DNA of 64,000 nucleotides from Promethearchaeota archaeon (GTDB lineage: Archaea; Asgardarchaeota; Lokiarchaeia; Sigyniarchaeales; SOKP01): contig JAEOSU010000032.1 of NCBI GenBank assembly GCA_016840165.1, positions 32,001 through 96,000 on the forward strand, read 5' to 3'. The translations under genes and the position numbers were made by a program. Positions 1-64,000 of the stretch are shown here, piece after piece. The notes under the pieces are model-generated. The model was not told the DNA's origin. It was given only the letters and a program-made list of their open reading frames with translations, and did no database searches. How positions within the stretch are numbered: position 1 is the first letter of the stretch; each line of letters begins with the position of its first letter.

Positions 1-1860
1 CATTTCAATGTTTCCCATTTTTTGATTCACTTTTGCGATATTTCGGAGAGATGTACCAATATTGAGTGGATCACCATATATTTTGTCAAGCTCATAAACC
101 TCTTTGAAAATGCTTAAAGCCTTTTCAAATTCGCCTTTATCATAATAAACAGACGCACAATTACTTTTAACCGAAGCAATTCCTCTTAATTGGCCCAATT
201 GTTGATATATATCCTTTGCTTTTTCATAATATTCTAGTGCCTTTTCTAGATTATTTTTAGAAATGTTATAGGTTAATCCCATGATATTAAATAAATCTGC
301 CATTCCTGAAAAATCACCTACTTCCCTGAATAGAGCATAACTTTTCTCCAGACATCCGAATCCTTTCTCATAATCCCCTTTCTCTTGATAAAGTTGCCCA
401 AGATCTTTCCAAGTATATGCGACTCCATAGTTATAGTTTACATATTCATACATAGAAATTGCCTTTTTATAACTAATTATTGCTTCATTGTATTTCTTTA
501 AAGTTTCTTGTATAAATCCAATATTGTGTAGACAATCTCCCATACCACGATCATTTCCGATTCTCTGAAAGAGATAATAAGCAGAACGAATAAAAAGATC
601 TGCCATCTTATAATTACGTACAGTCATATACAGCATAGCTATATTCGTTTTAATTTCAGCGATCATTTGAATGTCTTCTTTTGATGCTAATGTGACTGAA
701 CTGTATTTTTGATCAAATAGCTTATTTCCGTGCATAAGATACTTAAATGAAGTATCATAGTCAAGAGATACTCGAAATAGCTTTCCTGCCAAATAATAGG
801 ATTTTAATTCAGATACTTTTGGAAAATTAGATTCTAGCCAATCTTGGAATATTTTATTGGTTTGATTTCTTGATGGATCCAAATTTGATATAAATTGGGG
901 AATTTTTAAAATCGCTCTCATTTTAGCAGTAATTTCACTAGTATTACCTTTCACTTTATAACAGTCTGTTCCATAATGCATTACTCGATAATGCATAAAA
1001 TCTTCAGCTCCCGAAAGTTGAGATAATTTGGGAAAATCTTGGTATTTATTCGATAATGAAAGTGAGTATTTCTCGATAGATACTGTGGAATTATTTGTAT
1101 GTTCAATCCAAATAATCTGATTAATATCTTCGATCCGTGCTAACTCTGGGAGTACATCTAAACCGTCTCCTCCTCCATAACCTAGAAATACTAAAGTTTT
1201 ACCTGAGCATATTCTTTCTAGTATAGAATGGATATATAACGGCAATACAAAAAGATCTTCTTGCTGTTTCATGCTCTTCCCGATAGCATCCATCGTAGTA
1301 ATGATACTATTCTTCGTATTTTCGCCCGTAATTAAATTCTTATTAGATCCATGGAGTTTAAATAACACTCTTAAATCCCTATCTAGTATATTCTTATAAT
1401 CATTTTCAGTAATTGCTACTTTGAGATCTTTTATCTGAAAAGTGGGCGTTCCTTGGGACTGAAGGGAAAATATCGCATGTTCTATCAATTGATCAAAATT
1501 TGTTGTCATTACATAGTGTTGGTTATAAATTATTTGCGCAAGAAAGAAATGAATCGAATTTGGATTAGTAGGCAAACCAAAAAAGTCGATTAATTTGAGT
1601 TCATGGTCAATTTCATCTCTAAATACTTGGATGAGTGATTCATATTTAATCTCCAAAGAATCTTCATCTAAAACCTCTTTAGGACATATATAATTAACCA
1701 ATGTATTAATCAGCATACGAGCAGAGGGTAAATTAGAAGGTGAATCAATAGAAATGCCTGCCCCAGCTAAAAAAGCATATTTTCCATCTATATGAAATAT
1801 ATCCTCTAAATTTCCATCAAATTTATTGAAATTGGATGTCCTATTCATATGAAATATCAT
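1..1860 (-). CDS. SIR2-like (SIR2_2) domain + TPR-repeat protein, 3'-partial (runs off the left edge; absent from ORF track)
   Basis: Manual translation from ATG at 1860 (alternative 1848) gives YAFLAGAGISIDSPSNLP, PNSIHFFLAQ, VMTTNFDQLIE, LFKLHGS and LVFLGYGGGD (SIR2 motifs), then TPR-like helices (GDCLHNIGFIQETLKKYNEAIISYKKAI). No stop was seen in the segments read. Confidence 0.85.
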   Translation of the reverse strand, partial: MIFHMNRTSNFNKFDGNLEDIFHIDGKYAFLAGAGISIDSPSNLPSARMLINTLVNYICPKEVLDEDSLEIKYESLIQVFRDEIDHELKLIDFFGLPTNPNSIHFFLAQIIYNQHYVMTTNFDQLIEHAIFSLQSQGTPTFQIKDLKVAITENDYKNILDRDLRVLFKLHGSNKNLITGENTKNSIITTMDAIGKSMKQQEDLFVLPLYIHSILERICSGKTLVFLGYGGGDGLDVLPELARIEDINQIIWIEHTNNSTVSIEKYSLSLSNKYQDFPKLSQLSGAEDFMHYRVMHYGTDCYKVKGNTSEITAKMRAILKIPQFISNLDPSRNQTNKIFQDWLESNFPKVSELKSYYLAGKLFRVSLDYDTSFKYLMHGNKLFDQKYSSVTLASKEDIQMIAEIKTNIAMLYMTVRNYKMADLFIRSAYYLFQRIGNDRGMGDCLHNIGFIQETLKKYNEAIISYKKAISMYEYVNYNYGVAYTWKDLGQLYQEKGDYEKGFGCLEKSYALFREVGDFSGMADLFNIMGLTYNISKNNLEKALEYYEKAKDIYQQLGQLRGIASVKSNCASVYYDKGEFEKALSIFKEVYELDKIYGDPLNIGTSLRNIAKVNQKMGNIEM

Positions 1861-1914
1861 CTAAGATTAAATGATAAAAAATTAGTAAAAAATAATATTA
1901 ATAACTAAAAAAAA

Positions 1915-2688
1915 TTAAGCTTCTTCTTCTTCTTCTAATTCTTTGCCCATTAATCGCATTACGGCATCAGCAAGCTTATTCTGGCTTCGACTCATTATTC
2001 CTTTAATTTTACCCTCTACTCCAGTTACTCTTAGCATGATACCGTTCCATACTGAGCCAGGTTCCCCTTTAACATTTTTAAATCTATCGCGATGAACTTC
2101 TACTTCAATATTATCATACTTTTTAGCGGCCTCAGAGCATTTAAAGCATAATATACATTTATCTTTATCCACAACGATCTCTTTTCCGTCTCGAGACATC
2201 GCATCTACTGAACATTCATCCACAAACTGATCGATAATCTTTGTATCCTTTTCATTGCAAGTTATTTTTATCGACCCTTCTACGACTTTTCGTACTTTGC
2301 GACCATCTTCCAAGGTTCTTACTTCTTCCTCAAATTCGGGAAGAGAACCATTTTCAACCAGTAATATTTTACTTTCTCCATTGATTAGCAACTCTAAGGT
2401 ATGTCCTGGGCATATCCAACTACAGCTGCCACACCATATGCACTTATCAGTATCTACTACAATTTTCTTATCAGATTCGATCCTCATCTCTTCTGGAGTC
2501 CCAATAGCAGTCTTTTTGAGAGGTTCATCATAAATAGATATCGTAACGGGGCAAACTCGATGACAAAATCCACATTCAATGCATTTAGACTCATCATATT
2601 TCAATATCATTTCATGATTGAGCATTTTATATACATAATGCGTGATATTCTCATCTACTTGGACAGCTTCCTTTTTCGGTAATGACAT
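1915..2688 (-). CDS. polyferredoxin / multi-4Fe-4S protein (FwdF/MvhB-like)
   Basis: CIECGFCHRVCP, CIWCGSCSWICP and CILCFKC motifs; lies downstream of hdrA-mvhD-fdhB-like genes. Confidence 0.75.
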   Translation of the reverse strand: MSLPKKEAVQVDENITHYVYKMLNHEMILKYDESKCIECGFCHRVCPVTISIYDEPLKKTAIGTPEEMRIESDKKIVVDTDKCIWCGSCSWICPGHTLELLINGESKILLVENGSLPEFEEEVRTLEDGRKVRKVVEGSIKITCNEKDTKIIDQFVDECSVDAMSRDGKEIVVDKDKCILCFKCSEAAKKYDNIEVEVHRDRFKNVKGEPGSVWNGIMLRVTGVEGKIKGIMSRSQNKLADAVMRLMGKELEEEEEA

Positions 2689-2731
2689 AACTTTTCACTT
2701 TTAACAATATTTTTTTAAATAATAAAATAAA

Positions 2732-3871
2732 TTATGTTTTTTCTAATTCCATTTTTCTAATTGCTTTCCCTGATCTAAAAGGAATATCTTCAACGCTTTC
2801 TCCAGTGGTATAACTAAATGCTTTTTTGAATTCTTCGTTTAAAGATTGAAAGTATAGAGATAACGGTAAGTGTACAGGACAGTTATTATCACAATTTCCG
2901 CATTCAACGCAACGATCAGCGACATGAGCAATTCGGGTTAATTGATAAGTCTCTTTATTGATTGTTTTATCCTTACGCTTTTGTTGTAAAATGCAATCAA
3001 CACAATAGCAAACGGGACACCCTCTGATACACATACCACACATGGTACATGCTTGTAATCGAGCAATTTTCTCTTCTTGCGGGGTTTTATCCCATTCTTC
3101 CAAGTCTTTTGCTCTTTTTGCTAATGCCTTTTCCTTAATTTCCTTCATCTTTTCTGTGTGAGTGGTTTTCACATCTCCAGGAAGATCCTTTTTAGCTATT
3201 TTTGATGTCTCAATAAGATTAGCGCCTTTATCGGAATATGCTTTTAATATAATTTCCTCTGAATCAATTGGAATCCCAATATCACTTATACCTAGATCCG
3301 CTATCACAGGGATCTTCCGAGTACATCGTGAGCAATTCTCAGCAATGGTTAAATTCACTTCTTTTGTTTTCCCATCGTCCATTAGAAGGATTAAGCCATT
3401 ATCCCCAACTTTTTCTTTTACCACTTTTGTAGTGTCAACATCCTTGATCTTCTTTATCTCCCGGGAAACATTAATTATCATGCCTCTATCTTCGAAGGCA
3501 ATGATAAAAAGATTATCCAAATTAATTTGCTTAATTTTAGCTAATTCTATCAACGCCCGAGTGTCACAAGGACGAGCGATAAGGGCTACTTTTTCTTGCA
3601 TTGCTCCATTTACTGATTTATGTAAAAATTTTGCAGCCGAATCTGTTCTGGCATAACCATATGTGATGAGATTGGTTAATGGAAAATCTTTGATAGCATC
3701 TGGCTTCTCATATACTACAGGGGATACCGAAAATCGATCTTCTTCATTAGTTTTTTTGTTAACTTTTGTTTCTGCTCCAATGATTTTGTCAACGATTTTT
3801 TCGTTCAAGAGAGCAGTAAGTAGTTTTGGAAAATCTTCTATTTTTATCAGATACTCTGCTATTGCTTCCAA
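2732..3871 (-). CDS. coenzyme F420 hydrogenase/dehydrogenase beta-subunit family protein (FdhB-like)
   Basis: ARPCDTRAL, CSRC, ADLGI, CTMCGMCIRGCPVCYC and RCVECGNCDNNCP motifs typical of FdhB. Confidence 0.8.
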   Translation of the reverse strand: MEAIAEYLIKIEDFPKLLTALLNEKIVDKIIGAETKVNKKTNEEDRFSVSPVVYEKPDAIKDFPLTNLITYGYARTDSAAKFLHKSVNGAMQEKVALIARPCDTRALIELAKIKQINLDNLFIIAFEDRGMIINVSREIKKIKDVDTTKVVKEKVGDNGLILLMDDGKTKEVNLTIAENCSRCTRKIPVIADLGISDIGIPIDSEEIILKAYSDKGANLIETSKIAKKDLPGDVKTTHTEKMKEIKEKALAKRAKDLEEWDKTPQEEKIARLQACTMCGMCIRGCPVCYCVDCILQQKRKDKTINKETYQLTRIAHVADRCVECGNCDNNCPVHLPLSLYFQSLNEEFKKAFSYTTGESVEDIPFRSGKAIRKMELEKT

Positions 3872-3965
3872 ATTTATTCAACTCAATATATTTTCCTTAA
3901 ATTTTTTTATATGAATTACTTTAAAATTCCTTTTCCAATGCAATTTATTATTAAATTACTATTTT

Positions 3966-4038
3966 ATGTGTATTATGGGGCTTCCATTACTTCAACTGAG
4001 TTCTCATTTTTTTAACTCAGTATCATAAGTTAACACAT
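3966..4038 (-). promoter_or_regulatory. SECIS element (eukaryote-like) in the 3' UTR of the hdrA-mvhD selenoprotein operon
   Basis: Minus strand reads ATGA-T-ACTGAGTT-AAAAAAATGAG-AACTCAGT-T-GA-A (core 4026-3991; perfect 8-bp stem, A-rich loop). A lower stem ATGTGT/ACACAT closes it. It starts 6 nt after the mvhD stop. Confidence 0.85.
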
Positions 4039-4044
4039 TTTTAT

Positions 4045-4509
4045 TTAAGCCTTAGCTTTCGCTTTGGCTTTTTCTTTTTTTTGTGTGTCGCTTTTTGGAC
4101 GGAGTGGACTTGGACCTAACTTCCGTATTTCCTCATCGAATTCCGTTGCTACTTTTTGAAACTTCGCACCTTCCGCAGAACTGCAGAATTCCATCCTCAA
4201 TCTTTTGGGATTAACTCCAATGGTTTTAGCAATTTTTTCTAGATATTCTACTTGTCGATAAGCAAAATAATTTCCGTCTTCATAATCGCATTCACCAGGG
4301 TATCAACCAACTACTAGAACGCCATCGGCTCCTCTTCCAAAAGCTCTCATTATTAAGTCCGCTCCAACTCTACCAGTACAGGGAACTAATACAGTACGTA
4401 ATGACGTCGGATACTGTGCTCGAATTGTTCCTGCCATATCTGCGCCACCATATCCTCATTTCAAACACAAAAATGCTAATATCTTTATCTTTTTTTCATT
4501 CTCTGCCAT
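4045..4509 (-). CDS. mvhD: MvhD/VhuD hydrogenase iron-sulfur subunit, selenoprotein (Sec18, Sec69), 154 aa
   Basis: MAENEKKIKILAFLCLK-U-GYGGADMAG...VPCTGRV...GADGVLVVG-U-YPGECDYEDGN...FCSSAEG. In-frame TGA at 4456-4458 and 4303-4305 align with Cys of the paralog at 14564-15049 (CCNWCSY; GCHIGDCHY). SD GGTGA upstream, TAA stop, SECIS downstream. Confidence 0.93.
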
Positions 4510-4523
4510 TTAATCACCCTTGT

Positions 4524-6500
4524 TTACTCCTCGAGTGGTAATAATTCATCAATATAAGCCATATATTGAATGTCTTTATAATGTGCTAGTTCTATTGCTT
4601 TCGAAGGACAAGTAGCCGCACATATTCCGCAACCTCTGCAGCTAATAAGATCAACTACAATTAATCCCTCTTCGTTGACTGAAATAGCACTATAAGGACA
4701 AGCTTCAATACATTTGTAGCATTTAGCGCAACGTTCGTCTATTGGTTTAGCACGGATTAATTCCATGGTATATTCCTCATGTTTCATAGGAATTCCAGCA
4801 GTCGAAGCAGCTCCTTTAGCCTGACTAACAGCAAGATCTATCGACTTCTGGCCTTGGCATGAACCTGCTAAATAGACTCCTGGAACTTTTGTATTAATAG
4901 GGTCGAGTCTGGCATGCACTTCTTTTAAGAAACCATCAGAAGTCTTTTCGATATTCATTACCGAAGCAATCTGATTGGTTCCTTGAGATGGTAGTGATGC
5001 TGAAGACAAGATTACCATATCAAATTCCATCTGCACTACGGAGTCGGTTCCTACTGGTTCAAGCTGTACTTTCAGATTCTTAGTTATTGGATCCTCTTCA
5101 ATTTTACCAATTAAACCCTTAATGAAGATAATCCCTGCATCTCTTGCTCGTCGATAGTACTCTTCATACATTTTCCCGCCACAGCGCATGTCTATATAGC
5201 TTACTACTATCTCGGAATCGGGGTATTCAGACATTATCAGTTTTGAATTTTTTACGGAAAGATTGCAACAGACGACACTACAATACTCATTTGTGTTTAA
5301 ATCTCGAGATCCTACGCAGTTGATAAATAAAACTCTTTTTGGACGAGTTCTATCAGAAGGTCTTTTCAAGTGACCGAAAGTTGGACCATTAGGAGCAAGT
5401 ATTCGTTCTAATTGGATTTGAGTGATTACATTATCATAAGTACCATATCCATAATCATCTCCTTGATAGAGGTCCCAACCAGTAGCTACGATTATTGTTC
5501 CTATTTCTAATTCTACAATTTCGTCTTGCTGACTAAAATCTATCGCATCAGTATCACATGCATCTACACAAGCAAAACATTCGACACAAGAGTTTCTCTC
5601 AATATTAGAGATTGCTGGAACCGCCTGAGCGAATGCTATATCAATACATTTTCGAGCGGACAGATTTTCATCAAAGTAATTCGGGACATAGATAGGACAC
5701 ATTTCCGTACAACTGCCACAACCGGTGCATAGTTTTTCATTGACAAACCGTGCCTTTCGATTCACTTGCACTCGAAAATTACCAATATAGCCATCGACCT
5801 TTACCACTTCGCTATAAGACATTATTTCGATATTTTCATGCCTATCAGCTTCAAGCATGCGTGGTCCGAGAATTCAAATACTACAATCATCCGTAGGGAA
5901 TGTTCGATCAAGCTGGGACATTCTCCCTCCAATAGTAGTATTTTTTTCGACTAAATACACTTTATAGCCTGCATCACCTAAATCAATCGCAGTACTTAAA
6001 CCTGCAATGCCTCCACCTATTACTAAAGCAGTTGGATTGACTGGTACTGTTTTCGTAGGTATATCTTCTAACAGTTGGGCTCTTGAAATACCTGCCTTTA
6101 TCAGTTCGATCGCTTTTTGAGTAGCTTCATCATAAACTTCTTTCGATTGGTGTACATAACTACAGTGTTCTCTAATATTTGAAAATTCTAAATATCTTTG
6201 TGGCATCCCTGCCTCTTTTAATATTCCATGGAACACTGGTTCATGCGTTAATGGTGTTCAAGCGGCTACAACTATGCGATCAAAGCCTTTCTCTTCAATT
6301 TGTTCTTTTATGTATTCCGCTCCACCGGACGTACACATGTTGAGATATTCGTATGCATATACATTTGGCAATTTATTAATCTCTTCGACGATCTTTGGAA
6401 CATCTAAAGTTCCCGCGATGTTTATCCCTCACCGACACACAAATGTGCCAACAACTGGCAATTTATCGTTTTTATCTTCCTTGGTCTGTTTTTCAGACAA
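4524..6500 (-). CDS. hdrA: heterodisulfide reductase subunit A, selenoprotein (Sec24, Sec81, Sec209), 658 aa
   Basis: One continuous frame from TTG at 6500 (GGTG SD) joins ORF-track pieces 5874-6236 and 4524-5858. TGA at 6429-6431 (FVCR-U-GINIAG), 6258-6260 (VAA-U-TPLTHE) and 5874-5876 (TDDCSI-U-ILGP) all correspond to Cys in the paralog at 15083-18169. FAD motif GGGIAG and ferredoxin motifs are present. Confidence 0.93.
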
Positions 6501-6681
6501 GTTTTACACCTTTTTAAATATATCCTCCTAATTTTTTAAGAGTGTAAGTTACAAAATCTCTATTTACTAGTGTCTAATAGATTGTATTTATGATATTGTT
6601 AATAGTTCTTATTTTTTAAGTTCAATTGTTATTAAATTTCATTGAGGATAAACATATTTTTACAAGAATGGAAATTTCCTT

Positions 6682-7863
6682 TTATTTTAAATCTAATTGT
6701 AATAATTTCTTGAGGTCATTTCGATTATTAGGTAATCTATATTCTTCCAGAAGTGTGATTAAATCTGTTGTTTCCAAACTTTCATCAATCCATAAATTAT
6801 TATTCAATACTAAGACCCTCAGTACCATCTTTTGATAGTTATTAAGTTGTTTTAATGTCCAAATATTTTGTTCTGGAAGATCGGGAAATACAATCCATAA
6901 TAATGAATAAATTACGTTTAAGGCTTGAATACCACTCAATTTCGATAATACATTTGAAAAATCAGGAACAACTTTTTCGGGGAATTGTACTGCACAGAAT
7001 TTGATAACTTCTGAAATGAATCCTAATAATTCCCCATCATTCCAAGGAAATTCAAAGGGAGATAAATTCATTTCCATTATATTAGGTATTTGCTGCAAAA
7101 TATAATCTATTGGAGTTATATCAACCTCTTCTTTTAAAATATTCACTAGAGCAATTGCTGCAGCTATCTTTACTATAATCGATTTATGTTCTGTAAGAAA
7201 GTTTTTAATTAATAGCTCATCTTTCTTATCTTCTAAATAAGAATCCAGCATAGATAATGAGATCAATGAATTTGCGAGGATTTTATCATCTTTTTCACTT
7301 TTAATTAAATTCCGAATTTTTGGTATAGAATCTGATGCAGCTTCTCTAAACCAAGCAACTCCAAAAATCGCCATTGTTTTTATGGTTGGATCTTTGTTAT
7401 CTAATAAATCGTAATAGGTCTGGACTTCCTTTAGAACAGCTTTATATGAATTGATAAAATCATCAACGTGTTTTAGCCAATCGATGTTAACATCTTCTAG
7501 ACCCTCTGTTTCAGCTTCAGCTTTTAATTCTTCCGGATTAATAGCCCAATCATCTACATTTGGACCTTTAGGCAAAAATGCTTCTGGATAACCTAATGCC
7601 AGATCAACCGTGAATTTAATAAGAATTGCTTTTTCTGGAACGTTTGGATCACGAATTAGCTCAAATATAAAAGGAATCGCATAAGATGTTGCCTCATATC
7701 GAGTTCCTTGATGAAAGATATTGCCATAAAGTTCCCATAAGGCCTCCTTCCTTTCTTCCTCGTCCATAGAGGCCAAAGATCTAATTAGGATCGGTACATC
7801 AGAGGCTTCACCATAAGCGTGCTCAAGGTTAGCCCAATCTATCTCATCTAACCCTTCAAGCAT
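6682..7863 (-). CDS. HEAT-repeat / alpha-solenoid hypothetical protein
   Basis: N-terminal IDWANLEHAYGEASDVP...LYGNIFHQGT motif of a widespread HEAT-repeat family; helical throughout. Confidence 0.6.
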   Translation of the reverse strand: MLEGLDEIDWANLEHAYGEASDVPILIRSLASMDEEERKEALWELYGNIFHQGTRYEATSYAIPFIFELIRDPNVPEKAILIKFTVDLALGYPEAFLPKGPNVDDWAINPEELKAEAETEGLEDVNIDWLKHVDDFINSYKAVLKEVQTYYDLLDNKDPTIKTMAIFGVAWFREAASDSIPKIRNLIKSEKDDKILANSLISLSMLDSYLEDKKDELLIKNFLTEHKSIIVKIAAAIALVNILKEEVDITPIDYILQQIPNIMEMNLSPFEFPWNDGELLGFISEVIKFCAVQFPEKVVPDFSNVLSKLSGIQALNVIYSLLWIVFPDLPEQNIWTLKQLNNYQKMVLRVLVLNNNLWIDESLETTDLITLLEEYRLPNNRNDLKKLLQLDLK

Positions 7864-7979
7864 ATTAAGGATCCCATTTCGAATATAATCTAATCAAATA
7901 AAAATTGAATATTTTAAATATTTCTTTGTATTAAAACCCAAAAGATATTATTACTAATCCCATTCAAACATATAAGAAG

Positions 7980-9155
7980 ATGCAAGAATTTGAGAAGCTA
8001 ACCATCAATAAATTAATTTTAAGTAAACAACACCTCACAAAAGACTCAAAACTTAATAATATCCTAAAAATCACTGAAGATTTATGCGGATTACATGCAA
8101 CGGGGACGGTAGAACCATACATTCAACTTTTTGTTCGAACACTAAACTTCAAGAAACAGGATTTAGACGCGGAATTATACACCAAAAAGACTCTCGGCAA
8201 AATTCGTGGTATGCGAAAAACTTTGTTTATACTCACCAAGGAGTTGATGCAAATCGTCTATCCATTTGCTCGCAATTTTACTCTAAACCGAGAAGAAAAA
8301 TATCTGGAATACCGAAATATATCACTAAAAGAATATGATGCCTTATCGAGAAAAATATTAGACCTCCTCCAAAATAGAGAACTTTCTACTCGTCAAATTA
8401 AACAGCAAATTAATTCAAAAAAAGATTTAGTCGCAATAATTTCTATTATGTGTGATCAGATGCTCTTAATCCGAGGAAAACCAGTAAGTAGTTGGAGAGA
8501 CCGGCGACTTTTGTATACTCCTTTTAAAAAATATTTCCCTAATCTAAATTTGTCTAAATATAGCGAAAATGAAGCATTAAACCTCATAATTAAGAAGTAT
8601 ATACGCTCATATGGCCCTGCAACGATTGATGATATTGTTTGGTGGTCTGGAATAACTAAGACGAAATTAAAACCCATTCTTACGAACTTGGAAACAGAAG
8701 TAACGACCATTCGCATTTCAAACCTGAACCATAAATATTTGTTCCCTTTAACCGATCTAAACTTACTTGAGAATCGTTCTGCACAAGAGAGCACGGTAAA
8801 TTTGTTGCCTTTACTCGATCCCTATATGATGGGATATAAGAATCGAGAACGTTATGTTGATATCAATAAATATGAGTATATTTTTGATCGATCTGGGAAC
8901 GCCACTCAAGTAATTCTTCAAGATGGATTTGTCATAGGGATTTGGGATGTAATTCTAAAACCAAAACCAACATGTAAATTATATTTCCTTAAGGAAATTG
9001 ATGATACTATCTTGAAGAAAGTTAATTCAAAAGCGAGAAAATTATCAAAATTCATAACCGGGAAGGAGCTTGAAATTCATATCTGTAAGTCTATGGTACC
9101 TTTAACTGAAAAAACTATGGGTGGATTTATGTCTCCTCTAAAGAACTCCAAATGA
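7980..9155 (+). CDS. winged-helix protein, AlkZ/YcaQ (HTH_42) DNA glycosylase family
   Basis: GMRKTLF, YIRSYGPATIDDIVWWSG, LLPLLDPYMMGY and DGFVIGIW motifs. Confidence 0.8.
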   Translation: MQEFEKLTINKLILSKQHLTKDSKLNNILKITEDLCGLHATGTVEPYIQLFVRTLNFKKQDLDAELYTKKTLGKIRGMRKTLFILTKELMQIVYPFARNFTLNREEKYLEYRNISLKEYDALSRKILDLLQNRELSTRQIKQQINSKKDLVAIISIMCDQMLLIRGKPVSSWRDRRLLYTPFKKYFPNLNLSKYSENEALNLIIKKYIRSYGPATIDDIVWWSGITKTKLKPILTNLETEVTTIRISNLNHKYLFPLTDLNLLENRSAQESTVNLLPLLDPYMMGYKNRERYVDINKYEYIFDRSGNATQVILQDGFVIGIWDVILKPKPTCKLYFLKEIDDTILKKVNSKARKLSKFITGKELEIHICKSMVPLTEKTMGGFMSPLKNSK

Positions 9156-9203
9156 ATTTAAAATAATTTAGATATTATATAAAAAAAGAAAAATAAAATT
9201 GAA

Positions 9204-9746
9204 TTACTTCTTTAATCCAAATTCAGTCACATCGCCAAATAGGCGTTTCACAGCTTCTATACGAGTTTCTTCTCCAATTTGTTCAACGCTCTTCAAGCTA
9301 ATTGCCTCCTTAGGACAAACAGCAATACATTGAGGCTCCTTTTTTCCAACCTCAGGATCGATGAATTCTTCCTTCATGCTTTCACATAAATCGCATACAA
9401 TCGCTTTTTGATTTTCTAAATGTAAGGTTATTACTCCAAAATCACATGCCCGAATACAAAAACCACATCCATTACACTTATCACTATCAACCATAATCGA
9501 TCCTTCCTCGTCTTTATCTAATGCTTTTTCTGGGCAAGATCTAATACAAGGAGCATCTTCACATTTTTGACAGGCAAGTGCAATGTTAAAAATGGGTTCG
9601 ATTCGTACACGATGGATTCTGGTGTTTATTGGATTAAACTCTCCGTCGTGAACGAAACTACAAACACTTTCACATGTCTCACAACCAGTACAAAGCTCTG
9701 GATCAACAATAATGAATTGATGAATCCGTTTTCGTTTAGCTGACAT
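9204..9746 (-). CDS. 4Fe-4S dicluster electron-transfer subunit (DmsB/HydN-like), AOR-associated
   Basis: Four Cys clusters (CTGCETC, CQKCEDAPC, CNGCGFC, CDLC...CP); abuts the AOR gene. Confidence 0.85.
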   Translation of the reverse strand: MSAKRKRIHQFIIVDPELCTGCETCESVCSFVHDGEFNPINTRIHRVRIEPIFNIALACQKCEDAPCIRSCPEKALDKDEEGSIMVDSDKCNGCGFCIRACDFGVITLHLENQKAIVCDLCESMKEEFIDPEVGKKEPQCIAVCPKEAISLKSVEQIGEETRIEAVKRLFGDVTEFGLKK

Positions 9747-11687
9747 TTATTTCTTCTTACCTCCGGAAGCGGGTTTTAAATTTCCAATTACAAAATCGAG
9801 ACCTAATCTTTTCAAAGTCGCATCAGTAGGAATTCCTGTTTCTGGATCCCAACCACGTGCTTTATAATATCCGCTGAGTAGCGTTTGGTATCCCTCTTCT
9901 TTGAGTGTGACTCCCTTTGTAGGACCCTTGGTATGTGCTTCTTTAAAGAACTTCTCTGGCGGATGATCATCTGCTCGAGTCCATCCTTCCCGAATGTTAA
10001 AGCATTTCGAAAGATTTACGATAGCCTCACCTCTAAGATTGATAGATTCTTCCGTGTGAGGAATCCCTGTAACTAGCTCATAAACCTTGGCCATCTCAGC
10101 ATCATTTTCGTAGATACCACGAGTGAATTTGCATACTATATAAGAATCAATAACCGCGTAGATATCCTCTACCGAAATAATAGCTTTCGCCCTTTCAAGT
10201 GGTTGATCATAGGCAAAACGATCAAATTTTCCTTTCGCATCTAGACCATAGGCTCCATTGCGCAAATGACAAGCTCCACGAATGGACACACTCTCACCTA
10301 CGGCAAAGGATGTCATTCCATGAAGGTCAAAAGCCGGTAACTCTAATCCTTTGATATGCATACCATAATATCCCGCATCTTTTCGACCTTTTTCTTCTAA
10401 GCGTATTCCTGCTTGTCGAGTACCGTCACCAAAAATCTCTCCAGCGAATCCTTTTCCCATTATCATCTCTTCGGTAAATCTTACTAAATTTTTTGTAGAA
10501 CCAAAGGGTAATTTATATCCTAAATCTTTTTCAGTTACAAGACCTTTTTCAAAACATTCCATACACATCGCGGCAGTAACCCCGCCCGAAATTGCGTCGA
10601 TTCCTAGATCGTCACATAAAGCAACACATTTAAACACTGTAGGCCAATCAGGATTACCGCAAGCACTTCCAAAACTATAACAGATCTCGACATCAATACT
10701 TGCAAATAAGTTTGGCCAATCTGGATGGGTTTTGGGAACTTGGGCAATATGATCACAAGCTATAGAGCACTGAGAACACGCAACTTTTTTTACCACCCAA
10801 TCAATATTTAAAGTATCTCCTGTAAATGTGCCGTTATCGATTTCTTCCCAGGTTCCCTCTTGATGATTTCGAATAGGAAACATACCAAGCTTGTTATAGC
10901 TAGTTATACCCGCGGGAGTTCCTAAATCTCGATATTTCGCAGTAGCTGGACCGTTTGCGACTTTAATCAATTTTTTAGCCATTTTGTAAAATTCAACTGG
11001 GTTTGCTACTTTTGTGGCTTTAGTTCCTCTAAAACAAATAGCCTTTAAGTTTTTAGAACCCATAACTGCACCCATGCCTGTTCTTCCCGCTTGGCGGTTT
11101 CTATCATTGGTAATACAAGCTAGTTTACTCATTCTTTCTCCTGCTGGACCAATTGCCATGACCGCTAATCTTTGATCTTGAAATTCCTCTCGGAGCAATT
11201 CTTCAGTTTCCCAACAGCCTTTGCCCCATACGGTTTTTTCACACGGTACCAGATAATAATCATCATCATCAACAACCAAATAAACAGGTTCGGGAGATTT
11301 TCCTCTGAAAACAATCATATTAATTCCCGCTCTACGAGCTTGAGCTCCAATTGAACCAGAAGAAATAGACATTCCAAACATTCCTGTTAATGGTGATTTT
11401 GCAAATACTCCATATTTAGAACTAGTTGGGAGAATTGTTGTTGGAAAAGGACCAATCGCCCATATAAATATATTATCCGGTCCTAATGGATCCACACCAG
11501 GTTTTAGCTCATCCCATAATACTTTAGCTGCAAAGCCATATCCTCCAATCCAATCTCGACAGAATTCTTCAGAAAGCATAGTTTTATCTATTTTTCCATT
11601 AGTTAAATCAACATCAAGTCGTATTTGAGAATAGCCCTTTACTCGATCTGGAATAGATATATCTTTAGATTTACTCATATTGTACAC
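9747..11687 (-). CDS. aor: tungsten aldehyde:ferredoxin oxidoreductase family protein
   Basis: KSPLTG, AGRTGMGAVMGSKNLKA, CSQCSIAC, DDLGIDAIS and YYKARGWD motifs. Confidence 0.9.
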   Translation of the reverse strand: MYNMSKSKDISIPDRVKGYSQIRLDVDLTNGKIDKTMLSEEFCRDWIGGYGFAAKVLWDELKPGVDPLGPDNIFIWAIGPFPTTILPTSSKYGVFAKSPLTGMFGMSISSGSIGAQARRAGINMIVFRGKSPEPVYLVVDDDDYYLVPCEKTVWGKGCWETEELLREEFQDQRLAVMAIGPAGERMSKLACITNDRNRQAGRTGMGAVMGSKNLKAICFRGTKATKVANPVEFYKMAKKLIKVANGPATAKYRDLGTPAGITSYNKLGMFPIRNHQEGTWEEIDNGTFTGDTLNIDWVVKKVACSQCSIACDHIAQVPKTHPDWPNLFASIDVEICYSFGSACGNPDWPTVFKCVALCDDLGIDAISGGVTAAMCMECFEKGLVTEKDLGYKLPFGSTKNLVRFTEEMIMGKGFAGEIFGDGTRQAGIRLEEKGRKDAGYYGMHIKGLELPAFDLHGMTSFAVGESVSIRGACHLRNGAYGLDAKGKFDRFAYDQPLERAKAIISVEDIYAVIDSYIVCKFTRGIYENDAEMAKVYELVTGIPHTEESINLRGEAIVNLSKCFNIREGWTRADDHPPEKFFKEAHTKGPTKGVTLKEEGYQTLLSGYYKARGWDPETGIPTDATLKRLGLDFVIGNLKPASGGKKK

Positions 11688-12096
11688 TTACTTTTATTTA
11701 TTGATATTCAATTTTTCTGAACAATTTAATATAGATAATAACTCTTTATTAGGTTACTTGTTAATCTAAATAACCCCATCTTTTAGTTATTTCCTAATAT
11801 TAAATTTATGAAAAATCTCTATTGAATGATTTAAATTAGAATTAATTTTTATTTTATTTAAAATTCCCTAATTTTCTTATATAACAGAGAATCTGTTAAG
11901 ATTTCCTAAATTGATTTGTATTGAATTATATCTATTCATTTATTTTGTATTTCAGATATTCAATTAATTGTATTCTGAAAAGTTAAAACCTATGAAAAAT
12001 ATAACTAAAATAATACGATTTTACAAAAATCAGCCTAAAATGGAAGTTACTACTATTAAATACGAATGAAGCCCTTATAAAGGTGTCAAATTAATC

Positions 12097-13452
12097 TTGG
12101 ACTTACTAAACTTTTTAAAAAAGAATGTTATTTCTGCTACTGGATGTACCGAGCCAATAGCTATAGCTTATGCTGTATCATTGGCGTATTATGCTTTATT
12201 TCAAGAAAAAATTACGAATGATGTAAATGATTCTTTCAAATTCTTTAATAAAGTACCTGAGATTAAACCTGAGAATATCGAGATGATTAACATCAAAGTA
12301 GACCAGAATATCTATAAAAATGCCTATTCTGCTATAATACCAGGAACAAATGGTTTGAAAGGAATAGAGGTTGCAGCTGCGCTAGCCTTATATCAAAATC
12401 CGAAAGCAAAATTAAATATATTTAAAAATCTAAATTTGGTTAACTTTAACAAGATTGAGCAAATTCTAAATAGTGATGTCATAAAAGTATCATATTCAGA
12501 AGATTCACTTACTGATTATTTACTAAAAATAGATATAAGTCTAAAATATAAATCAAATGATGTTCTAAAAACCTCTCAAGTAAAAATCCGTGAGACTCAT
12601 GACAATGTAGTGGAAATTAAGGTAAACGGAATAGATTTATACAAAAAAACTAATAATCAAACAAATGATAAGGAGAAAAAAAAATCATTAAATTTGAACA
12701 CAATTTTAGAAATCGTTGAAACCGCAGATAAATCCGTCTTAGATGAAGTAGATAAGGGTATTTTAATGAATATGAAAGTCGCTAATGAAGGTGGGACTAG
12801 AAGATATGGGCTTGAAATTGCTAAGAATCTTAGGTACATCTTTAATGAAGATGGATGTTCAGATTCCATTATCTCTGAAATCCGTAGTAAAGTAGCTTCT
12901 GCAGCGGATGCTAGAATGGGCGGAACTAATTTACCCGTTATGACAACTTCGGGATCGGGAAACATGGGAATCACAGCAATTATACCAGTCGTAATCATGG
13001 GAGAACGAAGGCATATATCGAGAACTAAAATTAAAAAGGCTGTGTTATTGTCTCATTTAATCACATCAATTGCGGATCAATATCTTGGTCATTTATCTGC
13101 GTTGTGTGGAGTTGCTATTAAAGCAGGATTTGGAGTTGCTGCAGCTATAACATATATGTTAGATGGCTCTCAAGCTCAAATTAGCTATGCAATCAATTTG
13201 CTAGCTGCAAACAATATCGGATTTCTATGTGATGGAGCAAAGCCGGGCTGCGCGTTAAAAGTTTCGACTGCTGCAGGTATTGCAACCGAATGTGCCCTAA
13301 TGGCGTTAAATAATCAGAAAATAAGTCATGATAATGGAATCATCTTTGAAAACCCAGATGATACCCTCAAAGGCATAGGGAATTTATGCCATTCACTTTA
13401 TCAACTAAATAAAGAAATCATAGAATTAATTGAGAAGAGTGTTATAAATTAA
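12097..13452 (+). CDS. L-cysteine desulfidase / serine dehydratase-alpha family protein (YhaM/CdsB-like)
   Basis: ATGCTEPIA, DARMGG, SGSGNMG, LSALCG and CDGAKPGCALK motifs. Confidence 0.85.
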   Translation: MDLLNFLKKNVISATGCTEPIAIAYAVSLAYYALFQEKITNDVNDSFKFFNKVPEIKPENIEMINIKVDQNIYKNAYSAIIPGTNGLKGIEVAAALALYQNPKAKLNIFKNLNLVNFNKIEQILNSDVIKVSYSEDSLTDYLLKIDISLKYKSNDVLKTSQVKIRETHDNVVEIKVNGIDLYKKTNNQTNDKEKKKSLNLNTILEIVETADKSVLDEVDKGILMNMKVANEGGTRRYGLEIAKNLRYIFNEDGCSDSIISEIRSKVASAADARMGGTNLPVMTTSGSGNMGITAIIPVVIMGERRHISRTKIKKAVLLSHLITSIADQYLGHLSALCGVAIKAGFGVAAAITYMLDGSQAQISYAINLLAANNIGFLCDGAKPGCALKVSTAAGIATECALMALNNQKISHDNGIIFENPDDTLKGIGNLCHSLYQLNKEIIELIEKSVIN

Positions 13453-13455
13453 AAC

Positions 13456-14571
13456 CTATTTCTTCCTTTTCAAACCAACCATTTTTTTCAGCCAATTGGT
13501 TTTCTTAATTTTCCATTCTTTTGTTTGTTCTATAGGTACTGTGTATTGTTCGATTAAACCCACCGATAATAATGAATGAATTAAATTATGAGCTTTTTTG
13601 TTGCGAGTAATGATCATTGAGTAGCCTTTTGGAGCACCTGAAGCCCCAACACTGATATCAGAGAACTTACCCGTGAAATCATCACAATCATGGCAATGAC
13701 TCCTAACTGCGGGGTCTAATTTCTTAATATCGACTTCAAACTCATTGTCATTTTTATCTCTGATGAAGAAATTTTTCTTGATCCAAGTTTTTTTAATATT
13801 CTTAGGCTTAACTTTAGTTTCAGCCTGTAAGAGTTCGTATAATTTGTCGTAATTAAAATTCTCAAAACAAAATAAGCTAATAGCATATTTAACTACATGA
13901 GCGGGTTTAATATGAAGAAATCGCATCTTCCCTATTGCCCGTATTTGACATGGAGTTCCTACAAAGACTAATCTTAGCTGTTCGATGTCTAAAATTCTTT
14001 TTTTCTCAATAATATCCAAAGAAATATTATATAAATCTTTTAACGGTAAAATCTGTGAGGAAATAGAATAACGCGTTCCTGAGGATTTTAATATATCTTC
14101 TTTACCATAAATGATTTTTGGAATTGTATTTAAATTATCATCATATAGAGATACAATCGCGGCATCTATCATATTCCTATCAAAGAGATATGATAATATA
14201 GTGGATACTACGCCTCCATCCTGACCTACTTCTTTAATCGCTTCCTGTGTGGTCTTAGCAGCAATTATCTCTTCTATATAACCTAACTCATCCTCGATTT
14301 TATAGAATTTATTTATCTTTTCTTGGATAGTATCTGTTTGGGGACATATATAATAACACAAACCACACTCCGTGCAATTATCTACAGTTTCAGGAGATTT
14401 ATATTTAGGAGTATAACCCTCCATTTTAATTACATTAAATCCTTGACTTTCACAATAAGCAACACATGCACCGCATGAGCAGCATTTTCCTGGATGAATT
14501 ACGGTCTCAAAGAGATCCTTGAAAACTTTTACTTCTTCTCCTTTTGAATCATTTTTCCTAATTTCAGTCAT
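13456..14571 (-). CDS. coenzyme F420 hydrogenase/dehydrogenase beta subunit (FrhB family) with N-terminal ferredoxin (FpoF-like)
   Basis: CCSCGAC and CTECGLCYYICP; GQDGGVVS, VGTPCQ, LFCFENF, CHDCDDF and SDISVG. Confidence 0.85.
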   Translation of the reverse strand: MTEIRKNDSKGEEVKVFKDLFETVIHPGKCCSCGACVAYCESQGFNVIKMEGYTPKYKSPETVDNCTECGLCYYICPQTDTIQEKINKFYKIEDELGYIEEIIAAKTTQEAIKEVGQDGGVVSTILSYLFDRNMIDAAIVSLYDDNLNTIPKIIYGKEDILKSSGTRYSISSQILPLKDLYNISLDIIEKKRILDIEQLRLVFVGTPCQIRAIGKMRFLHIKPAHVVKYAISLFCFENFNYDKLYELLQAETKVKPKNIKKTWIKKNFFIRDKNDNEFEVDIKKLDPAVRSHCHDCDDFTGKFSDISVGASGAPKGYSMIITRNKKAHNLIHSLLSVGLIEQYTVPIEQTKEWKIKKTNWLKKMVGLKRKK

Positions 14572-15049
14572 TTATGCTAACCTCACAAGCACTTTCTAAA
14601 TTAATTAAATTTAATTTTTTAGGGATTTTTGATTCTCCTAGTTTTTTTACCGATTCTGTAAATTCTCTGATTAATTCTGCAAATTGTTTTCCTTCACTTG
14701 CAGAGATCCAATGCAATCGAAATCTCTCCTCTTCAATACCTATACTTTTGATAAGACGTTTAAGATGTTCCATCCTCCTTTTAGTAAATTCATTTCCTGT
14801 AATATAATGACAATCTCCAATATGGCATCCCGTAATTAAAACACCATCCACACCATTTTTAAATGCATTTAAAACAAAGGTAGGTTCAACCCTTCCAGAA
14901 CACATAACGCGAATTATTCTGACATTAGGTGGATATTGATATCTTGAAACTCCCGCTAAATCTGCACCTGCATATGAGCACCAATTACAGCAAAAAGCAA
15001 GAATTACGGGTTCAAAATCTTCTTGATCTTTTCTTTTTGTGTCTATCAT
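14564..15049 (-). CDS. mvhD: MvhD hydrogenase iron-sulfur subunit (all-Cys)
   Basis: AFCCNWCSYAGADLAG, RVMCSGRV, GCHIGDCHY, WISASEG. Confidence 0.92.
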   Translation of the reverse strand: MIDTKRKDQEDFEPVILAFCCNWCSYAGADLAGVSRYQYPPNVRIIRVMCSGRVEPTFVLNAFKNGVDGVLITGCHIGDCHYITGNEFTKRRMEHLKRLIKSIGIEEERFRLHWISASEGKQFAELIREFTESVKKLGESKIPKKLNLINLESACEVSIND

Positions 15050-15082
15050 ACTTTATCCATCATTTTTTTATGTTTTTTAATT

Positions 15083-18000
15083 CTATACTATTCCTTTTAA
15101 TTCCTCAATCATTTTTTCGATTTGCTCTTTTCGATAATGATTTTGGTCAATCGCTTCAACCGGGCATTCAGCAACGCATGCACCACACCCCTTACACACG
15201 GCTTTAATTACTCTAGCTTTTTTCATTTTCACCTTATATAACCCCATTTCTTTCTCCACGTCATAAGTTTCTAAAGCATTATAAGGACACACTTCAACAC
15301 ATCTACCGCATCCTATGCATCTTAATTCATCAATATCAGCAGTAATTCCCTCTACAATTGCCTTTCCCTTCATCAAGAGAATTAATGCCCTTGAAGCGGC
15401 GCCAAGTGCTTGACTTATTGATTCATTAAGATTTTTTGGACTCTGAGCGGTTCCACACAGGAATATTCCATCAGTGGCAAAATCAACTGGTCTTAATTTG
15501 GCATGAGCTTCAAGAAAGAAACCATTCTTATCAATTGGTACCTTTAACATTTCAGATAGTTGTTTACTATCCTCCCATGATACTATTGGAGTTGCTAACA
15601 CGAGTCTATCGACTATGAGTTCATAATATTCCCCAACAAATGAATCAAACACTTCCAATGTTATTTTTTTATCACTTTTTTTAAGAATTGGTGGTTTGTC
15701 TGGTATATATTGAATAAAATTAATCCCTTTTTGTCGTGCTTCATAATACTTTAATTCTTCTTCAAAGAAAACTCTAACATCACGATACAAAATATATACT
15801 TGGGCATTGGGATATTTTTCTTTTACGATTAAAGCATTTTTTATAGATTCGCCACAACAAGTTAGTGAACAATAAGTTCTTCCTTTTTCCTCACGAGAGC
15901 CTACACATTGGATGAATGTGATAACTTCATTCTTGTTTAACTTTTCTTTATGAAGTAAACTATCGAATTCTAAATTTGTATAAACATGATTATTTTCATT
16001 ATACGCATAATAACCATTAGGTTTAAATTCTTTCCCTCCCGTAGCTACAATGATTGTTCCGATTTTTAGGCTTCTCTCATTATTTTCTTGGTTAATAAGC
16101 GCAATAAAATTTCCTAATGAACCACTTAAATTTTGTAAGGTAGAAGAGGTAAATATTTCTATATTTGGATTAGTTTCAACCTTTTCAATCAATGGATTTA
16201 TAAAATCTTCTGAAGGATGTTTATCAAGATTTAGGCTCTTCAATTCGCGAACTAATCCTCCTAATTGCTCTTCTTTTTCAATAAGATAAACCTTGAATCC
16301 TTTTTTAGCTATTGCTAATGCGGAGGTCATACCCGCCACTCCTCCTCCAATAATTAAAGTAGATGGGGTGATCTCCACTTCAATGTCGTCTAAAGGTTCA
16401 GCGAGACGTGTTTTTGCGATGGTCATTTGTATAAGTTCTTGTGCTTTCTTTGTTGCTTTTTCTGGGTCTTTCATATGGACCCAGCTAACTAATTCTCTTA
16501 TACTTGTAAATAATACTAAGTAGGGGTTAAGTCCTGCTTTTCTACATGTGGCTTGAAATAGTGGAAGATGGGTACGAGGCGTACATGACGCGATGATTAC
16601 TCGATTCAAATCATGTTCGGTTATTGCTGCCTGTATACTATGTTGAGATTCTTCAGAACATGTATATAAGTTTCTCTCAACATAGACAACTCCGGGTATC
16701 TCCTTGATCTTGTCTGCAACTGTGGCAACATCTACTACACCAGCAATATTTGATCCACAATGGCAAACAAACACACCGATTCGTGGTGGATCGTTTGGTG
16801 ATACTATCTTTTCAGGTATTTCTTCTTTTATCTCTTCAGCTTTTATAATTGAGCTCCTTCCTGAAGCGAAGCTTGAAGCGCCACATGCTTCAGATACTGA
16901 TGTTGAAATATCTTCAGGCCCATGAGCGCATCCACATGTAAAAATCCCCGGTATACTCGTTTCTATATTATTAAAAGAAGATTTTGGTTTAATAAAGCCA
17001 TACTCATCTATTTCTATACCTAAGATTTTATTCAATTTCTCTGAATTCTTATTAGGTACAACAGCTGGAAATAAAACTACCATATTTACGGTATCAAATT
17101 TAACCTCTCCCGTTGTAATATCGGTATGTCTTATTACTAAATCGTTCGTTTCTGGATTCTCATAGATTTTATTTGGTAATCCTTTGATATAATTAACATG
17201 ATAATCATCTTTTGCTTTTTCAATAAATTCATTATGGTTTTTCCCAATAGCACGTAAATCATTATAATAAACAAGGATTTCTGTATCTGGAGAATGTTCC
17301 ATTGTCATTATTGCTTCTTTTGAAGCATACATACAACAGATTTTTGAGCAGTAAGGTTTTTCATTAAAATTACGAGAACCAACACATAAAATAAAAGCCA
17401 TTTTATGAGGATGTTTTCTATCTGTCTGGCGCACAATTTCTCCACCTGTAGGACCTGAAGCGCTCATAATTCGTTCATATTCTAAAGATGTAAATACATT
17501 TGTATATCTTCCATGACCATAATTCTCTAAGGCACTTACGTCCATTAAATCAAAACCAGTAGCAACTAGAATTGATGATACTTGAATTTCAATTTCTTCG
17601 GGTTTTTGAGAGAAATCTATTGCTTCTGCTAAACAAGCTTTCGTACATAGTTTACAAATCCCATAGTTTAAATATAAACAACTTTTTTCATCGATAAGAT
17701 ATTTTGCTGGAACAGCTTGAAGAAATGGTATATATGCGGCATGATTATCCTTTAATCCTACTTCAAATTCATTTGGAACATCTCTTACAGGACAAATTGT
17801 GGCACAATCTCCGCATCCCGTACATTTTTCTGTATCAATATAGCGTGGTTTTTTTAAAATGGTCACCTTAAACTCATCGCCATCATTAATTGGGTCAACT
17901 TTCGATACCTCTGAATAAGTATAGAGATTAATCCGCGGATGACGGGAGCACTCCACCATTTTTGGCGCTAAGATACATATCGAACAGTCTAAAGTGGGGA

Positions 18001-18169
18001 AGGTCTTATCCAACTGAGCCATCTTTCCACCTATAGATGGAGTGATTTCTACTAAATTGACCACGTGACCTTGTTCTGCAAGATCTAAAGCAGCATTAAT
18101 TCCAGCTACTCCTCCTCCAATAATTAAAACTTGACTTCCATTATTCCTTTCTATAGCCATATCTATCAC
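15083..18169 (-). CDS. hdrA: large heterodisulfide reductase A-like protein (two FAD modules, all-Cys), 1028 aa
   Basis: GGGVAG twice, LDKTFPTLDCSICIL, CVGSR twice, internal GVFVCHCG and ASCTPRTH, ferredoxin motifs. Confidence 0.9.
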   Translation of the reverse strand: MIDMAIERNNGSQVLIIGGGVAGINAALDLAEQGHVVNLVEITPSIGGKMAQLDKTFPTLDCSICILAPKMVECSRHPRINLYTYSEVSKVDPINDGDEFKVTILKKPRYIDTEKCTGCGDCATICPVRDVPNEFEVGLKDNHAAYIPFLQAVPAKYLIDEKSCLYLNYGICKLCTKACLAEAIDFSQKPEEIEIQVSSILVATGFDLMDVSALENYGHGRYTNVFTSLEYERIMSASGPTGGEIVRQTDRKHPHKMAFILCVGSRNFNEKPYCSKICCMYASKEAIMTMEHSPDTEILVYYNDLRAIGKNHNEFIEKAKDDYHVNYIKGLPNKIYENPETNDLVIRHTDITTGEVKFDTVNMVVLFPAVVPNKNSEKLNKILGIEIDEYGFIKPKSSFNNIETSIPGIFTCGCAHGPEDISTSVSEACGASSFASGRSSIIKAEEIKEEIPEKIVSPNDPPRIGVFVCHCGSNIAGVVDVATVADKIKEIPGVVYVERNLYTCSEESQHSIQAAITEHDLNRVIIASCTPRTHLPLFQATCRKAGLNPYLVLFTSIRELVSWVHMKDPEKATKKAQELIQMTIAKTRLAEPLDDIEVEITPSTLIIGGGVAGMTSALAIAKKGFKVYLIEKEEQLGGLVRELKSLNLDKHPSEDFINPLIEKVETNPNIEIFTSSTLQNLSGSLGNFIALINQENNERSLKIGTIIVATGGKEFKPNGYYAYNENNHVYTNLEFDSLLHKEKLNKNEVITFIQCVGSREEKGRTYCSLTCCGESIKNALIVKEKYPNAQVYILYRDVRVFFEEELKYYEARQKGINFIQYIPDKPPILKKSDKKITLEVFDSFVGEYYELIVDRLVLATPIVSWEDSKQLSEMLKVPIDKNGFFLEAHAKLRPVDFATDGIFLCGTAQSPKNLNESISQALGAASRALILLMKGKAIVEGITADIDELRCIGCGRCVEVCPYNALETYDVEKEMGLYKVKMKKARVIKAVCKGCGACVAECPVEAIDQNHYRKEQIEKMIEELKGIV

Positions 18170-18172
18170 GTC

Positions 18173-18601
18173 CTAATTTCCATTATTATAAGGTCCTAAT
18201 GACACTATTTTTTCTGTAAAATCTTTAATGAGATTAATGAATTTTGATTTTTCTTCAGGTGAAACCCAATCTAAACAAACTCTATCGGGATTAATCTGTA
18301 ATAACTTGAGTAATTTTTTCGATTTTGCAACTCTTTCTTCTGCTTTTTCATTCCCATTAATGTAATGACATTGCTTTAAATGGCATCCACAAATGAGGAC
18401 TCCATCATTTCCCTGATTAAGTGTTTCAAGAATTAATGCTGGTTCAATTGTTCCTGAACATACAACCCTTTTTACTTTAATTGAAGGAGACCCTTGAATT
18501 GCACCAGCAGTTAATACATCCGTTTCAGTAAAACCACTCCAATTACATAAATAGGTCATAATTTTCGGTTCAAATGATTTTTTAATTTTCTTTTTAGCCA
18601 T
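18173..18601 (-). CDS. divergent MvhD-like protein
   Basis: YLCNWSG, VVCSG, GCHLKQCHYINGN; CxxC changed to CNWS. Confidence 0.8.
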   Translation of the reverse strand: MAKKKIKKSFEPKIMTYLCNWSGFTETDVLTAGAIQGSPSIKVKRVVCSGTIEPALILETLNQGNDGVLICGCHLKQCHYINGNEKAEERVAKSKKLLKLLQINPDRVCLDWVSPEEKSKFINLIKDFTEKIVSLGPYNNGN

Positions 18602-18613
18602 TAAATTTATCCC

Positions 18614-20962
18614 TCATTTTATGTATGATTGAATTATTTCTGTGATTTGTGTATTTGAGAAGTATTTCATTGAAATTGCACTTACGGGGCAAACCGTTTC
18701 GCATGCTCCACATCCGACACATGCATCGGGAATAATTTTCGATTTATATCGAATTAAGGATAAAGAGGGAGAAACACTATCACGTATAGCATTATATTCA
18801 ACAAGTGTTTCAACTCTTTCGATAGCATCAAAATTACAAGCGTCAATACAATCTCCACAGCAAATACATTTCTCCTCGCTTACCATTGCAACAGGGCTCA
18901 ATAATTTCCATCTATAATTCGTTCCCCTTCTGAGATCATAACATAGTAGCCATGATTCTCCGGGCGATAATATAACTGTATTAACATTGAGAGAAATTAT
19001 TTCTCCCTCCTTTTCATGCTTCAATGGCCTCGCCACACAAGCTTTTATATTTTCTAAACATTCAGTACAAATACCACAACTCAAGCAGCGTTTAGCTTCT
19101 TCAATCGCTGCTTCATTTTCCATTCTAACGGTGATATCGTCAAAATTAGTTATTCTATCCTTCACTGGAATTAATTTAATCTCTTCTCTTGGAGCATGAG
19201 TAACTCTTTCTAACCCTTCCATCTGATCGATATGAATTATCTCATCTTCGCTATAGTCGGGTATTGTTTCTTTAATTTTTGTAATATCGACTCCCTTTAA
19301 ATATTGATCGATTATAAATCCCGCTTTATTTCCTGTAGCTATAGCTTTAATTGCAGAGCCTGGGCCAGTAACAATCTCTCCTCCTGCAAATACTCCTTCT
19401 AATGAAGTTTGAAAAGTAATTTTATCAACTGCAATTCCTCTTTCGACTTTTATTTCTTTATCTAAAAAGTCAAGATCTCCTCCTTGCCCTACAGAAACAA
19501 TTATCATATCACCTTCAAATATTTCTTCTGTACATGCTTCAAGAACCGGATTGAAACGTCCATCAGCGTCAAATACAGAGCTACAAATTAATGTTTCAAC
19601 TCCGGTTACTTTTCCATTTTTTCCTATAAATCTATTTGGTCCTCTACTCACATTGAATATAATTCCCTCTTCCTTTGCTTCTTCAACTTCCCAAGGTTGA
19701 GCTGGTATAATATCATCTGACTCTAACATTATCATCTGAACTTTTTCAGCCCCCAATCGCAATGCTGATCTCGCTACATCGATAGCCACGTCGCCACCAC
19801 CAATCACTATCACATTCTTTCCAACGGTAACATGATTCTCTAATTTACAGCTCTTAAGGAATTCAATTGCATATCTGATATTTTTCAGATCTTCACCTTC
19901 GATATTTAATTTTCTGCTATTTTGCAATCCCACCCCAATATACACAGCATCATATTTCTTTTTTAAATCTTTAATACTGAGACCTGTGGAACCAACAGCG
20001 GTATTTGTTTTTATTTCAACGCCATACTTTTTAATATGCTCAATATCTGCATTTACTATCTCTGGTGGCAATCGATAATTAGGAACACCTAGTCGAACCA
20101 TTCCACCAGGAACGGGTTCTCTTTCGAAGATTGTTACGGCGTATCCACGTCTAGCTAATTGATAAGCTACAGTTAACCCTGAAGGCCCAGACCCAACAAT
20201 AGCAACTTTTTTATCTTTTTTCTCTTCTAAAAATTCTAGCTCGTCATCTAAATTTTCTCTAACGAAATCAGCCACAAATCTTTTTAAACCACAAATATTA
20301 ACGGGTTCATCCACTTCCCCTCTATTACATATTGTTTCACAGGGATGGTTACAAATTCGACCAATAATTGCGGGTAATGGGCATCTATCTCTAATAACAT
20401 TTAAAGCTTCTTGATATTGTTCCTTAGATATTAAAGAATTATATTCCTGTGCCTTTACATGCGCAGGACATTCATTCTCACAAGGTGGAACTTTTCTGCT
20501 CTCTAACAATATTTTTAAAGACATATTTTCAGGAAAATGAGGGTATATTTGTTCCAGTCCGCTTTCCCTTTCTTTTGGATCAATCGTTCCCTCTGAAAGT
20601 GATTTTAAATAACAATCCTCGCAAAGAGAACGTTCTTCTTTGGTAATAGTATCCGCTTTTTTCCTAACTTTAACTTTAAAATTACCTGGTTTGCCTTCTA
20701 AATTAACGATATCTGCATTTTCTATTAATTCAATATTAGGATTTTTCTCAATATCCATTATTTTTGGAGCATATAAACAAACAGAACAATCATTAATCGG
20801 AATAAAATTATCTGAATCCTTTTCAAATTCTTTAATTAGAGGATATTTTTCAATCAGGTATACTTTTACATCTAATTTTGCTAAATCTAAAGCTGCTTGA
20901 CATCCACCTATACCCGCCCCTACAATCAGAACTGAATTCTGTTCATCCGTCTCACTCTTCAT
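18614..20962 (-). CDS. HdrA-like/GltD(NfnB)-like FAD/Fe-S NAD(P)H oxidoreductase fusion (HdrL-type)
   Basis: HdrA-like N-terminus (GAGIGG, DCSVC), GltD core (PPCENECP, GRICNHPCE, GSGPSG, GGGDVAID, EAKRCLSC), C-terminal ferredoxins. Confidence 0.8.
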   Translation of the reverse strand: MKSETDEQNSVLIVGAGIGGCQAALDLAKLDVKVYLIEKYPLIKEFEKDSDNFIPINDCSVCLYAPKIMDIEKNPNIELIENADIVNLEGKPGNFKVKVRKKADTITKEERSLCEDCYLKSLSEGTIDPKERESGLEQIYPHFPENMSLKILLESRKVPPCENECPAHVKAQEYNSLISKEQYQEALNVIRDRCPLPAIIGRICNHPCETICNRGEVDEPVNICGLKRFVADFVRENLDDELEFLEEKKDKKVAIVGSGPSGLTVAYQLARRGYAVTIFEREPVPGGMVRLGVPNYRLPPEIVNADIEHIKKYGVEIKTNTAVGSTGLSIKDLKKKYDAVYIGVGLQNSRKLNIEGEDLKNIRYAIEFLKSCKLENHVTVGKNVIVIGGGDVAIDVARSALRLGAEKVQMIMLESDDIIPAQPWEVEEAKEEGIIFNVSRGPNRFIGKNGKVTGVETLICSSVFDADGRFNPVLEACTEEIFEGDMIIVSVGQGGDLDFLDKEIKVERGIAVDKITFQTSLEGVFAGGEIVTGPGSAIKAIATGNKAGFIIDQYLKGVDITKIKETIPDYSEDEIIHIDQMEGLERVTHAPREEIKLIPVKDRITNFDDITVRMENEAAIEEAKRCLSCGICTECLENIKACVARPLKHEKEGEIISLNVNTVILSPGESWLLCYDLRRGTNYRWKLLSPVAMVSEEKCICCGDCIDACNFDAIERVETLVEYNAIRDSVSPSLSLIRYKSKIIPDACVGCGACETVCPVSAISMKYFSNTQITEIIQSYIK

Positions 20963-22221
20963 TTTACACCCTCTTTATTTTCATTAACTCGTTTTTCAGA
21001 TAATCCCATTACTTCAGCAATAATGTTAGTAAGATCCGTTATTTCTAAATCAATTTTTTCTGATTCTTTTTCCTTCTTCTCATGTATAAAGCATTTAAAA
21101 TGAATTTGACATTTTGTACAAGTTGTTGTTAAAACATCAGCAACTTTTTTAGCTTCAGATAATCTATCTATTTGCATTAATTTAGTGAGATCATTACAAT
21201 TTATAAAGCAGCTAACACCACAACATGGTCCATTTTCCTTTACACGATCCATTTCATTAAATATAATCCCATTTTCTTCCATCGAATTCAAAACATCTCT
21301 GGGGGGATCATAAACCTTCATATGCCGTCCTAATCTACAAGGATCATGATAAGTAACTTTTTTATAAGATGAATCGCTAAATTTCAGAGTACCATCTTCA
21401 ATTTTCTCAGCGATTAATTCAGAGAGATGAATTACTTCAAAATTTACATTATCTAAATATTTTGGATAATCTAACTTTAAGGTCCTATAACACTCAGCAC
21501 ATGTTGTAATTATTTTTTTAACTCCTAATTTGTTGATCTCGCGAACATTATGCTCTGCTAAACTTTTGAATAAATCAAATTGTCCTTTCCAAAGTGCATC
21601 ATGTCCACAGCATTTTATGTTTTCAATAAGAACCGGGGGTTTATCAAGTACTTTATTTAAAATTTTTATACCATTTTGTACTATTTTTGACAAATTTACA
21701 TCTAAATAGTCAAATACAGTATCTAATATTGGTATACAACCAAAAAAGTATGCTACATCCCCTTTTTTAGAAAATTCATATCCCTCTGGGACCAATTCAG
21801 AAGTAATCTCAAAGCCTTTTGGATTATTCGCTTGAAGCTCGTTAATTGTGGTCAGAATTCCATTATGTGTTTCTTCATACTCAATTCCCTGATCAATTAA
21901 AGTCTTCCTTGCTAATTTAATAAATTCTATAAAATCCACATTTTGTGGACAATATTCTTGACATGTTCTACAAGTTAAACAATATCGAAGAGCACGATCA
22001 TCTATAATCTGATTCTTGAATCCGATACCTGTTAATCGAACCATTTGATGGGGATTTCTTGGAAAAAGCTCAGTAGCAGGACAACTTGAAGTACATTGAC
22101 CACATTGATAACAGGCTAATAAAGTTTTAACTTCTTCCTCATTGTAAATCTCATTTATAAAGTCTATACTGATATCTGAACTTTTTAAGGGAGTTGTATT
22201 ATTTTCTTCCATTAGCTTCAC
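20959..22221 (-). CDS. HdrD-like Fe-S oxidoreductase (two 4Fe-4S + CCG domains)
   Basis: CYQCGQCTSSCP, CLTCRTCQEYCP, CCG, CAEC, YHDPCRLGR, CCG; ATGA overlap with the next gene. Confidence 0.85.
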   Translation of the reverse strand: MKLMEENNTTPLKSSDISIDFINEIYNEEEVKTLLACYQCGQCTSSCPATELFPRNPHQMVRLTGIGFKNQIIDDRALRYCLTCRTCQEYCPQNVDFIEFIKLARKTLIDQGIEYEETHNGILTTINELQANNPKGFEITSELVPEGYEFSKKGDVAYFFGCIPILDTVFDYLDVNLSKIVQNGIKILNKVLDKPPVLIENIKCCGHDALWKGQFDLFKSLAEHNVREINKLGVKKIITTCAECYRTLKLDYPKYLDNVNFEVIHLSELIAEKIEDGTLKFSDSSYKKVTYHDPCRLGRHMKVYDPPRDVLNSMEENGIIFNEMDRVKENGPCCGVSCFINCNDLTKLMQIDRLSEAKKVADVLTTTCTKCQIHFKCFIHEKKEKESEKIDLEITDLTNIIAEVMGLSEKRVNENKEGVK

Positions 22222-22512
22222 GTAATTTTGTTTTCCTTAAAAATAAGAATAATATGTAATTTTTTCTGTACACTATTTTACATAATGATTTAATGAATTG
22301 TTAGATAATTAAAATATCTTTTAAATAGGGAATTATCAATTTTTTTTTAATCTAACGATTATGTAAAATTATGGGGATTCGCCTTGATCCTTTTCAAATT
22401 AATTTAAGTTTATATATATGAATTATTTAAGCAAATAATACGCAGTAAGTTAATAAAGGATTTTAATATATTAAGAATTAATTTTGATATGCCGTATATA
22501 TAAATCCAAAAT

Positions 22513-23328
22513 ATGATTATTGCTATCATCTATTTTTCAGCTACAGGCAACACGCAGAGAATAAAGAACGTTATAAAAGAAGAGCTAATAAATTTAGGTA
22601 ACGAGATACAAGAATTTAACTTAGCTAATCGAAGTGTCAGGGAAAATTTCAGTAGTTTTAAGTTATTTGATGCAGTCATTTTTGGATTTCCGGTTTATTT
22701 TTGGCGCGCTCCTCGATTAGTAAGAGAATGGTTCAAAACTAAGAATGGTATGAACCGTCGATGTTCTCTATTCTTTACATATGGAGGTGCTCATATCGGA
22801 GTCGCCCACCATAATATGAAACAAATTTTAGCCTCTTGTAGTTTTAATTTGATTACATCAGCTGAATTTTTAGCTAAACACACATTTAATGTTGCTGGAT
22901 TTCAGTTTATGGAAAATCGTCCCGATAATGAAGATTTTAAGATTGCTCGGAAATTTGCATCCATTTGCCATCATAAGTTTTTGGAGGAAATCGTTAATCC
23001 ATTGATATTTGATCTTCCTATTAAAAGTGAAGAAGAAGTAGATAAAATCGAAGTAAGTTTTAGAAGAGCAATTCCTACTCCCTATATTGACGTCAAACTC
23101 TGTACAGAATGTGGTGTATGTCAAAAAGTCTGTCCTACTAATGCTATGGATATTACAAAAGGAAAAGCCAGGAGAAATTATTGTATAAGATGCCTTAGGT
23201 GCTTATATAATTGTCCGGAAAAAGCTATTAAAATGCCTAATATGACTTCTCATTATAAATTAATGAAAAATACCTTGAGATTAACGGATGAGATATTAAA
23301 AAATAAAAAAAGCAGAATTTATTGTTAA
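22513..23328 (+). CDS. EFR1-family flavodoxin-ferredoxin fusion
   Basis: YFSATGNT flavodoxin loop plus CTECGVCQKVCP and CIRCLRCLYNCP. Confidence 0.85.
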   Translation: MIIAIIYFSATGNTQRIKNVIKEELINLGNEIQEFNLANRSVRENFSSFKLFDAVIFGFPVYFWRAPRLVREWFKTKNGMNRRCSLFFTYGGAHIGVAHHNMKQILASCSFNLITSAEFLAKHTFNVAGFQFMENRPDNEDFKIARKFASICHHKFLEEIVNPLIFDLPIKSEEEVDKIEVSFRRAIPTPYIDVKLCTECGVCQKVCPTNAMDITKGKARRNYCIRCLRCLYNCPEKAIKMPNMTSHYKLMKNTLRLTDEILKNKKSRIYC

Positions 23329-23471
23329 TAAAATCCTGACAACCATAGTATTTTTAATATTCTGACATATCGTTTAAGATTTATATTTAAACAAATTCTA
23401 TAATAACTTAATATTCTAATTAATTGATCTTTTCAAATTATCGAAAATAGTTATAATATTATTTAACAATT

Positions 23472-24584
23472 ATGCACCCCAAATATGCCTATAAGACACA
23501 AATCGGCCCTTCGATTGGTATCTCTTTAAAGGATTGGCTTAAATTGGTTCTCACTAATGGTAAGGTTGCCTTTAAAAACTATCCACGAGTCTTCTTAATA
23601 AATCTCATGAGTATATTTGGGATCCCTTTCAGGTTTTATGAAAAATGGCGCCTAAATAAAAAAATTAGTTCGACTGAGCTTTTAGATCAACCAATCTTTA
23701 TTGTGGGCCATTGGAGGAGTGGTACGACTCTCCTTCATAATCTTTTAGTTCAAGATCCCCAATTCGGATATATCACAATGTTACAAGCCGCTTTTCCCAA
23801 ATCGTTCATTACAAGTAATTTCTTTAAGCGATTTATGAATCGATTTTTACCACAAACAAGACCAATGGATGCAATGAAAATGGGGATATATGAAGCCCAA
23901 GAGGAGGAAATGGCTATGGGAAATATGTTTCCCTATTCTTTTTATAATGGCTGGTATTTCCCTCGTAGAATGATGGAATTTTATTTTAAATATGTAAGAT
24001 TTAACCAAATTTCATTAAGTCTGATGGAACAATGGAGACGTATTTATGATTTTTTATTAAAAAAAGCCACATTTTTCATGAAAGGAAGGCGATTGATTTT
24101 AAAAAACCCTGTAAATACTGCACGAATTAAGTTTCTTTTGGATCTTTACCCGAATGCAAAATTCATTCATATTTATCGAAATCCTTATGAGGTTTACGCA
24201 TCAACTCGTCATTTCTATAAAACAACAGTAGAAGCATTTATGTTACAACGCATAAATGATAAAAAAATTGAAGATAATATATTTAAAATCTATTCAGAAA
24301 TGATGAAATCTTACTTTAAAGAATCTAAACTTATACCTAAAGGTAATTTAATTGAACTTAAATTTGAAGATCTCGAAAAAGATCCTATATTTCAACTTCA
24401 AAGGATTTATAATGCATTAGATTTAAAAGGTTACGAGACAACAGAGCCTAAATTTTTAAAATACCTCCAAACGATAAAATCATATAAGAAAAACAAATTT
24501 AATTTTTCGAAAGAACTAATCGAACAAGTAAAGGAACATTGGAGCTTTACCTTAGAAAAGTGGGGTTATAAAGCTCCACAATAG
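23472..24584 (+). CDS. sulfotransferase family protein
   Basis: FIVGHWRSGTTLL (5'-PSB loop), LKNP, HIYRNPY. Confidence 0.85.
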   Translation: MHPKYAYKTQIGPSIGISLKDWLKLVLTNGKVAFKNYPRVFLINLMSIFGIPFRFYEKWRLNKKISSTELLDQPIFIVGHWRSGTTLLHNLLVQDPQFGYITMLQAAFPKSFITSNFFKRFMNRFLPQTRPMDAMKMGIYEAQEEEMAMGNMFPYSFYNGWYFPRRMMEFYFKYVRFNQISLSLMEQWRRIYDFLLKKATFFMKGRRLILKNPVNTARIKFLLDLYPNAKFIHIYRNPYEVYASTRHFYKTTVEAFMLQRINDKKIEDNIFKIYSEMMKSYFKESKLIPKGNLIELKFEDLEKDPIFQLQRIYNALDLKGYETTEPKFLKYLQTIKSYKKNKFNFSKELIEQVKEHWSFTLEKWGYKAPQ

Positions 24585-24692
24585 ATTATAATCAAATTTA
24601 TTTATTATCGTTCCAATCACTATTGATTTATAAGAGTAAATTATTTACTTTTTAGCGTAATATTCATCTTAAAAAGAGATAAAGATGACAAA

Positions 24693-27600
24693 ATGGATCC
24701 AATTACGAATAATTTAACTTACCAATGTCCATTTTGTAATAATCTCCTTGAATCACGATTTTCCAAATGCTATAATATATATTGCGAGGGTCAAAAATTT
24801 GGACTCCATAATTATGTGATTTATAAACTTAATCCTGACCTAGGAGTTGGAAAAATTATTAAGGTTTTAGATATCCCAACTTCCCGATCATTAGATGAGG
24901 AAGATAATAGCACTCTCAAGCTCTTTAAAGTGGAATTTGAAAATAATATCGTGAAAATTATTCATCCTATTGATCTCATTCATTATTTATTTTCGATCAA
25001 TGAAAGAGTTAAAACTCATAAAGGATTTGGAGTGATAAATTCCTCTCATTTTTTAAATAAAGATGGACAAATTTCTTATGAATTACTCTTTTCAGATGGA
25101 AATATGCTTCAAATCTATGAATCTGATCTTTTAGCTCAATATATAACACCAATAAACAAGATTTTATCCCAAAACACTATAGATCCTCCCCAGCAATTTT
25201 TAATTAAATATTGGGCTAATTTGTTTTATTCATATTATACCTCTTATCAAGTTAAATGTATTACAAATTCTCGGCTATCTATGATGCCTCACCAAGTCAA
25301 TGTAGCACATAGATTATCGGAAGAGTTCTTTCCCAAAGTTATTTTAGCAGATGAGGTTGGGCTTGGGAAAACGATTGAGGCAGGAATATTTATCAAAGAA
25401 ATGATGGCTAGGAACTTAGCTGAACGTATTTTGATAATCGTCCCTGCGACATTAGTAAAACAATGGCAATTTGAGCTTCAGAATAAATTTAATATGGAGT
25501 TTACGATTTATGATGGGAAAAAAGTGAAAGAATTAAAAAAGAAACCACTCTTTCGCCAGAAAACAACTTTTCGCAACCCATTTTATTTCGATAATCTTAT
25601 TATTTGCTCTCTCCAATTTGCGCGAAATAGAAAATATATAAAACTCTTATCAGAGATTCCTTGGGATGTAGTTGTATTTGATGAAGCTCATCATCTCAGA
25701 CGGTATCTATTAAACTACTCCACAGGAAATTATAGAAACACCCTCAATTATGAACTTGCTTACAATTTAAGCCAAAATTCTCAATCTTTATTACTTTTAT
25801 CAGCTACACCATTACAATTGCATTCATTTGAACTTTATTCGTTAATCGAGTTGATTCAAAGAGAAGCATTCGATAATTTTTCAGATTTTGAGCATTTCCG
25901 AAAGAATATGCCTTTTATTAATCTTCTTATAACTAACATTAACCAAATAAAAAAATTGAATAATTTTGAAGTAAAAAATACCATTAAATTACTCAAAAAG
26001 CTTAATTATGTGGATCGTAAAAAGGAAGATAAATATATACTAGAAAACCTCCAAGACACGAACTTTAAATCCAAATTATTAAAGAAAATTGAAAGTGACC
26101 ATACACTATCAAAGTTTCTCATACGGAATAGAAAGAAAAATGTCTTTTCGGATGATATATTGAATACTCGGATCGTTAAAACTATTGTAGTAAATCCAAC
26201 ATCAGAAGAACTGAATGTTTACAACGAGATTCGACTCTATTTAGCTAAAATCTATAACTCATCTATGAGTAAGCACAATGTTGGGCTAGGTTTTATCATC
26301 ACTACTCTTCAGAAACTTCTTACTTCTTCAAAATATGCCCTATTAAAAAGTCTTGAAAGACGTTTGGAACAGATTGATAAATTAAAAAGCCTTAGCATCG
26401 GTCTATCTGCATTAAAAGAAGAAGATCCAGAGTTTTTCGAATCTGAATTGGAAAACGAGTATCTCGATACTGAGATCTCTTATCAAAGTAATAATGAAAC
26501 TAATAATAGTTCACAAAATTCTGAACTAGACCTAATTAACCAAGAAAAAATAATAAAGGAGTTTTATAATAAACTCAAAAAGATTCCATACGATTCAAAA
26601 TCAGAGAAATTATTCGAACTAATACAAGAAATTTATCAGCAAAATCCACATGAAAAAATTTTAATCTTCACTCAGTTTGTAGATACTTTATTTCATCTAA
26701 AGGAATTACTTGAAAAACAAAAAGAAGAGTATAAAGTAGAATTGTTTTACGGTGGGATGGATAAAGAAGAAAAAGATGAAGCTGTAGAGCGATTTCGGAC
26801 AAATGAGGGCTTATCTATATTATTATCTACGGAAATAGGAGGGGAAGGACGTAATTTTCAGTTTTCTCGAGTGCTTATAAATTATGATCTTCCCTGGAAT
26901 CCCATGAAGTTGGAACAAAGGATTGGAAGGCTTGATCGAATAGGACAATCTTCTAAGGAAATTTATATTTATAATTTCTTTTTAGAAGGCACTGTTGAAA
27001 CGGATATAATGTTTGCTTTAAATAAGAGAATTCATTTGTTTGAAGAATCAATCGGTCAACTGGAACCAATTATCGGGAAAATTGAAAAGGATATAAGAAA
27101 TATCATCTTTACTGAGGATGATGGTGCTAAAAGAAGAAAATTAAACGAATTTAACCGAAAATTGGATATTGAAGTAAAAAAAGCAAGAGAAAGCAAAATG
27201 CAATTAGATGATCTGCTAATCGATAAGAAATCTTTTCAAATTGATAATCTAATCACCTCAATTGCTGCGTGTGAAGAAGTTAAACTAAGTCATAATGAGT
27301 TATTTTTGTTAGTAAAGTATTGCTTCGAGCTTAGAGATCATAATTTTGGAGACTTTCATATTTCAGATGATTGTGAATTCCAATCTAAAGATATTGTAAA
27401 TTGTGAGATATTACTTCAACCTCAAAAAGGACTTTTAAAAAGATCAAGAAATAAATTATCTAAGGAATATTATGGTACGTTTGGATTAGATCTAGCAAGA
27501 GAAAAAGAAGAGATCGATTTTTTTGCATTAGGTCATCCTTTAATAGACGAAATCATCAATTTATGCCGATCTGATTTCTTCAAAGGCACCTTTACGATTT

Positions 27601-28304
27601 TAACTGTAAAGCGAGAATTAATTTCGGAATCATTAAAAAAGTTAGTTACAAGTATCAATGAAGCATTCATTTTCATTTACGAAGTTAAGTTTCAGGGCTA
27701 TATCACAGAAAAACAAAATTCAAGTATCGTTTTAGACAAACATGGAACGAAAATACCTAATCTTGAAAACTTCCTGTTAAATATTGAAAATTTCCATAAT
27801 CTTTACGATTTCCAAGAAAATAAGGAATCATCTATAAATTTAGAAGGAGAATTCATAGAAAATTTATTAAATTTTTCAAAAACTAATATAAAGCAAAAAA
27901 CATCGCAGTGGAAAAAAGATATCAAGAAGTTAAACGATAAAATTTTTAAACTCGAGATGAGAAAAAAAGATAAGATTTACAAATACAACAAGAAAGCGCA
28001 AACCATAAAACTTGAATCATTGAAACGTAAATTGGAGCAAAAAATTAACCAGAGACCATCAGTGCGTCAAAAAGACAATATTGCTAAATTGGATGATGAG
28101 AAGAAAAAGAAGGAGAGATTGGACCGGTATCAACGATTAGAAGAAGAAATCGGCGTTCTTGAACGGGACATTAAAGCAGTAGAAAAAATAATTGATGACC
28201 TTTCGTTTGAGTATGAAGATCGTAAAAATGAGATGAATAAGCGTAATTTATCGAAGTTCTATACAAATTTATCTTCATTTGCACTTATTAGATTTAGCGA
28301 TTAA
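24693..28304 (+). CDS. SNF2/RapA-family helicase-like ATPase
   Basis: PHQ, LADEVGLGKT, DEAHH, SATP, GGEGRNFQ, YDLPWNPMKLEQRIGRLDRIGQ; N-terminal Cys cluster and C-terminal coiled coil. Confidence 0.9.
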   Translation: MDPITNNLTYQCPFCNNLLESRFSKCYNIYCEGQKFGLHNYVIYKLNPDLGVGKIIKVLDIPTSRSLDEEDNSTLKLFKVEFENNIVKIIHPIDLIHYLFSINERVKTHKGFGVINSSHFLNKDGQISYELLFSDGNMLQIYESDLLAQYITPINKILSQNTIDPPQQFLIKYWANLFYSYYTSYQVKCITNSRLSMMPHQVNVAHRLSEEFFPKVILADEVGLGKTIEAGIFIKEMMARNLAERILIIVPATLVKQWQFELQNKFNMEFTIYDGKKVKELKKKPLFRQKTTFRNPFYFDNLIICSLQFARNRKYIKLLSEIPWDVVVFDEAHHLRRYLLNYSTGNYRNTLNYELAYNLSQNSQSLLLLSATPLQLHSFELYSLIELIQREAFDNFSDFEHFRKNMPFINLLITNINQIKKLNNFEVKNTIKLLKKLNYVDRKKEDKYILENLQDTNFKSKLLKKIESDHTLSKFLIRNRKKNVFSDDILNTRIVKTIVVNPTSEELNVYNEIRLYLAKIYNSSMSKHNVGLGFIITTLQKLLTSSKYALLKSLERRLEQIDKLKSLSIGLSALKEEDPEFFESELENEYLDTEISYQSNNETNNSSQNSELDLINQEKIIKEFYNKLKKIPYDSKSEKLFELIQEIYQQNPHEKILIFTQFVDTLFHLKELLEKQKEEYKVELFYGGMDKEEKDEAVERFRTNEGLSILLSTEIGGEGRNFQFSRVLINYDLPWNPMKLEQRIGRLDRIGQSSKEIYIYNFFLEGTVETDIMFALNKRIHLFEESIGQLEPIIGKIEKDIRNIIFTEDDGAKRRKLNEFNRKLDIEVKKARESKMQLDDLLIDKKSFQIDNLITSIAACEEVKLSHNELFLLVKYCFELRDHNFGDFHISDDCEFQSKDIVNCEILLQPQKGLLKRSRNKLSKEYYGTFGLDLAREKEEIDFFALGHPLIDEIINLCRSDFFKGTFTILTVKRELISESLKKLVTSINEAFIFIYEVKFQGYITEKQNSSIVLDKHGTKIPNLENFLLNIENFHNLYDFQENKESSINLEGEFIENLLNFSKTNIKQKTSQWKKDIKKLNDKIFKLEMRKKDKIYKYNKKAQTIKLESLKRKLEQKINQRPSVRQKDNIAKLDDEKKKKERLDRYQRLEEEIGVLERDIKAVEKIIDDLSFEYEDRKNEMNKRNLSKFYTNLSSFALIRFSD

Positions 28305-28377
28305 ATCGTAATATTATACATTTAAAAATACATTCTAACATTATATATTAAAAACACTCAAAGCCAAGCGATTTAGA

Positions 28378-28965
28378 TTGCAATTATTTAATGTCTATGA
28401 GAATGGTGTTCTAAGAAAAGTAGATAAAGTAGATTTTGCTGACCACAAAGTTTTTCTTATTGATGATGAAAATACAATTTATTTGTGGTATGGAAAGAAA
28501 TCTTCTCAAAATAAACGAAAATTGAGTGAAAAAAGGGCACAAAAACTCATAAAGACCAGAACTAAGAAAACGGACCTTGAAATCTTACACCAAGGAAATG
28601 AATTCGGAAGCTTTTTGACGATGATTGAACCATTAAAACAAGGAATATCCCATAAGGTTAGTCTGGAGAAAAGAAAAGAATTAAAAATTAAAATTGATGA
28701 TACCTTGGAATTAATTGAAGCAGGAATTACACCTGATTTCGAGGCAGAAATAACTTTAGATGCACACAAACTTTCAGAAGAGAAAAAGAGTTATGAAGAA
28801 CTGTGCCGTATTCTCGCCGAACTCCAATTAGAGCTTATAAGCACGGAGAAAAAGATAAAATCGGCAGAAATAGAAAAGAAAGCTATCGAAATTTATCGTT
28901 CTTCTTCCACATATGATGAGTTATGTTGGTTAATTACTGAACTTCGGTTACTGAGACAAAAATAG
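28378..28965 (+). CDS. gelsolin-domain protein with C-terminal helical repeat (Asgard 1DGelX-like)
   Basis: KVFLIDDENTIYLWYGKKS...EILHQGNE gelsolin signature; C-terminal repeats SYEELCRILAEL / TYDELCWLITEL. Confidence 0.7.
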   Translation: MQLFNVYENGVLRKVDKVDFADHKVFLIDDENTIYLWYGKKSSQNKRKLSEKRAQKLIKTRTKKTDLEILHQGNEFGSFLTMIEPLKQGISHKVSLEKRKELKIKIDDTLELIEAGITPDFEAEITLDAHKLSEEKKSYEELCRILAELQLELISTEKKIKSAEIEKKAIEIYRSSSTYDELCWLITELRLLRQK

Positions 28966-29036
28966 GATAATGCTTAAACTTATTATTTTTATTGTACTAT
29001 TTTTATAATTACAAAGCATTACTGAGAGTGATATAA

Positions 29037-29417
29037 TTGGAAGAAATTATAATAGAAAACGAAGAAATTGGTCAAATTCACGCGAAATTACTTAAAGAAA
29101 AAAATCCGAAAACTTGTCAAGCGATTTGGGATAGTTTACCCTTAGATTTGAATTTGTCTCGTTGGGGCGAGGAACTTTATGGAGCAATTCCAGTTAAAAT
29201 CCCCGAAGAAAACTCACAGTTAGAATGTGAAGTGGGTGATATTGGTTATTGGATACAAGGTTCGGGATTTTGTATTTTCTTTGGAAAAACTCCAGTAAGC
29301 TCAAGTGATAAACCTAAAGCTGCATCGGAAGTTAATATCTTTGCGCATATTGAGGTTGATCCTTCTATTTTCAAGCAATTTACTTCCTTTGAAGGTAAAG
29401 TGATAAAAGTAAATTAA
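29037..29417 (+). CDS. cyclophilin-like fold protein (TM1367-like)
   Basis: NPKTCQAIWDSLP, RWGEELY, GDIGYW, CIFFGKTP. Confidence 0.8.
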   Translation: MEEIIIENEEIGQIHAKLLKEKNPKTCQAIWDSLPLDLNLSRWGEELYGAIPVKIPEENSQLECEVGDIGYWIQGSGFCIFFGKTPVSSSDKPKAASEVNIFAHIEVDPSIFKQFTSFEGKVIKVN

Positions 29418-29454
29418 AAAAAATATTATTTTTATAAATTATTGATTTGCATTC

Positions 29455-30069
29455 TCATGTCGTTTTTTTTAATCTTCGCTTCCTAGTATACGTTTGATAT
29501 CTTTTATATCCGAAGGTACCTATCGAAATCACAAGCATAATAGTAAATAAAGTAAAGATACCGGGATTTTGAAAATCTGTTCCAATTAGTACCCCATGAA
29601 CATAAGCAAAAATTAATGCAATATAATTTAGGTAATGAAAGAATCTCCAATATTTTTTTATTTTCGTTCTCAGTATTGCGGCTAATGCACCAATATAAAT
29701 GATTATCAGAGCGGGCCGGCCTGCTAACTCCCAAAATGCAAGCCATGAAGAGACGTCGGGAATAAAAACTAAAATATTCATTACTGAAATAGCAAAAACA
29801 ACAGGATGGAGCGTCACCATAATCAAACCAAAAATAGAATAGATATGATGTTGCTTAACGAATGGTTTTCCAAAAATTTTATACAATTGTACCATAAATG
29901 GACTCATCGTTGTTGCAATAAACATCGAAGTGAATCCAAATAGAGCGCCTAAACGGATAAAAAAGCTGAATGCATCTGAGGGTGGTGTAAGCAAAAATAG
30001 AATAAAAACGAAGATAAACAAGAGTAGATTAATAAAAATCAATACTATAGCTTTTTTGCTAAATTCCAT
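29455..30069 (-). CDS. ferric-reductase-like transmembrane (heme b) protein
   Basis: About 6 TM helices with His pairs (HH...LHP; WRFFH...YVHG). Confidence 0.65.
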   Translation of the reverse strand: MEFSKKAIVLIFINLLLFIFVFILFLLTPPSDAFSFFIRLGALFGFTSMFIATTMSPFMVQLYKIFGKPFVKQHHIYSIFGLIMVTLHPVVFAISVMNILVFIPDVSSWLAFWELAGRPALIIIYIGALAAILRTKIKKYWRFFHYLNYIALIFAYVHGVLIGTDFQNPGIFTLFTIMLVISIGTFGYKRYQTYTRKRRLKKTT

Positions 30070-30206
30070 ATTTATCCTCTCTATGGTGGTATTTTTTATA
30101 GTAAGTTATGATATATATCTAATTATATTAAATTTTATAAAAATTAATCTGGATAACTCTTTTTAGTTTTTTTTTCATTAGAATATCATCCTAGTATGTT
30201 CCTTTA

Positions 30207-30230
30207 TTCGTGAAAGTGTGCTTTCACGAA
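30207..30230. other. perfect 10-bp inverted repeat (terminator or operator)
   Basis: TTCGTGAAAG-TGTG-CTTTCACGAA, 40 nt past the stop of the 30271 gene. Confidence 0.5.
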
Positions 30231-30270
30231 GATTTATTAAAAATAGAATAAAAAAGTAAAAATTTAAATC

Positions 30271-31848
30271 TTATAATAAAGCCATGATATTTGCTAATTC
30301 TTTCATCTTTTTCATGCCTTTAATCTTGAGTTTTCCTGTCAGCATCTTTATTAGCATTGCTCCTTTTGAAATATTCCCGCTTGAGAAATCAAAAAATAAT
30401 CCAGCGGGGCATGCGAGCATAGCGTCTACTTCTAAATCCTTAAGATTCACTTTATCGTTCTCAATATGTTGTACATCCAATTTTCCATTCTCTACTATTA
30501 TCAAGGCACTATATTTTTGATCAGTAAGATTATATAAGAAGCTCATTTTTGCATTTGCATATTGTTCCTTAAATTTACTTCTATTGTTTATAGCTCCCAT
30601 TTGCGACCATAAGAGTCCTGCAAGTCCTTTTTTTTCTTCCTCTTTTGGAGGTTTTTTCTTCCCTTCTTCAATTTTTAGCCATTCTTCAAATGATTCTCTC
30701 TTTGGAATCTCAACTTTTATATTATCTAAATTATCTGCTATTGGCAATTTTCCGTATGTATGAGCTGCTGCGACAGCAGCATGGATGTGGTCTGAAGGCG
30801 TATCATAGGGTACATTCATGAGGAAAAGACTTAAATTATGATCACGAGCAAAGGCATCAATATATCTCTTAACTGTATCTACAATTTTTTCAATTGGACC
30901 ATCACGTAGCAATCGTGCATTTAAGCCTGCGGTTACGGTTACAGGTATCCCTTCCTTGCGAAATTTTTCTGTATAATCACGAACTGCTTCAAGGGGATAA
31001 TCCTGCCAGCGTCCCATACCTAAAAATATGGCAGGAGTACCTCCCATGCTAGCAATTTCTACATCAAAACTGTCATGAAGGATTTTAGGATCAAATTTTT
31101 CTATTCTTTCTTCACAATAATCTCCGGATACGTTCATTGTCATTACTCCGAATTTTTTAACATTCTTCTCAAGTCTTTGATTATATGGGACTACCCATTC
31201 TTTCATTTCATCGGGCGATAAATTTGGAACGCAAGCCCAGGCATCAGCTCCTATTCCCATTAGTGCTCCAGTAGCTTCATTTTGAGCCTTAACCGAAGGG
31301 GTTAATACATCATCAACAATAAATTTAAATACTTCATGTGCAAAATCTGGCTTCTTTCTCATCGCTTTAATAAGTCCTGGAAAACCCATCAATCCTACTG
31401 CTAAGCTAAAGGGTGAACAAAAAGAAACCATCGCCATTCCTGCTTGTGCTAACCCCCCTCCTTTCAATAATGAAGGATACCGACCATCTTTATGAAAATC
31501 GACTTTTTTCATTTTTAATTTTTTAAGATCTTCTGGGGTTTTAATTAAGGGATCACGAAAATCAATAGTAGGCATCGAGTTTTCACCATAAATTAACTTA
31601 CCGCCTAAGGCTTCTACTTCAAGATCATAGATATCATGTCCACCTGCAGGACTATCTAAATTATAATAACGCCCTACTAATTCACCCATCTCGAAATTAT
31701 AGCTAAAATCGCTATAAAATTTTTTAGCCGGAGATTTAGTAAGATACATCACATGATCATGACATTGAGCTCCAATAGTTAATGTTCCCGTATCTCCTCT
31801 TGAAATTAAACTGCCTAAATCTTTTTTAACTTCTCCTGTTTGAGCCAC
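30271..31848 (-). CDS. uroporphyrinogen decarboxylase/MtaA-like methyltransferase family protein with C-terminal SCP2 domain
   Basis: DLEVEALG, SPFSLA and TPSDHIHAAV of the URO-D/MtaA family; the C-terminal ~115 aa ends MLTGKLKIKG (SCP2); directly follows a corrinoid protein. Confidence 0.7.
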   Translation of the reverse strand: MAQTGEVKKDLGSLISRGDTGTLTIGAQCHDHVMYLTKSPAKKFYSDFSYNFEMGELVGRYYNLDSPAGGHDIYDLEVEALGGKLIYGENSMPTIDFRDPLIKTPEDLKKLKMKKVDFHKDGRYPSLLKGGGLAQAGMAMVSFCSPFSLAVGLMGFPGLIKAMRKKPDFAHEVFKFIVDDVLTPSVKAQNEATGALMGIGADAWACVPNLSPDEMKEWVVPYNQRLEKNVKKFGVMTMNVSGDYCEERIEKFDPKILHDSFDVEIASMGGTPAIFLGMGRWQDYPLEAVRDYTEKFRKEGIPVTVTAGLNARLLRDGPIEKIVDTVKRYIDAFARDHNLSLFLMNVPYDTPSDHIHAAVAAAHTYGKLPIADNLDNIKVEIPKRESFEEWLKIEEGKKKPPKEEEKKGLAGLLWSQMGAINNRSKFKEQYANAKMSFLYNLTDQKYSALIIVENGKLDVQHIENDKVNLKDLEVDAMLACPAGLFFDFSSGNISKGAMLIKMLTGKLKIKGMKKMKELANIMALL

Positions 31849-31849
31849 T

Positions 31850-32506
31850 TTAAGACACCCCCATCAATTTCTTTGCTTTTTCTACACTATCAAATGCATC
31901 TTTACCCCACGCATCAGCACCTATTTCATCAGCAAATTCTTGAGAAGTAGGAACGCCCCCAATCATTAGCTTAATTTTATTCCTTAAACCCTCTTTGTTA
32001 AGTTTATTTATTATCTCCTTCATTTCTAACATTGTAGTAGTCATGTAACAGCCTAAACCAAGGATATCAGGATTAAGCTCTTTTATCTTTTGTATAAAGA
32101 GGTCTTGGGATACATCCTCACCTAGATCAATTACTTCAAATCCTCCTCCACGAAGGGTTGCATTTACCATAATCTTGCCTAGATTATGCATATCTCCAGC
32201 AACAGTACCTATTAATATTTTACCTGAGCCTCCTTTTTCTCCACTTGATAATTTAGGCTCTATCACCTCCATAGCAAGACGGAAGGCTTCAGCACATAAT
32301 ATTATATCAGTATGGAAATATTCATTGCGTTTCCATAATTCACCTGCCTCGTCTATCCCAGGGATAATTCCTTGATCAACAATCGTCTTTGGCTCAATAC
32401 CTTCATTTAAAGCCTTTTCAGCAAGTTCTTGGGCTATATCTTCATCACCCTCTAGAACAGCTTTCTTTAATTCCATTAATACTTTATTTTCACTCATTAA
32501 ATTCAC
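31850..32506 (-). CDS. methyltransferase cognate corrinoid protein (MtaC/MtbC-like)
   Basis: B12 cap domain; GTVAGDMHNLGK (DxHxxG), DLGEDV, MIGG, IGADAW. Confidence 0.9.
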   Translation of the reverse strand: MNLMSENKVLMELKKAVLEGDEDIAQELAEKALNEGIEPKTIVDQGIIPGIDEAGELWKRNEYFHTDIILCAEAFRLAMEVIEPKLSSGEKGGSGKILIGTVAGDMHNLGKIMVNATLRGGGFEVIDLGEDVSQDLFIQKIKELNPDILGLGCYMTTTMLEMKEIINKLNKEGLRNKIKLMIGGVPTSQEFADEIGADAWGKDAFDSVEKAKKLMGVS

Positions 32507-32619
32507 TTTTTTTAAATAAAATTAATTTTAAAATAAATTATGTAAAAGATTACACTACTAAAATCAGCTTATAAGTTAATAAATATTTAATAAAGACATA
32601 GTCATTCAACAAACATTTT

Positions 32620-33513
32620 ATGGTTACAATTATGAAGAAAAGTTGGTATAAATCAAAAGTTTTTGTTATTACAGGCGCAAGTGGAGATATAGGCTCTGAG
32701 GTGTGCAGAATATTTGCCCCATTACACATGAAAATGTATTTACTTGACCTTCCGAACCCTAGATTAGATGAGCTAGCTAAGGAGATACTTTCTTTAGGAG
32801 CAGAATCAGTGGAAACATTTCATGTAGATTTATTAAATAAAGAGCAAACTGTTGATGTGATTGCAAAAATTGGAGAAAAAGAAAAGTTTATTGATATCTT
32901 ATTTAATAATGCTGGGATAGGTAGTAGATGTTCGATAACGAATGACGGGACCTTTGAGGATTATAGGAAGGTTATGGCGATTAATGTTGACGCAATATGG
33001 ATTGTATTGCAGACTGCAATGCCTTTCTTTAGTCGGCCTGCTCCAAGTAAAAAGTATCCAAATAGAAAAGAAGGACAGCTTATATTTTCCTCGAGTGCAG
33101 CTGGCAAAACGGGGGTACCCTATATGGCAGCATATGCAATGAGTAAAAGTGCGATTATTGCATTAGCAGATTCAATTCGTCTGGAGTTTAAGATGCAAAA
33201 TCATAAAGTCGATGTTATTACTTCGGTTGCTGCACCAGCAGATACAAAATTTTACAACACGCCTGAGATGGTTGATTGGATAAAAAAGTATGAAAAACAA
33301 GGCTTTTTGTTTAAATTTGTAAAAGCTAAGGATATTGCCAAACGGATTCTCAAAGCTTCTCGGAAGCATAAAAAAGAAATTTATACGCCTCGTTGGTGGT
33401 GGTTGTTGGGTTTCCTGTTTGTATTAAGCCATAATTTGATTGGGAACTTGCTCATAAAAATAGAAAAAGAAAAAATAACCAAATCTGCTAAAATTATAAT
33501 TTCTTATAATTAA
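32620..33513 (+). CDS. short-chain dehydrogenase/reductase
   Basis: TGASGDIG, NNAG, YAMSK. Confidence 0.9.
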   Translation: MVTIMKKSWYKSKVFVITGASGDIGSEVCRIFAPLHMKMYLLDLPNPRLDELAKEILSLGAESVETFHVDLLNKEQTVDVIAKIGEKEKFIDILFNNAGIGSRCSITNDGTFEDYRKVMAINVDAIWIVLQTAMPFFSRPAPSKKYPNRKEGQLIFSSSAAGKTGVPYMAAYAMSKSAIIALADSIRLEFKMQNHKVDVITSVAAPADTKFYNTPEMVDWIKKYEKQGFLFKFVKAKDIAKRILKASRKHKKEIYTPRWWWLLGFLFVLSHNLIGNLLIKIEKEKITKSAKIIISYN

Positions 33514-33898
33514 ACAAAAACTCCGTGAAGAGAATTCCATAGATTAAATCAATGATGACTGGCCAGAATAACCCAAAATTATAATCTCCTAAAAGGAAAA
33601 ATATTAAAAACACAATAAATACCAAATATTTTTCAAATACGCACATCTGAACTACTCCATGGTTCTTGTCGATATCTTTACTCACGGTATATAATCCTAT
33701 CCCTATTACAATTACCAATATTAAAAACCCATAAATAAAAACGAAACTTGGAGGGATTTCTAATTCAAATAGTGTTGTTGCTAGCGAACTGGCAAAAAAC
33801 GTTAAGATAGTAAAAATAACAAAAACCGCGATATTCCATAATGCACCGCTCAAAAATACAATTTTATAATATTTTCTTTTATCCATATGTCTCACCAC
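33494..33898 (-). CDS. hypothetical membrane protein (4 TM)
   Basis: Hydrophobic 134-aa ORF. Confidence 0.6.
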   Translation of the reverse strand: MVRHMDKRKYYKIVFLSGALWNIAVFVIFTILTFFASSLATTLFELEIPPSFVFIYGFLILVIVIGIGLYTVSKDIDKNHGVVQMCVFEKYLVFIVFLIFFLLGDYNFGLFWPVIIDLIYGILFTEFLFNYKKL

Positions 33899-34016
33899 AT
33901 ATTTTTCAAAAAATAATGGAAACCCAATTCAAAATATTCAACACAATAAATAAGCTTTTATAGTTATTTGGGCATTATGTATTAAAACACATTCATCATA
34001 ACAAGGGTTTGATTTT

Positions 34017-34970
34017 ATGGAAATTCAATACGGAAAAATGATTCTTTATGGAATTCTGCAGGCTGTGTTGTACCTTGCGGTTCCATTAATTATAATCTAT
34101 TTCATAGAATTATACAACATTATGACTTTCAGCCAAGATTTCATTACCTACTTAATTGTTATTGGCTGTATAGGCGTTGCATTATCTATGGCAAAGCACG
34201 CATTTCCCTCTGACACTTCGGCTAATCGCATCGTTGCATTTATTGGAGCTATATATTCCGGGCTATATCTTTTCTATATCTTTGGAGGTTTTACACCTGG
34301 GGTGAGTTTGGGAACTTATTATATTGATATACCTAGCCTTCAAGTTTTGTTAGGACTACAGGTTATAGCTTGGTTATTTCTTATCTCTACTGGAATAAGT
34401 GCATTAAAATATTTAATTCAGGCTATAGAACTTCGAAAAAAGAGGGAATATGAAATTAAAGCAAAAAAAACATTTAAACTTAGTCGAGTCTTCAAAGGTT
34501 TGGGGACTCTAATGAGTCTCATTATCCTTGGTTATTTTGCCAGCATCGTTTTCAGTGGAATGAATTTAGGAATAAGTCTCGATGATCCTGCCCCTCCCGA
34601 TTATGATAATAAGGGTACTCCAAGCTTTCTTGACGATAGCCTTAATTTTACATTAACCTTTGATGTAAATAATCAAGGATTGTATGCAATTTATGATGTT
34701 GAAATCTTTTTGAATATATTTACTGAATCGACTGCTAATGATACTGCTCTTCCAGAATATACAAAAATTGGAGGATCCTCAGGATATTATTATAGTGCGT
34801 TTCATTCATTTACCCTCACACCGGATCAAAGTATAACAGCTACTATTTCTCCTATGTATATAGAAGGACTACTTACAACTAATGCAACACTGAAATTTCA
34901 AATTTCATTTTCGACGCTCTATGCTAATATCGATATTGCTGTGAATGTATCAATTTCAATACCATGGTAA
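34017..34970 (+). CDS. hypothetical membrane protein with C-terminal beta-rich extracytoplasmic domain
   Basis: About 5 TM segments followed by a Ser/Thr/Asn-rich beta domain. Confidence 0.6.
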   Translation: MEIQYGKMILYGILQAVLYLAVPLIIIYFIELYNIMTFSQDFITYLIVIGCIGVALSMAKHAFPSDTSANRIVAFIGAIYSGLYLFYIFGGFTPGVSLGTYYIDIPSLQVLLGLQVIAWLFLISTGISALKYLIQAIELRKKREYEIKAKKTFKLSRVFKGLGTLMSLIILGYFASIVFSGMNLGISLDDPAPPDYDNKGTPSFLDDSLNFTLTFDVNNQGLYAIYDVEIFLNIFTESTANDTALPEYTKIGGSSGYYYSAFHSFTLTPDQSITATISPMYIEGLLTTNATLKFQISFSTLYANIDIAVNVSISIPW

Positions 34971-35076
34971 TTAATAATTAAAGAATTTTTTTCTTTCTCT
35001 TTTATTTTCAGTACTTTTCAATAATTAATAAATTAAACACTATATCTTTAAATTCGCTTTAGATTAAGACAATATT

Positions 35077-35589
35077 ATGAATGATGAGGAACCACCACGG
35101 CCAAATGGACTTCCAACTGGATCTTCAGCCCCACTTATTGATACTAAAGATATCAACGGTAATTCATTAAATTTGAAAAAATTACTCGGAGAATACAATG
35201 GTGTGCTTATTGATTTTTTTCGGGGAAACTGGTGAAAACATTGAAAGGAACATCTTTCCTTACTCACAAAACACATAGAAGAATTTGAAAGAAAGAATGT
35301 AAAAATATTATCCATAGCTAATGACAGCCCTAGACTGCTCGCGAAATTTAAAGAAGAGAATTATTTTAAAATAGATCTTATTGCGGATAGGGGAGCAAAG
35401 ATTGCCAAAGATTATGAAGTCTATTGGTTTGCTCCCGGAGGAACAGGTAAAATGAAGGTAAAGCAAGCAATTCCAAGCAAATTTTTAATTAATGCCAAAG
35501 GAGAAATCGTCTGGATTTATATCGGTAAGGATAAAACCGATAGACCTTCTATCGAAATGATGATGGATGCAATTGATAAAAACTTATAA
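35077..35589 (+). CDS. AhpC/TSA peroxiredoxin-like selenoprotein with UxxU motif (Sec53, Sec56), 170 aa; absent from ORF track
   Basis: MNDEEPPRPNGLPTGSSAPLIDTKDINGNSLNL...VLIDFFRGNW-U-KH-U-KEHL...ILSIAND...DLIADRGAKIAKDYEV...AIPSKFLINAKGEIVWIYIGKDKTDRP. TGA at 35233-35235 and 35242-35244 replace the CxxC. TAA stop, SECIS downstream. Confidence 0.92.
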
Positions 35590-35592
35590 TAA

Positions 35593-35659
35593 TCCCATTT
35601 GAATGAATCATATATAAAAATTATAGATATATGAGGACAACCTTGTAAAAGTTATGGGA
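35593..35659 (+). promoter_or_regulatory. SECIS element (eukaryote-like) in the 3' UTR of the peroxiredoxin-like selenoprotein
   Basis: ATGA-A-TCATATAT-AAAAATTATAG-ATATATGA-G-GA-C (35603-35638), lower stem TCCCAT/ATGGGA; same geometry as the SECIS at 3966-4038. Confidence 0.85.
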
Positions 35660-35750
35660 AATACTTTTTTTTTTACTTATTAAATTATGATTAAAGTATA
35701 GGATCATTTTTACGATATGAAACTTATTTAGAATCAAAAGATTTAGTCAT

Positions 35751-37070
35751 ATGATAGAAATGTCTGATAAGGAATATGCGTGGTATGAGGATCCTAGGGT
35801 TGAGTATTTATATCTTGCAAGTAGCACAAAAAATATGCGTGGATATCATGCTCCTATAGTAAATCCAAAGATTACATTTACCGGAACTAATAGTTTCATT
35901 GATTTTGCAAATTTCATTGGAAGCTATTTTGGGCCTGATGATAAACGACTTTTAATTGTTGTGGATAAAGAATTACGACAAATCGGGGAAAGAACAGGAA
36001 ATAGATTGTCAGAGATGAAGGGATTTGAGTTTAAAATTTTTGATAATGTATTGTCCGATGCACCTAAAAATAATCTTATGGATGGAGTTAAAATATGTGA
36101 GGAATTTCAACCAAAGGCAATAATCGCAATTGGAGGAGGTTCCACTATGGATACCGCTAAAGGGATCTTCTTATTATATGAAAAACCAGAAGTGAATCTG
36201 AATAATTTAATTATCCCAAGTTATTTAGGATTAAGAAAGAAAATAGATTTATTAATAGCGATTCCTACCACATCTGGCACAGGTTCGGAAGCAACTACGA
36301 CCAGTGTAATAACCGATACAGATAGGGTACCTCCAAAAAAAACAGCCGTAACTCTCTATGAGCTCTGCCCCGATATAACAGTTTTACATTACGATTTTGT
36401 GAAAACAATGCCTCCTGAATTAACTGCGGCAACTGGTATGGATGCGTTAAGCCATGCTCTTGGAGCTTATACGTTAACCATGAGTAATATCTATACTGAT
36501 ATGCATAATCTAAAAGCTATTGAATTAATCTTAGAATATTTACCTCGAGCAGTTAAAAGAGGAGATGATATGGAAGCTAGAGAGAAAATGTTATTAGCGG
36601 CATATATTGCTGGGGTTGGATTCTCTAATGTGGTGACCAGTTTCGATCATGGCTTGGGACATTCATTTGGAGCTATTTTTCATATCCATCATGGAGCTGC
36701 AGTAGGAATATTCCTTCCTACAGCAACCGCATTTCAAGCAAAAGTTTCCAATAGGTTTATAGATATTGCCCGTTTGTTTGGAGTGGATGTAAAAGAAAAA
36801 AGGAAAGACATAATATTAAAAGAATTTTTGGAGAAACTTCGAGAATTTGTTCGCTCTTTTGGATTTCCCATATGTGTTAAGGAGCTTGAACATCCAAAAA
36901 TTAACTATGAACAATATATGCAAGAAATTGATCAAATGGTTAACTATGCATATAAAGATGTTACTAGGTTATTTTCCACGCGAAGAATTACAATACCCCA
37001 AGTGCGACGACTCTTTGAAGTTGGTTATGAGAATAAAATAGAAGATTTATTAAATTTGTATTATCATTAA
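35751..37070 (+). CDS. iron-containing alcohol dehydrogenase
   Basis: GGGSTMD, IPTTSGTGSE, GMDALSH, HGLGH, HHG. Confidence 0.9.
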   Translation: MIEMSDKEYAWYEDPRVEYLYLASSTKNMRGYHAPIVNPKITFTGTNSFIDFANFIGSYFGPDDKRLLIVVDKELRQIGERTGNRLSEMKGFEFKIFDNVLSDAPKNNLMDGVKICEEFQPKAIIAIGGGSTMDTAKGIFLLYEKPEVNLNNLIIPSYLGLRKKIDLLIAIPTTSGTGSEATTTSVITDTDRVPPKKTAVTLYELCPDITVLHYDFVKTMPPELTAATGMDALSHALGAYTLTMSNIYTDMHNLKAIELILEYLPRAVKRGDDMEAREKMLLAAYIAGVGFSNVVTSFDHGLGHSFGAIFHIHHGAAVGIFLPTATAFQAKVSNRFIDIARLFGVDVKEKRKDIILKEFLEKLREFVRSFGFPICVKELEHPKINYEQYMQEIDQMVNYAYKDVTRLFSTRRITIPQVRRLFEVGYENKIEDLLNLYYH

Positions 37071-37083
37071 AGGAGAAATTGAT

Positions 37084-38967
37084 ATGACTAACCAAAAATT
37101 GTTTGGATATAATGGAAAAATTATCTACATCAATTTAAATGAATCAAAAACCGAAGTGAGAGAATTAAGCAAGGAGATTGCTGAACTATATGTTGGAGGA
37201 GTAGGTCTATCGGCAAAATTGACTTATGATTTACTTGTTGAACAAGATTATCAAACGTTGGTAAAAAATCCCTTAGATGAAATAAATCCCCTAATATTTG
37301 CTACGGGACCGTTAACAGGAACTTCCACCCCTTCAAGTAGTAGATATTCAGTAACGGCTATTTCTCCGTTAACAGGAATATGGGGGGAATCAACTTCCGG
37401 GGGCTTTTTCCCATTATCTTTACGGAAAAGCGGTTTTGATGCGATTATTATAACTGGCAAATCAAATACTCCCGTATATATTTTATTGGAAAATCAGAAA
37501 GTTGAGATTAAAGATGCTAATTCCTTATGGACTAAAACGACTTATGATACAATTAAAAATATTCACGATGAAAATGATAATCCCAAACTCCGGATTGCAT
37601 GTATTGGAAAAGCAGGGGAAAATATGGTTAATTATGCTGCCATTATTAATGATGAGGGAAGAGCTGCTGGAAGATGTGGAATGGGTTGTGTTATGGGAAG
37701 CAAAAACCTTAAAGCAATTGCTCTCTCTGGTTCTGGAACTATTCAATATAAAGATAAAAATAGTATTGTAAAAACGTCGAAAACAGTGCTAGGGATCATA
37801 AAATCATCTTTTGGAGCACAATTTTATTCTCATTATGGTACCCTTTCTGGTATGGATATTGGAATGGTCTATGGGGATGTTCCCGGATTTTATTTCACGA
37901 AATCTGAATTTCCAGTGGAAAATATAACTGGTTTAGCATTAAAAGAACAATATCCTGTATTATCCTACGCATGTGCTGGCTGTACGATTGGATGTGGCAG
38001 AAGGACGTTCGTTGAATTAGATGGAAAGGAAATAGAAATAAATGGACCAGAATATGAAACCACAGTGGCTTTTGGCCCAATCTCAGGAATATTTACCTTC
38101 GAATCAATTATTAAAGCAAACTACTTATGTAATCAAGAAGGGATTGATACCATCTCATGTGGTGTTTCCATATCATTTCTAATCTATCTGGTGGAAAATA
38201 AGATTGCTCTAAAAGATATCTCTCAATTTTTAACGGATATTAGTATTAAAGAGATTAGATGGGGAAACGAAGATCTTGTATTAAAGCTGATAAACAAAAT
38301 AATCGAGAGAAAAGATATAGGCAAAGTATTGGCAAAAGGAACGCGGGAAATGGCAAAAACTTTAAATGTAAATCCTGAATTAGCTGCCCATGTAAAGGGT
38401 TTAGAAGTTCCATTCCATGATCCTCGGGCTAATTTAGGCCAAGCTTTGTCCTACATGACTTGTTGTGTGGGAGCAAATCATTGTAAAGGTGATTTTTATT
38501 TGGTAGACTGGGGACAAACGAGTTATATGAAAATAAAAAGAGATGATCCACTTAAAATCATTGGGAGAGAAAATTCAGTAATAAATATGCAGGATATGGC
38601 AAATATTTATGATTCGGCGGTAATCTGCTCTGTAACAAAAATTAGTGAAAAGTTTATAAGCAAGTTATTACAAGGGTCTACTGGTTTTGATTCATTAGGA
38701 AGTGTAAAGAAAGTATTATTAGCCGGAGAACGTGCCACCAATTTAAAGAGATTAATTTCATGTAAACTTGGATGTTCTCGAAAAGATGATACCCTTAAAG
38801 ATATAAACTCGAGAGCTTTGAAGACTGGAGCAACAGCCGGTATTAGTTCTAACTTAAATGATAGTTTGAAGAAATATTATGAAATTCGAAAATGGAATTG
38901 GGAAACGGGTTGGCCTACAGAAGAAAAGCTAAAAGATCTCAATATAAAGTTAAATTTCTTTACCTAA
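37084..38967 (+). CDS. aor: aldehyde:ferredoxin oxidoreductase family protein (second copy)
   Basis: SPLTG, AGRCGMGCVMGSKNLKA, CAGCTIGC, GPEYET, GIDTIS. Confidence 0.88.
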   Translation: MTNQKLFGYNGKIIYINLNESKTEVRELSKEIAELYVGGVGLSAKLTYDLLVEQDYQTLVKNPLDEINPLIFATGPLTGTSTPSSSRYSVTAISPLTGIWGESTSGGFFPLSLRKSGFDAIIITGKSNTPVYILLENQKVEIKDANSLWTKTTYDTIKNIHDENDNPKLRIACIGKAGENMVNYAAIINDEGRAAGRCGMGCVMGSKNLKAIALSGSGTIQYKDKNSIVKTSKTVLGIIKSSFGAQFYSHYGTLSGMDIGMVYGDVPGFYFTKSEFPVENITGLALKEQYPVLSYACAGCTIGCGRRTFVELDGKEIEINGPEYETTVAFGPISGIFTFESIIKANYLCNQEGIDTISCGVSISFLIYLVENKIALKDISQFLTDISIKEIRWGNEDLVLKLINKIIERKDIGKVLAKGTREMAKTLNVNPELAAHVKGLEVPFHDPRANLGQALSYMTCCVGANHCKGDFYLVDWGQTSYMKIKRDDPLKIIGRENSVINMQDMANIYDSAVICSVTKISEKFISKLLQGSTGFDSLGSVKKVLLAGERATNLKRLISCKLGCSRKDDTLKDINSRALKTGATAGISSNLNDSLKKYYEIRKWNWETGWPTEEKLKDLNIKLNFFT

Positions 38968-39804
38968 TTTCTTACGTGCTTTCTTTAAGTCTCTATCGCT
39001 CACCCAAAATACCAATTTTGGAAAGAGCCTTTTCATTCTCCATAGAAATTTTGCAGATCCGGGTAAAATATAAAATTTTTCCTTTAATACATCTTTAAGG
39101 ATCTTTTCAGCGACTTCCTCAGGTTGTAGTAATCCTGCTCGCTCTGAAATTATATTTAACTCTTCTGGTCTAGTTTTTGCTTCCTCATGAAGCCCATATG
39201 TATCTGTATCTGGTGGAAAGATCAGAGAGACTTTAATATTGTAGGCTTTATACTCATTTCGTAAAACTTCGCTCAATCCGACAATAGCAAATTTGGTGGG
39301 AGTATATCCTGCATATCCCATTACACCAATAAATCCTGCCACAGAGGACATATTAACGATATGCCCCGCCTTATTTTTAAGGAAATGAGGTAAAATGGTA
39401 ATTAGTGGTATTAATTGACCGTAATAATTTGTTTCCATATGGAATTTCAAGTCCTTAAATTCAAACTTATCAGTATAGTTTGGATAAGAGATACCCACAT
39501 AATTAAAAAGATAATCTGGGATCCGATACTTTTCGAAAAATTCATTGAAAAGTTGCTTTACTTGTTCTAAATTAGAAGTATCGCAAGATATAAACTCAAC
39601 TATCTGTTCCTCATTAACTTTCAGTTTTTTAATCTCATTTACTGCTTCCTTAAGTGTGTCAAGGGTTCTAGCAACGATACATACATTTCCTCCCAGTTGT
39701 ACCAGTAACTTTGCGGTTGCTTTACCAATTCCTCTCGAACCTCCACATATCATAGCAAGTTTACCATTATAAGGTTGTTTTTTGATCAATTTTTCTTTAA
39801 CCAA
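38950..39804 (-). CDS. SDR, 3-ketodihydrosphingosine reductase (KDSR)-like subfamily
   Basis: GGSRGIG, YTPTK, FPPDTDTYG and EEAKTRPEE. Confidence 0.7.
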   Translation of the reverse strand: MVKEKLIKKQPYNGKLAMICGGSRGIGKATAKLLVQLGGNVCIVARTLDTLKEAVNEIKKLKVNEEQIVEFISCDTSNLEQVKQLFNEFFEKYRIPDYLFNYVGISYPNYTDKFEFKDLKFHMETNYYGQLIPLITILPHFLKNKAGHIVNMSSVAGFIGVMGYAGYTPTKFAIVGLSEVLRNEYKAYNIKVSLIFPPDTDTYGLHEEAKTRPEELNIISERAGLLQPEEVAEKILKDVLKEKFYILPGSAKFLWRMKRLFPKLVFWVSDRDLKKARKKLGKEI

Positions 39805-39825
39805 TCAATTCACCTTTATTTAATT

Positions 39826-40221
39826 TTAGAAATTAAAGATACCATACAAAAGACATAATAGACCCATAATCAGAGCAACTGCGACAATGAAAATACTCAT
39901 ATAAGCATCCATATCTTTCGTAGTAAACCGTTTATTTTGTAGATTAAAGGAAAAGTCAATCAACCCTAAGAAAAATAATGCTCCACTTGCTACTATTGTA
40001 AAAAAGGTACCAAATCTTTGATTTAGAAGTAGTCCAATTGCTGCTACTATTAAGCAAACAGCAATAAGTCCTATATCAGGGAGTGGAAATGATCTTTCAT
40101 GCTTTAAATACCATTCTTCTTGATTCGGATCTTTATTTTCAACTAAGAAAAAATAAATCCAAAATCCAATTAAACCAACAGCAAATACAATTTGAAGGAT
40201 TGCTAATATAGTTCCAATCAT
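39826..40221 (-). CDS. hypothetical membrane protein (4 TM)
   Basis: Hydrophobic ORF with HERSFPLPD motif. Confidence 0.6.
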   Translation of the reverse strand: MIGTILAILQIVFAVGLIGFWIYFFLVENKDPNQEEWYLKHERSFPLPDIGLIAVCLIVAAIGLLLNQRFGTFFTIVASGALFFLGLIDFSFNLQNKRFTTKDMDAYMSIFIVAVALIMGLLCLLYGIFNF

Positions 40222-40313
40222 GGTTTCACTAGTTTAATTTTAAATTCTTTATTAAATAAATTTCTTTTCTGGTAAATAAAAAGATTTACAAAAATAAAAA
40301 GAAAAAAATTGAG

Positions 40314-41132
40314 TTAAATATCTGTTTTGATATAATACGCAGGAACTCCCGCATCTACAATTCCACCGTCTACGGGAATATTTGTGCCAGTGATGAAATT
40401 AGATAAGGGTGAAGCCAAAAAGAGTGAAACATTTACTACATCTTCCACAGTGCCAAGTCTGTTAAGTGGTGTTTTGACATGACCATCCTTCATTGTCATT
40501 ACCATAGCTTCCTCGGAATCATTATATATACCAGTTACGTGATAACCAGGCGAAATGGCATTAACCATTATCTTCGGCGCTAAACTCTGAGCAAGTAATT
40601 TAACCATACCTATTACTCCCATTTTACAAAGCGAATAAGCGGGTATTTTATTATCCACAATCATGCCTGCGATTGAGGCTGTATGAATTATCTTTCCCGC
40701 TATAGGTTCAAATGTTTGTTTTTTCATTCTTTTTGCTATATATTTGGAGACAAGCCACTGTCCTCTAAGATTGATGCTAAATAGCTGATCCCAGTCCTTC
40801 TCCTTCAATCTTAGTAGATCTGGACCGTAAGGAACACCTATTCCTGCATTATTATTTAAAATAAAAATATTATCTAAATCTGAAAATGCTTGCTTTGCCA
40901 TAGCTTGCACTTCTTCAGATTTCGCTACATCACATTTAATAGGAATAACAGTTTTTCCCGTTTCCTTTTTAATGTCGGCTGTGGTTTTTTCTAATTGTTC
41001 TTCATTGATATCCACTAGAATGAGATCTGCTCCTCTTTTAGCATAAGCTAGTCCAAAACCTCTTCCAAAACCAGAAGCTCCCCCTGTGATGAGTGCTCCT
41101 TTTCCTTCCAATGAAAATTTAATTGGTGTCAT
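40314..41132 (-). CDS. short-chain dehydrogenase/reductase (FabG-like)
   Basis: TGGASGFG, NNAG, YSLCK, NAISPG, VDGG. Confidence 0.9.
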   Translation of the reverse strand: MTPIKFSLEGKGALITGGASGFGRGFGLAYAKRGADLILVDINEEQLEKTTADIKKETGKTVIPIKCDVAKSEEVQAMAKQAFSDLDNIFILNNNAGIGVPYGPDLLRLKEKDWDQLFSINLRGQWLVSKYIAKRMKKQTFEPIAGKIIHTASIAGMIVDNKIPAYSLCKMGVIGMVKLLAQSLAPKIMVNAISPGYHVTGIYNDSEEAMVMTMKDGHVKTPLNRLGTVEDVVNVSLFLASPLSNFITGTNIPVDGGIVDAGVPAYYIKTDI

Positions 41133-41292
41133 AATTCTTATTCATTTAAATTATATGTGAATAATTTGCTTTTAGGATATTTATAGTTTCATTAGAAAAA
41201 AATCGAGAGAAATAATTGGTTAATAAAACCAAAAATTTAATTACTTGACTCTTTTTAAGTTTTAATATAGAAAGACTATGTGATTCAAAACT

Positions 41293-42873
41293 ATGGTTGA
41301 TAAAATAATTCCATTTTTAATCGATGTTGGAAATGTTATTCCTGCTCGTTCAAAGGCTACATTACTTAATGAAATGGCTATGGGTTTAATTGAATGTATT
41401 AATATCTATGGAAAAAGCCTTAATAAACTTGGAAAAATCAATAGGATATCTGTTTGTTTTTGGCCGGTACGTTTAATTCCTTTGAATGAAACTCGAGCAT
41501 GTGTGTGCAGTTATCTTTTAAATAAACAAGAGAAAATCAATGCCGGGGAATTCTCTCAAGTACCGCCCAGTCCAAATAATGTGGTAACTGGCGCTGATCC
41601 AGAGTCGTTTTTGAGTTCCTTACAATCATATAATAGTACTTATTTGAAAAAATCTAAAAATTTTAAACGAAATACCGTGATGCAGGAAGCTCTCTTTAGT
41701 TCAAGCGAGGTGGAGTATTTTAAGAATTTTTTTCTGAATCAGTATAATATAAGCTCATTTAATGAACCATATTTTCTCTTAGAGGGTGGACCAATACCTA
41801 AAAGCATAAATCAAGTAAAAATGAGCCCTGAAATTTTCGAATTTATCTCACAGAAGGATGTGCATATGTTAGATTCGTATGGACAGCAGATTATAAAATT
41901 ATGCGAACGATGGATTCAGAAAGGTGCTCAAGAAGCTGACAAGATACGAAATAGAAAAGTGGATACCAGTGAAGAGGAAAAACAATTAGCAATGCTCAAT
42001 AAGGAACTCCAAGCTGAGAAAGAACGGAAGATAGAATCATCTCCAGAGGAATTGGTTAAAACGGGAAAATATAAAATAAACGATAAGACTGGAGAATTTT
42101 TAAATAATACCAGTGCAATTAAAAATTCAATTGATCGGTTAAAAAATGCTATTAATAAAAACGACCTCTTTCAAGTAGAGGCAGGTGTAAAAGACCTTGA
42201 TATAAAACATCAAGATTTAGGCAATTCCATCAGTAGATATAAAACAGAAATCGATCAATTAAAGAAAAACATACAAAAAGAGATTAGTGATTTAGAAAAA
42301 ACGAAACAACAAAAAATTCGCGAACTAGAAAAGAAAATATCTGAAGTAGAGCGCAAAATAGAAGCAAAACATAGTGAACTTAGTGGTGATTTAAGTTCAA
42401 CTGAAGATATCGTCGCTAAAATTAAACAAGAGAAACAAACATGTCTTGATAATATCGAATCGGTGAAGGATACCGAAATGACTAACGTTCAAGATTTTTT
42501 CAAAACATATTCCATTGAAATCAAGACCAAAGATGTTGTTGTTGGAATCCCAATGTTTATCTTCTACTTTGTAGATCCTAACACTAGAAGAACCACTGAG
42601 AGAGCCCCTATGTTGCCAATTCTGATTGAAAAAGGAAAACCACAACGTACTAAAGTTTTATCTTCTTTTAGAGATAAACTAAGGGCTCTAATGAACAAAG
42701 ATAATGCTATGATTAATCTTGTGGAAAAAGGAGGAGAACAAGGTAATCTTATGGACATGAAAAACTTAGATACACAGCTAGAAGACGCAATTAATGATTT
42801 GAGGATAAAAAAAATACTTGGAAAAAAAGAGGCAGCGAAAGCAAAGGATATAATTCATAATCTTGTATGGTAG
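41293..42873 (+). CDS. hypothetical protein with long central coiled coil
   Basis: 526-aa ORF with K/E-rich heptads at about aa 210-400. Confidence 0.65.
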   Translation: MVDKIIPFLIDVGNVIPARSKATLLNEMAMGLIECINIYGKSLNKLGKINRISVCFWPVRLIPLNETRACVCSYLLNKQEKINAGEFSQVPPSPNNVVTGADPESFLSSLQSYNSTYLKKSKNFKRNTVMQEALFSSSEVEYFKNFFLNQYNISSFNEPYFLLEGGPIPKSINQVKMSPEIFEFISQKDVHMLDSYGQQIIKLCERWIQKGAQEADKIRNRKVDTSEEEKQLAMLNKELQAEKERKIESSPEELVKTGKYKINDKTGEFLNNTSAIKNSIDRLKNAINKNDLFQVEAGVKDLDIKHQDLGNSISRYKTEIDQLKKNIQKEISDLEKTKQQKIRELEKKISEVERKIEAKHSELSGDLSSTEDIVAKIKQEKQTCLDNIESVKDTEMTNVQDFFKTYSIEIKTKDVVVGIPMFIFYFVDPNTRRTTERAPMLPILIEKGKPQRTKVLSSFRDKLRALMNKDNAMINLVEKGGEQGNLMDMKNLDTQLEDAINDLRIKKILGKKEAAKAKDIIHNLVW

Positions 42874-42985
42874 CCATAAACCTAAATCTAAATTTTTTAA
42901 TATTCTTTTTAATCTCTTAAATTTAAAATATTTGTATAATTATATTTCTTACCTAATTTTGAAAATTTAGAAATGGAGAGCTATA

Positions 42986-44239
42986 ATGGCTAATAAATTA
43001 AATTTAACGAAAAGCTTTGAATTGTATGAAGAAGCTTTGAATCTTATACCTGGAGCTATATTAGGAATTCGAAGACCATATAATTTTGTTGAAGGAGAAT
43101 ATCCTATATTTTTTAAAGAAGCAAAGGGCGGGAAGGTTATTGATGTAGATGGGAATTCTTACATTGATATGCTTTGTGCTTATGGACCAATAATAATAGG
43201 TCATCAAGAGCCAGAAATTGATAATGCTGTTATTGAACAGATTAAAACTAAAGGATTTTGTATGTCTCTTACTCAACCAATTCAAAATGAATTAGGGAAG
43301 TTATTGAGAAAGCATATCCCTTGCTGTGAAAAATTAGTATTAATGAAGATGGGGACAGACGCAACAACTGCAGCAATCCGCGTTGCTCGAGCATATACTA
43401 AAAAAGTAAAAATCTTAACATGTGGATATCATGGATGGTACGATGCTTTCAGCGAGGTTCATGGTATAGAAGCTGGTATTCCCGAGAAATTATATGAAGA
43501 CTTCTATGAATTCCAATTTAATAATATAGTTGAAGTCGATCAATTGTTTAAGGAACATAAAAATGAAGTTGCTGCCGTTATTGTGAATCCAATTCATACT
43601 CCTGGAGGGAGAGAGGTTCAAGAACCAGAAAATGATTTCCTTAAAACTTTAAGAAATCTATGTTCTGAAAATGACGCTTTATTGGTCTATGATGAAATAC
43701 GTACTGGATTCAGGGTAGATATGGGAGGCGCTCAGAAAAAATATGATGCTATCCCTGATTTAGCAGCCTTTGGAAAAGCGATGGGGAATGGCTATCCTAT
43801 CAGCACGTTAGTTGGAAAGAAAGAATATATGGATGTGTTAGTCGAAAAAGTATTTTTAAGTTCAACTTTCTTTCCAAACAGTTTGGCACAAATAGCAGCA
43901 ATTAAAACCATCCAAATGTTAGAACGAGAAAAGGTTTTAGAAACTATCGCAGAAAATGGAGATCTTTTTGCTAATCAAGTTAAGGACTATATTACAGATA
44001 GCAGAATTCCTTGCAAATTTAGTGGAGCACCTTGGATGCCTTATATAACCTTCGATCCTGATCCTAATTATTTGTATCGTAAACTTAGGGAAGAATTTTA
44101 TCGACAATTAATACGCCAGAAAGTATTTTTGCAACCTTTTCATCATGGTTACATCGCATACCGGCACACAAAAGAAGATTTAGATTATGCTGCTCAAGCA
44201 ATTGATAATGCTTTGAAATCATGTAAATCATTAATTTAA
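42986..44239 (+). CDS. kat: class III PLP aminotransferase, probable 3-aminobutyryl-CoA aminotransferase (GSA-aminomutase-like)
   Basis: DVDGNSYID, YHGW, DEIRTGFR, FGKAMGNG; N-terminal GIRRPYNFVEGEYP as I recall it from Kat; lies just upstream of kce/kdd/kam genes, with no kal in the window. Confidence 0.65.
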   Translation: MANKLNLTKSFELYEEALNLIPGAILGIRRPYNFVEGEYPIFFKEAKGGKVIDVDGNSYIDMLCAYGPIIIGHQEPEIDNAVIEQIKTKGFCMSLTQPIQNELGKLLRKHIPCCEKLVLMKMGTDATTAAIRVARAYTKKVKILTCGYHGWYDAFSEVHGIEAGIPEKLYEDFYEFQFNNIVEVDQLFKEHKNEVAAVIVNPIHTPGGREVQEPENDFLKTLRNLCSENDALLVYDEIRTGFRVDMGGAQKKYDAIPDLAAFGKAMGNGYPISTLVGKKEYMDVLVEKVFLSSTFFPNSLAQIAAIKTIQMLEREKVLETIAENGDLFANQVKDYITDSRIPCKFSGAPWMPYITFDPDPNYLYRKLREEFYRQLIRQKVFLQPFHHGYIAYRHTKEDLDYAAQAIDNALKSCKSLI

Positions 44240-44372
44240 TAATAAAATCTGGTAAATTTGAATATTTTTTTATAACTTAAATTATTTTATAATATTTCAT
44301 ACATTAAAAATGAAAATTTGTTAATTATTTATAATTAGAAGAATTAAATAATAGATTTGTTTTTTATTCAAT

Positions 44373-44915
44373 ATGAATCTATCTTCAGAATCTGAACCTA
44401 AACAGAGTTTACTTAAAAATAAATTTTTTATTGTAGAAACAATCTATCTCATTATCATCGTTATCATTACGATAACAATTTTTCTTGATTTCATAGACAC
44501 GGGATTTTTCCTCGGTCCATTACGCTTCTCTCATTGGATGGGAATAATTGGAGCTTTTTTTATCATTTTTTTCGCACCATTATTTTATTATCTGAAACGT
44601 CGTTATCCCAAACGATATAAAATTTTGATGAACATCCATGTATTTGGTTTTACTACTTCTTTCTTACTTGTGTCTATACATTTTGCTGGACAACTTAGTC
44701 GTCCATTACAATTTTATCCAGATTTAGGAGCAGGATTAGCTCTCTACATTATCGTAGCTCTCCTCGTTGGCACAGGGTATTTGTTCAGATATAATCCCTT
44801 CAAATGGAAACGTAAAAAAGTTTCCCCTCATTTTAACAGGACATTACACGTGGGTCTTATAAGTGGATTATATATCGTAATGATCGTTCATGTCACATTA
44901 AACTTTTTAATCTAA
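44373..44915 (+). CDS. hypothetical membrane protein (His-containing, cytochrome b-like)
   Basis: 5 TM segments with several His residues. Confidence 0.55.
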   Translation: MNLSSESEPKQSLLKNKFFIVETIYLIIIVIITITIFLDFIDTGFFLGPLRFSHWMGIIGAFFIIFFAPLFYYLKRRYPKRYKILMNIHVFGFTTSFLLVSIHFAGQLSRPLQFYPDLGAGLALYIIVALLVGTGYLFRYNPFKWKRKKVSPHFNRTLHVGLISGLYIVMIVHVTLNFLI

Positions 44916-44952
44916 TTAAATCTAACAAAATTTCCTTTTTTAATTTCTCCTC

Positions 44953-45320
44953 TTAATCTTTTCGTATATCTGATAATTCTGAAAGGAAATTAACTCTTAA
45001 AGTGTTTAGTTCTTTAGCTTGTTTATCATGCCTTTCCTTTAAATCTGCTAATTTATCTTCTAGTTCTTTATTTGTTTCCTCTAATATCTCAACCTTTTTA
45101 TCAACCTTAGATAATTTTTCATTACCATTTCCTAATAAAGTTATGTGTTCAATATTCTCTACATAGTGATTCATAAATTCTTCTGGATCACTTAACATTG
45201 TTTCATATCTCGCTGAAACACCAACTGATGTCCCCTCATTCTTTCCACAATCTCATAATCTATACGGTTTCTTTTTAATTCTGTGTTGAACCATCTTCGA
45301 AAACTTTTAGGTGTAACATT
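44953..45320 (-). pseudogene. tyrosine recombinase/integrase C-terminal remnant, frameshifted
   Basis: One frame reads VTPKSFRRWFNTELKRNRIDYEIVERMRGH. After a frameshift near 45228, the next frame reads SVGVSARYETMLSDP followed by a coiled coil (ORF 44953-45198). No N-terminus; overlaps the acyltransferase 3' end. Confidence 0.7.
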
Positions 45321-46473
45321 TTCTAAAAAGAAATTTTAATCCTTTCTTTTCAATGTACCACCAAAGAACTCCAACCGAAATACAAATTATCCAATTTATA
45401 ATTAATAAGCCAATATTTACAAAAAGATCCCCAGATGCGATGCCAAGGGGATTAACTATTCCCGCAAATCCTAAAGTGTTCCACACGTCCTCATAAGCGA
45501 TATATAAACAGACATAATATAGATCTTGAACTAAATAAATATGAAACGTTGCTCTACCGACTGGAGAGATAACTTTTGCTATTGGATTTTTAGGATTTTT
45601 CGGCAATAAACGTAGGACTATTAAAAAGATTAGAGCGGAATACACAAAAGTAAGATAATTATAATCTCCCCTTATAATTTCAGAGCCATTAATTACCAAT
45701 CGAAAATCAAAGAAGTCCCAAGCAATCATGTATATTAAATTGACTGGAAATAATATCCACACAAATAAGTTCCTTTTACTAAACAAATTATGATTCTGTG
45801 AAAACCAGATCCCCATACCCACAGCTGATAGATATAGGAAAATAACCTGTCGAAAAGGTAACTCTCGTAAAATATCATCAATTCCAGTTATTGGCCCAAT
45901 ATAAAAAAACAAGAATAAATGCATACAGATTTCAATAAGAAAACAAAGAATAAGAGTCAAAATAGGCTTTTTACTAAACAAATAATATAACAGAGGAAGT
46001 AATAGTATTGATTGGATTAATACTGGAATGAACCAATTACCAGGGCCCTCTAAAAGTGATTTTTGAAATACAATATATTCTAAAAACCAGTTTTCATTAA
46101 GCGTTTCCGGGAAATATGCTCCATAAATGATAAATCCAATTATAGTTGATATAATATAAAAGATAATATAAGGAAATATAAAACGCCAGAATTTCTTTTT
46201 AAAGTATGAGAGTGAATATAACTTTTTTAAAGATGCATCTCCTTCTCGGGCAAAAGATTTTCCCATATTAAAACCTAATATAACCAAGAATACGGGGATA
46301 GACATTCTTTCCCATAATTGATAACCAATTCCAAATATTTGACTATAAGCCAAAGAATGATCTAAAACGACGAAAGCAATCATAATTGCTTTCAATAAAT
46401 CAATCTGGAAAAGATTTTTTGATTTATTTTCCTGTTCAATAACTACATCATCATTCAATAAATTATCTTGCAT
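45307..46473 (-). CDS. acyltransferase family 3 (OafA-like) membrane protein
   Basis: IDLLKAIMIAFVVLDH, IPVFLVILG, WFIP, GRATFHIYLVQ. Confidence 0.85.
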   Translation of the reverse strand: MQDNLLNDDVVIEQENKSKNLFQIDLLKAIMIAFVVLDHSLAYSQIFGIGYQLWERMSIPVFLVILGFNMGKSFAREGDASLKKLYSLSYFKKKFWRFIFPYIIFYIISTIIGFIIYGAYFPETLNENWFLEYIVFQKSLLEGPGNWFIPVLIQSILLLPLLYYLFSKKPILTLILCFLIEICMHLFLFFYIGPITGIDDILRELPFRQVIFLYLSAVGMGIWFSQNHNLFSKRNLFVWILFPVNLIYMIAWDFFDFRLVINGSEIIRGDYNYLTFVYSALIFLIVLRLLPKNPKNPIAKVISPVGRATFHIYLVQDLYYVCLYIAYEDVWNTLGFAGIVNPLGIASGDLFVNIGLLIINWIICISVGVLWWYIEKKGLKFLFRKCYT

Positions 46474-46674
46474 TCTTTTATTCTCTTAAAGAATATTAAT
46501 TGAATTCAAATGTCTTTGTAAACTAATAAATGTTATATATCATTACTTCTAAAATCTTAGAAGTTAGATACACCCGTATAAAATATGACCGAAACAATCA
46601 TAAAATTTTATTAGTTAAACAATTTTTTATCCTCACTAAAGTTATATTATTTCAAACGTATAATTGAAATAACT

Positions 46675-47496
46675 ATGGAGAAATTGATAATCACTGCTGC
46701 TATATGTGGTGCTGAAGCCTTTAAAGAGAATAATCCAGCTATTCCATATACAGTAAAAGAAATTGGTATAGAAGCAGAAAGAGCGTTTTTAGCTGGAGCT
46801 AGCATTATTCATCTTCATGTTCGTGAAGATGATGGAACTCCTACTCAAAATAAAGAACGGTTTAAAGCATGCATGGAAGAGATAAAAAGTAGGATAGAAG
46901 AGGTTATTATTATGCCGTCTACGGGAGGAGCTGTTGGTATGACAGATCAGGAGAGGCTTCAACCCATATTTCTTGAAAATATTGAAATGGCTAGCTTAGA
47001 TATGGGAACAATGAATTTTGGAGGTCAAGAAATTTTTGTAAATACCGAGAAAACCATAAAACACTTTGCCGAAGAGATGTATAAGCGAGGAATTAAACCT
47101 GAACTAGAATGTTTTGACAAAGGGATGATTGATACCACTTTACGATTGAACGCTCAAGGTTTAATTAAATCCCCAATGCATTTTAATTTAGTGTTTGGGG
47201 TTAAAGGTGGAATAAACGCAACTATCAGAGATTTGGCATACCTTATTGATAATCTTCCTCATAATTCTACCTACACAGTAACTGGTATTGGTCAATATGA
47301 AATGCCAATGGCGGCCTTAAGTATAGCTTTAGGTGGACATGTTCGCGTAGGCCTTGAAGATAATATTTATATATCTAAAGGAGTGTTAGCTGAGTCGAAT
47401 GCTCAATTAGTAGATAAAATAGTTCGTATCGCAAATGAGATGGGCAGAGAAATTGCCTCTCCATACGACGCGAGAAAGATTTTAAAAATTAAATAA
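46675..47496 (+). CDS. kce: 3-keto-5-aminohexanoate cleavage enzyme
   Basis: KLIITAAICGAE, IIHLHVRE, STGGAVG, PELECFD, RVGLEDN; lysine-fermentation context. Confidence 0.92.
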   Translation: MEKLIITAAICGAEAFKENNPAIPYTVKEIGIEAERAFLAGASIIHLHVREDDGTPTQNKERFKACMEEIKSRIEEVIIMPSTGGAVGMTDQERLQPIFLENIEMASLDMGTMNFGGQEIFVNTEKTIKHFAEEMYKRGIKPELECFDKGMIDTTLRLNAQGLIKSPMHFNLVFGVKGGINATIRDLAYLIDNLPHNSTYTVTGIGQYEMPMAALSIALGGHVRVGLEDNIYISKGVLAESNAQLVDKIVRIANEMGREIASPYDARKILKIK

Positions 47497-47526
47497 AAAA
47501 TATGAAAAGATAAGATTGGGAATAAA

Positions 47527-48234
47527 ATGTATAAAGATTTCGCAGATGTTTATGATTTAATTTATTCTTTTATTGATTATAAAAAAGCTTGTAAAAAGCT
47601 CTCTAAGTTAATTAAGAAATACAAGAAATCTTCTGGAATAGAGTTACTTGATGTTGCTTGTGGGACGGGTTCCCACTTATTTTATTTACAAAATGAATTT
47701 ATTTGCTCAGGTACAGATATAAATACAGAAATGTTAAACATTGCCGGAGAAAAAGTAGAAAATGCGACTTTTATTCACTCCGACATGATAAATATGGATC
47801 TTAAAAAGAAATTTGATATCATTACCTGCCTATTTAGTTCAATTGGTTATGTAAAAACATATGAAAACTTAAAAAAAACGATTGAAAATTTTTCTAATCA
47901 TTTAAACCCTGGAGGTGTGGTAATCATTGAACCATGGATATCAAAATCAGATTATCAACCCGGAAGGCCTTCAATGAATACTTATGATAACGATAATATA
48001 AAAATCGCCCGGTTAAACACAGCAAAACTCAATGATAATTTGTCTATCATGGAAATGCATTATTTAATGGTCAAAAAAGATGAGGATGTACAATATTTTA
48101 AGGATTGCCATGAGTTAGGCTTATTTGATCATGAAGAGACAATCCAGATAATGAAAGATTCAGATTTGGAAGTAATATCATTTCAAAAGGGAGTAATGGT
48201 TGATAGGGGTCTTTTTTTAGGGATCAAGAAATAA
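47527..48234 (+). CDS. class I SAM-dependent methyltransferase (TylM1-like)
   Basis: LLDVACGTG, CLFSSIGY, HLNPGGVVIIEPW. Confidence 0.85.
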   Translation: MYKDFADVYDLIYSFIDYKKACKKLSKLIKKYKKSSGIELLDVACGTGSHLFYLQNEFICSGTDINTEMLNIAGEKVENATFIHSDMINMDLKKKFDIITCLFSSIGYVKTYENLKKTIENFSNHLNPGGVVIIEPWISKSDYQPGRPSMNTYDNDNIKIARLNTAKLNDNLSIMEMHYLMVKKDEDVQYFKDCHELGLFDHEETIQIMKDSDLEVISFQKGVMVDRGLFLGIKK

Positions 48235-48255
48235 TATATCAAAACTAAGATGTGA

Positions 48256-49299
48256 ATGAATATGAAAAAAGGAAACAAATATGGAACCCATAGGGTGATC
48301 AAGCCTATAGGGGCTCTTCCACAACCAGCTCAGAAAATATCCAATGATGAAAACTTATTTGATAATGAGATATTAGTTGATGTTGATTACTTGAATATTG
48401 ATTCAGCAAGTTTTACTCAATTAAAAGAAGAAGCACGCGGCGATTTAAATAAAATAGAAAAAAGGATTATACAAATAGTAAGTGAAAAAGGAAAAATGCA
48501 AAATCCAATTACAGGTTCAGGGGGAATGCTAATTGGTACAGTGGAGAAAATTGGGGATGCGATTTTAGGAAAAATAGATCTCAAAAGTGGGGACAAAATA
48601 GCGACATTGGTCTCTCTTTCTTTAACTCCTCTTAAAATCAATAGGATCAAGAAAATTTATCCAGAAATTGATCGTGTAGAAATTGATGGTAAAGCAATTC
48701 TGTTTGAAAGTGGAATTTTTGCAAAATTACCTAAAGACATGGAAGATACTTTGGCACTAGCAGCACTCGATGTTGCAGGAGCTCCCGCTCAAGTGCAAAA
48801 GCTTGTGAAACAAGGAGACACAGTACTGATTCTAGGTGCAACAGGCAAATCAGGTCTGATGTGTTCATATATGGCTAAAAGAATGGTTGGAAAAGAGGGG
48901 AAAGTTATTGGTCAGGCAAGAAATGGATCGCGAGCTAGTTTTCTCAAAGAAACACAATTTTGTCATGAGGTTATAATTGCTGATGTGCTAAAACCCATTG
49001 AAGTATTGGAAGAAACATTAAAAGTGAATAATGGAAGAGAAGTAGACATCTCGATAAATTGCTTAAGTATTCCGAATACAGAAATGTCGAGTATTTTACC
49101 GGTTCGAGATGGTGGCATAGTATATTTCTTTTCGATGGCAACTAGTTTTACAAAGGCCGCATTAGGAGCAGAAGGTGTAGGAAAAGATGTTACCATGATT
49201 ATTGGGAATGGTTATACCAAAAATCATGTGGAAATAACGTTAAATCTTTTGAGAGAATCTGAAAAGTTAAGAAGAATATTTGAAGAAAAATATTGTTAG
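48256..49299 (+). CDS. kdd: L-erythro-3,5-diaminohexanoate dehydrogenase
   Basis: GNKYGTHRV, LNIDSASF, KMQNPITGSGGML, LDVAGAP, FFSMATSF, IGNGY. Confidence 0.93.
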   Translation: MNMKKGNKYGTHRVIKPIGALPQPAQKISNDENLFDNEILVDVDYLNIDSASFTQLKEEARGDLNKIEKRIIQIVSEKGKMQNPITGSGGMLIGTVEKIGDAILGKIDLKSGDKIATLVSLSLTPLKINRIKKIYPEIDRVEIDGKAILFESGIFAKLPKDMEDTLALAALDVAGAPAQVQKLVKQGDTVLILGATGKSGLMCSYMAKRMVGKEGKVIGQARNGSRASFLKETQFCHEVIIADVLKPIEVLEETLKVNNGREVDISINCLSIPNTEMSSILPVRDGGIVYFFSMATSFTKAALGAEGVGKDVTMIIGNGYTKNHVEITLNLLRESEKLRRIFEEKYC

Positions 49300-49742
49300 C
49301 TAGAATTTTTATAATCCTCTCCACAATAACAAGTTTCGGAATTAGGAATTTCATTTCCACAGGGACAAAAATTTGGATGGTTATATTTCTCACAAATTCT
49401 ATTGATAGTCTCACAAGAGAACATTAAATTAAGTTTTTCACTTTCTTCGTGTGCCTGATCTATAGTTAACTCCAACTCATTATAGAGGAGAAGTTCTAGT
49501 AGTTGGGCATGACGCAATAATTCCTTGGCAAGATTTACTCCTTTTTGAGTAAGCTCGACATGAGAATAACGTATCCATTTAATTAACTCAGCTTTTTCAA
49601 GTCTTTCAAGACAACTATTTATAGTTGATAAAGCTATTTTAATAGCTCTAGTAGATTTGATTTCTGATTGAATTTTCTTCAATCTTACCTTTTCATCGTT
49701 CCGGAAAATAATTTTTAATATTTGGTAATCGATATCCAACAT
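49296..49742 (-). CDS. DtxR/MntR-family metal-dependent transcriptional regulator
   Basis: wHTH, LTQKG, RHAQLLE, AHEES, HPNFCPCGNEIP. Confidence 0.85.
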   Translation of the reverse strand: MLDIDYQILKIIFRNDEKVRLKKIQSEIKSTRAIKIALSTINSCLERLEKAELIKWIRYSHVELTQKGVNLAKELLRHAQLLELLLYNELELTIDQAHEESEKLNLMFSCETINRICEKYNHPNFCPCGNEIPNSETCYCGEDYKNSS

Positions 49743-49759
49743 ATTTTATCAATCCTTAT

Positions 49760-50515
49760 TTAATGATTGTGTCCTCCTAAAAAGAGAAGCAGTGTCATTA
49801 GGACTATACCAAGAACAATTAGGAATAATTGTTTAACAATTTCTTTCGTTTCTGTACGTTCATGAAGTTGAGGAGTTAAGTCAGATAATGCAATATATAT
49901 AAAACTGGCAGCGGAGAAAGCCAAAAAGATCGGAACGACTGTCTCAAAAACATCTAAAATGAAATAACTTATAATTGCTGAAGGTATGGTAGTAGAACTA
50001 GATAGAATATTATATAAAAATGCTTTTTTGTTTGACATTCCACTATGGATCAATATTGCAAAATCACCCGTCTCTTGTGGGATTTCATGCATAATAATTG
50101 TGAAACTCGCTGCTAAACCAATATTAAAATCAGTTAGAAATGCTGCAGCAATTACAATGCCATCAGTAAAATTGTGAAATGCATCCCCAATTAAAACTAA
50201 TGGTCCAGGTGCATGAGCATGAACCTCACATGCATTATTTTGACAATTTCTCCAAATAAGGAATTTTTCTAGAAAGAAAAAAAATAAGATCCCTCCTAAT
50301 ATTATGGTAGTTATAAGATGTGGCTCCGTTACAGCCTCTATTGACTCTGGAATTAAACCCAAGAATGCAGCGGTTAATAATGTTCCCGTAGCAAAGGATA
50401 GTAATGCGGGAATTAACTTTTTTTGAATTTTTTCTCCTAATACAACAAATATTGAAGCGGCTGCGATAGCCCCGACACTCCCCAAAATACTAAAGAGTAT
50501 AACCCATATTAACAT
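49760..50515 (-). CDS. ZIP-family metal transporter
   Basis: GDAFHNFTDG, HEIPQETGD, LSDLTP. Confidence 0.92.
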   Translation of the reverse strand: MLIWVILFSILGSVGAIAAASIFVVLGEKIQKKLIPALLSFATGTLLTAAFLGLIPESIEAVTEPHLITTIILGGILFFFFLEKFLIWRNCQNNACEVHAHAPGPLVLIGDAFHNFTDGIVIAAAFLTDFNIGLAASFTIIMHEIPQETGDFAILIHSGMSNKKAFLYNILSSSTTIPSAIISYFILDVFETVVPIFLAFSAASFIYIALSDLTPQLHERTETKEIVKQLFLIVLGIVLMTLLLFLGGHNH

Positions 50516-50554
50516 ATTTTTCCTTACTTTTAGATTAATAATTTATAATTCTAT

Positions 50555-51310
50555 TTAAATCAAAGATTTCCAAAGAAAGATTAAGATCATTATACCTATT
50601 CCAGCTAAAATTAGTGTTATTTGCCTCAATGAATATTTAAATCCCACTTTTTTATGCAGTTCTGGTGTTAAATCAGATAGTGCGATATAAATGAAACTAG
50701 ATGCGGAAATCGCCAGTACGTATGGTATCGCTAGGCTGAGTATATCTAAGATAAAGTATCCGATAATTGCTGCGGGGATAGTCGAAAGACCAGAAAGAGT
50801 ATTGTATATGAATGCTTTTTTCTTAGTGTAATCTTTATCAATTAAAATAGCTAGATCTCCAATTTCTTGTGGGATCTCATGAGCTATTACTGAAATACTT
50901 ACTACAATTCCAACAAATGGATCTAATAAGAAGGAGGCAGCAATTACTATACCATCAACGAAATTGTGAAAAGCATCACCAATTAGAATAATCGGTCCTG
51001 CTGCACTTTCGGTGACTTCGCAGGAATCCTCATGACAATGTCTCCATATGACTAATTTTTCTAAAATGAAAAAAAACAAAATTCCTCCTAAGAAAAATGA
51101 CATTACAAGCTGAATTTGATTCCCTGAATTTATAATGGCCGTAGGAATCATTCCTAGGGATGCGGCTGCGAGAAGTGTTCCGATAGCAAATGAAACCAAA
51201 CAACTTACAAGTCCTTTTTGGGATCGTTTTTTAATTGACAAAAAACCAAAGGCAATTATAATTGCCCCAACACTCCCTAAAATGCTAAATAATATAACCC
51301 AAAATATCAT
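50555..51310 (-). CDS. ZIP-family metal transporter (tandem paralog)
   Basis: GDAFHNFVDG, HEIPQEIGD; same length (251 aa) as its neighbour. Confidence 0.92.
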   Translation of the reverse strand: MIFWVILFSILGSVGAIIIAFGFLSIKKRSQKGLVSCLVSFAIGTLLAAASLGMIPTAIINSGNQIQLVMSFFLGGILFFFILEKLVIWRHCHEDSCEVTESAAGPIILIGDAFHNFVDGIVIAASFLLDPFVGIVVSISVIAHEIPQEIGDLAILIDKDYTKKKAFIYNTLSGLSTIPAAIIGYFILDILSLAIPYVLAISASSFIYIALSDLTPELHKKVGFKYSLRQITLILAGIGIMILIFLWKSLI

Positions 51311-51358
51311 CTTTTTATAAAATTCTTAATTTATTGTATATTTTTTCTTATATATTAA

Positions 51359-51374
51359 TTACGATAGATCGTAA
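51359..51374. promoter_or_regulatory. palindromic operator candidate (DtxR/MntR-type) upstream of the ZIP operon
   Basis: TTACGAT-AG-ATCGTAA perfect dyad about 50 nt upstream of the ZIP start. Confidence 0.5.
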
Positions 51375-51519
51375 ATCTTCATTTTTAAACATTTCGCTCC
51401 CAAATACAATATAATATGATTTTCAATAAAAGAGCGATATTTATTAAACAAATAACTATTTGAACAAAAAATCTTTAACTAACTTGATATATCGGGATTT
51501 AATAAAATATTGAATCATT

Positions 51520-52758
51520 ATGAAAGTAAATAGACGAAAGGAATTATTTGGAGATGTCAGTGACGATGATTGGAATAATTGGCGATGGCAATTTAAGTCC
51601 AGAATTACAACCTTAGAAGAGTTAAAAGAGTATATTCCATTGACTAAGGAAGAAGATGACCCTCGAATTCAGGAGAAAATGCGGATGGCTATTACTCCAT
51701 ACTATCTCTCATTAATTGACCCACACGATCCATGGGATCCTATCAGAAAACAAGCTATACCGACAATACACGAACTTGCCCGAGCATCAGAAGATCTTGA
51801 AGACCCTCTCCATGAAGATGTGGACTCTCCTACTCCTGGTTTAACACATAGGTATCCTGATCGTGTATTATTTCTCGTAACTGAAAATTGTTCAATGTAT
51901 TGTAGACATTGTACCAGAAGGAGATTCGCTGGTCATCATGATAAAGCACCGCCTCAGATACAAATCGATAAGTGCATTGACTATATTAAGGAGACTCCAG
52001 CTATTCGGGATGTGCTTTTATCTGGGGGAGATGCACTTCTCATATCTGATAACACTTTAGAAAGTATTTTAAAAGAGCTAATTGAAATTCCTCATGTGGA
52101 GATTATTAGGATAGGTTCAAGAACGCCAGTAGTCATGCCCCAAAGAATTACTCCCCAACTTTGTGAAATGCTGAAAAATTACCATCCGATTTGGTTTAAT
52201 ACCCATTTTAATCATCCTAATGAAATCACTTCAGATTCTAAACGTGCTTGTGAGATGTTAGCAGATGTTGGGATTCCTATGGGCAACCAATCAGTCCTAT
52301 TAAGGGGAGTAAATGATTGTATTCACGTTATGAAAAAACTGGTCCATGAATTAGTAAAAATCCGCGTTCGCCCTTATTATATATATCAATGTGACTTATC
52401 AATAGGCTTAGGTCATTTTCGGACAACTGTATCTCAAGGTATCGAAATTATCGAAGGCCTCCGTGGTCATACATCGGGATTATGCGTTCCTACCTTTGTT
52501 GTTGATGCCCCTGGAGGCGGGGGAAAAATTCCTGTAATGCCCGATTATACAATATCTCAAGGTCATAAACGAGTGGTATTAAGAAATTTTGAAGGGGTTA
52601 TTACAACTTACGAGGAACCTGAAGATTATGTGCCAGGATGCAGATGTGAGGAGCAAGAGAAACAAATTGGAGTTTCAGCGCTATTAAGTGGACAAAAAAT
52701 AACGATAGAACCTAGTGATTTAGAACGAAATTTAAGACGGCGACGATTAACCAAATAA
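51520..52758 (+). CDS. kamA: lysine 2,3-aminomutase (radical SAM)
   Basis: PGLTHRYPDRV, CSMYCRHCTRRR, LSGGD, DAPGGGGKIP. Confidence 0.95.
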   Translation: MKVNRRKELFGDVSDDDWNNWRWQFKSRITTLEELKEYIPLTKEEDDPRIQEKMRMAITPYYLSLIDPHDPWDPIRKQAIPTIHELARASEDLEDPLHEDVDSPTPGLTHRYPDRVLFLVTENCSMYCRHCTRRRFAGHHDKAPPQIQIDKCIDYIKETPAIRDVLLSGGDALLISDNTLESILKELIEIPHVEIIRIGSRTPVVMPQRITPQLCEMLKNYHPIWFNTHFNHPNEITSDSKRACEMLADVGIPMGNQSVLLRGVNDCIHVMKKLVHELVKIRVRPYYIYQCDLSIGLGHFRTTVSQGIEIIEGLRGHTSGLCVPTFVVDAPGGGGKIPVMPDYTISQGHKRVVLRNFEGVITTYEEPEDYVPGCRCEEQEKQIGVSALLSGQKITIEPSDLERNLRRRRLTK

Positions 52759-52776
52759 TATTAAAAATTTTATTTT

Positions 52777-53817
52777 TTGCCAAATATGGAGTTTATAGAA
52801 TTTATACAAAAGATATTATTGGACCATAAAATCATATCAATTATTGGTTTGGCTAAAAACGTAAGTAAAACAACGACATTAAATCATATTTTAAATCAAT
52901 TATCATCCACTCATCAATTAGGATTAACTTCAATAGGAAGAGATGGTGAGAGGTATGATATTATTTCAGAATTCCCTAAACCACGGATTAAAATAAAAAA
53001 GGGTACTTTTGTTGCCACAGCTGAGGAGAGTATAAAAAATAGTGAAATAGATGTAAAGGAAATATTAAATACGAACATCTCAACACCAATGGGAAAGGTA
53101 CTGATTTTAATGGCAATGAGCGAAGGCTTTATTGAATTAGCAGGTCCATCGAATAACTCTGGTCTTAAGAAAGTATGTAAACAATTGATAGATCTTAAAT
53201 GCGATTTGATTTTAATAGACGGTGCTTTTGATCGAAAATCTTTCGCATCTCCCTTAATATCCGATGCTACCATTCTAAGCACTGGTGCTTCAGTTTCAAA
53301 AGATTTTAACAAAGTTGTGGATGAAACTACTCATATAATTAAGTTATTATCCATTGAAATTGAGGAGGATCCAAGCGTACGTAGCCTCATCAATGAATTA
53401 TTAAGTCATGAGAAAGTAGGATTCATATTTGAAGATAAATCAACTAAGAGTCTGGATTTGGCAACAGCATTAACTTCAGGAAGTAAAATTGGAAAAATGC
53501 TAACCGATAACTTGCGATACGTAATCATTAATGGAGCTATTACGGATAGACTTCTGGAAGATATTATGAAATCAACAAAAAAGTATGTTGGTATTACTTT
53601 TATTGTTGAAAATGCCACAAAGCTGTTTATAAGTAAGAATATATTTAATAAATTTCTAAAGAAAGGTGGAAAAATTAAAACTTTGCATCCAATTAATATT
53701 ATTGCGATCACCATAAACCCCACCTCTCCATATGGATATAATTTCGATAAAAATGTTTTTTTTAAAACTTTACAAGATAAAATTAAGATCCCAATCTTTG
53801 ATCTCGGACCAAATTAA
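52777..53817 (+). CDS. kamB: lysine 5,6-aminomutase reactivase subunit KamB-like
   Basis: IIGLAKNVSKTT, TSIGRDGE, IDGAFDRKS, NPTSP; lies between kamA and kamD. Confidence 0.75.
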   Translation: MPNMEFIEFIQKILLDHKIISIIGLAKNVSKTTTLNHILNQLSSTHQLGLTSIGRDGERYDIISEFPKPRIKIKKGTFVATAEESIKNSEIDVKEILNTNISTPMGKVLILMAMSEGFIELAGPSNNSGLKKVCKQLIDLKCDLILIDGAFDRKSFASPLISDATILSTGASVSKDFNKVVDETTHIIKLLSIEIEEDPSVRSLINELLSHEKVGFIFEDKSTKSLDLATALTSGSKIGKMLTDNLRYVIINGAITDRLLEDIMKSTKKYVGITFIVENATKLFISKNIFNKFLKKGGKIKTLHPINIIAITINPTSPYGYNFDKNVFFKTLQDKIKIPIFDLGPN

Positions 53818-53842
53818 ATAATAAATAAAGGAATTAGGAATC

Positions 53843-55429
53843 ATGAAAAAAAATAGAGAGCTTAAAAATAAAAAGCTAAAACTTAACCAATCTTTAATAA
53901 GAGAAGCCAGAGAAATGGCAAAAAAAACAGCATTGGAAGTTCAAAATTTTATTGATCAGCATACTACCACCACCATCGAAAGAACAATATGTCGATTATT
54001 AGGAATCGATGGAGTGAATGAATTTGATATACCCCTCCCAAATGTAGTTGTAGATACACTATGGAAAGAGAACCATCTCGGTAAGGGTGTTGCTTTTTTT
54101 ATGGGGAATGCGATTCTTCACTGGGGTTTAAATCCTCAAGCGATCGCTGAAAAAATGATAGAAGACGACTTTGATTTCCATGAAATTCCAACTCACGATA
54201 TTTCTGCTATAAAAGATGCGATTAATCCAATTGTAGAAACTACACTAAATAGGATACTTCATAATAAGCAAGAAAGAGAAGATTTTTTGAAGAAATATGG
54301 AGATAAAACAGAGCCTTTAATCTATGTAATCGTAGCTACAGGTAATATTTATGAAGATATAATCCAAGCTCAAGCAGCAGCAAAGCAAGGAGCTGACGTT
54401 ATAGCCGTAATACGATCTACAGGGCAGAGTCTATTGGATTATGTCCCTTATGGTCCTACAACAGAGGGTTTTGGAGGAACTTTTGCTACTCAAGAAAATT
54501 TTAAACTAATGAGAAAGGCTTTAGATGAGGTAGGAGAGGAACTTGGAAGGTATATTAGGTTAACCAATTATTGTTCAGGGTTGTGCATGCCAGAGATTGC
54601 TGCGATGGGAGCATTTGAACGATTAGATATGATGTTAAATGATGCACTCTATGGAATTTTATTTCGAGATATAAATATGAAGAGAACTATGATAGATCAG
54701 TATTTCTCTCGTGTGATTAATGCATTTGCGGGAGTAATCATTAATACAGGAGAGGATAACTACCTAACTACCGATGACGCTTATGAAGCCGCCCACACAG
54801 TTCTCGCATCGCAGTTTATTAATGAGCAATTCGCATTATTAGCCGGGTTAAAGGAAGAACAGATGGGATTAGGCCATGCGTTTGAAATGAATCCCGATCT
54901 AAAAAATGGCTTTTTATATGAGTTAGCTCAAGCGCAAATGGCTCGTGAGATCTTCCCAAATGCGCCATTAAAGTACATGCCGCCTACTAAATATATGACT
55001 GGAAATATTTTCAGAGGCCACGTTCAAGATGCACTATTCAATATCATTACGATAATGACGGATCAAAGAATCCATCTCTTAGGAATGCTTACAGAGGCTA
55101 TCCATACACCGTTTATGAGCGATAGAGCTTTATCAATTGAAAATGCTAAATATATTTATAATAATCTAGCTGCCTTTGGAGAAGAAGTTTATTTTAAAGA
55201 GAATGGCATCATCCAAAATAGAGCAAATAAAGTATTAGAAAAGTCATTAGATTTACTTAAGGAAATCCAGCATCATGGCTTATTTAAAACTATTGAATTA
55301 GGAAAATTTGCAGGGATCAAAAGACCCATTGATGGCGGTAAAGGTTTAGAAGGGGTTTTAAAAAAGGAAAAGGAATATTTTAACCCCTTTCTGGAAGAAA
55401 TGTTAAAAAAACTGGGAGGTGATGCTTAA
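53843..55429 (+). CDS. kamD: D-lysine/beta-lysine 5,6-aminomutase alpha subunit
   Basis: YVIVATGNIYED, IRSTGQSLLDYVPYG, NYCSGLCMPE, KYMPPTK. Confidence 0.95.
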   Translation: MKKNRELKNKKLKLNQSLIREAREMAKKTALEVQNFIDQHTTTTIERTICRLLGIDGVNEFDIPLPNVVVDTLWKENHLGKGVAFFMGNAILHWGLNPQAIAEKMIEDDFDFHEIPTHDISAIKDAINPIVETTLNRILHNKQEREDFLKKYGDKTEPLIYVIVATGNIYEDIIQAQAAAKQGADVIAVIRSTGQSLLDYVPYGPTTEGFGGTFATQENFKLMRKALDEVGEELGRYIRLTNYCSGLCMPEIAAMGAFERLDMMLNDALYGILFRDINMKRTMIDQYFSRVINAFAGVIINTGEDNYLTTDDAYEAAHTVLASQFINEQFALLAGLKEEQMGLGHAFEMNPDLKNGFLYELAQAQMAREIFPNAPLKYMPPTKYMTGNIFRGHVQDALFNIITIMTDQRIHLLGMLTEAIHTPFMSDRALSIENAKYIYNNLAAFGEEVYFKENGIIQNRANKVLEKSLDLLKEIQHHGLFKTIELGKFAGIKRPIDGGKGLEGVLKKEKEYFNPFLEEMLKKLGGDA

Positions 55430-55430
55430 A

Positions 55431-56225
55431 GTGGGAGGTGGATTATACTCTACTGATTCAAAAAAATATGATAAAAACCTTGATTTAACTCAAATCATAC
55501 CATATGGCGACACGATGAATGATGGGAAGGTTCAGATTAGCTTTACGCTCCCCATCAAGAATGATGCAAAAGCAACTAAAGTAGCCATGTTATTTTCAAA
55601 AAAAATGGGCTTAAAAGATCCGTCAATAGTGCATCAAGAAGAATTATTCGAGAATTTTACTTTCTTCATCATTTATGGAAGTCTTATCCACACTATTGAT
55701 TATACAGCCATAAAGTCAGATCAAATTGAAACTGAAGAAATGTCTATGGATGAGATAAATGATTATATAAAAGAAAATCTAAAACGTAAAGTTATCGTTT
55801 TGGGAGCTACTACTGGGACCGATGCTCATACGGTCGGTATTGATGCGATTATGAATATGAAAGGATTTGCTGGGCATTATGGATTAGAACGTTATGAGAT
55901 GCTTGAGGTCTATAACTTGGGTTCTCAAGTATTAAATGAGGATTTCGTACAAAAAGCAATTGAATTAAAAGCAGATGTATTGCTTGTATCTCAGACTGTC
56001 ACTCAAAAAAAGATTCACGTTTTAAATTTAACAAATCTAGTTGAGTTATTAGAGGCAGAAGGAATAAGAGATGATGTGATTTTAATCTGTGGAGGTCCAC
56101 GAATAAGTAATGAACTTGCTAAAGAATTAGGATATGACGCTGGGTTCGGTCCTGGAACATTTGCTGAAAATGTAGCAAGTTTTTTCATAAAAGAATTAGT
56201 AAAAAGGAAAAAAAGAAATTATTAA
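55431..56225 (+). CDS. kamE: lysine 5,6-aminomutase beta subunit (B12-binding)
   Basis: PYGDTMNDGKVQ, GTDAHTVGIDAIMNMKG; GTG start at 55431 follows a GGAGGTG SD (ORF track uses 55419). Confidence 0.93.
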   Translation: MGGGLYSTDSKKYDKNLDLTQIIPYGDTMNDGKVQISFTLPIKNDAKATKVAMLFSKKMGLKDPSIVHQEELFENFTFFIIYGSLIHTIDYTAIKSDQIETEEMSMDEINDYIKENLKRKVIVLGATTGTDAHTVGIDAIMNMKGFAGHYGLERYEMLEVYNLGSQVLNEDFVQKAIELKADVLLVSQTVTQKKIHVLNLTNLVELLEAEGIRDDVILICGGPRISNELAKELGYDAGFGPGTFAENVASFFIKELVKRKKRNY

Positions 56226-56231
56226 AATATT

Positions 56232-57047
56232 TTACACTGGAATATCCCTTTTATTAAATATAATAATAGATACTATTACTAATCCAATCGAATATCCTAT
56301 TAAGATTATATTATTTATTAAAACATTATCCCATACTTGATTAACCATTAGATTGGATGTTTCGAAGTAATTAAAAATACTTAGATATTTAAGAAATTCT
56401 AAATTCTCTCCAAAACTTTGCCAATAGACTCCTATGATATAAAAAAATATTACCAGTCCAAGCGTTAATCCTAAAGATTTACGTGGGGTCAAAAATGTTG
56501 AGAAAAATAGTCCAGTACTTATTAAAGCAACCAGAAATACAAATAACCAGACAAAGGCAATAATGAGTTCATTAAAATATACGATATTTGGATCAACATT
56601 TGGAAATGCAAATATTCCTGCGATTACAGCAATTCCCGCCCAGAAAGTTAAAAATGCTGCTGATGTAACATGCCTTAGAAACTTTCCAATAACAAATTTC
56701 CATCTTTTAATTGGTTTTGATAACATTATATCAATGGTTTTATCGTCAATTTCCTTCGGAATATCTTGTGAAACTTTCATCATAAAATAAATTCCAAAGT
56801 AGAACCATGAAAGAGAGAAAAGATATACATTTATAAATCCTGTAAATATTGTTAAAGATATAGATTCGCCAATCATTCGTTGTATTGCTTCAGGATAACC
56901 CGCTACTAACTCTTCCAAATCTCCAAAGAGTTCTGGGTCAAACATAGTCGTAAACCATAAGAAAAACAAAGCCATTAAAATACTAAAGATCAAAAATCCT
57001 TTGAGATTTTGCCTTAAATCATTCCAAGTTATTCTTAGAAATTTCAT
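56232..57047 (-). CDS. ABC-2 type transporter permease
   Basis: EIDDKTIDIMLSKPIKR, C-terminal FNKRDI, 6 TM. Confidence 0.85.
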   Translation of the reverse strand: MKFLRITWNDLRQNLKGFLIFSILMALFFLWFTTMFDPELFGDLEELVAGYPEAIQRMIGESISLTIFTGFINVYLFSLSWFYFGIYFMMKVSQDIPKEIDDKTIDIMLSKPIKRWKFVIGKFLRHVTSAAFLTFWAGIAVIAGIFAFPNVDPNIVYFNELIIAFVWLFVFLVALISTGLFFSTFLTPRKSLGLTLGLVIFFYIIGVYWQSFGENLEFLKYLSIFNYFETSNLMVNQVWDNVLINNIILIGYSIGLVIVSIIIFNKRDIPV

Positions 57048-58000
57048 ATCAATCCCTCCTTTACATCAGTCTTTCCTTGATAATATTGGAGGAAAATATT
57101 CTCTAATGTAGAATGTCTGATAGAAAAATCTTTTATAGCTGTTCCATCCCACTCTTTTTCAAATATTTCATGTAATATTTCCCTTGATTCTCGAGGAGGA
57201 AGTAAGAATTCAATTTGAACATCAAAATTGTATTTCACTATAGCTTGAGGATATTCGCTTGATAAGAAAGAATAAAATGATTCCATACTTCTTGGGGATT
57301 CAAAAATCAGCTCAATATGTTTGAGATTTTTAGCTTTTAGATCTTGTACATTAGCAATTTCAACTATTTTTCCTTCTTTTATTATAGCAATGGTATCGCA
57401 GAATTTTTCAACTTCTGGTAAAACATGACTTGAAACAAAAACAGTTATATTTGACTCTTTCTGGCGTTCTGATACTATTCTATAGAATTCTGACTGCATT
57501 AATGGATCCAAACCAGATGTAGGCTCATCCATAATAAGAAGATCAAAATCTCCCATCAAAGCAGTCAAAACTCCCACTTTTTGTTTATTTCCTTTACTTA
57601 AAACTTTAGTTTTCCTTCCCATGTCTATTTGAAGGCGTTCTGAAACATCCTGAACAAAATCCCAATCGATCTCAATATCGTACAGTGTCGCAAAATACTT
57701 AATTAAACTTTCGGCAGTCATTTGTTTATATAAACCTAATTCACCGGGTAAATATCCTACTTTATTGCGATACTTTACATCCTTCTTAGGATTTATGTTC
57801 TCACCGAAAATAGAAATTTGACCTCCATCAAGATTAAGGAATCCAAGAATACAACGTATAGTAGTGGTCTTTCCTGCCCCATTCGGTCCTAAAAATCCAA
57901 ATCGTGCTCCTTTTTCTACATTAAACGAAATATCATCAACAGCCTTTACTTTTCCTTTATTATAATATTTTTTAAGATTTTCAACTTCAATAACATTCAT
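57044..58000 (-). CDS. ABC transporter ATP-binding protein
   Basis: GPNGAGKTT, LSKGNKQK, MDEPTSGLDP, SSH. Confidence 0.95.
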   Translation of the reverse strand: MNVIEVENLKKYYNKGKVKAVDDISFNVEKGARFGFLGPNGAGKTTTIRCILGFLNLDGGQISIFGENINPKKDVKYRNKVGYLPGELGLYKQMTAESLIKYFATLYDIEIDWDFVQDVSERLQIDMGRKTKVLSKGNKQKVGVLTALMGDFDLLIMDEPTSGLDPLMQSEFYRIVSERQKESNITVFVSSHVLPEVEKFCDTIAIIKEGKIVEIANVQDLKAKNLKHIELIFESPRSMESFYSFLSSEYPQAIVKYNFDVQIEFLLPPRESREILHEIFEKEWDGTAIKDFSIRHSTLENIFLQYYQGKTDVKEGLI

Positions 58001-58015
58001 AGTAAAAATTCCTTA

Positions 58016-58105
58016 TTTTCATAAATTTTAAAATTTAAAAAGATTCTATGAATTATATATTCAAGTATCTATTTAAATATTTTCACAATCTTTAAAATTT
58101 GAAAA
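58016..58105. promoter_or_regulatory. two copies of a 26-bp imperfect dyad (operator candidates)
   Basis: TTTTCATAAATTTTAAAATTTAAAAA (58016-58041) and TTTTCACAATCTTTAAAATTTGAAAA (58080-58105), 22/26 identical, between the divergent ABC and regulator genes. Confidence 0.45.
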
Positions 58106-58145
58106 TAAAATATAAATATATTAAAACTCTTAATACTTAATAGAG

Positions 58146-58691
58146 ATGCCTAAAGATGAGAAATTATCAAAAGAATATGTTTATCAAAAAAGAATTCGTG
58201 AAATTGAAAAAGAGATTATTGATTTCTTTGTTAAAATTGGAGAACAACGCTATTTAACTCCTAAGTTTTCAATAATTTTCGGATATTTAATTATTCATCG
58301 AGTTCTTTCTCAATCAGAATTAAGTGACCTAACAGGTTATTCAATAGCAACGGTTTCAAATACGCTACGATTAATGCTCAGCTTAAATTTAGCTAGTAAG
58401 CGTCTAAGGCCTAATTCACATGAATATGAGTATTATATCTTCGGGGAAAATACAAGCTTAACTCCACAATCGAGTAAATTTAAATTGGAATCCGTACAGC
58501 AGGGTTTAGATTTTTTTTCTAATAAAAAGCAGCAGCTTGAAAAGAGCAATCTAAAAGAAAGGAAAGGGTATAATTTATTACTCCAAAGAATAGAAGAATT
58601 ACTTAACTTCTTAATTGTTTGGAAATCAATGATTGAATTCCAGACAACATTATTTATTGAATTTATGAAAAAAAACCAGCTATCCATTTAA
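58146..58691 (+). CDS. GbsR/MarR-like wHTH transcriptional regulator
   Basis: LSQSELSDLTGYSIATVSNTL HTH. Confidence 0.75.
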   Translation: MPKDEKLSKEYVYQKRIREIEKEIIDFFVKIGEQRYLTPKFSIIFGYLIIHRVLSQSELSDLTGYSIATVSNTLRLMLSLNLASKRLRPNSHEYEYYIFGENTSLTPQSSKFKLESVQQGLDFFSNKKQQLEKSNLKERKGYNLLLQRIEELLNFLIVWKSMIEFQTTLFIEFMKKNQLSI

Positions 58692-58695
58692 TCCT

Positions 58696-59199
58696 ATGAG
58701 GAATATCAACCCTATAGATAAAGATGTAGCCAAATTTGAAAAGGAACTTATCGAATTCATGATAAGATCTCCGCTCTTTTTCGACCAAAATCAAATTTTT
58801 TCGATGATTAAATCATATTTTGTAACTCGTAAATACCTTGATCAAGCATCTCTTAGAAAAATTACCGGGCTTTCTGCTGGAAAAGTATCCCAGGAACTAC
58901 ATAATCTCATTGAAATGGGATTAATAGAAGAAAATAAAATAGAAAATTCTCGAAAGATTATCTACTCAATGAAATCAATACAAAAATCATTTCTTGCATC
59001 TGCAATTAATGCAGTAAAAGAGATTGCTGAATGGCAGTCTAATTTAAGAAAAATAAAAGAGGAGCTAGATAGAGATAAAGAAGAATTGCAAAAACTTAGA
59101 GGTTATTCTGACATTTATAAAATTGTCAACCTCTTTTCGATTTCTTTACCTTTGAATGAAAAAATGCTAGAAAAACTACAAGAATATTATAATAAATGA
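58696..59199 (+). CDS. GbsR/MarR-like wHTH transcriptional regulator (tandem paralog)
   Basis: LDQASLRKITGLSAGKVSQEL HTH; shares a C-terminal KGY/RGY motif with its neighbour. Confidence 0.75.
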   Translation: MRNINPIDKDVAKFEKELIEFMIRSPLFFDQNQIFSMIKSYFVTRKYLDQASLRKITGLSAGKVSQELHNLIEMGLIEENKIENSRKIIYSMKSIQKSFLASAINAVKEIAEWQSNLRKIKEELDRDKEELQKLRGYSDIYKIVNLFSISLPLNEKMLEKLQEYYNK

Positions 59200-59233
59200 A
59201 TTATCGATTCAAAACAATTTTCAAATATTTTAA

Positions 59234-59479
59234 TTATTTCTCCCACGATTTCATTATAACATGAGTATTGCTTTGTACTATTCCCTCTATTAAGTCAATC
59301 TGATTGGCAAAAATGTCAAATAATTCTTCTGAACTTTCAACTTCAATTTCTGCAAGCAGATCATAGTCTCCAGTTAGCGACATTATCTTTTTAATCTGTT
59401 GTATCTTTTTTAATTCTTCAATTACCTTATTAATAACACTTAATCCTAGCTTGCAAAACATAACAGCTTTGATTGTCAA
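59234..59479 (-). CDS. stand-alone Lrp/AsnC ligand-binding (RAM) domain protein
   Basis: SLTGDYDLLAEI, IEGIVQSNT. Confidence 0.85.
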   Translation of the reverse strand: MTIKAVMFCKLGLSVINKVIEELKKIQQIKKIMSLTGDYDLLAEIEVESSEELFDIFANQIDLIEGIVQSNTHVIMKSWEK

Positions 59480-59498
59480 TCTAAATCATCCCTTTTCT

Positions 59499-60815
59499 TT
59501 AAGTTATTTTTTCAATCTTATTGATAAAATAAATATCTACTTTTTTAATATCACTTATGCTTTTAAGTTTTTTATCTACAAGGTAGTAGAAATCTTTAAT
59601 CGAGCTAATTTTTATATTTATTAATAAATCATGATAACCAATTAAAGCATGTATAGCAACAATCCCATAATTTTTTAATATTTTAACGGGTAATAACCCC
59701 ATCGAACCTTTTCTTAAGGTAATTAATAAATAAGCATTTACCATATTTTTAACTTCATGGGCATAACGTAAAATTATGGAGATCACTATCAGAAAGATGA
59801 ATATTATCAGAAGCTCAAAAGGAAAGAATTCACTAACTAGAATTACTGACAAGATGATTGAACCCATCGGATCTATCAGATTTAAGATACTACTCCACTG
59901 GCTATAAGTTAGATTCAATGATTTCCAATTTACATTCGCAAGGTATATGAGTAAATAAGGAATGATGGTCGAGAAAATAATGAGATAAATGATTTCCCAT
60001 CGTTCAAGATATAAGAAGATATTTGTAAATTCATTAAAAAATAAGATAATTTCAAGCTTTAAATCACTAAAAATCGGTAAGAAATTTAAGACCATTAAAA
60101 AGGGTATCATTAGTAAAGTTCCAATAAGAAATGATAAAGACATTTTAATTAAGAATCGTGGAATTTTGTAATATTTATTTTCATTAATGCTGGTTAACTC
60201 CAATTTGGAATATGAATCCTTATTAATGCCTACATAAAGAAATGATATCGAAACACTAAATAAGATAAGATAAACAAATCCATTAAGAGAAATTGGTTCA
60301 CCATGAAGTTGAGCACTTTGATATGAGACAAATAAAATTATTAAAATTGCAAAAAACATCAAAGCAATATATAAGGCTTTAAAAACATCGAATTTTTCAA
60401 AATTTCGACCTGCTTCATATATAGCAATGATAATTACGCTTAATAAGAAACCAATCATCGTAAATGAAATTGACGTGACCTTTAATGTGAGAAAAAAGAA
60501 GACAAGATTGAGAATAACTCCGCAAAATCCAATTAAAATATAATAGTGATAATTTCGTATATTGTTGAATCTTCTATTCTTATGCCTAATATTTTCAAAC
60601 AGGAGTTTGATAGAAATTTTTGCATTATTGGTTAAATGATTATTTATTAGAGTAAACAAAATCGCAATAAATAATAGAAATGAGCCCGAGACAGTAAATC
60701 GAATAAAAATTATCATAAATACGGAAATCTCGGAGACCAAATCAGAAACTAAAACAGGAATAAAACTCCATAATAGATTTGCAACAACTATGTTGATTAC
60801 ATACTTGTTCTGCAT
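59499..60815 (-). CDS. EamA/DMT-like transporter with C-terminal Lrp/AsnC-like domain
   Basis: About 10 TM (LLWS, FIRF, STIIPY, LIDP) plus C-terminal ALIGYHDLLINI...ISDIKKV. Confidence 0.65.
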   Translation of the reverse strand: MQNKYVINIVVANLLWSFIPVLVSDLVSEISVFMIIFIRFTVSGSFLLFIAILFTLINNHLTNNAKISIKLLFENIRHKNRRFNNIRNYHYYILIGFCGVILNLVFFFLTLKVTSISFTMIGFLLSVIIIAIYEAGRNFEKFDVFKALYIALMFFAILIILFVSYQSAQLHGEPISLNGFVYLILFSVSISFLYVGINKDSYSKLELTSINENKYYKIPRFLIKMSLSFLIGTLLMIPFLMVLNFLPIFSDLKLEIILFFNEFTNIFLYLERWEIIYLIIFSTIIPYLLIYLANVNWKSLNLTYSQWSSILNLIDPMGSIILSVILVSEFFPFELLIIFIFLIVISIILRYAHEVKNMVNAYLLITLRKGSMGLLPVKILKNYGIVAIHALIGYHDLLINIKISSIKDFYYLVDKKLKSISDIKKVDIYFINKIEKIT

Positions 60816-61050
60816 TAGAATTTCACTTCTATTGATTCTTTAATTTTTTCCCATAAGCTTGGCGAGAGTATATGTAGAATTATTTGAATACTTTACGATC
60901 TTCATAATAATTTACTCTAGTTTGATTTATAAAACCATCTGTGCCCATTTCATTCCCAACATTAAAATTGATATTGATGGTCTAATGTTATAGATAAAAA
61001 TATAAATTATCGGCAATAATCTTACAAAAGAATTACAATAAGAAGATATT

Positions 61051-62310
61051 ATGCCAAGTTCAAAAGATTTTATTGATATGGATCATGAGTATTGTGCTCA
61101 TAATTATCATCCCATACCCGTTGTTATTAGTAAAGCTGAAGGGGTTTGGGTATATGATCCAGAAGGTAATAAATATTTAGACTGCTTATCAGCATACTCA
61201 AGTCAGAATACGGGACATTGTCATCCCGAAATTATTAATGCATTGAAAGAACAAGCTGATAAGGTCACACTTACATCTCGTGCATTTCATAATGATATGA
61301 TGGGCCCGTTTTTGAAAAAGCTCTGTGATATTGTTGGACCACATGTTAATGATCCAAATAATTCAGGAATCATGAGTATTCCAATGAATACGGGAACAGA
61401 AGCAGTAGAAACTGGATTAAAAGTCTGCCGTGCATGGGGATATATAAAGAAGAAAATTCCTAAAGACGAAGCAAAAATAATCATCTGTAGAAATAACTTT
61501 CATGGAAGAACGATAACTATAGTAGGTTTTAGTACAGATATTTCTGCAGTACGCTATTATGGAAATTTTGGTCCTTATACCCCTGGGTTCGTAATAATAC
61601 CCTATGGAGATGCTGATATCTTAGAAAATACTATTTTAGAATTGGGTCCTGAAAAAGTTGCGGGATTCTTATTCGAGCCTATTCAAGGAGAGGCGGGAGT
61701 AAATGTTCCTCCAGAAGGATATGTAAAAAAAATCCGAGAAATTTGTACCAAATATAATGTCTTAATGTTAGCTGACGAGATTCAAACTGGTTTTGGCAGA
61801 ACTGGTGAGTTATTTGCTTGCGATCATGAAAATGTGAAACCTGATATGTTACTTTTAGGCAAAGCTCTTGGTGGAGGTGTTTATCCTGTCTCGGCAATTG
61901 TGACAACTAAAGATATTGTTGGACCAGACGTAATCAAACCTGGAACACACGGATCCACTTTTGGGGGAAACCCACTTGCATCAGCAGTTGCTATGAAATC
62001 ACTTGATATTCATATTGATGATCACCTTGCCGAAAGAGCGAAAAGAAGAGGGGGATACTTCATTGAAGGGCTTAGAAAGATCGCATCGAAAAATACTATC
62101 CTCCCTATCAAAGAAATACGTGGTAAAGGATTATTAATGGCAATTGAATTTACAACAGATGCGAGGCATATTGTAGAGATGTTGAAAGATAAAGGAATTT
62201 TAGCTAAGGATACCCATTCCACCACTATACGTTTTGCTCCACCTTTAATAATTACAAAAGAACAAGTGGATTGGGCTCTACAAATTATTGAAGCAGTACT
62301 TGTAAAATAA
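61051..62310 (+). CDS. rocD: ornithine--oxo-acid aminotransferase
   Basis: AHNYHPIPVV, LSAYS, NTGTEAVET, FHGRT, EPIQGEAG, DEIQTG, LGKALGGG, HGSTFGGNPLA. Confidence 0.9.
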   Translation: MPSSKDFIDMDHEYCAHNYHPIPVVISKAEGVWVYDPEGNKYLDCLSAYSSQNTGHCHPEIINALKEQADKVTLTSRAFHNDMMGPFLKKLCDIVGPHVNDPNNSGIMSIPMNTGTEAVETGLKVCRAWGYIKKKIPKDEAKIIICRNNFHGRTITIVGFSTDISAVRYYGNFGPYTPGFVIIPYGDADILENTILELGPEKVAGFLFEPIQGEAGVNVPPEGYVKKIREICTKYNVLMLADEIQTGFGRTGELFACDHENVKPDMLLLGKALGGGVYPVSAIVTTKDIVGPDVIKPGTHGSTFGGNPLASAVAMKSLDIHIDDHLAERAKRRGGYFIEGLRKIASKNTILPIKEIRGKGLLMAIEFTTDARHIVEMLKDKGILAKDTHSTTIRFAPPLIITKEQVDWALQIIEAVLVK

Positions 62311-62343
62311 TAAAACTTCAATTTTTATTATAAAAAAAAAAGG

Positions 62344-62364
62344 AAAAATCGATTACCGATTTTT
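62344..62364. terminator. hairpin flanked by A/T tracts between convergent genes
   Basis: AAAAATCG-ATTAC-CGATTTTT with poly-A upstream and poly-T downstream. Confidence 0.5.
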
Positions 62365-62382
62365 TTATTTTTAAGATCTAAA

Positions 62383-64000
62383 TTACATATAAAGATTTAA
62401 TACTGATTCAGCAACTTTCATAACATCCCAATAATTGTAAAGCATGGGTTTGTATGTCCAAGTTTCATATAAAGCAAGTTGATCGTATGCATGGTTATAT
62501 TCTCCTAAATAATTAAGAAATCCGCTTTGACCTGGTGGAATAACATTCACTGCATGAGGTAACGCGAAAAGGTTTCTCCAATCATAATAGTTCCATACAA
62601 TCATTTCTGCTATTTGATTGTAAGTACCACGGTTCATATAATGCATTACCGGCCTAGGTAGGGCTCCAATTTGGTCAGGAATCCATTTAATGACAGGAGT
62701 AAGCCAGGTAGACATATCTGGCCCAAGATTTTCCGTTAAATTACCAATAGTCCATTTGAGCACTCGGCAAATGACCTCATCTCGGTCTTCTCCATTAAGA
62801 TAATCATAATTCAATGGTAACTTAGAAGCTGAGCCGTCAAAGACGTGAATTATCGTACTTGGCCACACTCTTGCATATTCTCGGTGTATAGGTCCAACTT
62901 CAGCATATGTCGGAAGATCATCTTCAAACACTTCTTCAAATATTCTATCGTACCAATCGTCAAAGATTGTTAAACCTGTGTCGTCATAAGTAGCATCGAC
63001 AGCAGGCCACATAGGATCTATATAGTCATTATAATGGTGATCCCAAGCCTCCAAATAGTCAATTACTTCACTTGGAATAGTTGGATCTGTTTTAGCGGCA
63101 TCCACTACGAAATCTAAGAGATTCATTCCGGGAATGTGATTATATCCGGCGTCTCTGACAATTCTATTCATATCTTCGAAAGTAATATCATTATCTGCAG
63201 CTAAAAGTTCCATTATTATTCCAACTCGATGACCTTGACCCCAACCAGCATCAGATTCTCCAAAAGGCCAATTTGTAACAGGCTTATTATTCCAATTAGC
63301 AAGATAACCCTGTGAAGGATTGTAGCATTTTGGCATTTCTTTAACGCCAGTAACACCAAGCCACTCTTCTTCTCCAGTACCCCATAATGGTAACCTGTCA
63401 TCAATCATTCTACCATTCTTTCCAGTAGTAGGTTTTATTGGCCATTTACCTGAATGAAAATATGCAATATTTCCGTCCCTATCAATCCAATAGAAATTAT
63501 GGGCAGCATGTACTTTTCCAGCTGCAACATACATGTCCCATGCATCTGTACTTTGTTGGAAAAGAGACCATCCTTCTTCAGCTGCAAGTTCATCCTTGTA
63601 ATAAGGAGTTTTCATCGTAAAACAAAGATTGTTATCAAGATCCCATCCAATTATCGGGCCATGAATAGTTCGATAAATATCTCTATCTTCATAGGTTAAT
63701 TTTAAAGGACCATAAAATCTTTCTGTTCTTTTTTCCATGTCAACCCATTCACCATTATACCTATATTGATATTGATTATCTGGATTGAGAACCTCTATGT
63801 AGGTATCCATGTTATCTGAGACTCCAGTAGTTGAGGTCCATGCGCCCCATTTACTTACACCAATTAGAATACTTGGAGCATGAGGCATCATCATCCCAAC
63901 AGCATCGATTCCTGCACCATGTAAACCAACTTCAAGAACAATCTGGGGGATAGATTGACCCATTTGTGGACCACCTTGTAGAAGAGGATTTCCATTTGTG
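62383..64000 (-). CDS. penicillin acylase family (Ntn-hydrolase) protein, 5'-partial
   Basis: The frame stays open upstream of 63963 (TNGNPLLQGGPQMG). RTIHGP, DRDGNIAY, ANWNNKP and PPGQSG motifs are present. Confidence 0.85.
   Translation of the reverse strand, partial: TNGNPLLQGGPQMGQSIPQIVLEVGLHGAGIDAVGMMMPHAPSILIGVSKWGAWTSTTGVSDNMDTYIEVLNPDNQYQYRYNGEWVDMEKRTERFYGPLKLTYEDRDIYRTIHGPIIGWDLDNNLCFTMKTPYYKDELAAEEGWSLFQQSTDAWDMYVAAGKVHAAHNFYWIDRDGNIAYFHSGKWPIKPTTGKNGRMIDDRLPLWGTGEEEWLGVTGVKEMPKCYNPSQGYLANWNNKPVTNWPFGESDAGWGQGHRVGIIMELLAADNDITFEDMNRIVRDAGYNHIPGMNLLDFVVDAAKTDPTIPSEVIDYLEAWDHHYNDYIDPMWPAVDATYDDTGLTIFDDWYDRIFEEVFEDDLPTYAEVGPIHREYARVWPSTIIHVFDGSASKLPLNYDYLNGEDRDEVICRVLKWTIGNLTENLGPDMSTWLTPVIKWIPDQIGALPRPVMHYMNRGTYNQIAEMIVWNYYDWRNLFALPHAVNVIPPGQSGFLNYLGEYNHAYDQLALYETWTYKPMLYNYWDVMKVAESVLNLYM

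Follow-up and report, generated by a model that had tools for sequence, protein, structure and literature searches.

In the window analysed here, that is, the whole stretch of 64,000 nucleotides from a Lokiarchaeial (Promethearchaeota) genome, a single SECIS element lying 3' of mvhD probably recodes all five UGA codons of a putative coupled bicistronic hdrA-mvhD unit as selenocysteine (Sec). This reading, already put forward in the initial annotation, is supported by sequence comparison and is the best supported of those weighed below. The use of one SECIS common to hdrA and mvhD has been published previously (Mariotti et al., 2016, PMC4989117; Huang et al., 2024, PMC11227280). In the mechanism that we infer, hdrA and mvhD would form a translationally coupled bicistronic unit on one mRNA, with one eukaryote-like kink-turn lokiSECIS in the untranslated RNA just past mvhD. 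From this site the element would act past the hdrA stop codon on the UGAs of the first cistron, at a distance of 1.85-2.4 kb, and a SECIS-binding factor would bring Sec-tRNA to ribosomes on either cistron.

The hdrA product matches the solved HdrA 9sfi_A over residues 15-654 (E 9e-198), and the mvhD product belongs to the Pfam family FlpD (PF02662, E 1.7e-45). The five UGA codons occupy Cys/Sec positions: the coordinates and the alignments to 9sfi_A and 8rvu_F (Table 1) agree with the initial annotation, which had counted three UGA in hdrA and two in mvhD, with a gap of 14 nt bearing a Shine-Dalgarno motif between the genes. Among related hdrA, the column of the first UGA (residue 24) is Sec in 78 of 79 and that of the third (residue 209) in 79 of 79, while the column of the second (residue 81) is Sec in 9 of 79 and otherwise Cys. 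The first UGA of mvhD (residue 18) recurs in each of the genome's four Sec-mvhD paralogues. The reading frame of the whole hdrA gene is kept at 65-90% identity in 79 loci, with UGA confined to Cys columns; the ORF track made with translation table 11 cuts the gene into fragments. None of the 79 complete hdrA genes has a TGA stop, compared with 15.5% of the genome's long ORFs, the pattern one would predict for a cistron with UGA read as Sec, and the hdrA stop codons interchange freely between TAA (43) and TAG (36). Both genes of the window end in TAA, as had been noted earlier. The accompanying claim that this is needed to avoid read-through is overstated in the case of mvhD, considering that paralogous mvhD genes stop at the very UGA contained in the AUGA core. 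The two genes are neighbours in all 79 loci with a complete hdrA, and where the mvhD start call is unambiguous the orthologous spacers measure 12-19 nt and carry a GAGG-type Shine-Dalgarno motif, mostly GAGGT.

Table 1. Features of the hdrA-mvhD locus, listed in the direction of transcription (positions of the window).
Feature	Positions	Strand	Description
A/T-rich block	6590..6620	(-)	~105 nt upstream of hdrA start; conserved among orthologues
hdrA (heterodisulfide reductase subunit A)	4524..6500	(-)	658 aa; TTG start; TAA stop; three Sec codons
Hairpin at hdrA start	6484..6498	(-)	(U)UG-UCUG / 5-8 nt loop / CAGA-C-CAA
hdrA UGA 1, residue 24 (CRUG)	6429..6431	(-)	aligns to Cys of 9sfi_A
hdrA UGA 2, residue 81 (AAUTP)	6258..6260	(-)	aligns to Cys of 9sfi_A
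hdrA UGA 3, residue 209 (DDCSIU)	5874..5876	(-)	canonical FAD-proximal Sec position; aligns to deposited Sec 'X' of 9sfi_A
hdrA-mvhD spacer	4510..4523	(-)	14 nt; includes GGTGAT Shine-Dalgarno motif
mvhD / vhuD (FlpD family)	4045..4509	(-)	154 aa; ATG start; TAA stop; two Sec codons
mvhD UGA 1, residue 18 (CLKUG)	4456..4458	(-)	aligns to Cys of 8rvu_F
mvhD UGA 2, residue 69 (VGUYPGEC)	4303..4305	(-)	aligns to Cys of 8rvu_F
lokiSECIS	3966..4038	(-)	73 nt; starts 6 nt 3' of mvhD stop
lokiSECIS parts		(-)	outer helix AUGUGU/ACACAU; AUGA core 4023-4026; GA 3992-3993; 3' side hairpin AUGG..CCAU
lokiSECIS stem	4014-4022 with 3994-4002	(-)	9 positions: 8 Watson-Crick pairs and U.U
lokiSECIS apical loop	4003-4013	(-)	11 nt; A-rich, seven A first; AAAAAAAUGAG
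Downstream gene, FrhB/FdhB-like iron-sulfur protein	2732..3871	(-)	379 aa; starts 94 nt past SECIS element

The element after mvhD is a real, structured and covarying SECIS. It fits lokiSECIS type I, the eukaryote-like type of Asgard archaea, in its core, in its stem of nine positions with an 11-nt A-run loop and in its site just past a selenoprotein coding sequence. The AUGA core lies 18 nt past the mvhD TAA and 279 nt downstream of the second mvhD UGA. Its separation from the first UGA of hdrA, 2,405 nt, confirms the distance of about 2.4 kb given earlier for the lone SECIS-like hairpin past mvhD. Among 36 orthologues the AUGA/GA core is invariant or nearly so, and among 35 distinct orthologues compensatory changes are found at seven of the nine stem pairs, with 98% of cells paired. 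The covariation score observed for the stem was attained by none of 500 shuffles, and the folding z of the element is -2.9. Scanning both strands of the 3.6-Mb genome with a descriptor returned eight matches that combine the 9/11 geometry with a loop starting in AAAAA; of these, seven lie directly 3' of a TGA-containing ORF. Across loci, the hdrA-mvhD SECIS elements fall into two sequence classes (A and B).

This element is also the sole detectable SECIS in and around the pair. A single model for both classes was abandoned when MAFFT aligned them out of register, and two class-specific models together with the descriptor were used in place of a general SECIS model; every search described here is blind to a recoding signal of an unfamiliar kind. 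With filters off, the leave-one-out covariance model R1, for which the genome's six other lokiSECIS served as training set, was run on positions 2600-7000 and on the whole window, and the orthologue model R2 on the whole 64-kb window. Neither returned another match in the hdrA-mvhD pair. R2 scores the window SECIS at 93.4 bits, the window sequence being one of the 36 used to build it, and its runner-up across the window is the true SECIS of PrxL (35592-35660). R1 ranks the window SECIS first in 2600-7000, yet at 11.1 bits only (E 0.46 in 4.4 kb), because its six training SECIS are near-identical in stem sequence and the model is overfit; the window SECIS is therefore recognised on the strength of the descriptor, the orthologue model and the covariation. 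At gathering thresholds Rfam gave no match in the whole window, its SECIS families missing the window element, and at E<=10 it gave two chance matches only (SAM-II and STnc410) in 3700-6800. The relaxed descriptor had no match within the hdrA and mvhD coding sequences of the window pair and of the 75 related loci whose hdrA is complete. In some relatives it matched ~40-1,470 nt upstream of hdrA; these matches were rejected as SECIS because they are weak, with 7-8 pairs and in nearly every case an AA 3' core, and have neither position nor sequence conserved, and an AAAAA loop start occurs among them at one isolated locus only. No significant structure was found in the 63 nt past any of the five UGA (z -0.05 to -1.6). 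Synonymous-site identity among 36 orthologues is flat along hdrA and mvhD save for rises over the first ~25 and the last ~25 hdrA codons and a smaller one at the mvhD start. A second SECIS in hdrA, mvhD or the hdrA 5' leader, which the initial annotation had named as a refutation, was found by none of these means: covariance models, descriptor, Rfam, folding and synonymous sites.

The arrangement of hdrA, mvhD and SECIS is conserved in 83 loci (562 kb), which comprise 80 related loci and three paralogues of the same genome, so that the comparison with related operons proposed in the initial annotation returned the same layout throughout. R1 or R2 places a SECIS directly past mvhD in 82 of the 83; in the remaining locus (L093) the contig end falls inside the element. 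Neither model has a coding-strand match within or upstream of hdrA in any of the 83 loci. The FrhB/FdhB-like gene that follows is syntenic in 37 of the 37 class A loci with enough downstream sequence (36 related loci and the window).

In-frame UGA in this genome is limited to the known selenoprotein families HdrA, MvhD, PrxL and VhuU, and each of these UGA genes is followed by the same AUGA...A-rich loop...GA element. SepSecS (371 bits) and a SelB/EFSec-family protein (246 bits) are both encoded on contig C63. A tRNA-Sec was not detected in the 105-contig MAG, where RF01852 gave sub-threshold matches (the best of them tRNA-His) and ARAGORN none. Considering that ARAGORN recovers just 11-13 tRNAs in the whole MAG, we treat the missing tRNA-Sec as a limit of detection or assembly. 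Transcript data came from two metatranscriptome runs with contigs of 151-261 nt only, which cover portions of hdrA and mvhD; among those at >=99% identity, none spans 4509-4524 or joins mvhD to the SECIS. A 151-nt contig with 10 mismatches, from a relative, carries the hdrA 3' end followed by an unlike spacer-plus-ATG-like sequence. It was set aside and not counted, because a two-gene contig is no proof of a single transcript and DNA occurs in RNA libraries.

At the start of hdrA we observed a hairpin that sequesters the start codon (Table 1), which is a new observation and is not SECIS-like. Its GUCUG-loop-CAGAC form is kept in 37 of 37 orthologues, despite a 1-nt loop insertion that frameshifts the 3' arm, and RNAalifold applied to the 5' leader recovered this invariant hairpin alone, without covariation. 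Because of the invariant hairpin, synonymous constraint over the first ~20 hdrA codons is raised to 0.81 compared with a mean of 0.54 (z 5.9). The Sec-hdrA genes of contigs C29 and C79 lack the hairpin, as do most class B loci; in these hairpin-less hdrA, too, residues 24 and 209 are Sec. The sequestering of the start codon points to control of initiation. That the hairpin and a structured 5' leader form a cis-regulatory RNA gating translation of the five-UGA bicistron has, in our judgement, a very small chance of being correct. Such gating might operate via selenium or Sec-tRNA supply, or through a 5'-3' contact with the distal SECIS complex, and the hairpin would then be an added control layer specific to long-range, cross-cistron Sec decoding. 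Further upstream, the conserved A/T-rich block is a candidate for the archaeal TATA/BRE promoter that would drive hdrA-mvhD.

We regard it as very unlikely that hdrA has a non-SECIS-like signal of its own and that the SECIS past mvhD serves mvhD alone. Such a signal might be sought in the invariant start hairpin, in the structured 5' leader or in some diffuse element within the coding sequence. The strong synonymous constraint over the first hdrA codons, due to the invariant hairpin, counts in its favour, as does the SECIS of Methanococcus fdhA, which lies in the 5' UTR. However, the start hairpin has neither an AUGA/GA core nor a GAA_A bulge, its absence from other Sec-hdrA implies no general requirement for it in hdrA Sec decoding, the sequestered start codon indicates control of initiation instead, and hdrA has no further constrained region. 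Still less probable is a scheme of separate or processed transcripts, in which the hdrA UGAs would be decoded poorly, decoded without a SECIS, or terminate translation into fragments. The lack of a bridging contig among the short RNA contigs and the fragmented table 11 ORFs are what this scheme would lead one to expect, but the 14-nt spacer with its Shine-Dalgarno motif is too short for a terminator plus a promoter, and the unbroken adjacency of the genes in 79 of 79 loci, together with the overlapping pair recorded in PMC4989117, also argues against it. The conserved hdrA frame in 79 loci is incompatible with termination or pseudogenes, and UGA is avoided as the hdrA stop.

Least credible of all, to the point of being nearly negligible, is that UGA stands for Cys or Trp insertion or is reassigned genome-wide, with the hairpin acting as a terminator or stability element. 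The tRNA-Sec missing from the assembly is in keeping with such a reading; against it, TGA ends 15.5% of long ORFs, which speaks against genome-wide reassignment, and UGA is found only in known selenoprotein families, each with the same downstream element. A SepSecS and a SelB homologue are encoded, and residue 209 is Sec in the solved HdrA.

Should recoding of both cistrons by the single SECIS past mvhD hold true in vivo, UGA would be reprogrammed in two cistrons, over a span of 2.4 kb, by one 3' RNA element, and SECIS of the hdrA-mvhD type would be, to our knowledge, the only case acting across a stop codon. It would also plausibly stand midway between the operon logic of prokaryotes and Sec decoding from the 3' UTR as in eukaryotes, as was argued in 2016 and extended in 2024. 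The window is one further orthologous example and no discovery. What is added here is a stricter quantitative negative over 83 loci, obtained from covariance models, synonymous sites and local folding, as well as the two SECIS sequence classes, the definition of a conserved 73-nt element and the hdrA start hairpin. We know of no lokiSECIS that has been demonstrated to work. In Methanococcus maripaludis, one vhuU lokiSECIS proved non-functional (PMC11881835).

Polycistronic, Shine-Dalgarno-driven genes are common to the present locus and to bacterial Sec decoding. The bacterial SECIS is a SelB-binding hairpin immediately 3' of each UGA, one per UGA within the coding sequence; in contrast, none of the five UGA here precedes significant structure. 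In the case of Methanococcales and Methanopyrus, VhuD has one 3' SECIS for two UGA ~50 codons apart (PMC4989117). The protein and its two Sec positions are those of the window mvhD, and the element likewise sits in the 3' UTR with AUGA before the stem, but the methanogen SECIS is of the archaeal GAA_A type, unlike the lokiSECIS of the window. Methanogen hdrA reportedly has its own SECIS.

Eukaryotic 3'-UTR SECIS (for instance in SELENOP, where two SECIS accompany many UGA) resemble the window element in the kink-turn AUGA/GA core and A-rich apical loop, in the 3' site and kilobase range, and in serving several UGA with one element. Eukaryotic SECIS mRNAs are monocistronic, whereas here the element would act past a stop codon and a re-initiation site; moreover, its upper stem is shorter than the eukaryotic one, and it has no match to Rfam families, including the eukaryotic SECIS model. 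Asgard archaea have no known homologue of SBP2 (PMC4989117). The closest likeness is to the HdrA-VhuD pairs of Lokiarchaeota, for which the shared-SECIS idea was stated in nearly identical wording by Mariotti et al. (2016, PMC4989117) and taken further by Huang et al. (2024, PMC11227280) across 227 Sec-utilizing Asgard genomes. Like the window locus, the published pairs show this gene order, strand and very short spacer, a multi-Sec HdrA at the same Cys columns with a two-Sec VhuD/MvhD, a sole AUGA / 9-bp stem / 11-nt A-rich loop / GA element past the second gene, and an hdrA that never stops at UGA, with up to six UGA over ~2 kb. There is no difference in kind between them and the locus described here, which is an orthologue from another MAG.

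When TGA is read as Sec, two frames open on the minus strand of the window, each of which is split into fragments under translation table 11. The longer one, of 658 residues, is HdrA, with ferredoxin and FAD-binding Pfam domains and a match to solved HdrA chains over residues 15-654 (E 9e-198), and the shorter one, of 154 residues, is MvhD/VhuD (PF02662, E 1.7e-45). The gene layout given in the initial annotation was seen throughout in the sequence: three UGA codons in hdrA and two in mvhD, TAA as the stop of both genes and, between the hdrA TAA and the mvhD ATG, a spacer of 14 bases with a GGTGAT Shine-Dalgarno motif.

Coordinates of the hdrA-mvhD locus and of the PrxL locus in the window
Feature	Position	Strand	Remark
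hdrA	4524-6500	-	HdrA frame
hdrA UGA 1	6429-6431	-	residue 24; opposite Cys in 9sfi_A
hdrA UGA 2	6258-6260	-	residue 81; opposite Cys in 9sfi_A
hdrA UGA 3	5874-5876	-	residue 209; opposite deposited Sec ('X') in 9sfi_A
hdrA start-codon hairpin	6484-6498	-	extension 6478-6503
mvhD	4045-4509	-	MvhD/VhuD frame
mvhD UGA 1	4456-4458	-	residue 18; opposite Cys in 8rvu_F
mvhD UGA 2	4303-4305	-	residue 69; opposite Cys in 8rvu_F
SECIS element	3966-4038	-	3' of mvhD
Outer features of the SECIS	3966-3990 and 4033-4038	-	outer helix and side hairpin
FrhB/FdhB-like iron-sulfur gene	2732-3871	-	94 nt past SECIS, same strand
PrxL gene	~35080-35590	+	UxxU at residues 53 and 56
PrxL lokiSECIS	35600-35640	+	begins 13 nt past stop; class A model match 35592-35660

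An AUGA stands eighteen bases past the mvhD stop; a stem of nine positions comes next, capped by an 11-nt loop whose first seven bases are A, and its returning arm leads into GA. The distance from the first hdrA UGA to this AUGA is 2,405 nt, in agreement with the 2.4 kb estimated initially. Using a descriptor ([AG]UGA; stem, 8-12 bp, up to one mismatch; loop, 9-15 nt, beginning AA; then GA or AA) on both strands of the 3.6-Mb genome we obtained 215 matches, of which only eight have a 9-position stem and an 11-nt loop together with AAAAA at the loop start. For seven of these eight, the ORF immediately 5' contains an in-frame TGA. The genes concerned are four hdrA-mvhD pairs (contigs C9, which holds the window pair, C29, C79 and C105), PrxL with its UxxU, VhuU and a 61-aa ORF. 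Among 80 related mvhD loci taken from public Asgard MAGs, 39 carry an orthologous 73-nt element (class A). The class A alignment (36 copies, from 35 related loci and the window) displays compensatory changes in seven of nine stem pairs, with 98% of cells paired and a covariation score unmatched by any shuffle. The remaining related loci and the three other pairs of the genome form a second sequence class (class B), with the same architecture and also with covariation. By this covariation and by every defining sequence feature, the element is assigned to the lokiSECIS family.

Around the hdrA-mvhD SECIS there is an outer helix, AUGUGU/ACACAU for class A and CCGA/UCGG for class B (e.g. loci L063-L098), and the element bears a small 3' side hairpin, invariant in class A and covarying in class B (three of four pairs); Mariotti et al., 2016 (PMC4989117) do not mention this feature in their main text.

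A second SECIS, inside either gene or in the hdrA leader, would speak against a single element serving five UGA codons across both cistrons, as initially proposed, and it was absent from every search. Covariance models were run on both strands with filters off at E<=10, the class B model (built from six other SECIS of the genome) on 2600-7000 and the whole window and the class A model on the whole window; neither gave another match in hdrA, mvhD or the hdrA leader. The second-best match of the class A model in the 64 kb was the genuine PrxL SECIS, so this model is able to reach across classes. Over 83 loci (562 kb; the related loci plus the three own paralogues), one or the other model placed a SECIS directly 3' of mvhD in 82, the exception being L093, where the contig ends inside the element. 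The coding strand held no match in or upstream of hdrA, and the few extra matches were on the opposite strand, downstream of the pair. No SECIS other than the hairpin after mvhD was detected in or near the pair. The relaxed descriptor had zero matches within any hdrA or mvhD coding sequence, and an Rfam search gave no relevant match. Bacterial-type hairpins, one per UGA, are ruled out since the 63 nt past each of the five codons are folded no more stably than shuffled sequence (z -0.05 to -1.6). In a model-free test (20-codon windows, 36 non-redundant orthologues, mean nucleotide identity 77%), synonymous-codon identity along hdrA was flat (mean 0.54, sd 0.045) except in the first and last ~25 codons, the latter overlapping the mvhD ribosome-binding site; the mvhD profile has no internal peak.

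The raised constraint at the 5' end of hdrA is due to an invariant hairpin in which the start-codon G and UCUG pair with CAGA-C around a loop of 5-8 nt. In the class A leader alignment, made of 36 orthologues and the window, both arms are conserved throughout (37/37). In two loci a loop longer by 1 nt puts the 3' arm into another reading frame and leaves its nucleotides unchanged, which implies that the constraint acts on RNA. With the prevalent TTG start, an additional UUG/CAA pairing, often present, buries the entire start codon, and a GTG start in one sequence has CAC opposite. The motif occurs only twice in the genome, both at hdrA starts (C9 and C105). A hidden SECIS was rejected because every SECIS hallmark is absent and the motif is missing from two of the four own Sec-hdrA genes; the hairpin probably serves to control translation initiation.

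Upstream of the hdrA start, at ~105 nt, a conserved A/T-rich block looks like a putative archaeal TATA/BRE. All 37 class A loci whose downstream sequence is long enough (36 related and the window) have the FrhB-like gene in synteny; in the window it starts with a rare TTG, opposite ATG in most orthologues and preceded by a conserved GAGTTGG motif. The spacer between SECIS and gene is A/T-rich with a weakly conserved TATA-like motif, which makes an own promoter plausible; in that case the SECIS would be part of a genuine 3' UTR. In two metatranscriptome runs, short contigs match segments of hdrA and of mvhD as well as the first part of the downstream gene, and none bridges the hdrA-mvhD junction at high identity.

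Sec is present at column 209 of every one of 79 complete hdrA genes and at column 24 of 78, with further Sec at columns 56 (13 genes), 81 (9), 258 (1) and 601 (1); sequences lacking Sec at any of these columns have Cys. The idea that TAA is needed against read-through is too strong for mvhD: hdrA stops are TAA in 43 genes, TAG in 36 and TGA in none, against 15.5% TGA among long ORFs of the genome, whereas mvhD is free of this constraint and on C29 and C79 takes the UGA within the AUGA core as its stop, which fits a minimal-distance rule proposed in the literature. TAG makes up 46% of hdrA stops (36/79; L019-L098) versus 13.6% among own-genome long ORFs.

SepSecS and a SelB/EFSec-family protein are both encoded in the genome, their genes lying ~6 kb apart on contig C63. 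Neither RF01852 nor ARAGORN detected a tRNA-Sec in this genome, where tRNA detection is poor overall: ARAGORN found only 11-13 tRNAs in a MAG with a completeness rating of 99.7%, a hint that tRNAs with introns or of atypical form go unrecognised by this program.

Other selenoprotein loci were observed. The PrxL gene encodes a 170-aa peroxiredoxin-like protein, and its lokiSECIS scores 58 bits with the class B model. A canonical lokiSECIS also occurs on contig C82 (AUGA at 26143, minus strand; L014:1607-1647, minus strand). It is 3' of the 61-aa ORF, which has a hydrophobic N-terminus and a single in-frame UGA within a GUGC motif and may be a candidate small membrane selenoprotein beyond the five listed Asgard families. 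The Sec hdrA-mvhD pairs on C29 (L017), C79 (L016) and C105 (L018) have 2-3 + 2 UGA and one SECIS each, of a sequence class different from the window's. The SECIS of C29 and that of C105 are followed after only ~25-50 nt by a long ORF containing TGA and may hence be intercistronic instead of in a 3' UTR. L061 (JAWODV010000081.1), binned as 'Kosmotogaceae bacterium', has a lokiSECIS of Asgard type immediately 3' of its Sec-mvhD; in all likelihood this is an Asgard contig placed in the wrong bin.

Taken together, the sequence evidence makes it quite probable that one shared SECIS acting on hdrA and mvhD is the best explanation. The mechanism is remarkable yet already published, and after the present analysis it is still an inference, short of demonstration. 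Knowledge of lokiSECIS elements is bioinformatic only, and one of them was non-functional when tried in M. maripaludis (Peiter and Rother, 2025, PMC11881835). In Lokiarchaeota, every HdrA and VhuD form a tandem pair, the two genes overlapping or very closely spaced, with only a single lokiSECIS, downstream of VhuD, and a HdrA stop that is always UAA or UAG (Mariotti et al., 2016, PMC4989117); the shared SECIS was extended to Asgard MAGs generally (Huang et al., 2024, PMC11227280). The finding of the initial annotation is an independent rediscovery of this published inference, at a locus orthologous to the Lokiarchaeota HdrA-VhuD pairs.

Follow-up and report, generated by a model that had tools for sequence, protein, structure and literature searches.

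A probable two-selenocysteine PrxL gene with a single lokiSECIS element in a Loki-type Asgard archaeon

Introduction

Two peroxiredoxin-like (Prx-like) selenoprotein genes, PrxL.1 and PrxL.2, have been described in Lokiarchaeota (Mariotti et al. 2016, PMC4989117). PrxL.2 contains one selenocysteine (Sec), PrxL.1 has Sec at both Cys positions of the redox box, and neither protein contains a further Cys (PMC4989117). Downstream of each gene lies a lokiSECIS whose stem has 9 bp and whose loop has 11 nt, and a diselenide was proposed for PrxL.1, with SelL as the analogy (PMC4989117). In a 2024 survey of the Asgard selenoproteome the Prx-like protein (prxL) was found in 43% of Sec-using Asgard archaea, its genes mostly carrying type I eSECIS-like elements (PMC11227280). 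A table in a 2026 review lists the family as [quoted passage not shown].

Here we describe a PrxL gene at 35077-35589 (+) of a 64,000-nt window, which is the whole stretch of DNA analysed. The gene would be an orthologue of Lokiarchaeota PrxL in its two-Sec, PrxL.1-type U-x-x-U form. Taken as a whole, the reading of the locus as a two-Sec PrxL, in which one lokiSECIS recodes both UGAs and the product is a diselenol/diselenide oxidoreductase, is very probable.

The reading frame and its redox box

The frame opens with the ATG at 35077 on the + strand, runs for 170 codons and closes with the TAA at 35587-35589, with a second TAA straight after it. Two TGA codons are its sole interruptions (35233-35235, codon 53, and 35242-35244, codon 56), and they occupy positions 1 and 2 of a redox box with the codons TGG TGA AAA CAT TGA, read F-F-R-G-N-W-U-K-H-U. 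With translation table 11, the ORF list for the locus has no + strand entry of at least 80 aa. Translation with Cys for TGA gives a match to Pfam AhpC-TSA (PF00578) with an E-value of 3.2e-22 and 79 bits against a cut-off of 26, over residues 15-146 and hence across both TGAs; the Redoxin match has an E-value of 9e-16. Full-length homologs, an AlphaFold2 (AF2) model and a fold match also support the coding sequence. The original prediction of a 170-codon AhpC/TSA frame with TGA at both redox-box Cys therefore agrees with the coordinates and the Pfam match, and its statement that the protein has no other Cys is matched by a count of zero Cys codons outside the box.

A TTTAAAT at 35047-35053 (+), about 24 nt upstream of the ATG, may be an archaeal TATA box, judged by its sequence only; it would possibly give a leaderless or near-leaderless mRNA. 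At the other end, a T10 run at 35665-35674 (+), 6 nt 3' of the SECIS, is the likely archaeal transcription terminator of the gene, and T-rich runs also follow the SECIS elements of homologs.

The SECIS element in the 3' UTR

The 3' UTR contains a complete lokiSECIS, a eukaryote-like type I SECIS, at 35593-35659 (+), recognized by sequence, by comparison and by the published features (PMC4989117). Its core runs from 35603 to 35637 as ATGA-A-TCATATAT-AAAAATTATAG-ATATATGA-G-GA. The AUGA (35603-35606) begins 13 nt past the last base of the stop codon, as had been predicted for a SECIS-like core after the TAA, and its GA partner lies at 35636-35637. Between them, an 8-bp upper helix (35608-35615 with 35627-35634) carries an 11-nt apical loop, AAAAAUUAUAG (35616-35626), and a lower stem of 6 bp (35593-35598 with 35654-35659) closes the element. 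Every published lokiSECIS feature is present, namely the AUGA, the fixed stem, the 11-nt loop of the form AAAAA..AG and the GA; the published "9-bp stem" corresponds here to eight Watson-Crick or GU pairs plus the flanking A/G position.

An element of the form ATGA-N-8 bp-11 nt (AAAAA..AG)-8 bp-N-GA lies 1-20 nt 3' of the stop in 60 of 69 homologs, and the stem sequences of these elements differ strongly from one another. The first 70 nt past the stop of 18 same-genus homologs were aligned with plain MAFFT. The AUGA, the GA and the AAA of the loop are invariant columns in this alignment, 96.5% of cells in the 8-bp helix are paired, and seven of the eight pairs show a compensatory change. None of 500 shuffles reaches the observed level of pairing and slid registers give 27-65%, while RNAalifold, unprompted, recovers exactly this helix from the same alignment. 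Covariation thus upholds the SECIS-like core of the original prediction.

Folding of the single sequence gives a minimum free energy (MFE) structure of another shape and of no significant stability (z -1.46). Such a fold is uninformative here because the stem is AU-rich and includes non-canonical GA pairs, and the RNA support for the PrxL SECIS is consequently purely comparative. An Rfam scan of 34000-37000 with E-values up to 10 returned chance snoRNA and miRNA matches and no SECIS family; the Rfam SECIS models do not capture the lokiSECIS.

A strict scan for the SECIS geometry found seven sites in the 3.6-Mb host genome and one in each of three shuffled genomes, so the geometry exceeds chance. 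Four of the seven follow known Loki selenoprotein types (PrxL, two VhuD and one VhuU-like), two follow small Sec-containing membrane ORFs, and the remaining one (contig C58) has no convincing upstream gene.

A putative small hairpin (AACCUUG UAA AAGUU) occupies the 3' side of the element between core and lower stem, at 35639-35653 (+). Most homolog 3' UTRs have a hairpin of the form ACCYYG...RGGGU (consensus AACCYUG-NNN-RGGUU) in the same place, and a strain variant, A>G at 35650, brings back a C-G pair in it. The parts of the 2016 PrxL description available to us hold no mention of this hairpin (PMC4989117).

Conservation of the gene and of both UGA codons

When 121 genomes of the same archaeal order were searched in six frames, 66 proved to contain PrxL homologs, and all matches spanning the redox box have one to three in-frame TGAs, mostly one or two. 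Site counts and the tree described below are based on 69 complete PrxL genes extracted from the genomes of the order. All of them encode W-U-x-x-C/U: site 1 is TGA in 69/69, whereas at site 2 44 genes have TGT or TGC and 25 have TGA, and further Cys are absent from most UxxU forms. TGA or Cys is therefore held at both redox-box sites, as anticipated for orthologs of a selenoprotein.

Could the second TGA be a recent accident? The nearest homologs, at 66-74% identity, mostly have TGT or TGC at codon 56, from which a single base change gives TGA, as would be expected if a nonsense mutation, or a sequencing or assembly error, had struck a UxxC PrxL and left a pseudogene coding for a 55-residue fragment. 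We regard this as very improbable. Two contigs from an independent study (X5 and X6) cover both TGAs with zero differences, and both TGAs are kept in a contig from a third study (X7), whose strain is about 96.5% identical and shows 22 differences in 629 nt. Within the SECIS core hairpin this strain has just two changes, each of them in the apical loop, and whatever else differs in its 3' UTR lies outside that hairpin. Both TGAs are thus real and no assembly artefact. The frame downstream of them is intact and constrained: over codons 58-170 dN is about 0.2, dS is saturated, and omega is 0.04-0.07 where computable, exact values being confined to a few pairs because dS is saturated in most. Purifying selection thus acts on the part of the gene 3' of the TGAs, and coding constraint continues past them, as the original prediction implied. 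In addition, the SECIS is intact, UxxU occurs in those 25 homologs across several clades, and a SECIS that recodes codon 53 should also serve a UGA nine nucleotides further on, as has been proposed for PrxL.1 and SelL (PMC4989117). By all these sequence features, PrxL appears to be a live, functional gene.

Decoding machinery and genetic code

The original prediction of a selenoprotein called for Sec machinery in the genome, and all of its parts are present in the 105 contigs. SelD (182.7 bits, itself containing one in-frame TGA), SepSecS (371 bits), PSTK/KTI12 (133.6 bits) and EFSec/SelB (246 bits, above the curated cut-off) were found, together with a tRNA-Sec whose TCA anticodon is intact, outside the window on contig C63 (~16334-16483, -). 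A BLAST search with the 89-nt tRNA-Sec genes of genomes from the same genus located the tRNA gene, which has SepSecS about 230 nt away and EFSec, on the other strand, at a distance of about 5 kb, and which shows compensatory changes in two stems. Its D-arm and its T-arm each contain an insertion of about 30 nt, whereas the same-genus genes are uninterrupted. Owing to these insertions, neither general tool detected it: RF01852 found ordinary tRNAs only in the host genome, and aragorn, with introns on or off, reported 11-13 tRNAs and no tRNA-Sec. The published Loki tRNA-Sec has the same EFSec linkage and a 31-nt intron in the T-loop (PMC4989117), and differs from the present one in lacking the D-arm insertion.

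The low G+C content of the genome (31.6%) is a trait of some recoded lineages, which raises the alternative that TGA is a general sense codon here and encodes something other than Sec. This alternative is effectively refuted. TGA ends 232 of 1496 stop-to-stop frames of at least 300 codons, and taking it as sense lifts long-ORF coverage from 78% to 85% only; TGA is otherwise a normal stop codon in this genome. Moreover, the in-frame TGAs fall at the redox Cys positions of PrxL, VhuD, the VhuU-like protein and SelD and are accompanied by SECIS elements, and the genome encodes the dedicated tRNA-Sec and Sec machinery just described.

On the selenoprotein reading, the PrxL mRNA would carry a single eukaryote-like lokiSECIS in its 3' UTR, and Sec-tRNA(Sec) would be made by PSTK, SepSecS and SelD. 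We infer that lokiSECIS, EFSec and Sec-tRNA(Sec) together recode both UGAs, 53 and 56, three codons apart, as Sec, with translation then expected to terminate at the UAA.

Protein fold and proposed function

The AF2 model of PrxL, built on a 39-homolog alignment, has a pLDDT of 92.2 and a pTM of 0.88. In the model a strand (42-47) runs into a helix (54-65), so that Sec53 caps the N-terminus of the helix and Sec56 sits in its first turn; the predicted box has the classical thioredoxin-fold CxxC geometry. The N-terminus, MNDEEPPRPNGLPTGSS, contains no hydrophobic segment, membrane anchor or signal, hence the protein is probably cytoplasmic.

Is PrxL a peroxidase? Its nearest sequences are PrxQ/BCP and ResA, and the best Foldseek matches in the PDB are Bcp4 (3hjp, TM 0.84), AhpE, PrxQ and ResA. 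The resemblance to the PrxQ/BCP and AhpE peroxiredoxins (3hjp, 2cx3, 1xxu) covers the overall fold, with TM values of 0.79-0.84, and in the phmmer alignment with the BCP 2cx3 Sec53 falls at the Prx Thr/Ser and Sec56 at the peroxidatic Cys. The main functional alternative, a selenium-dependent peroxidase in which both Sec are real, Sec56 attacks the peroxide and Sec53 resolves, would account for these matches. However, the Prx signature is not preserved. The P-x-x-x-T/S-x-x-C motif is absent, its place being taken by R49-G-N-W-U53-K-H-U56, where Arg49, invariant in the family, stands at the Pro position and Sec53 at the Thr/Ser. The catalytic Prx Arg is absent as well, Gln130 being aligned with the Arg of 2cx3 (K-R-A-V vs K-Q-A-I-P-S). 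Beside Gln130, the three-residue insert I-P-S bears an invariant Pro133, as in CxxC proteins of the ResA/TlpA type, and the 2016 description places the family as Prx-like without typical Prx features (PMC4989117). The peroxidase reading thus seems unlikely.

The absence of the Prx catalytic residues, together with the N-terminus free of hydrophobic segments, favours instead a cytoplasmic redox-box oxidoreductase that would cycle between diselenol and diselenide, a role that we consider moderately probable. The product would be a cytoplasmic 170-residue thioredoxin-fold protein with the box at the N-terminus of helix 1, facing the invariant Pro133. It would most likely cycle between the diselenol and an intramolecular diselenide; its role would be that of a very low-potential thiol/selenol-disulfide oxidoreductase rather than that of a canonical peroxiredoxin, the substrate, too, being putative. 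Both the diselenide and the oxidoreductase role are suggested by motif and fold, with CxxC proteins and SelL as the points of reference. We know of no double Sec this closely spaced that has been biochemically proven among Lokiarchaeal selenoproteins.

Neighbouring genes and other selenoprotein genes

Directly upstream of PrxL and in the same orientation lies a gene for a multi-pass membrane protein of 317 aa (34017-34970, +), which is conserved upstream of PrxL in about 18 same-genus genomes at 47-58% identity. It matches no Pfam family, and its Atlas cluster contains only Asgard "hypothetical proteins"; it could be a functional partner of PrxL. Directly downstream are an Fe-dependent alcohol dehydrogenase and an aldehyde:ferredoxin oxidoreductase (35751-38967, +). 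A function for PrxL drawn from these two enzymes was considered and rejected, as the linkage is inconsistent in relatives.

The window holds a second lokiSECIS. It lies 18 nt past a VhuD/MvhD-type gene at ~4026-4509 (-) of the window (C9:36026-36509 in contig numbering), which has two in-frame TGAs (..CLKUGYGG.. and ..VVGUYPGECDYE..), and reads ATGA-T-ACTGAGTT-AAAAAAATGAG-AACTCAGT-T-GA. The gene is of the known HdrA-VhuD type. Both SECIS-linked VhuD genes of the genome have two Sec each, and the VhuU-like gene encodes a C-terminal hydrogenase peptide. In the latter (..YDCULSCAAH.., C19 ~6500-6660, +) the stop TGA is at the same time the UGA of the SECIS AUGA core, an overlap also seen in the second VhuD (C79 ~12174-12600, -) and in a membrane selenoprotein (C37 ~3243, -).

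The small membrane ORFs are two paralogs of 61-68 aa (C82:26158-26340, -, and C37:3273-3419, -), each followed by a lokiSECIS. They have a basic N-terminus, one TM helix, a ..GxGUGC.. motif and a hydrophobic tail, and match no Pfam or NCBIfam family. About 13 further genomes, from two genera, have similar genes with GGGU(x0-3)C and a SECIS. The stretch C30:148616-148888 (-) matches PrxL weakly (21 bits) as a thioredoxin fold and contains one in-frame TGA; from its sequence it may be another Sec-containing redoxin.

Cys/Sec switching at site 2

For a maximum-likelihood tree of the 69 homologs U was coded as C, which keeps the site-2 trait from influencing the tree. Six changes of the UxxC/UxxU label are required on this tree, and at least five of them are forced by well-supported branches. 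The terminal branch of the present gene is long (0.36) and stands at the base of a well-supported clade of 52 members, 39 UxxC and 13 UxxU. It is about an even call that site 2 has flipped between Cys and Sec repeatedly, with at least five changes among the 69 and sometimes between tandem paralogs, and that the present locus is a lineage-specific U-x-x-U form within a mostly U-x-x-C subclade. Were this so, a single lokiSECIS would tolerate the gain of a second UGA with the RNA unchanged, and, should the flips be adaptive, the family could serve as a natural series for the benefit of a diselenide over a selenenylsulfide.

Tandem PrxL paralogs occur at four loci in a sister genus, where about 230 nt separate a UxxC copy from the UxxU copy that follows it, and both have a SECIS of their own. 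The stop codon of many of these genes stands just 2 nt before the AUGA, so the lower stem of the SECIS must overlap the end of the coding sequence.

Comparison with known systems

The locus adds one more well-supported Asgard selenoprotein apparently missed by gene callers, and confirms that what was described in 2016 for PrxL.1 and its lokiSECIS extends to a whole order of Loki-type archaea, with one SECIS apparently serving UGA codons three codons apart. Its use lies in annotation, where the TGAs should be read through and the SECIS marked, and as a test substrate for double-Sec recoding and diselenide chemistry. Current understanding is unchanged by it.

Among more distant systems, the ResA/TlpA proteins (1st9, 4nmu) share with PrxL a W-C-x-x-C-type box at a helix N-terminus and the conserved Pro loop, with E-values of 2e-9 to 2e-7; they differ in having Cys where PrxL has Sec and in their N-terminal membrane anchor or signal segment, which PrxL lacks. 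Membership in the ResA/TlpA family was rejected on the score (NF002854, 54 bits vs a cut-off of 170) and on the missing anchor. SelL of aquatic animals resembles PrxL in its Prx-like thioredoxin fold, its U-x-x-U box, its single SECIS and the diselenide proposed for it. It differs in being eukaryotic and in using a canonical eukaryotic SECIS with SBP2. The top NCBIfam match to PrxL is indeed NF040769, "SelL-related redox protein", at 55.3 bits, below the cut-off of 120; PrxL was accordingly rejected as a SelL/NF040769 member and is a distant relative. The original prediction further took UxxU motifs to be rare, with SelL as the classic case and one Sec as the usual number in Sec-Prx-like proteins. 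The architecture is however that of PrxL.1 (PMC4989117), and 25 of the 69 homologs studied here are UxxU forms.

The closest system is Lokiarchaeota PrxL.1. Both proteins have the AhpC/TSA thioredoxin fold, U-x-x-U in place of the Prx T/SxxC and no Cys outside the box, and in both genes one lokiSECIS, with AUGA, fixed stem, 11-nt loop and GA, lies shortly past the stop. The hosts are likewise comparable, each a Loki-type Asgard archaeon with archaeal Sec machinery, in which tRNA-Sec and EFSec lie on opposite strands within a few kb of each other. Judged by the published description, nothing differs in kind. The present copy is at most 74% identical to the sampled homologs. The close homologs come from MAGs titled Promethearchaeota or Promethearchaeia (= Lokiarchaeota/-ia) which, taken together with the 2016 description, makes the gene a further member of the described family. 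The small additions made here are the switches at site 2 between Cys and Sec, at least five in number, and the finding of a UxxU copy in a mostly UxxC subclade. The two-Sec PrxL gene and its RNA signal were already described in kind in 2016 (PMC4989117), and the present gene is a further example of them, not a discovery.
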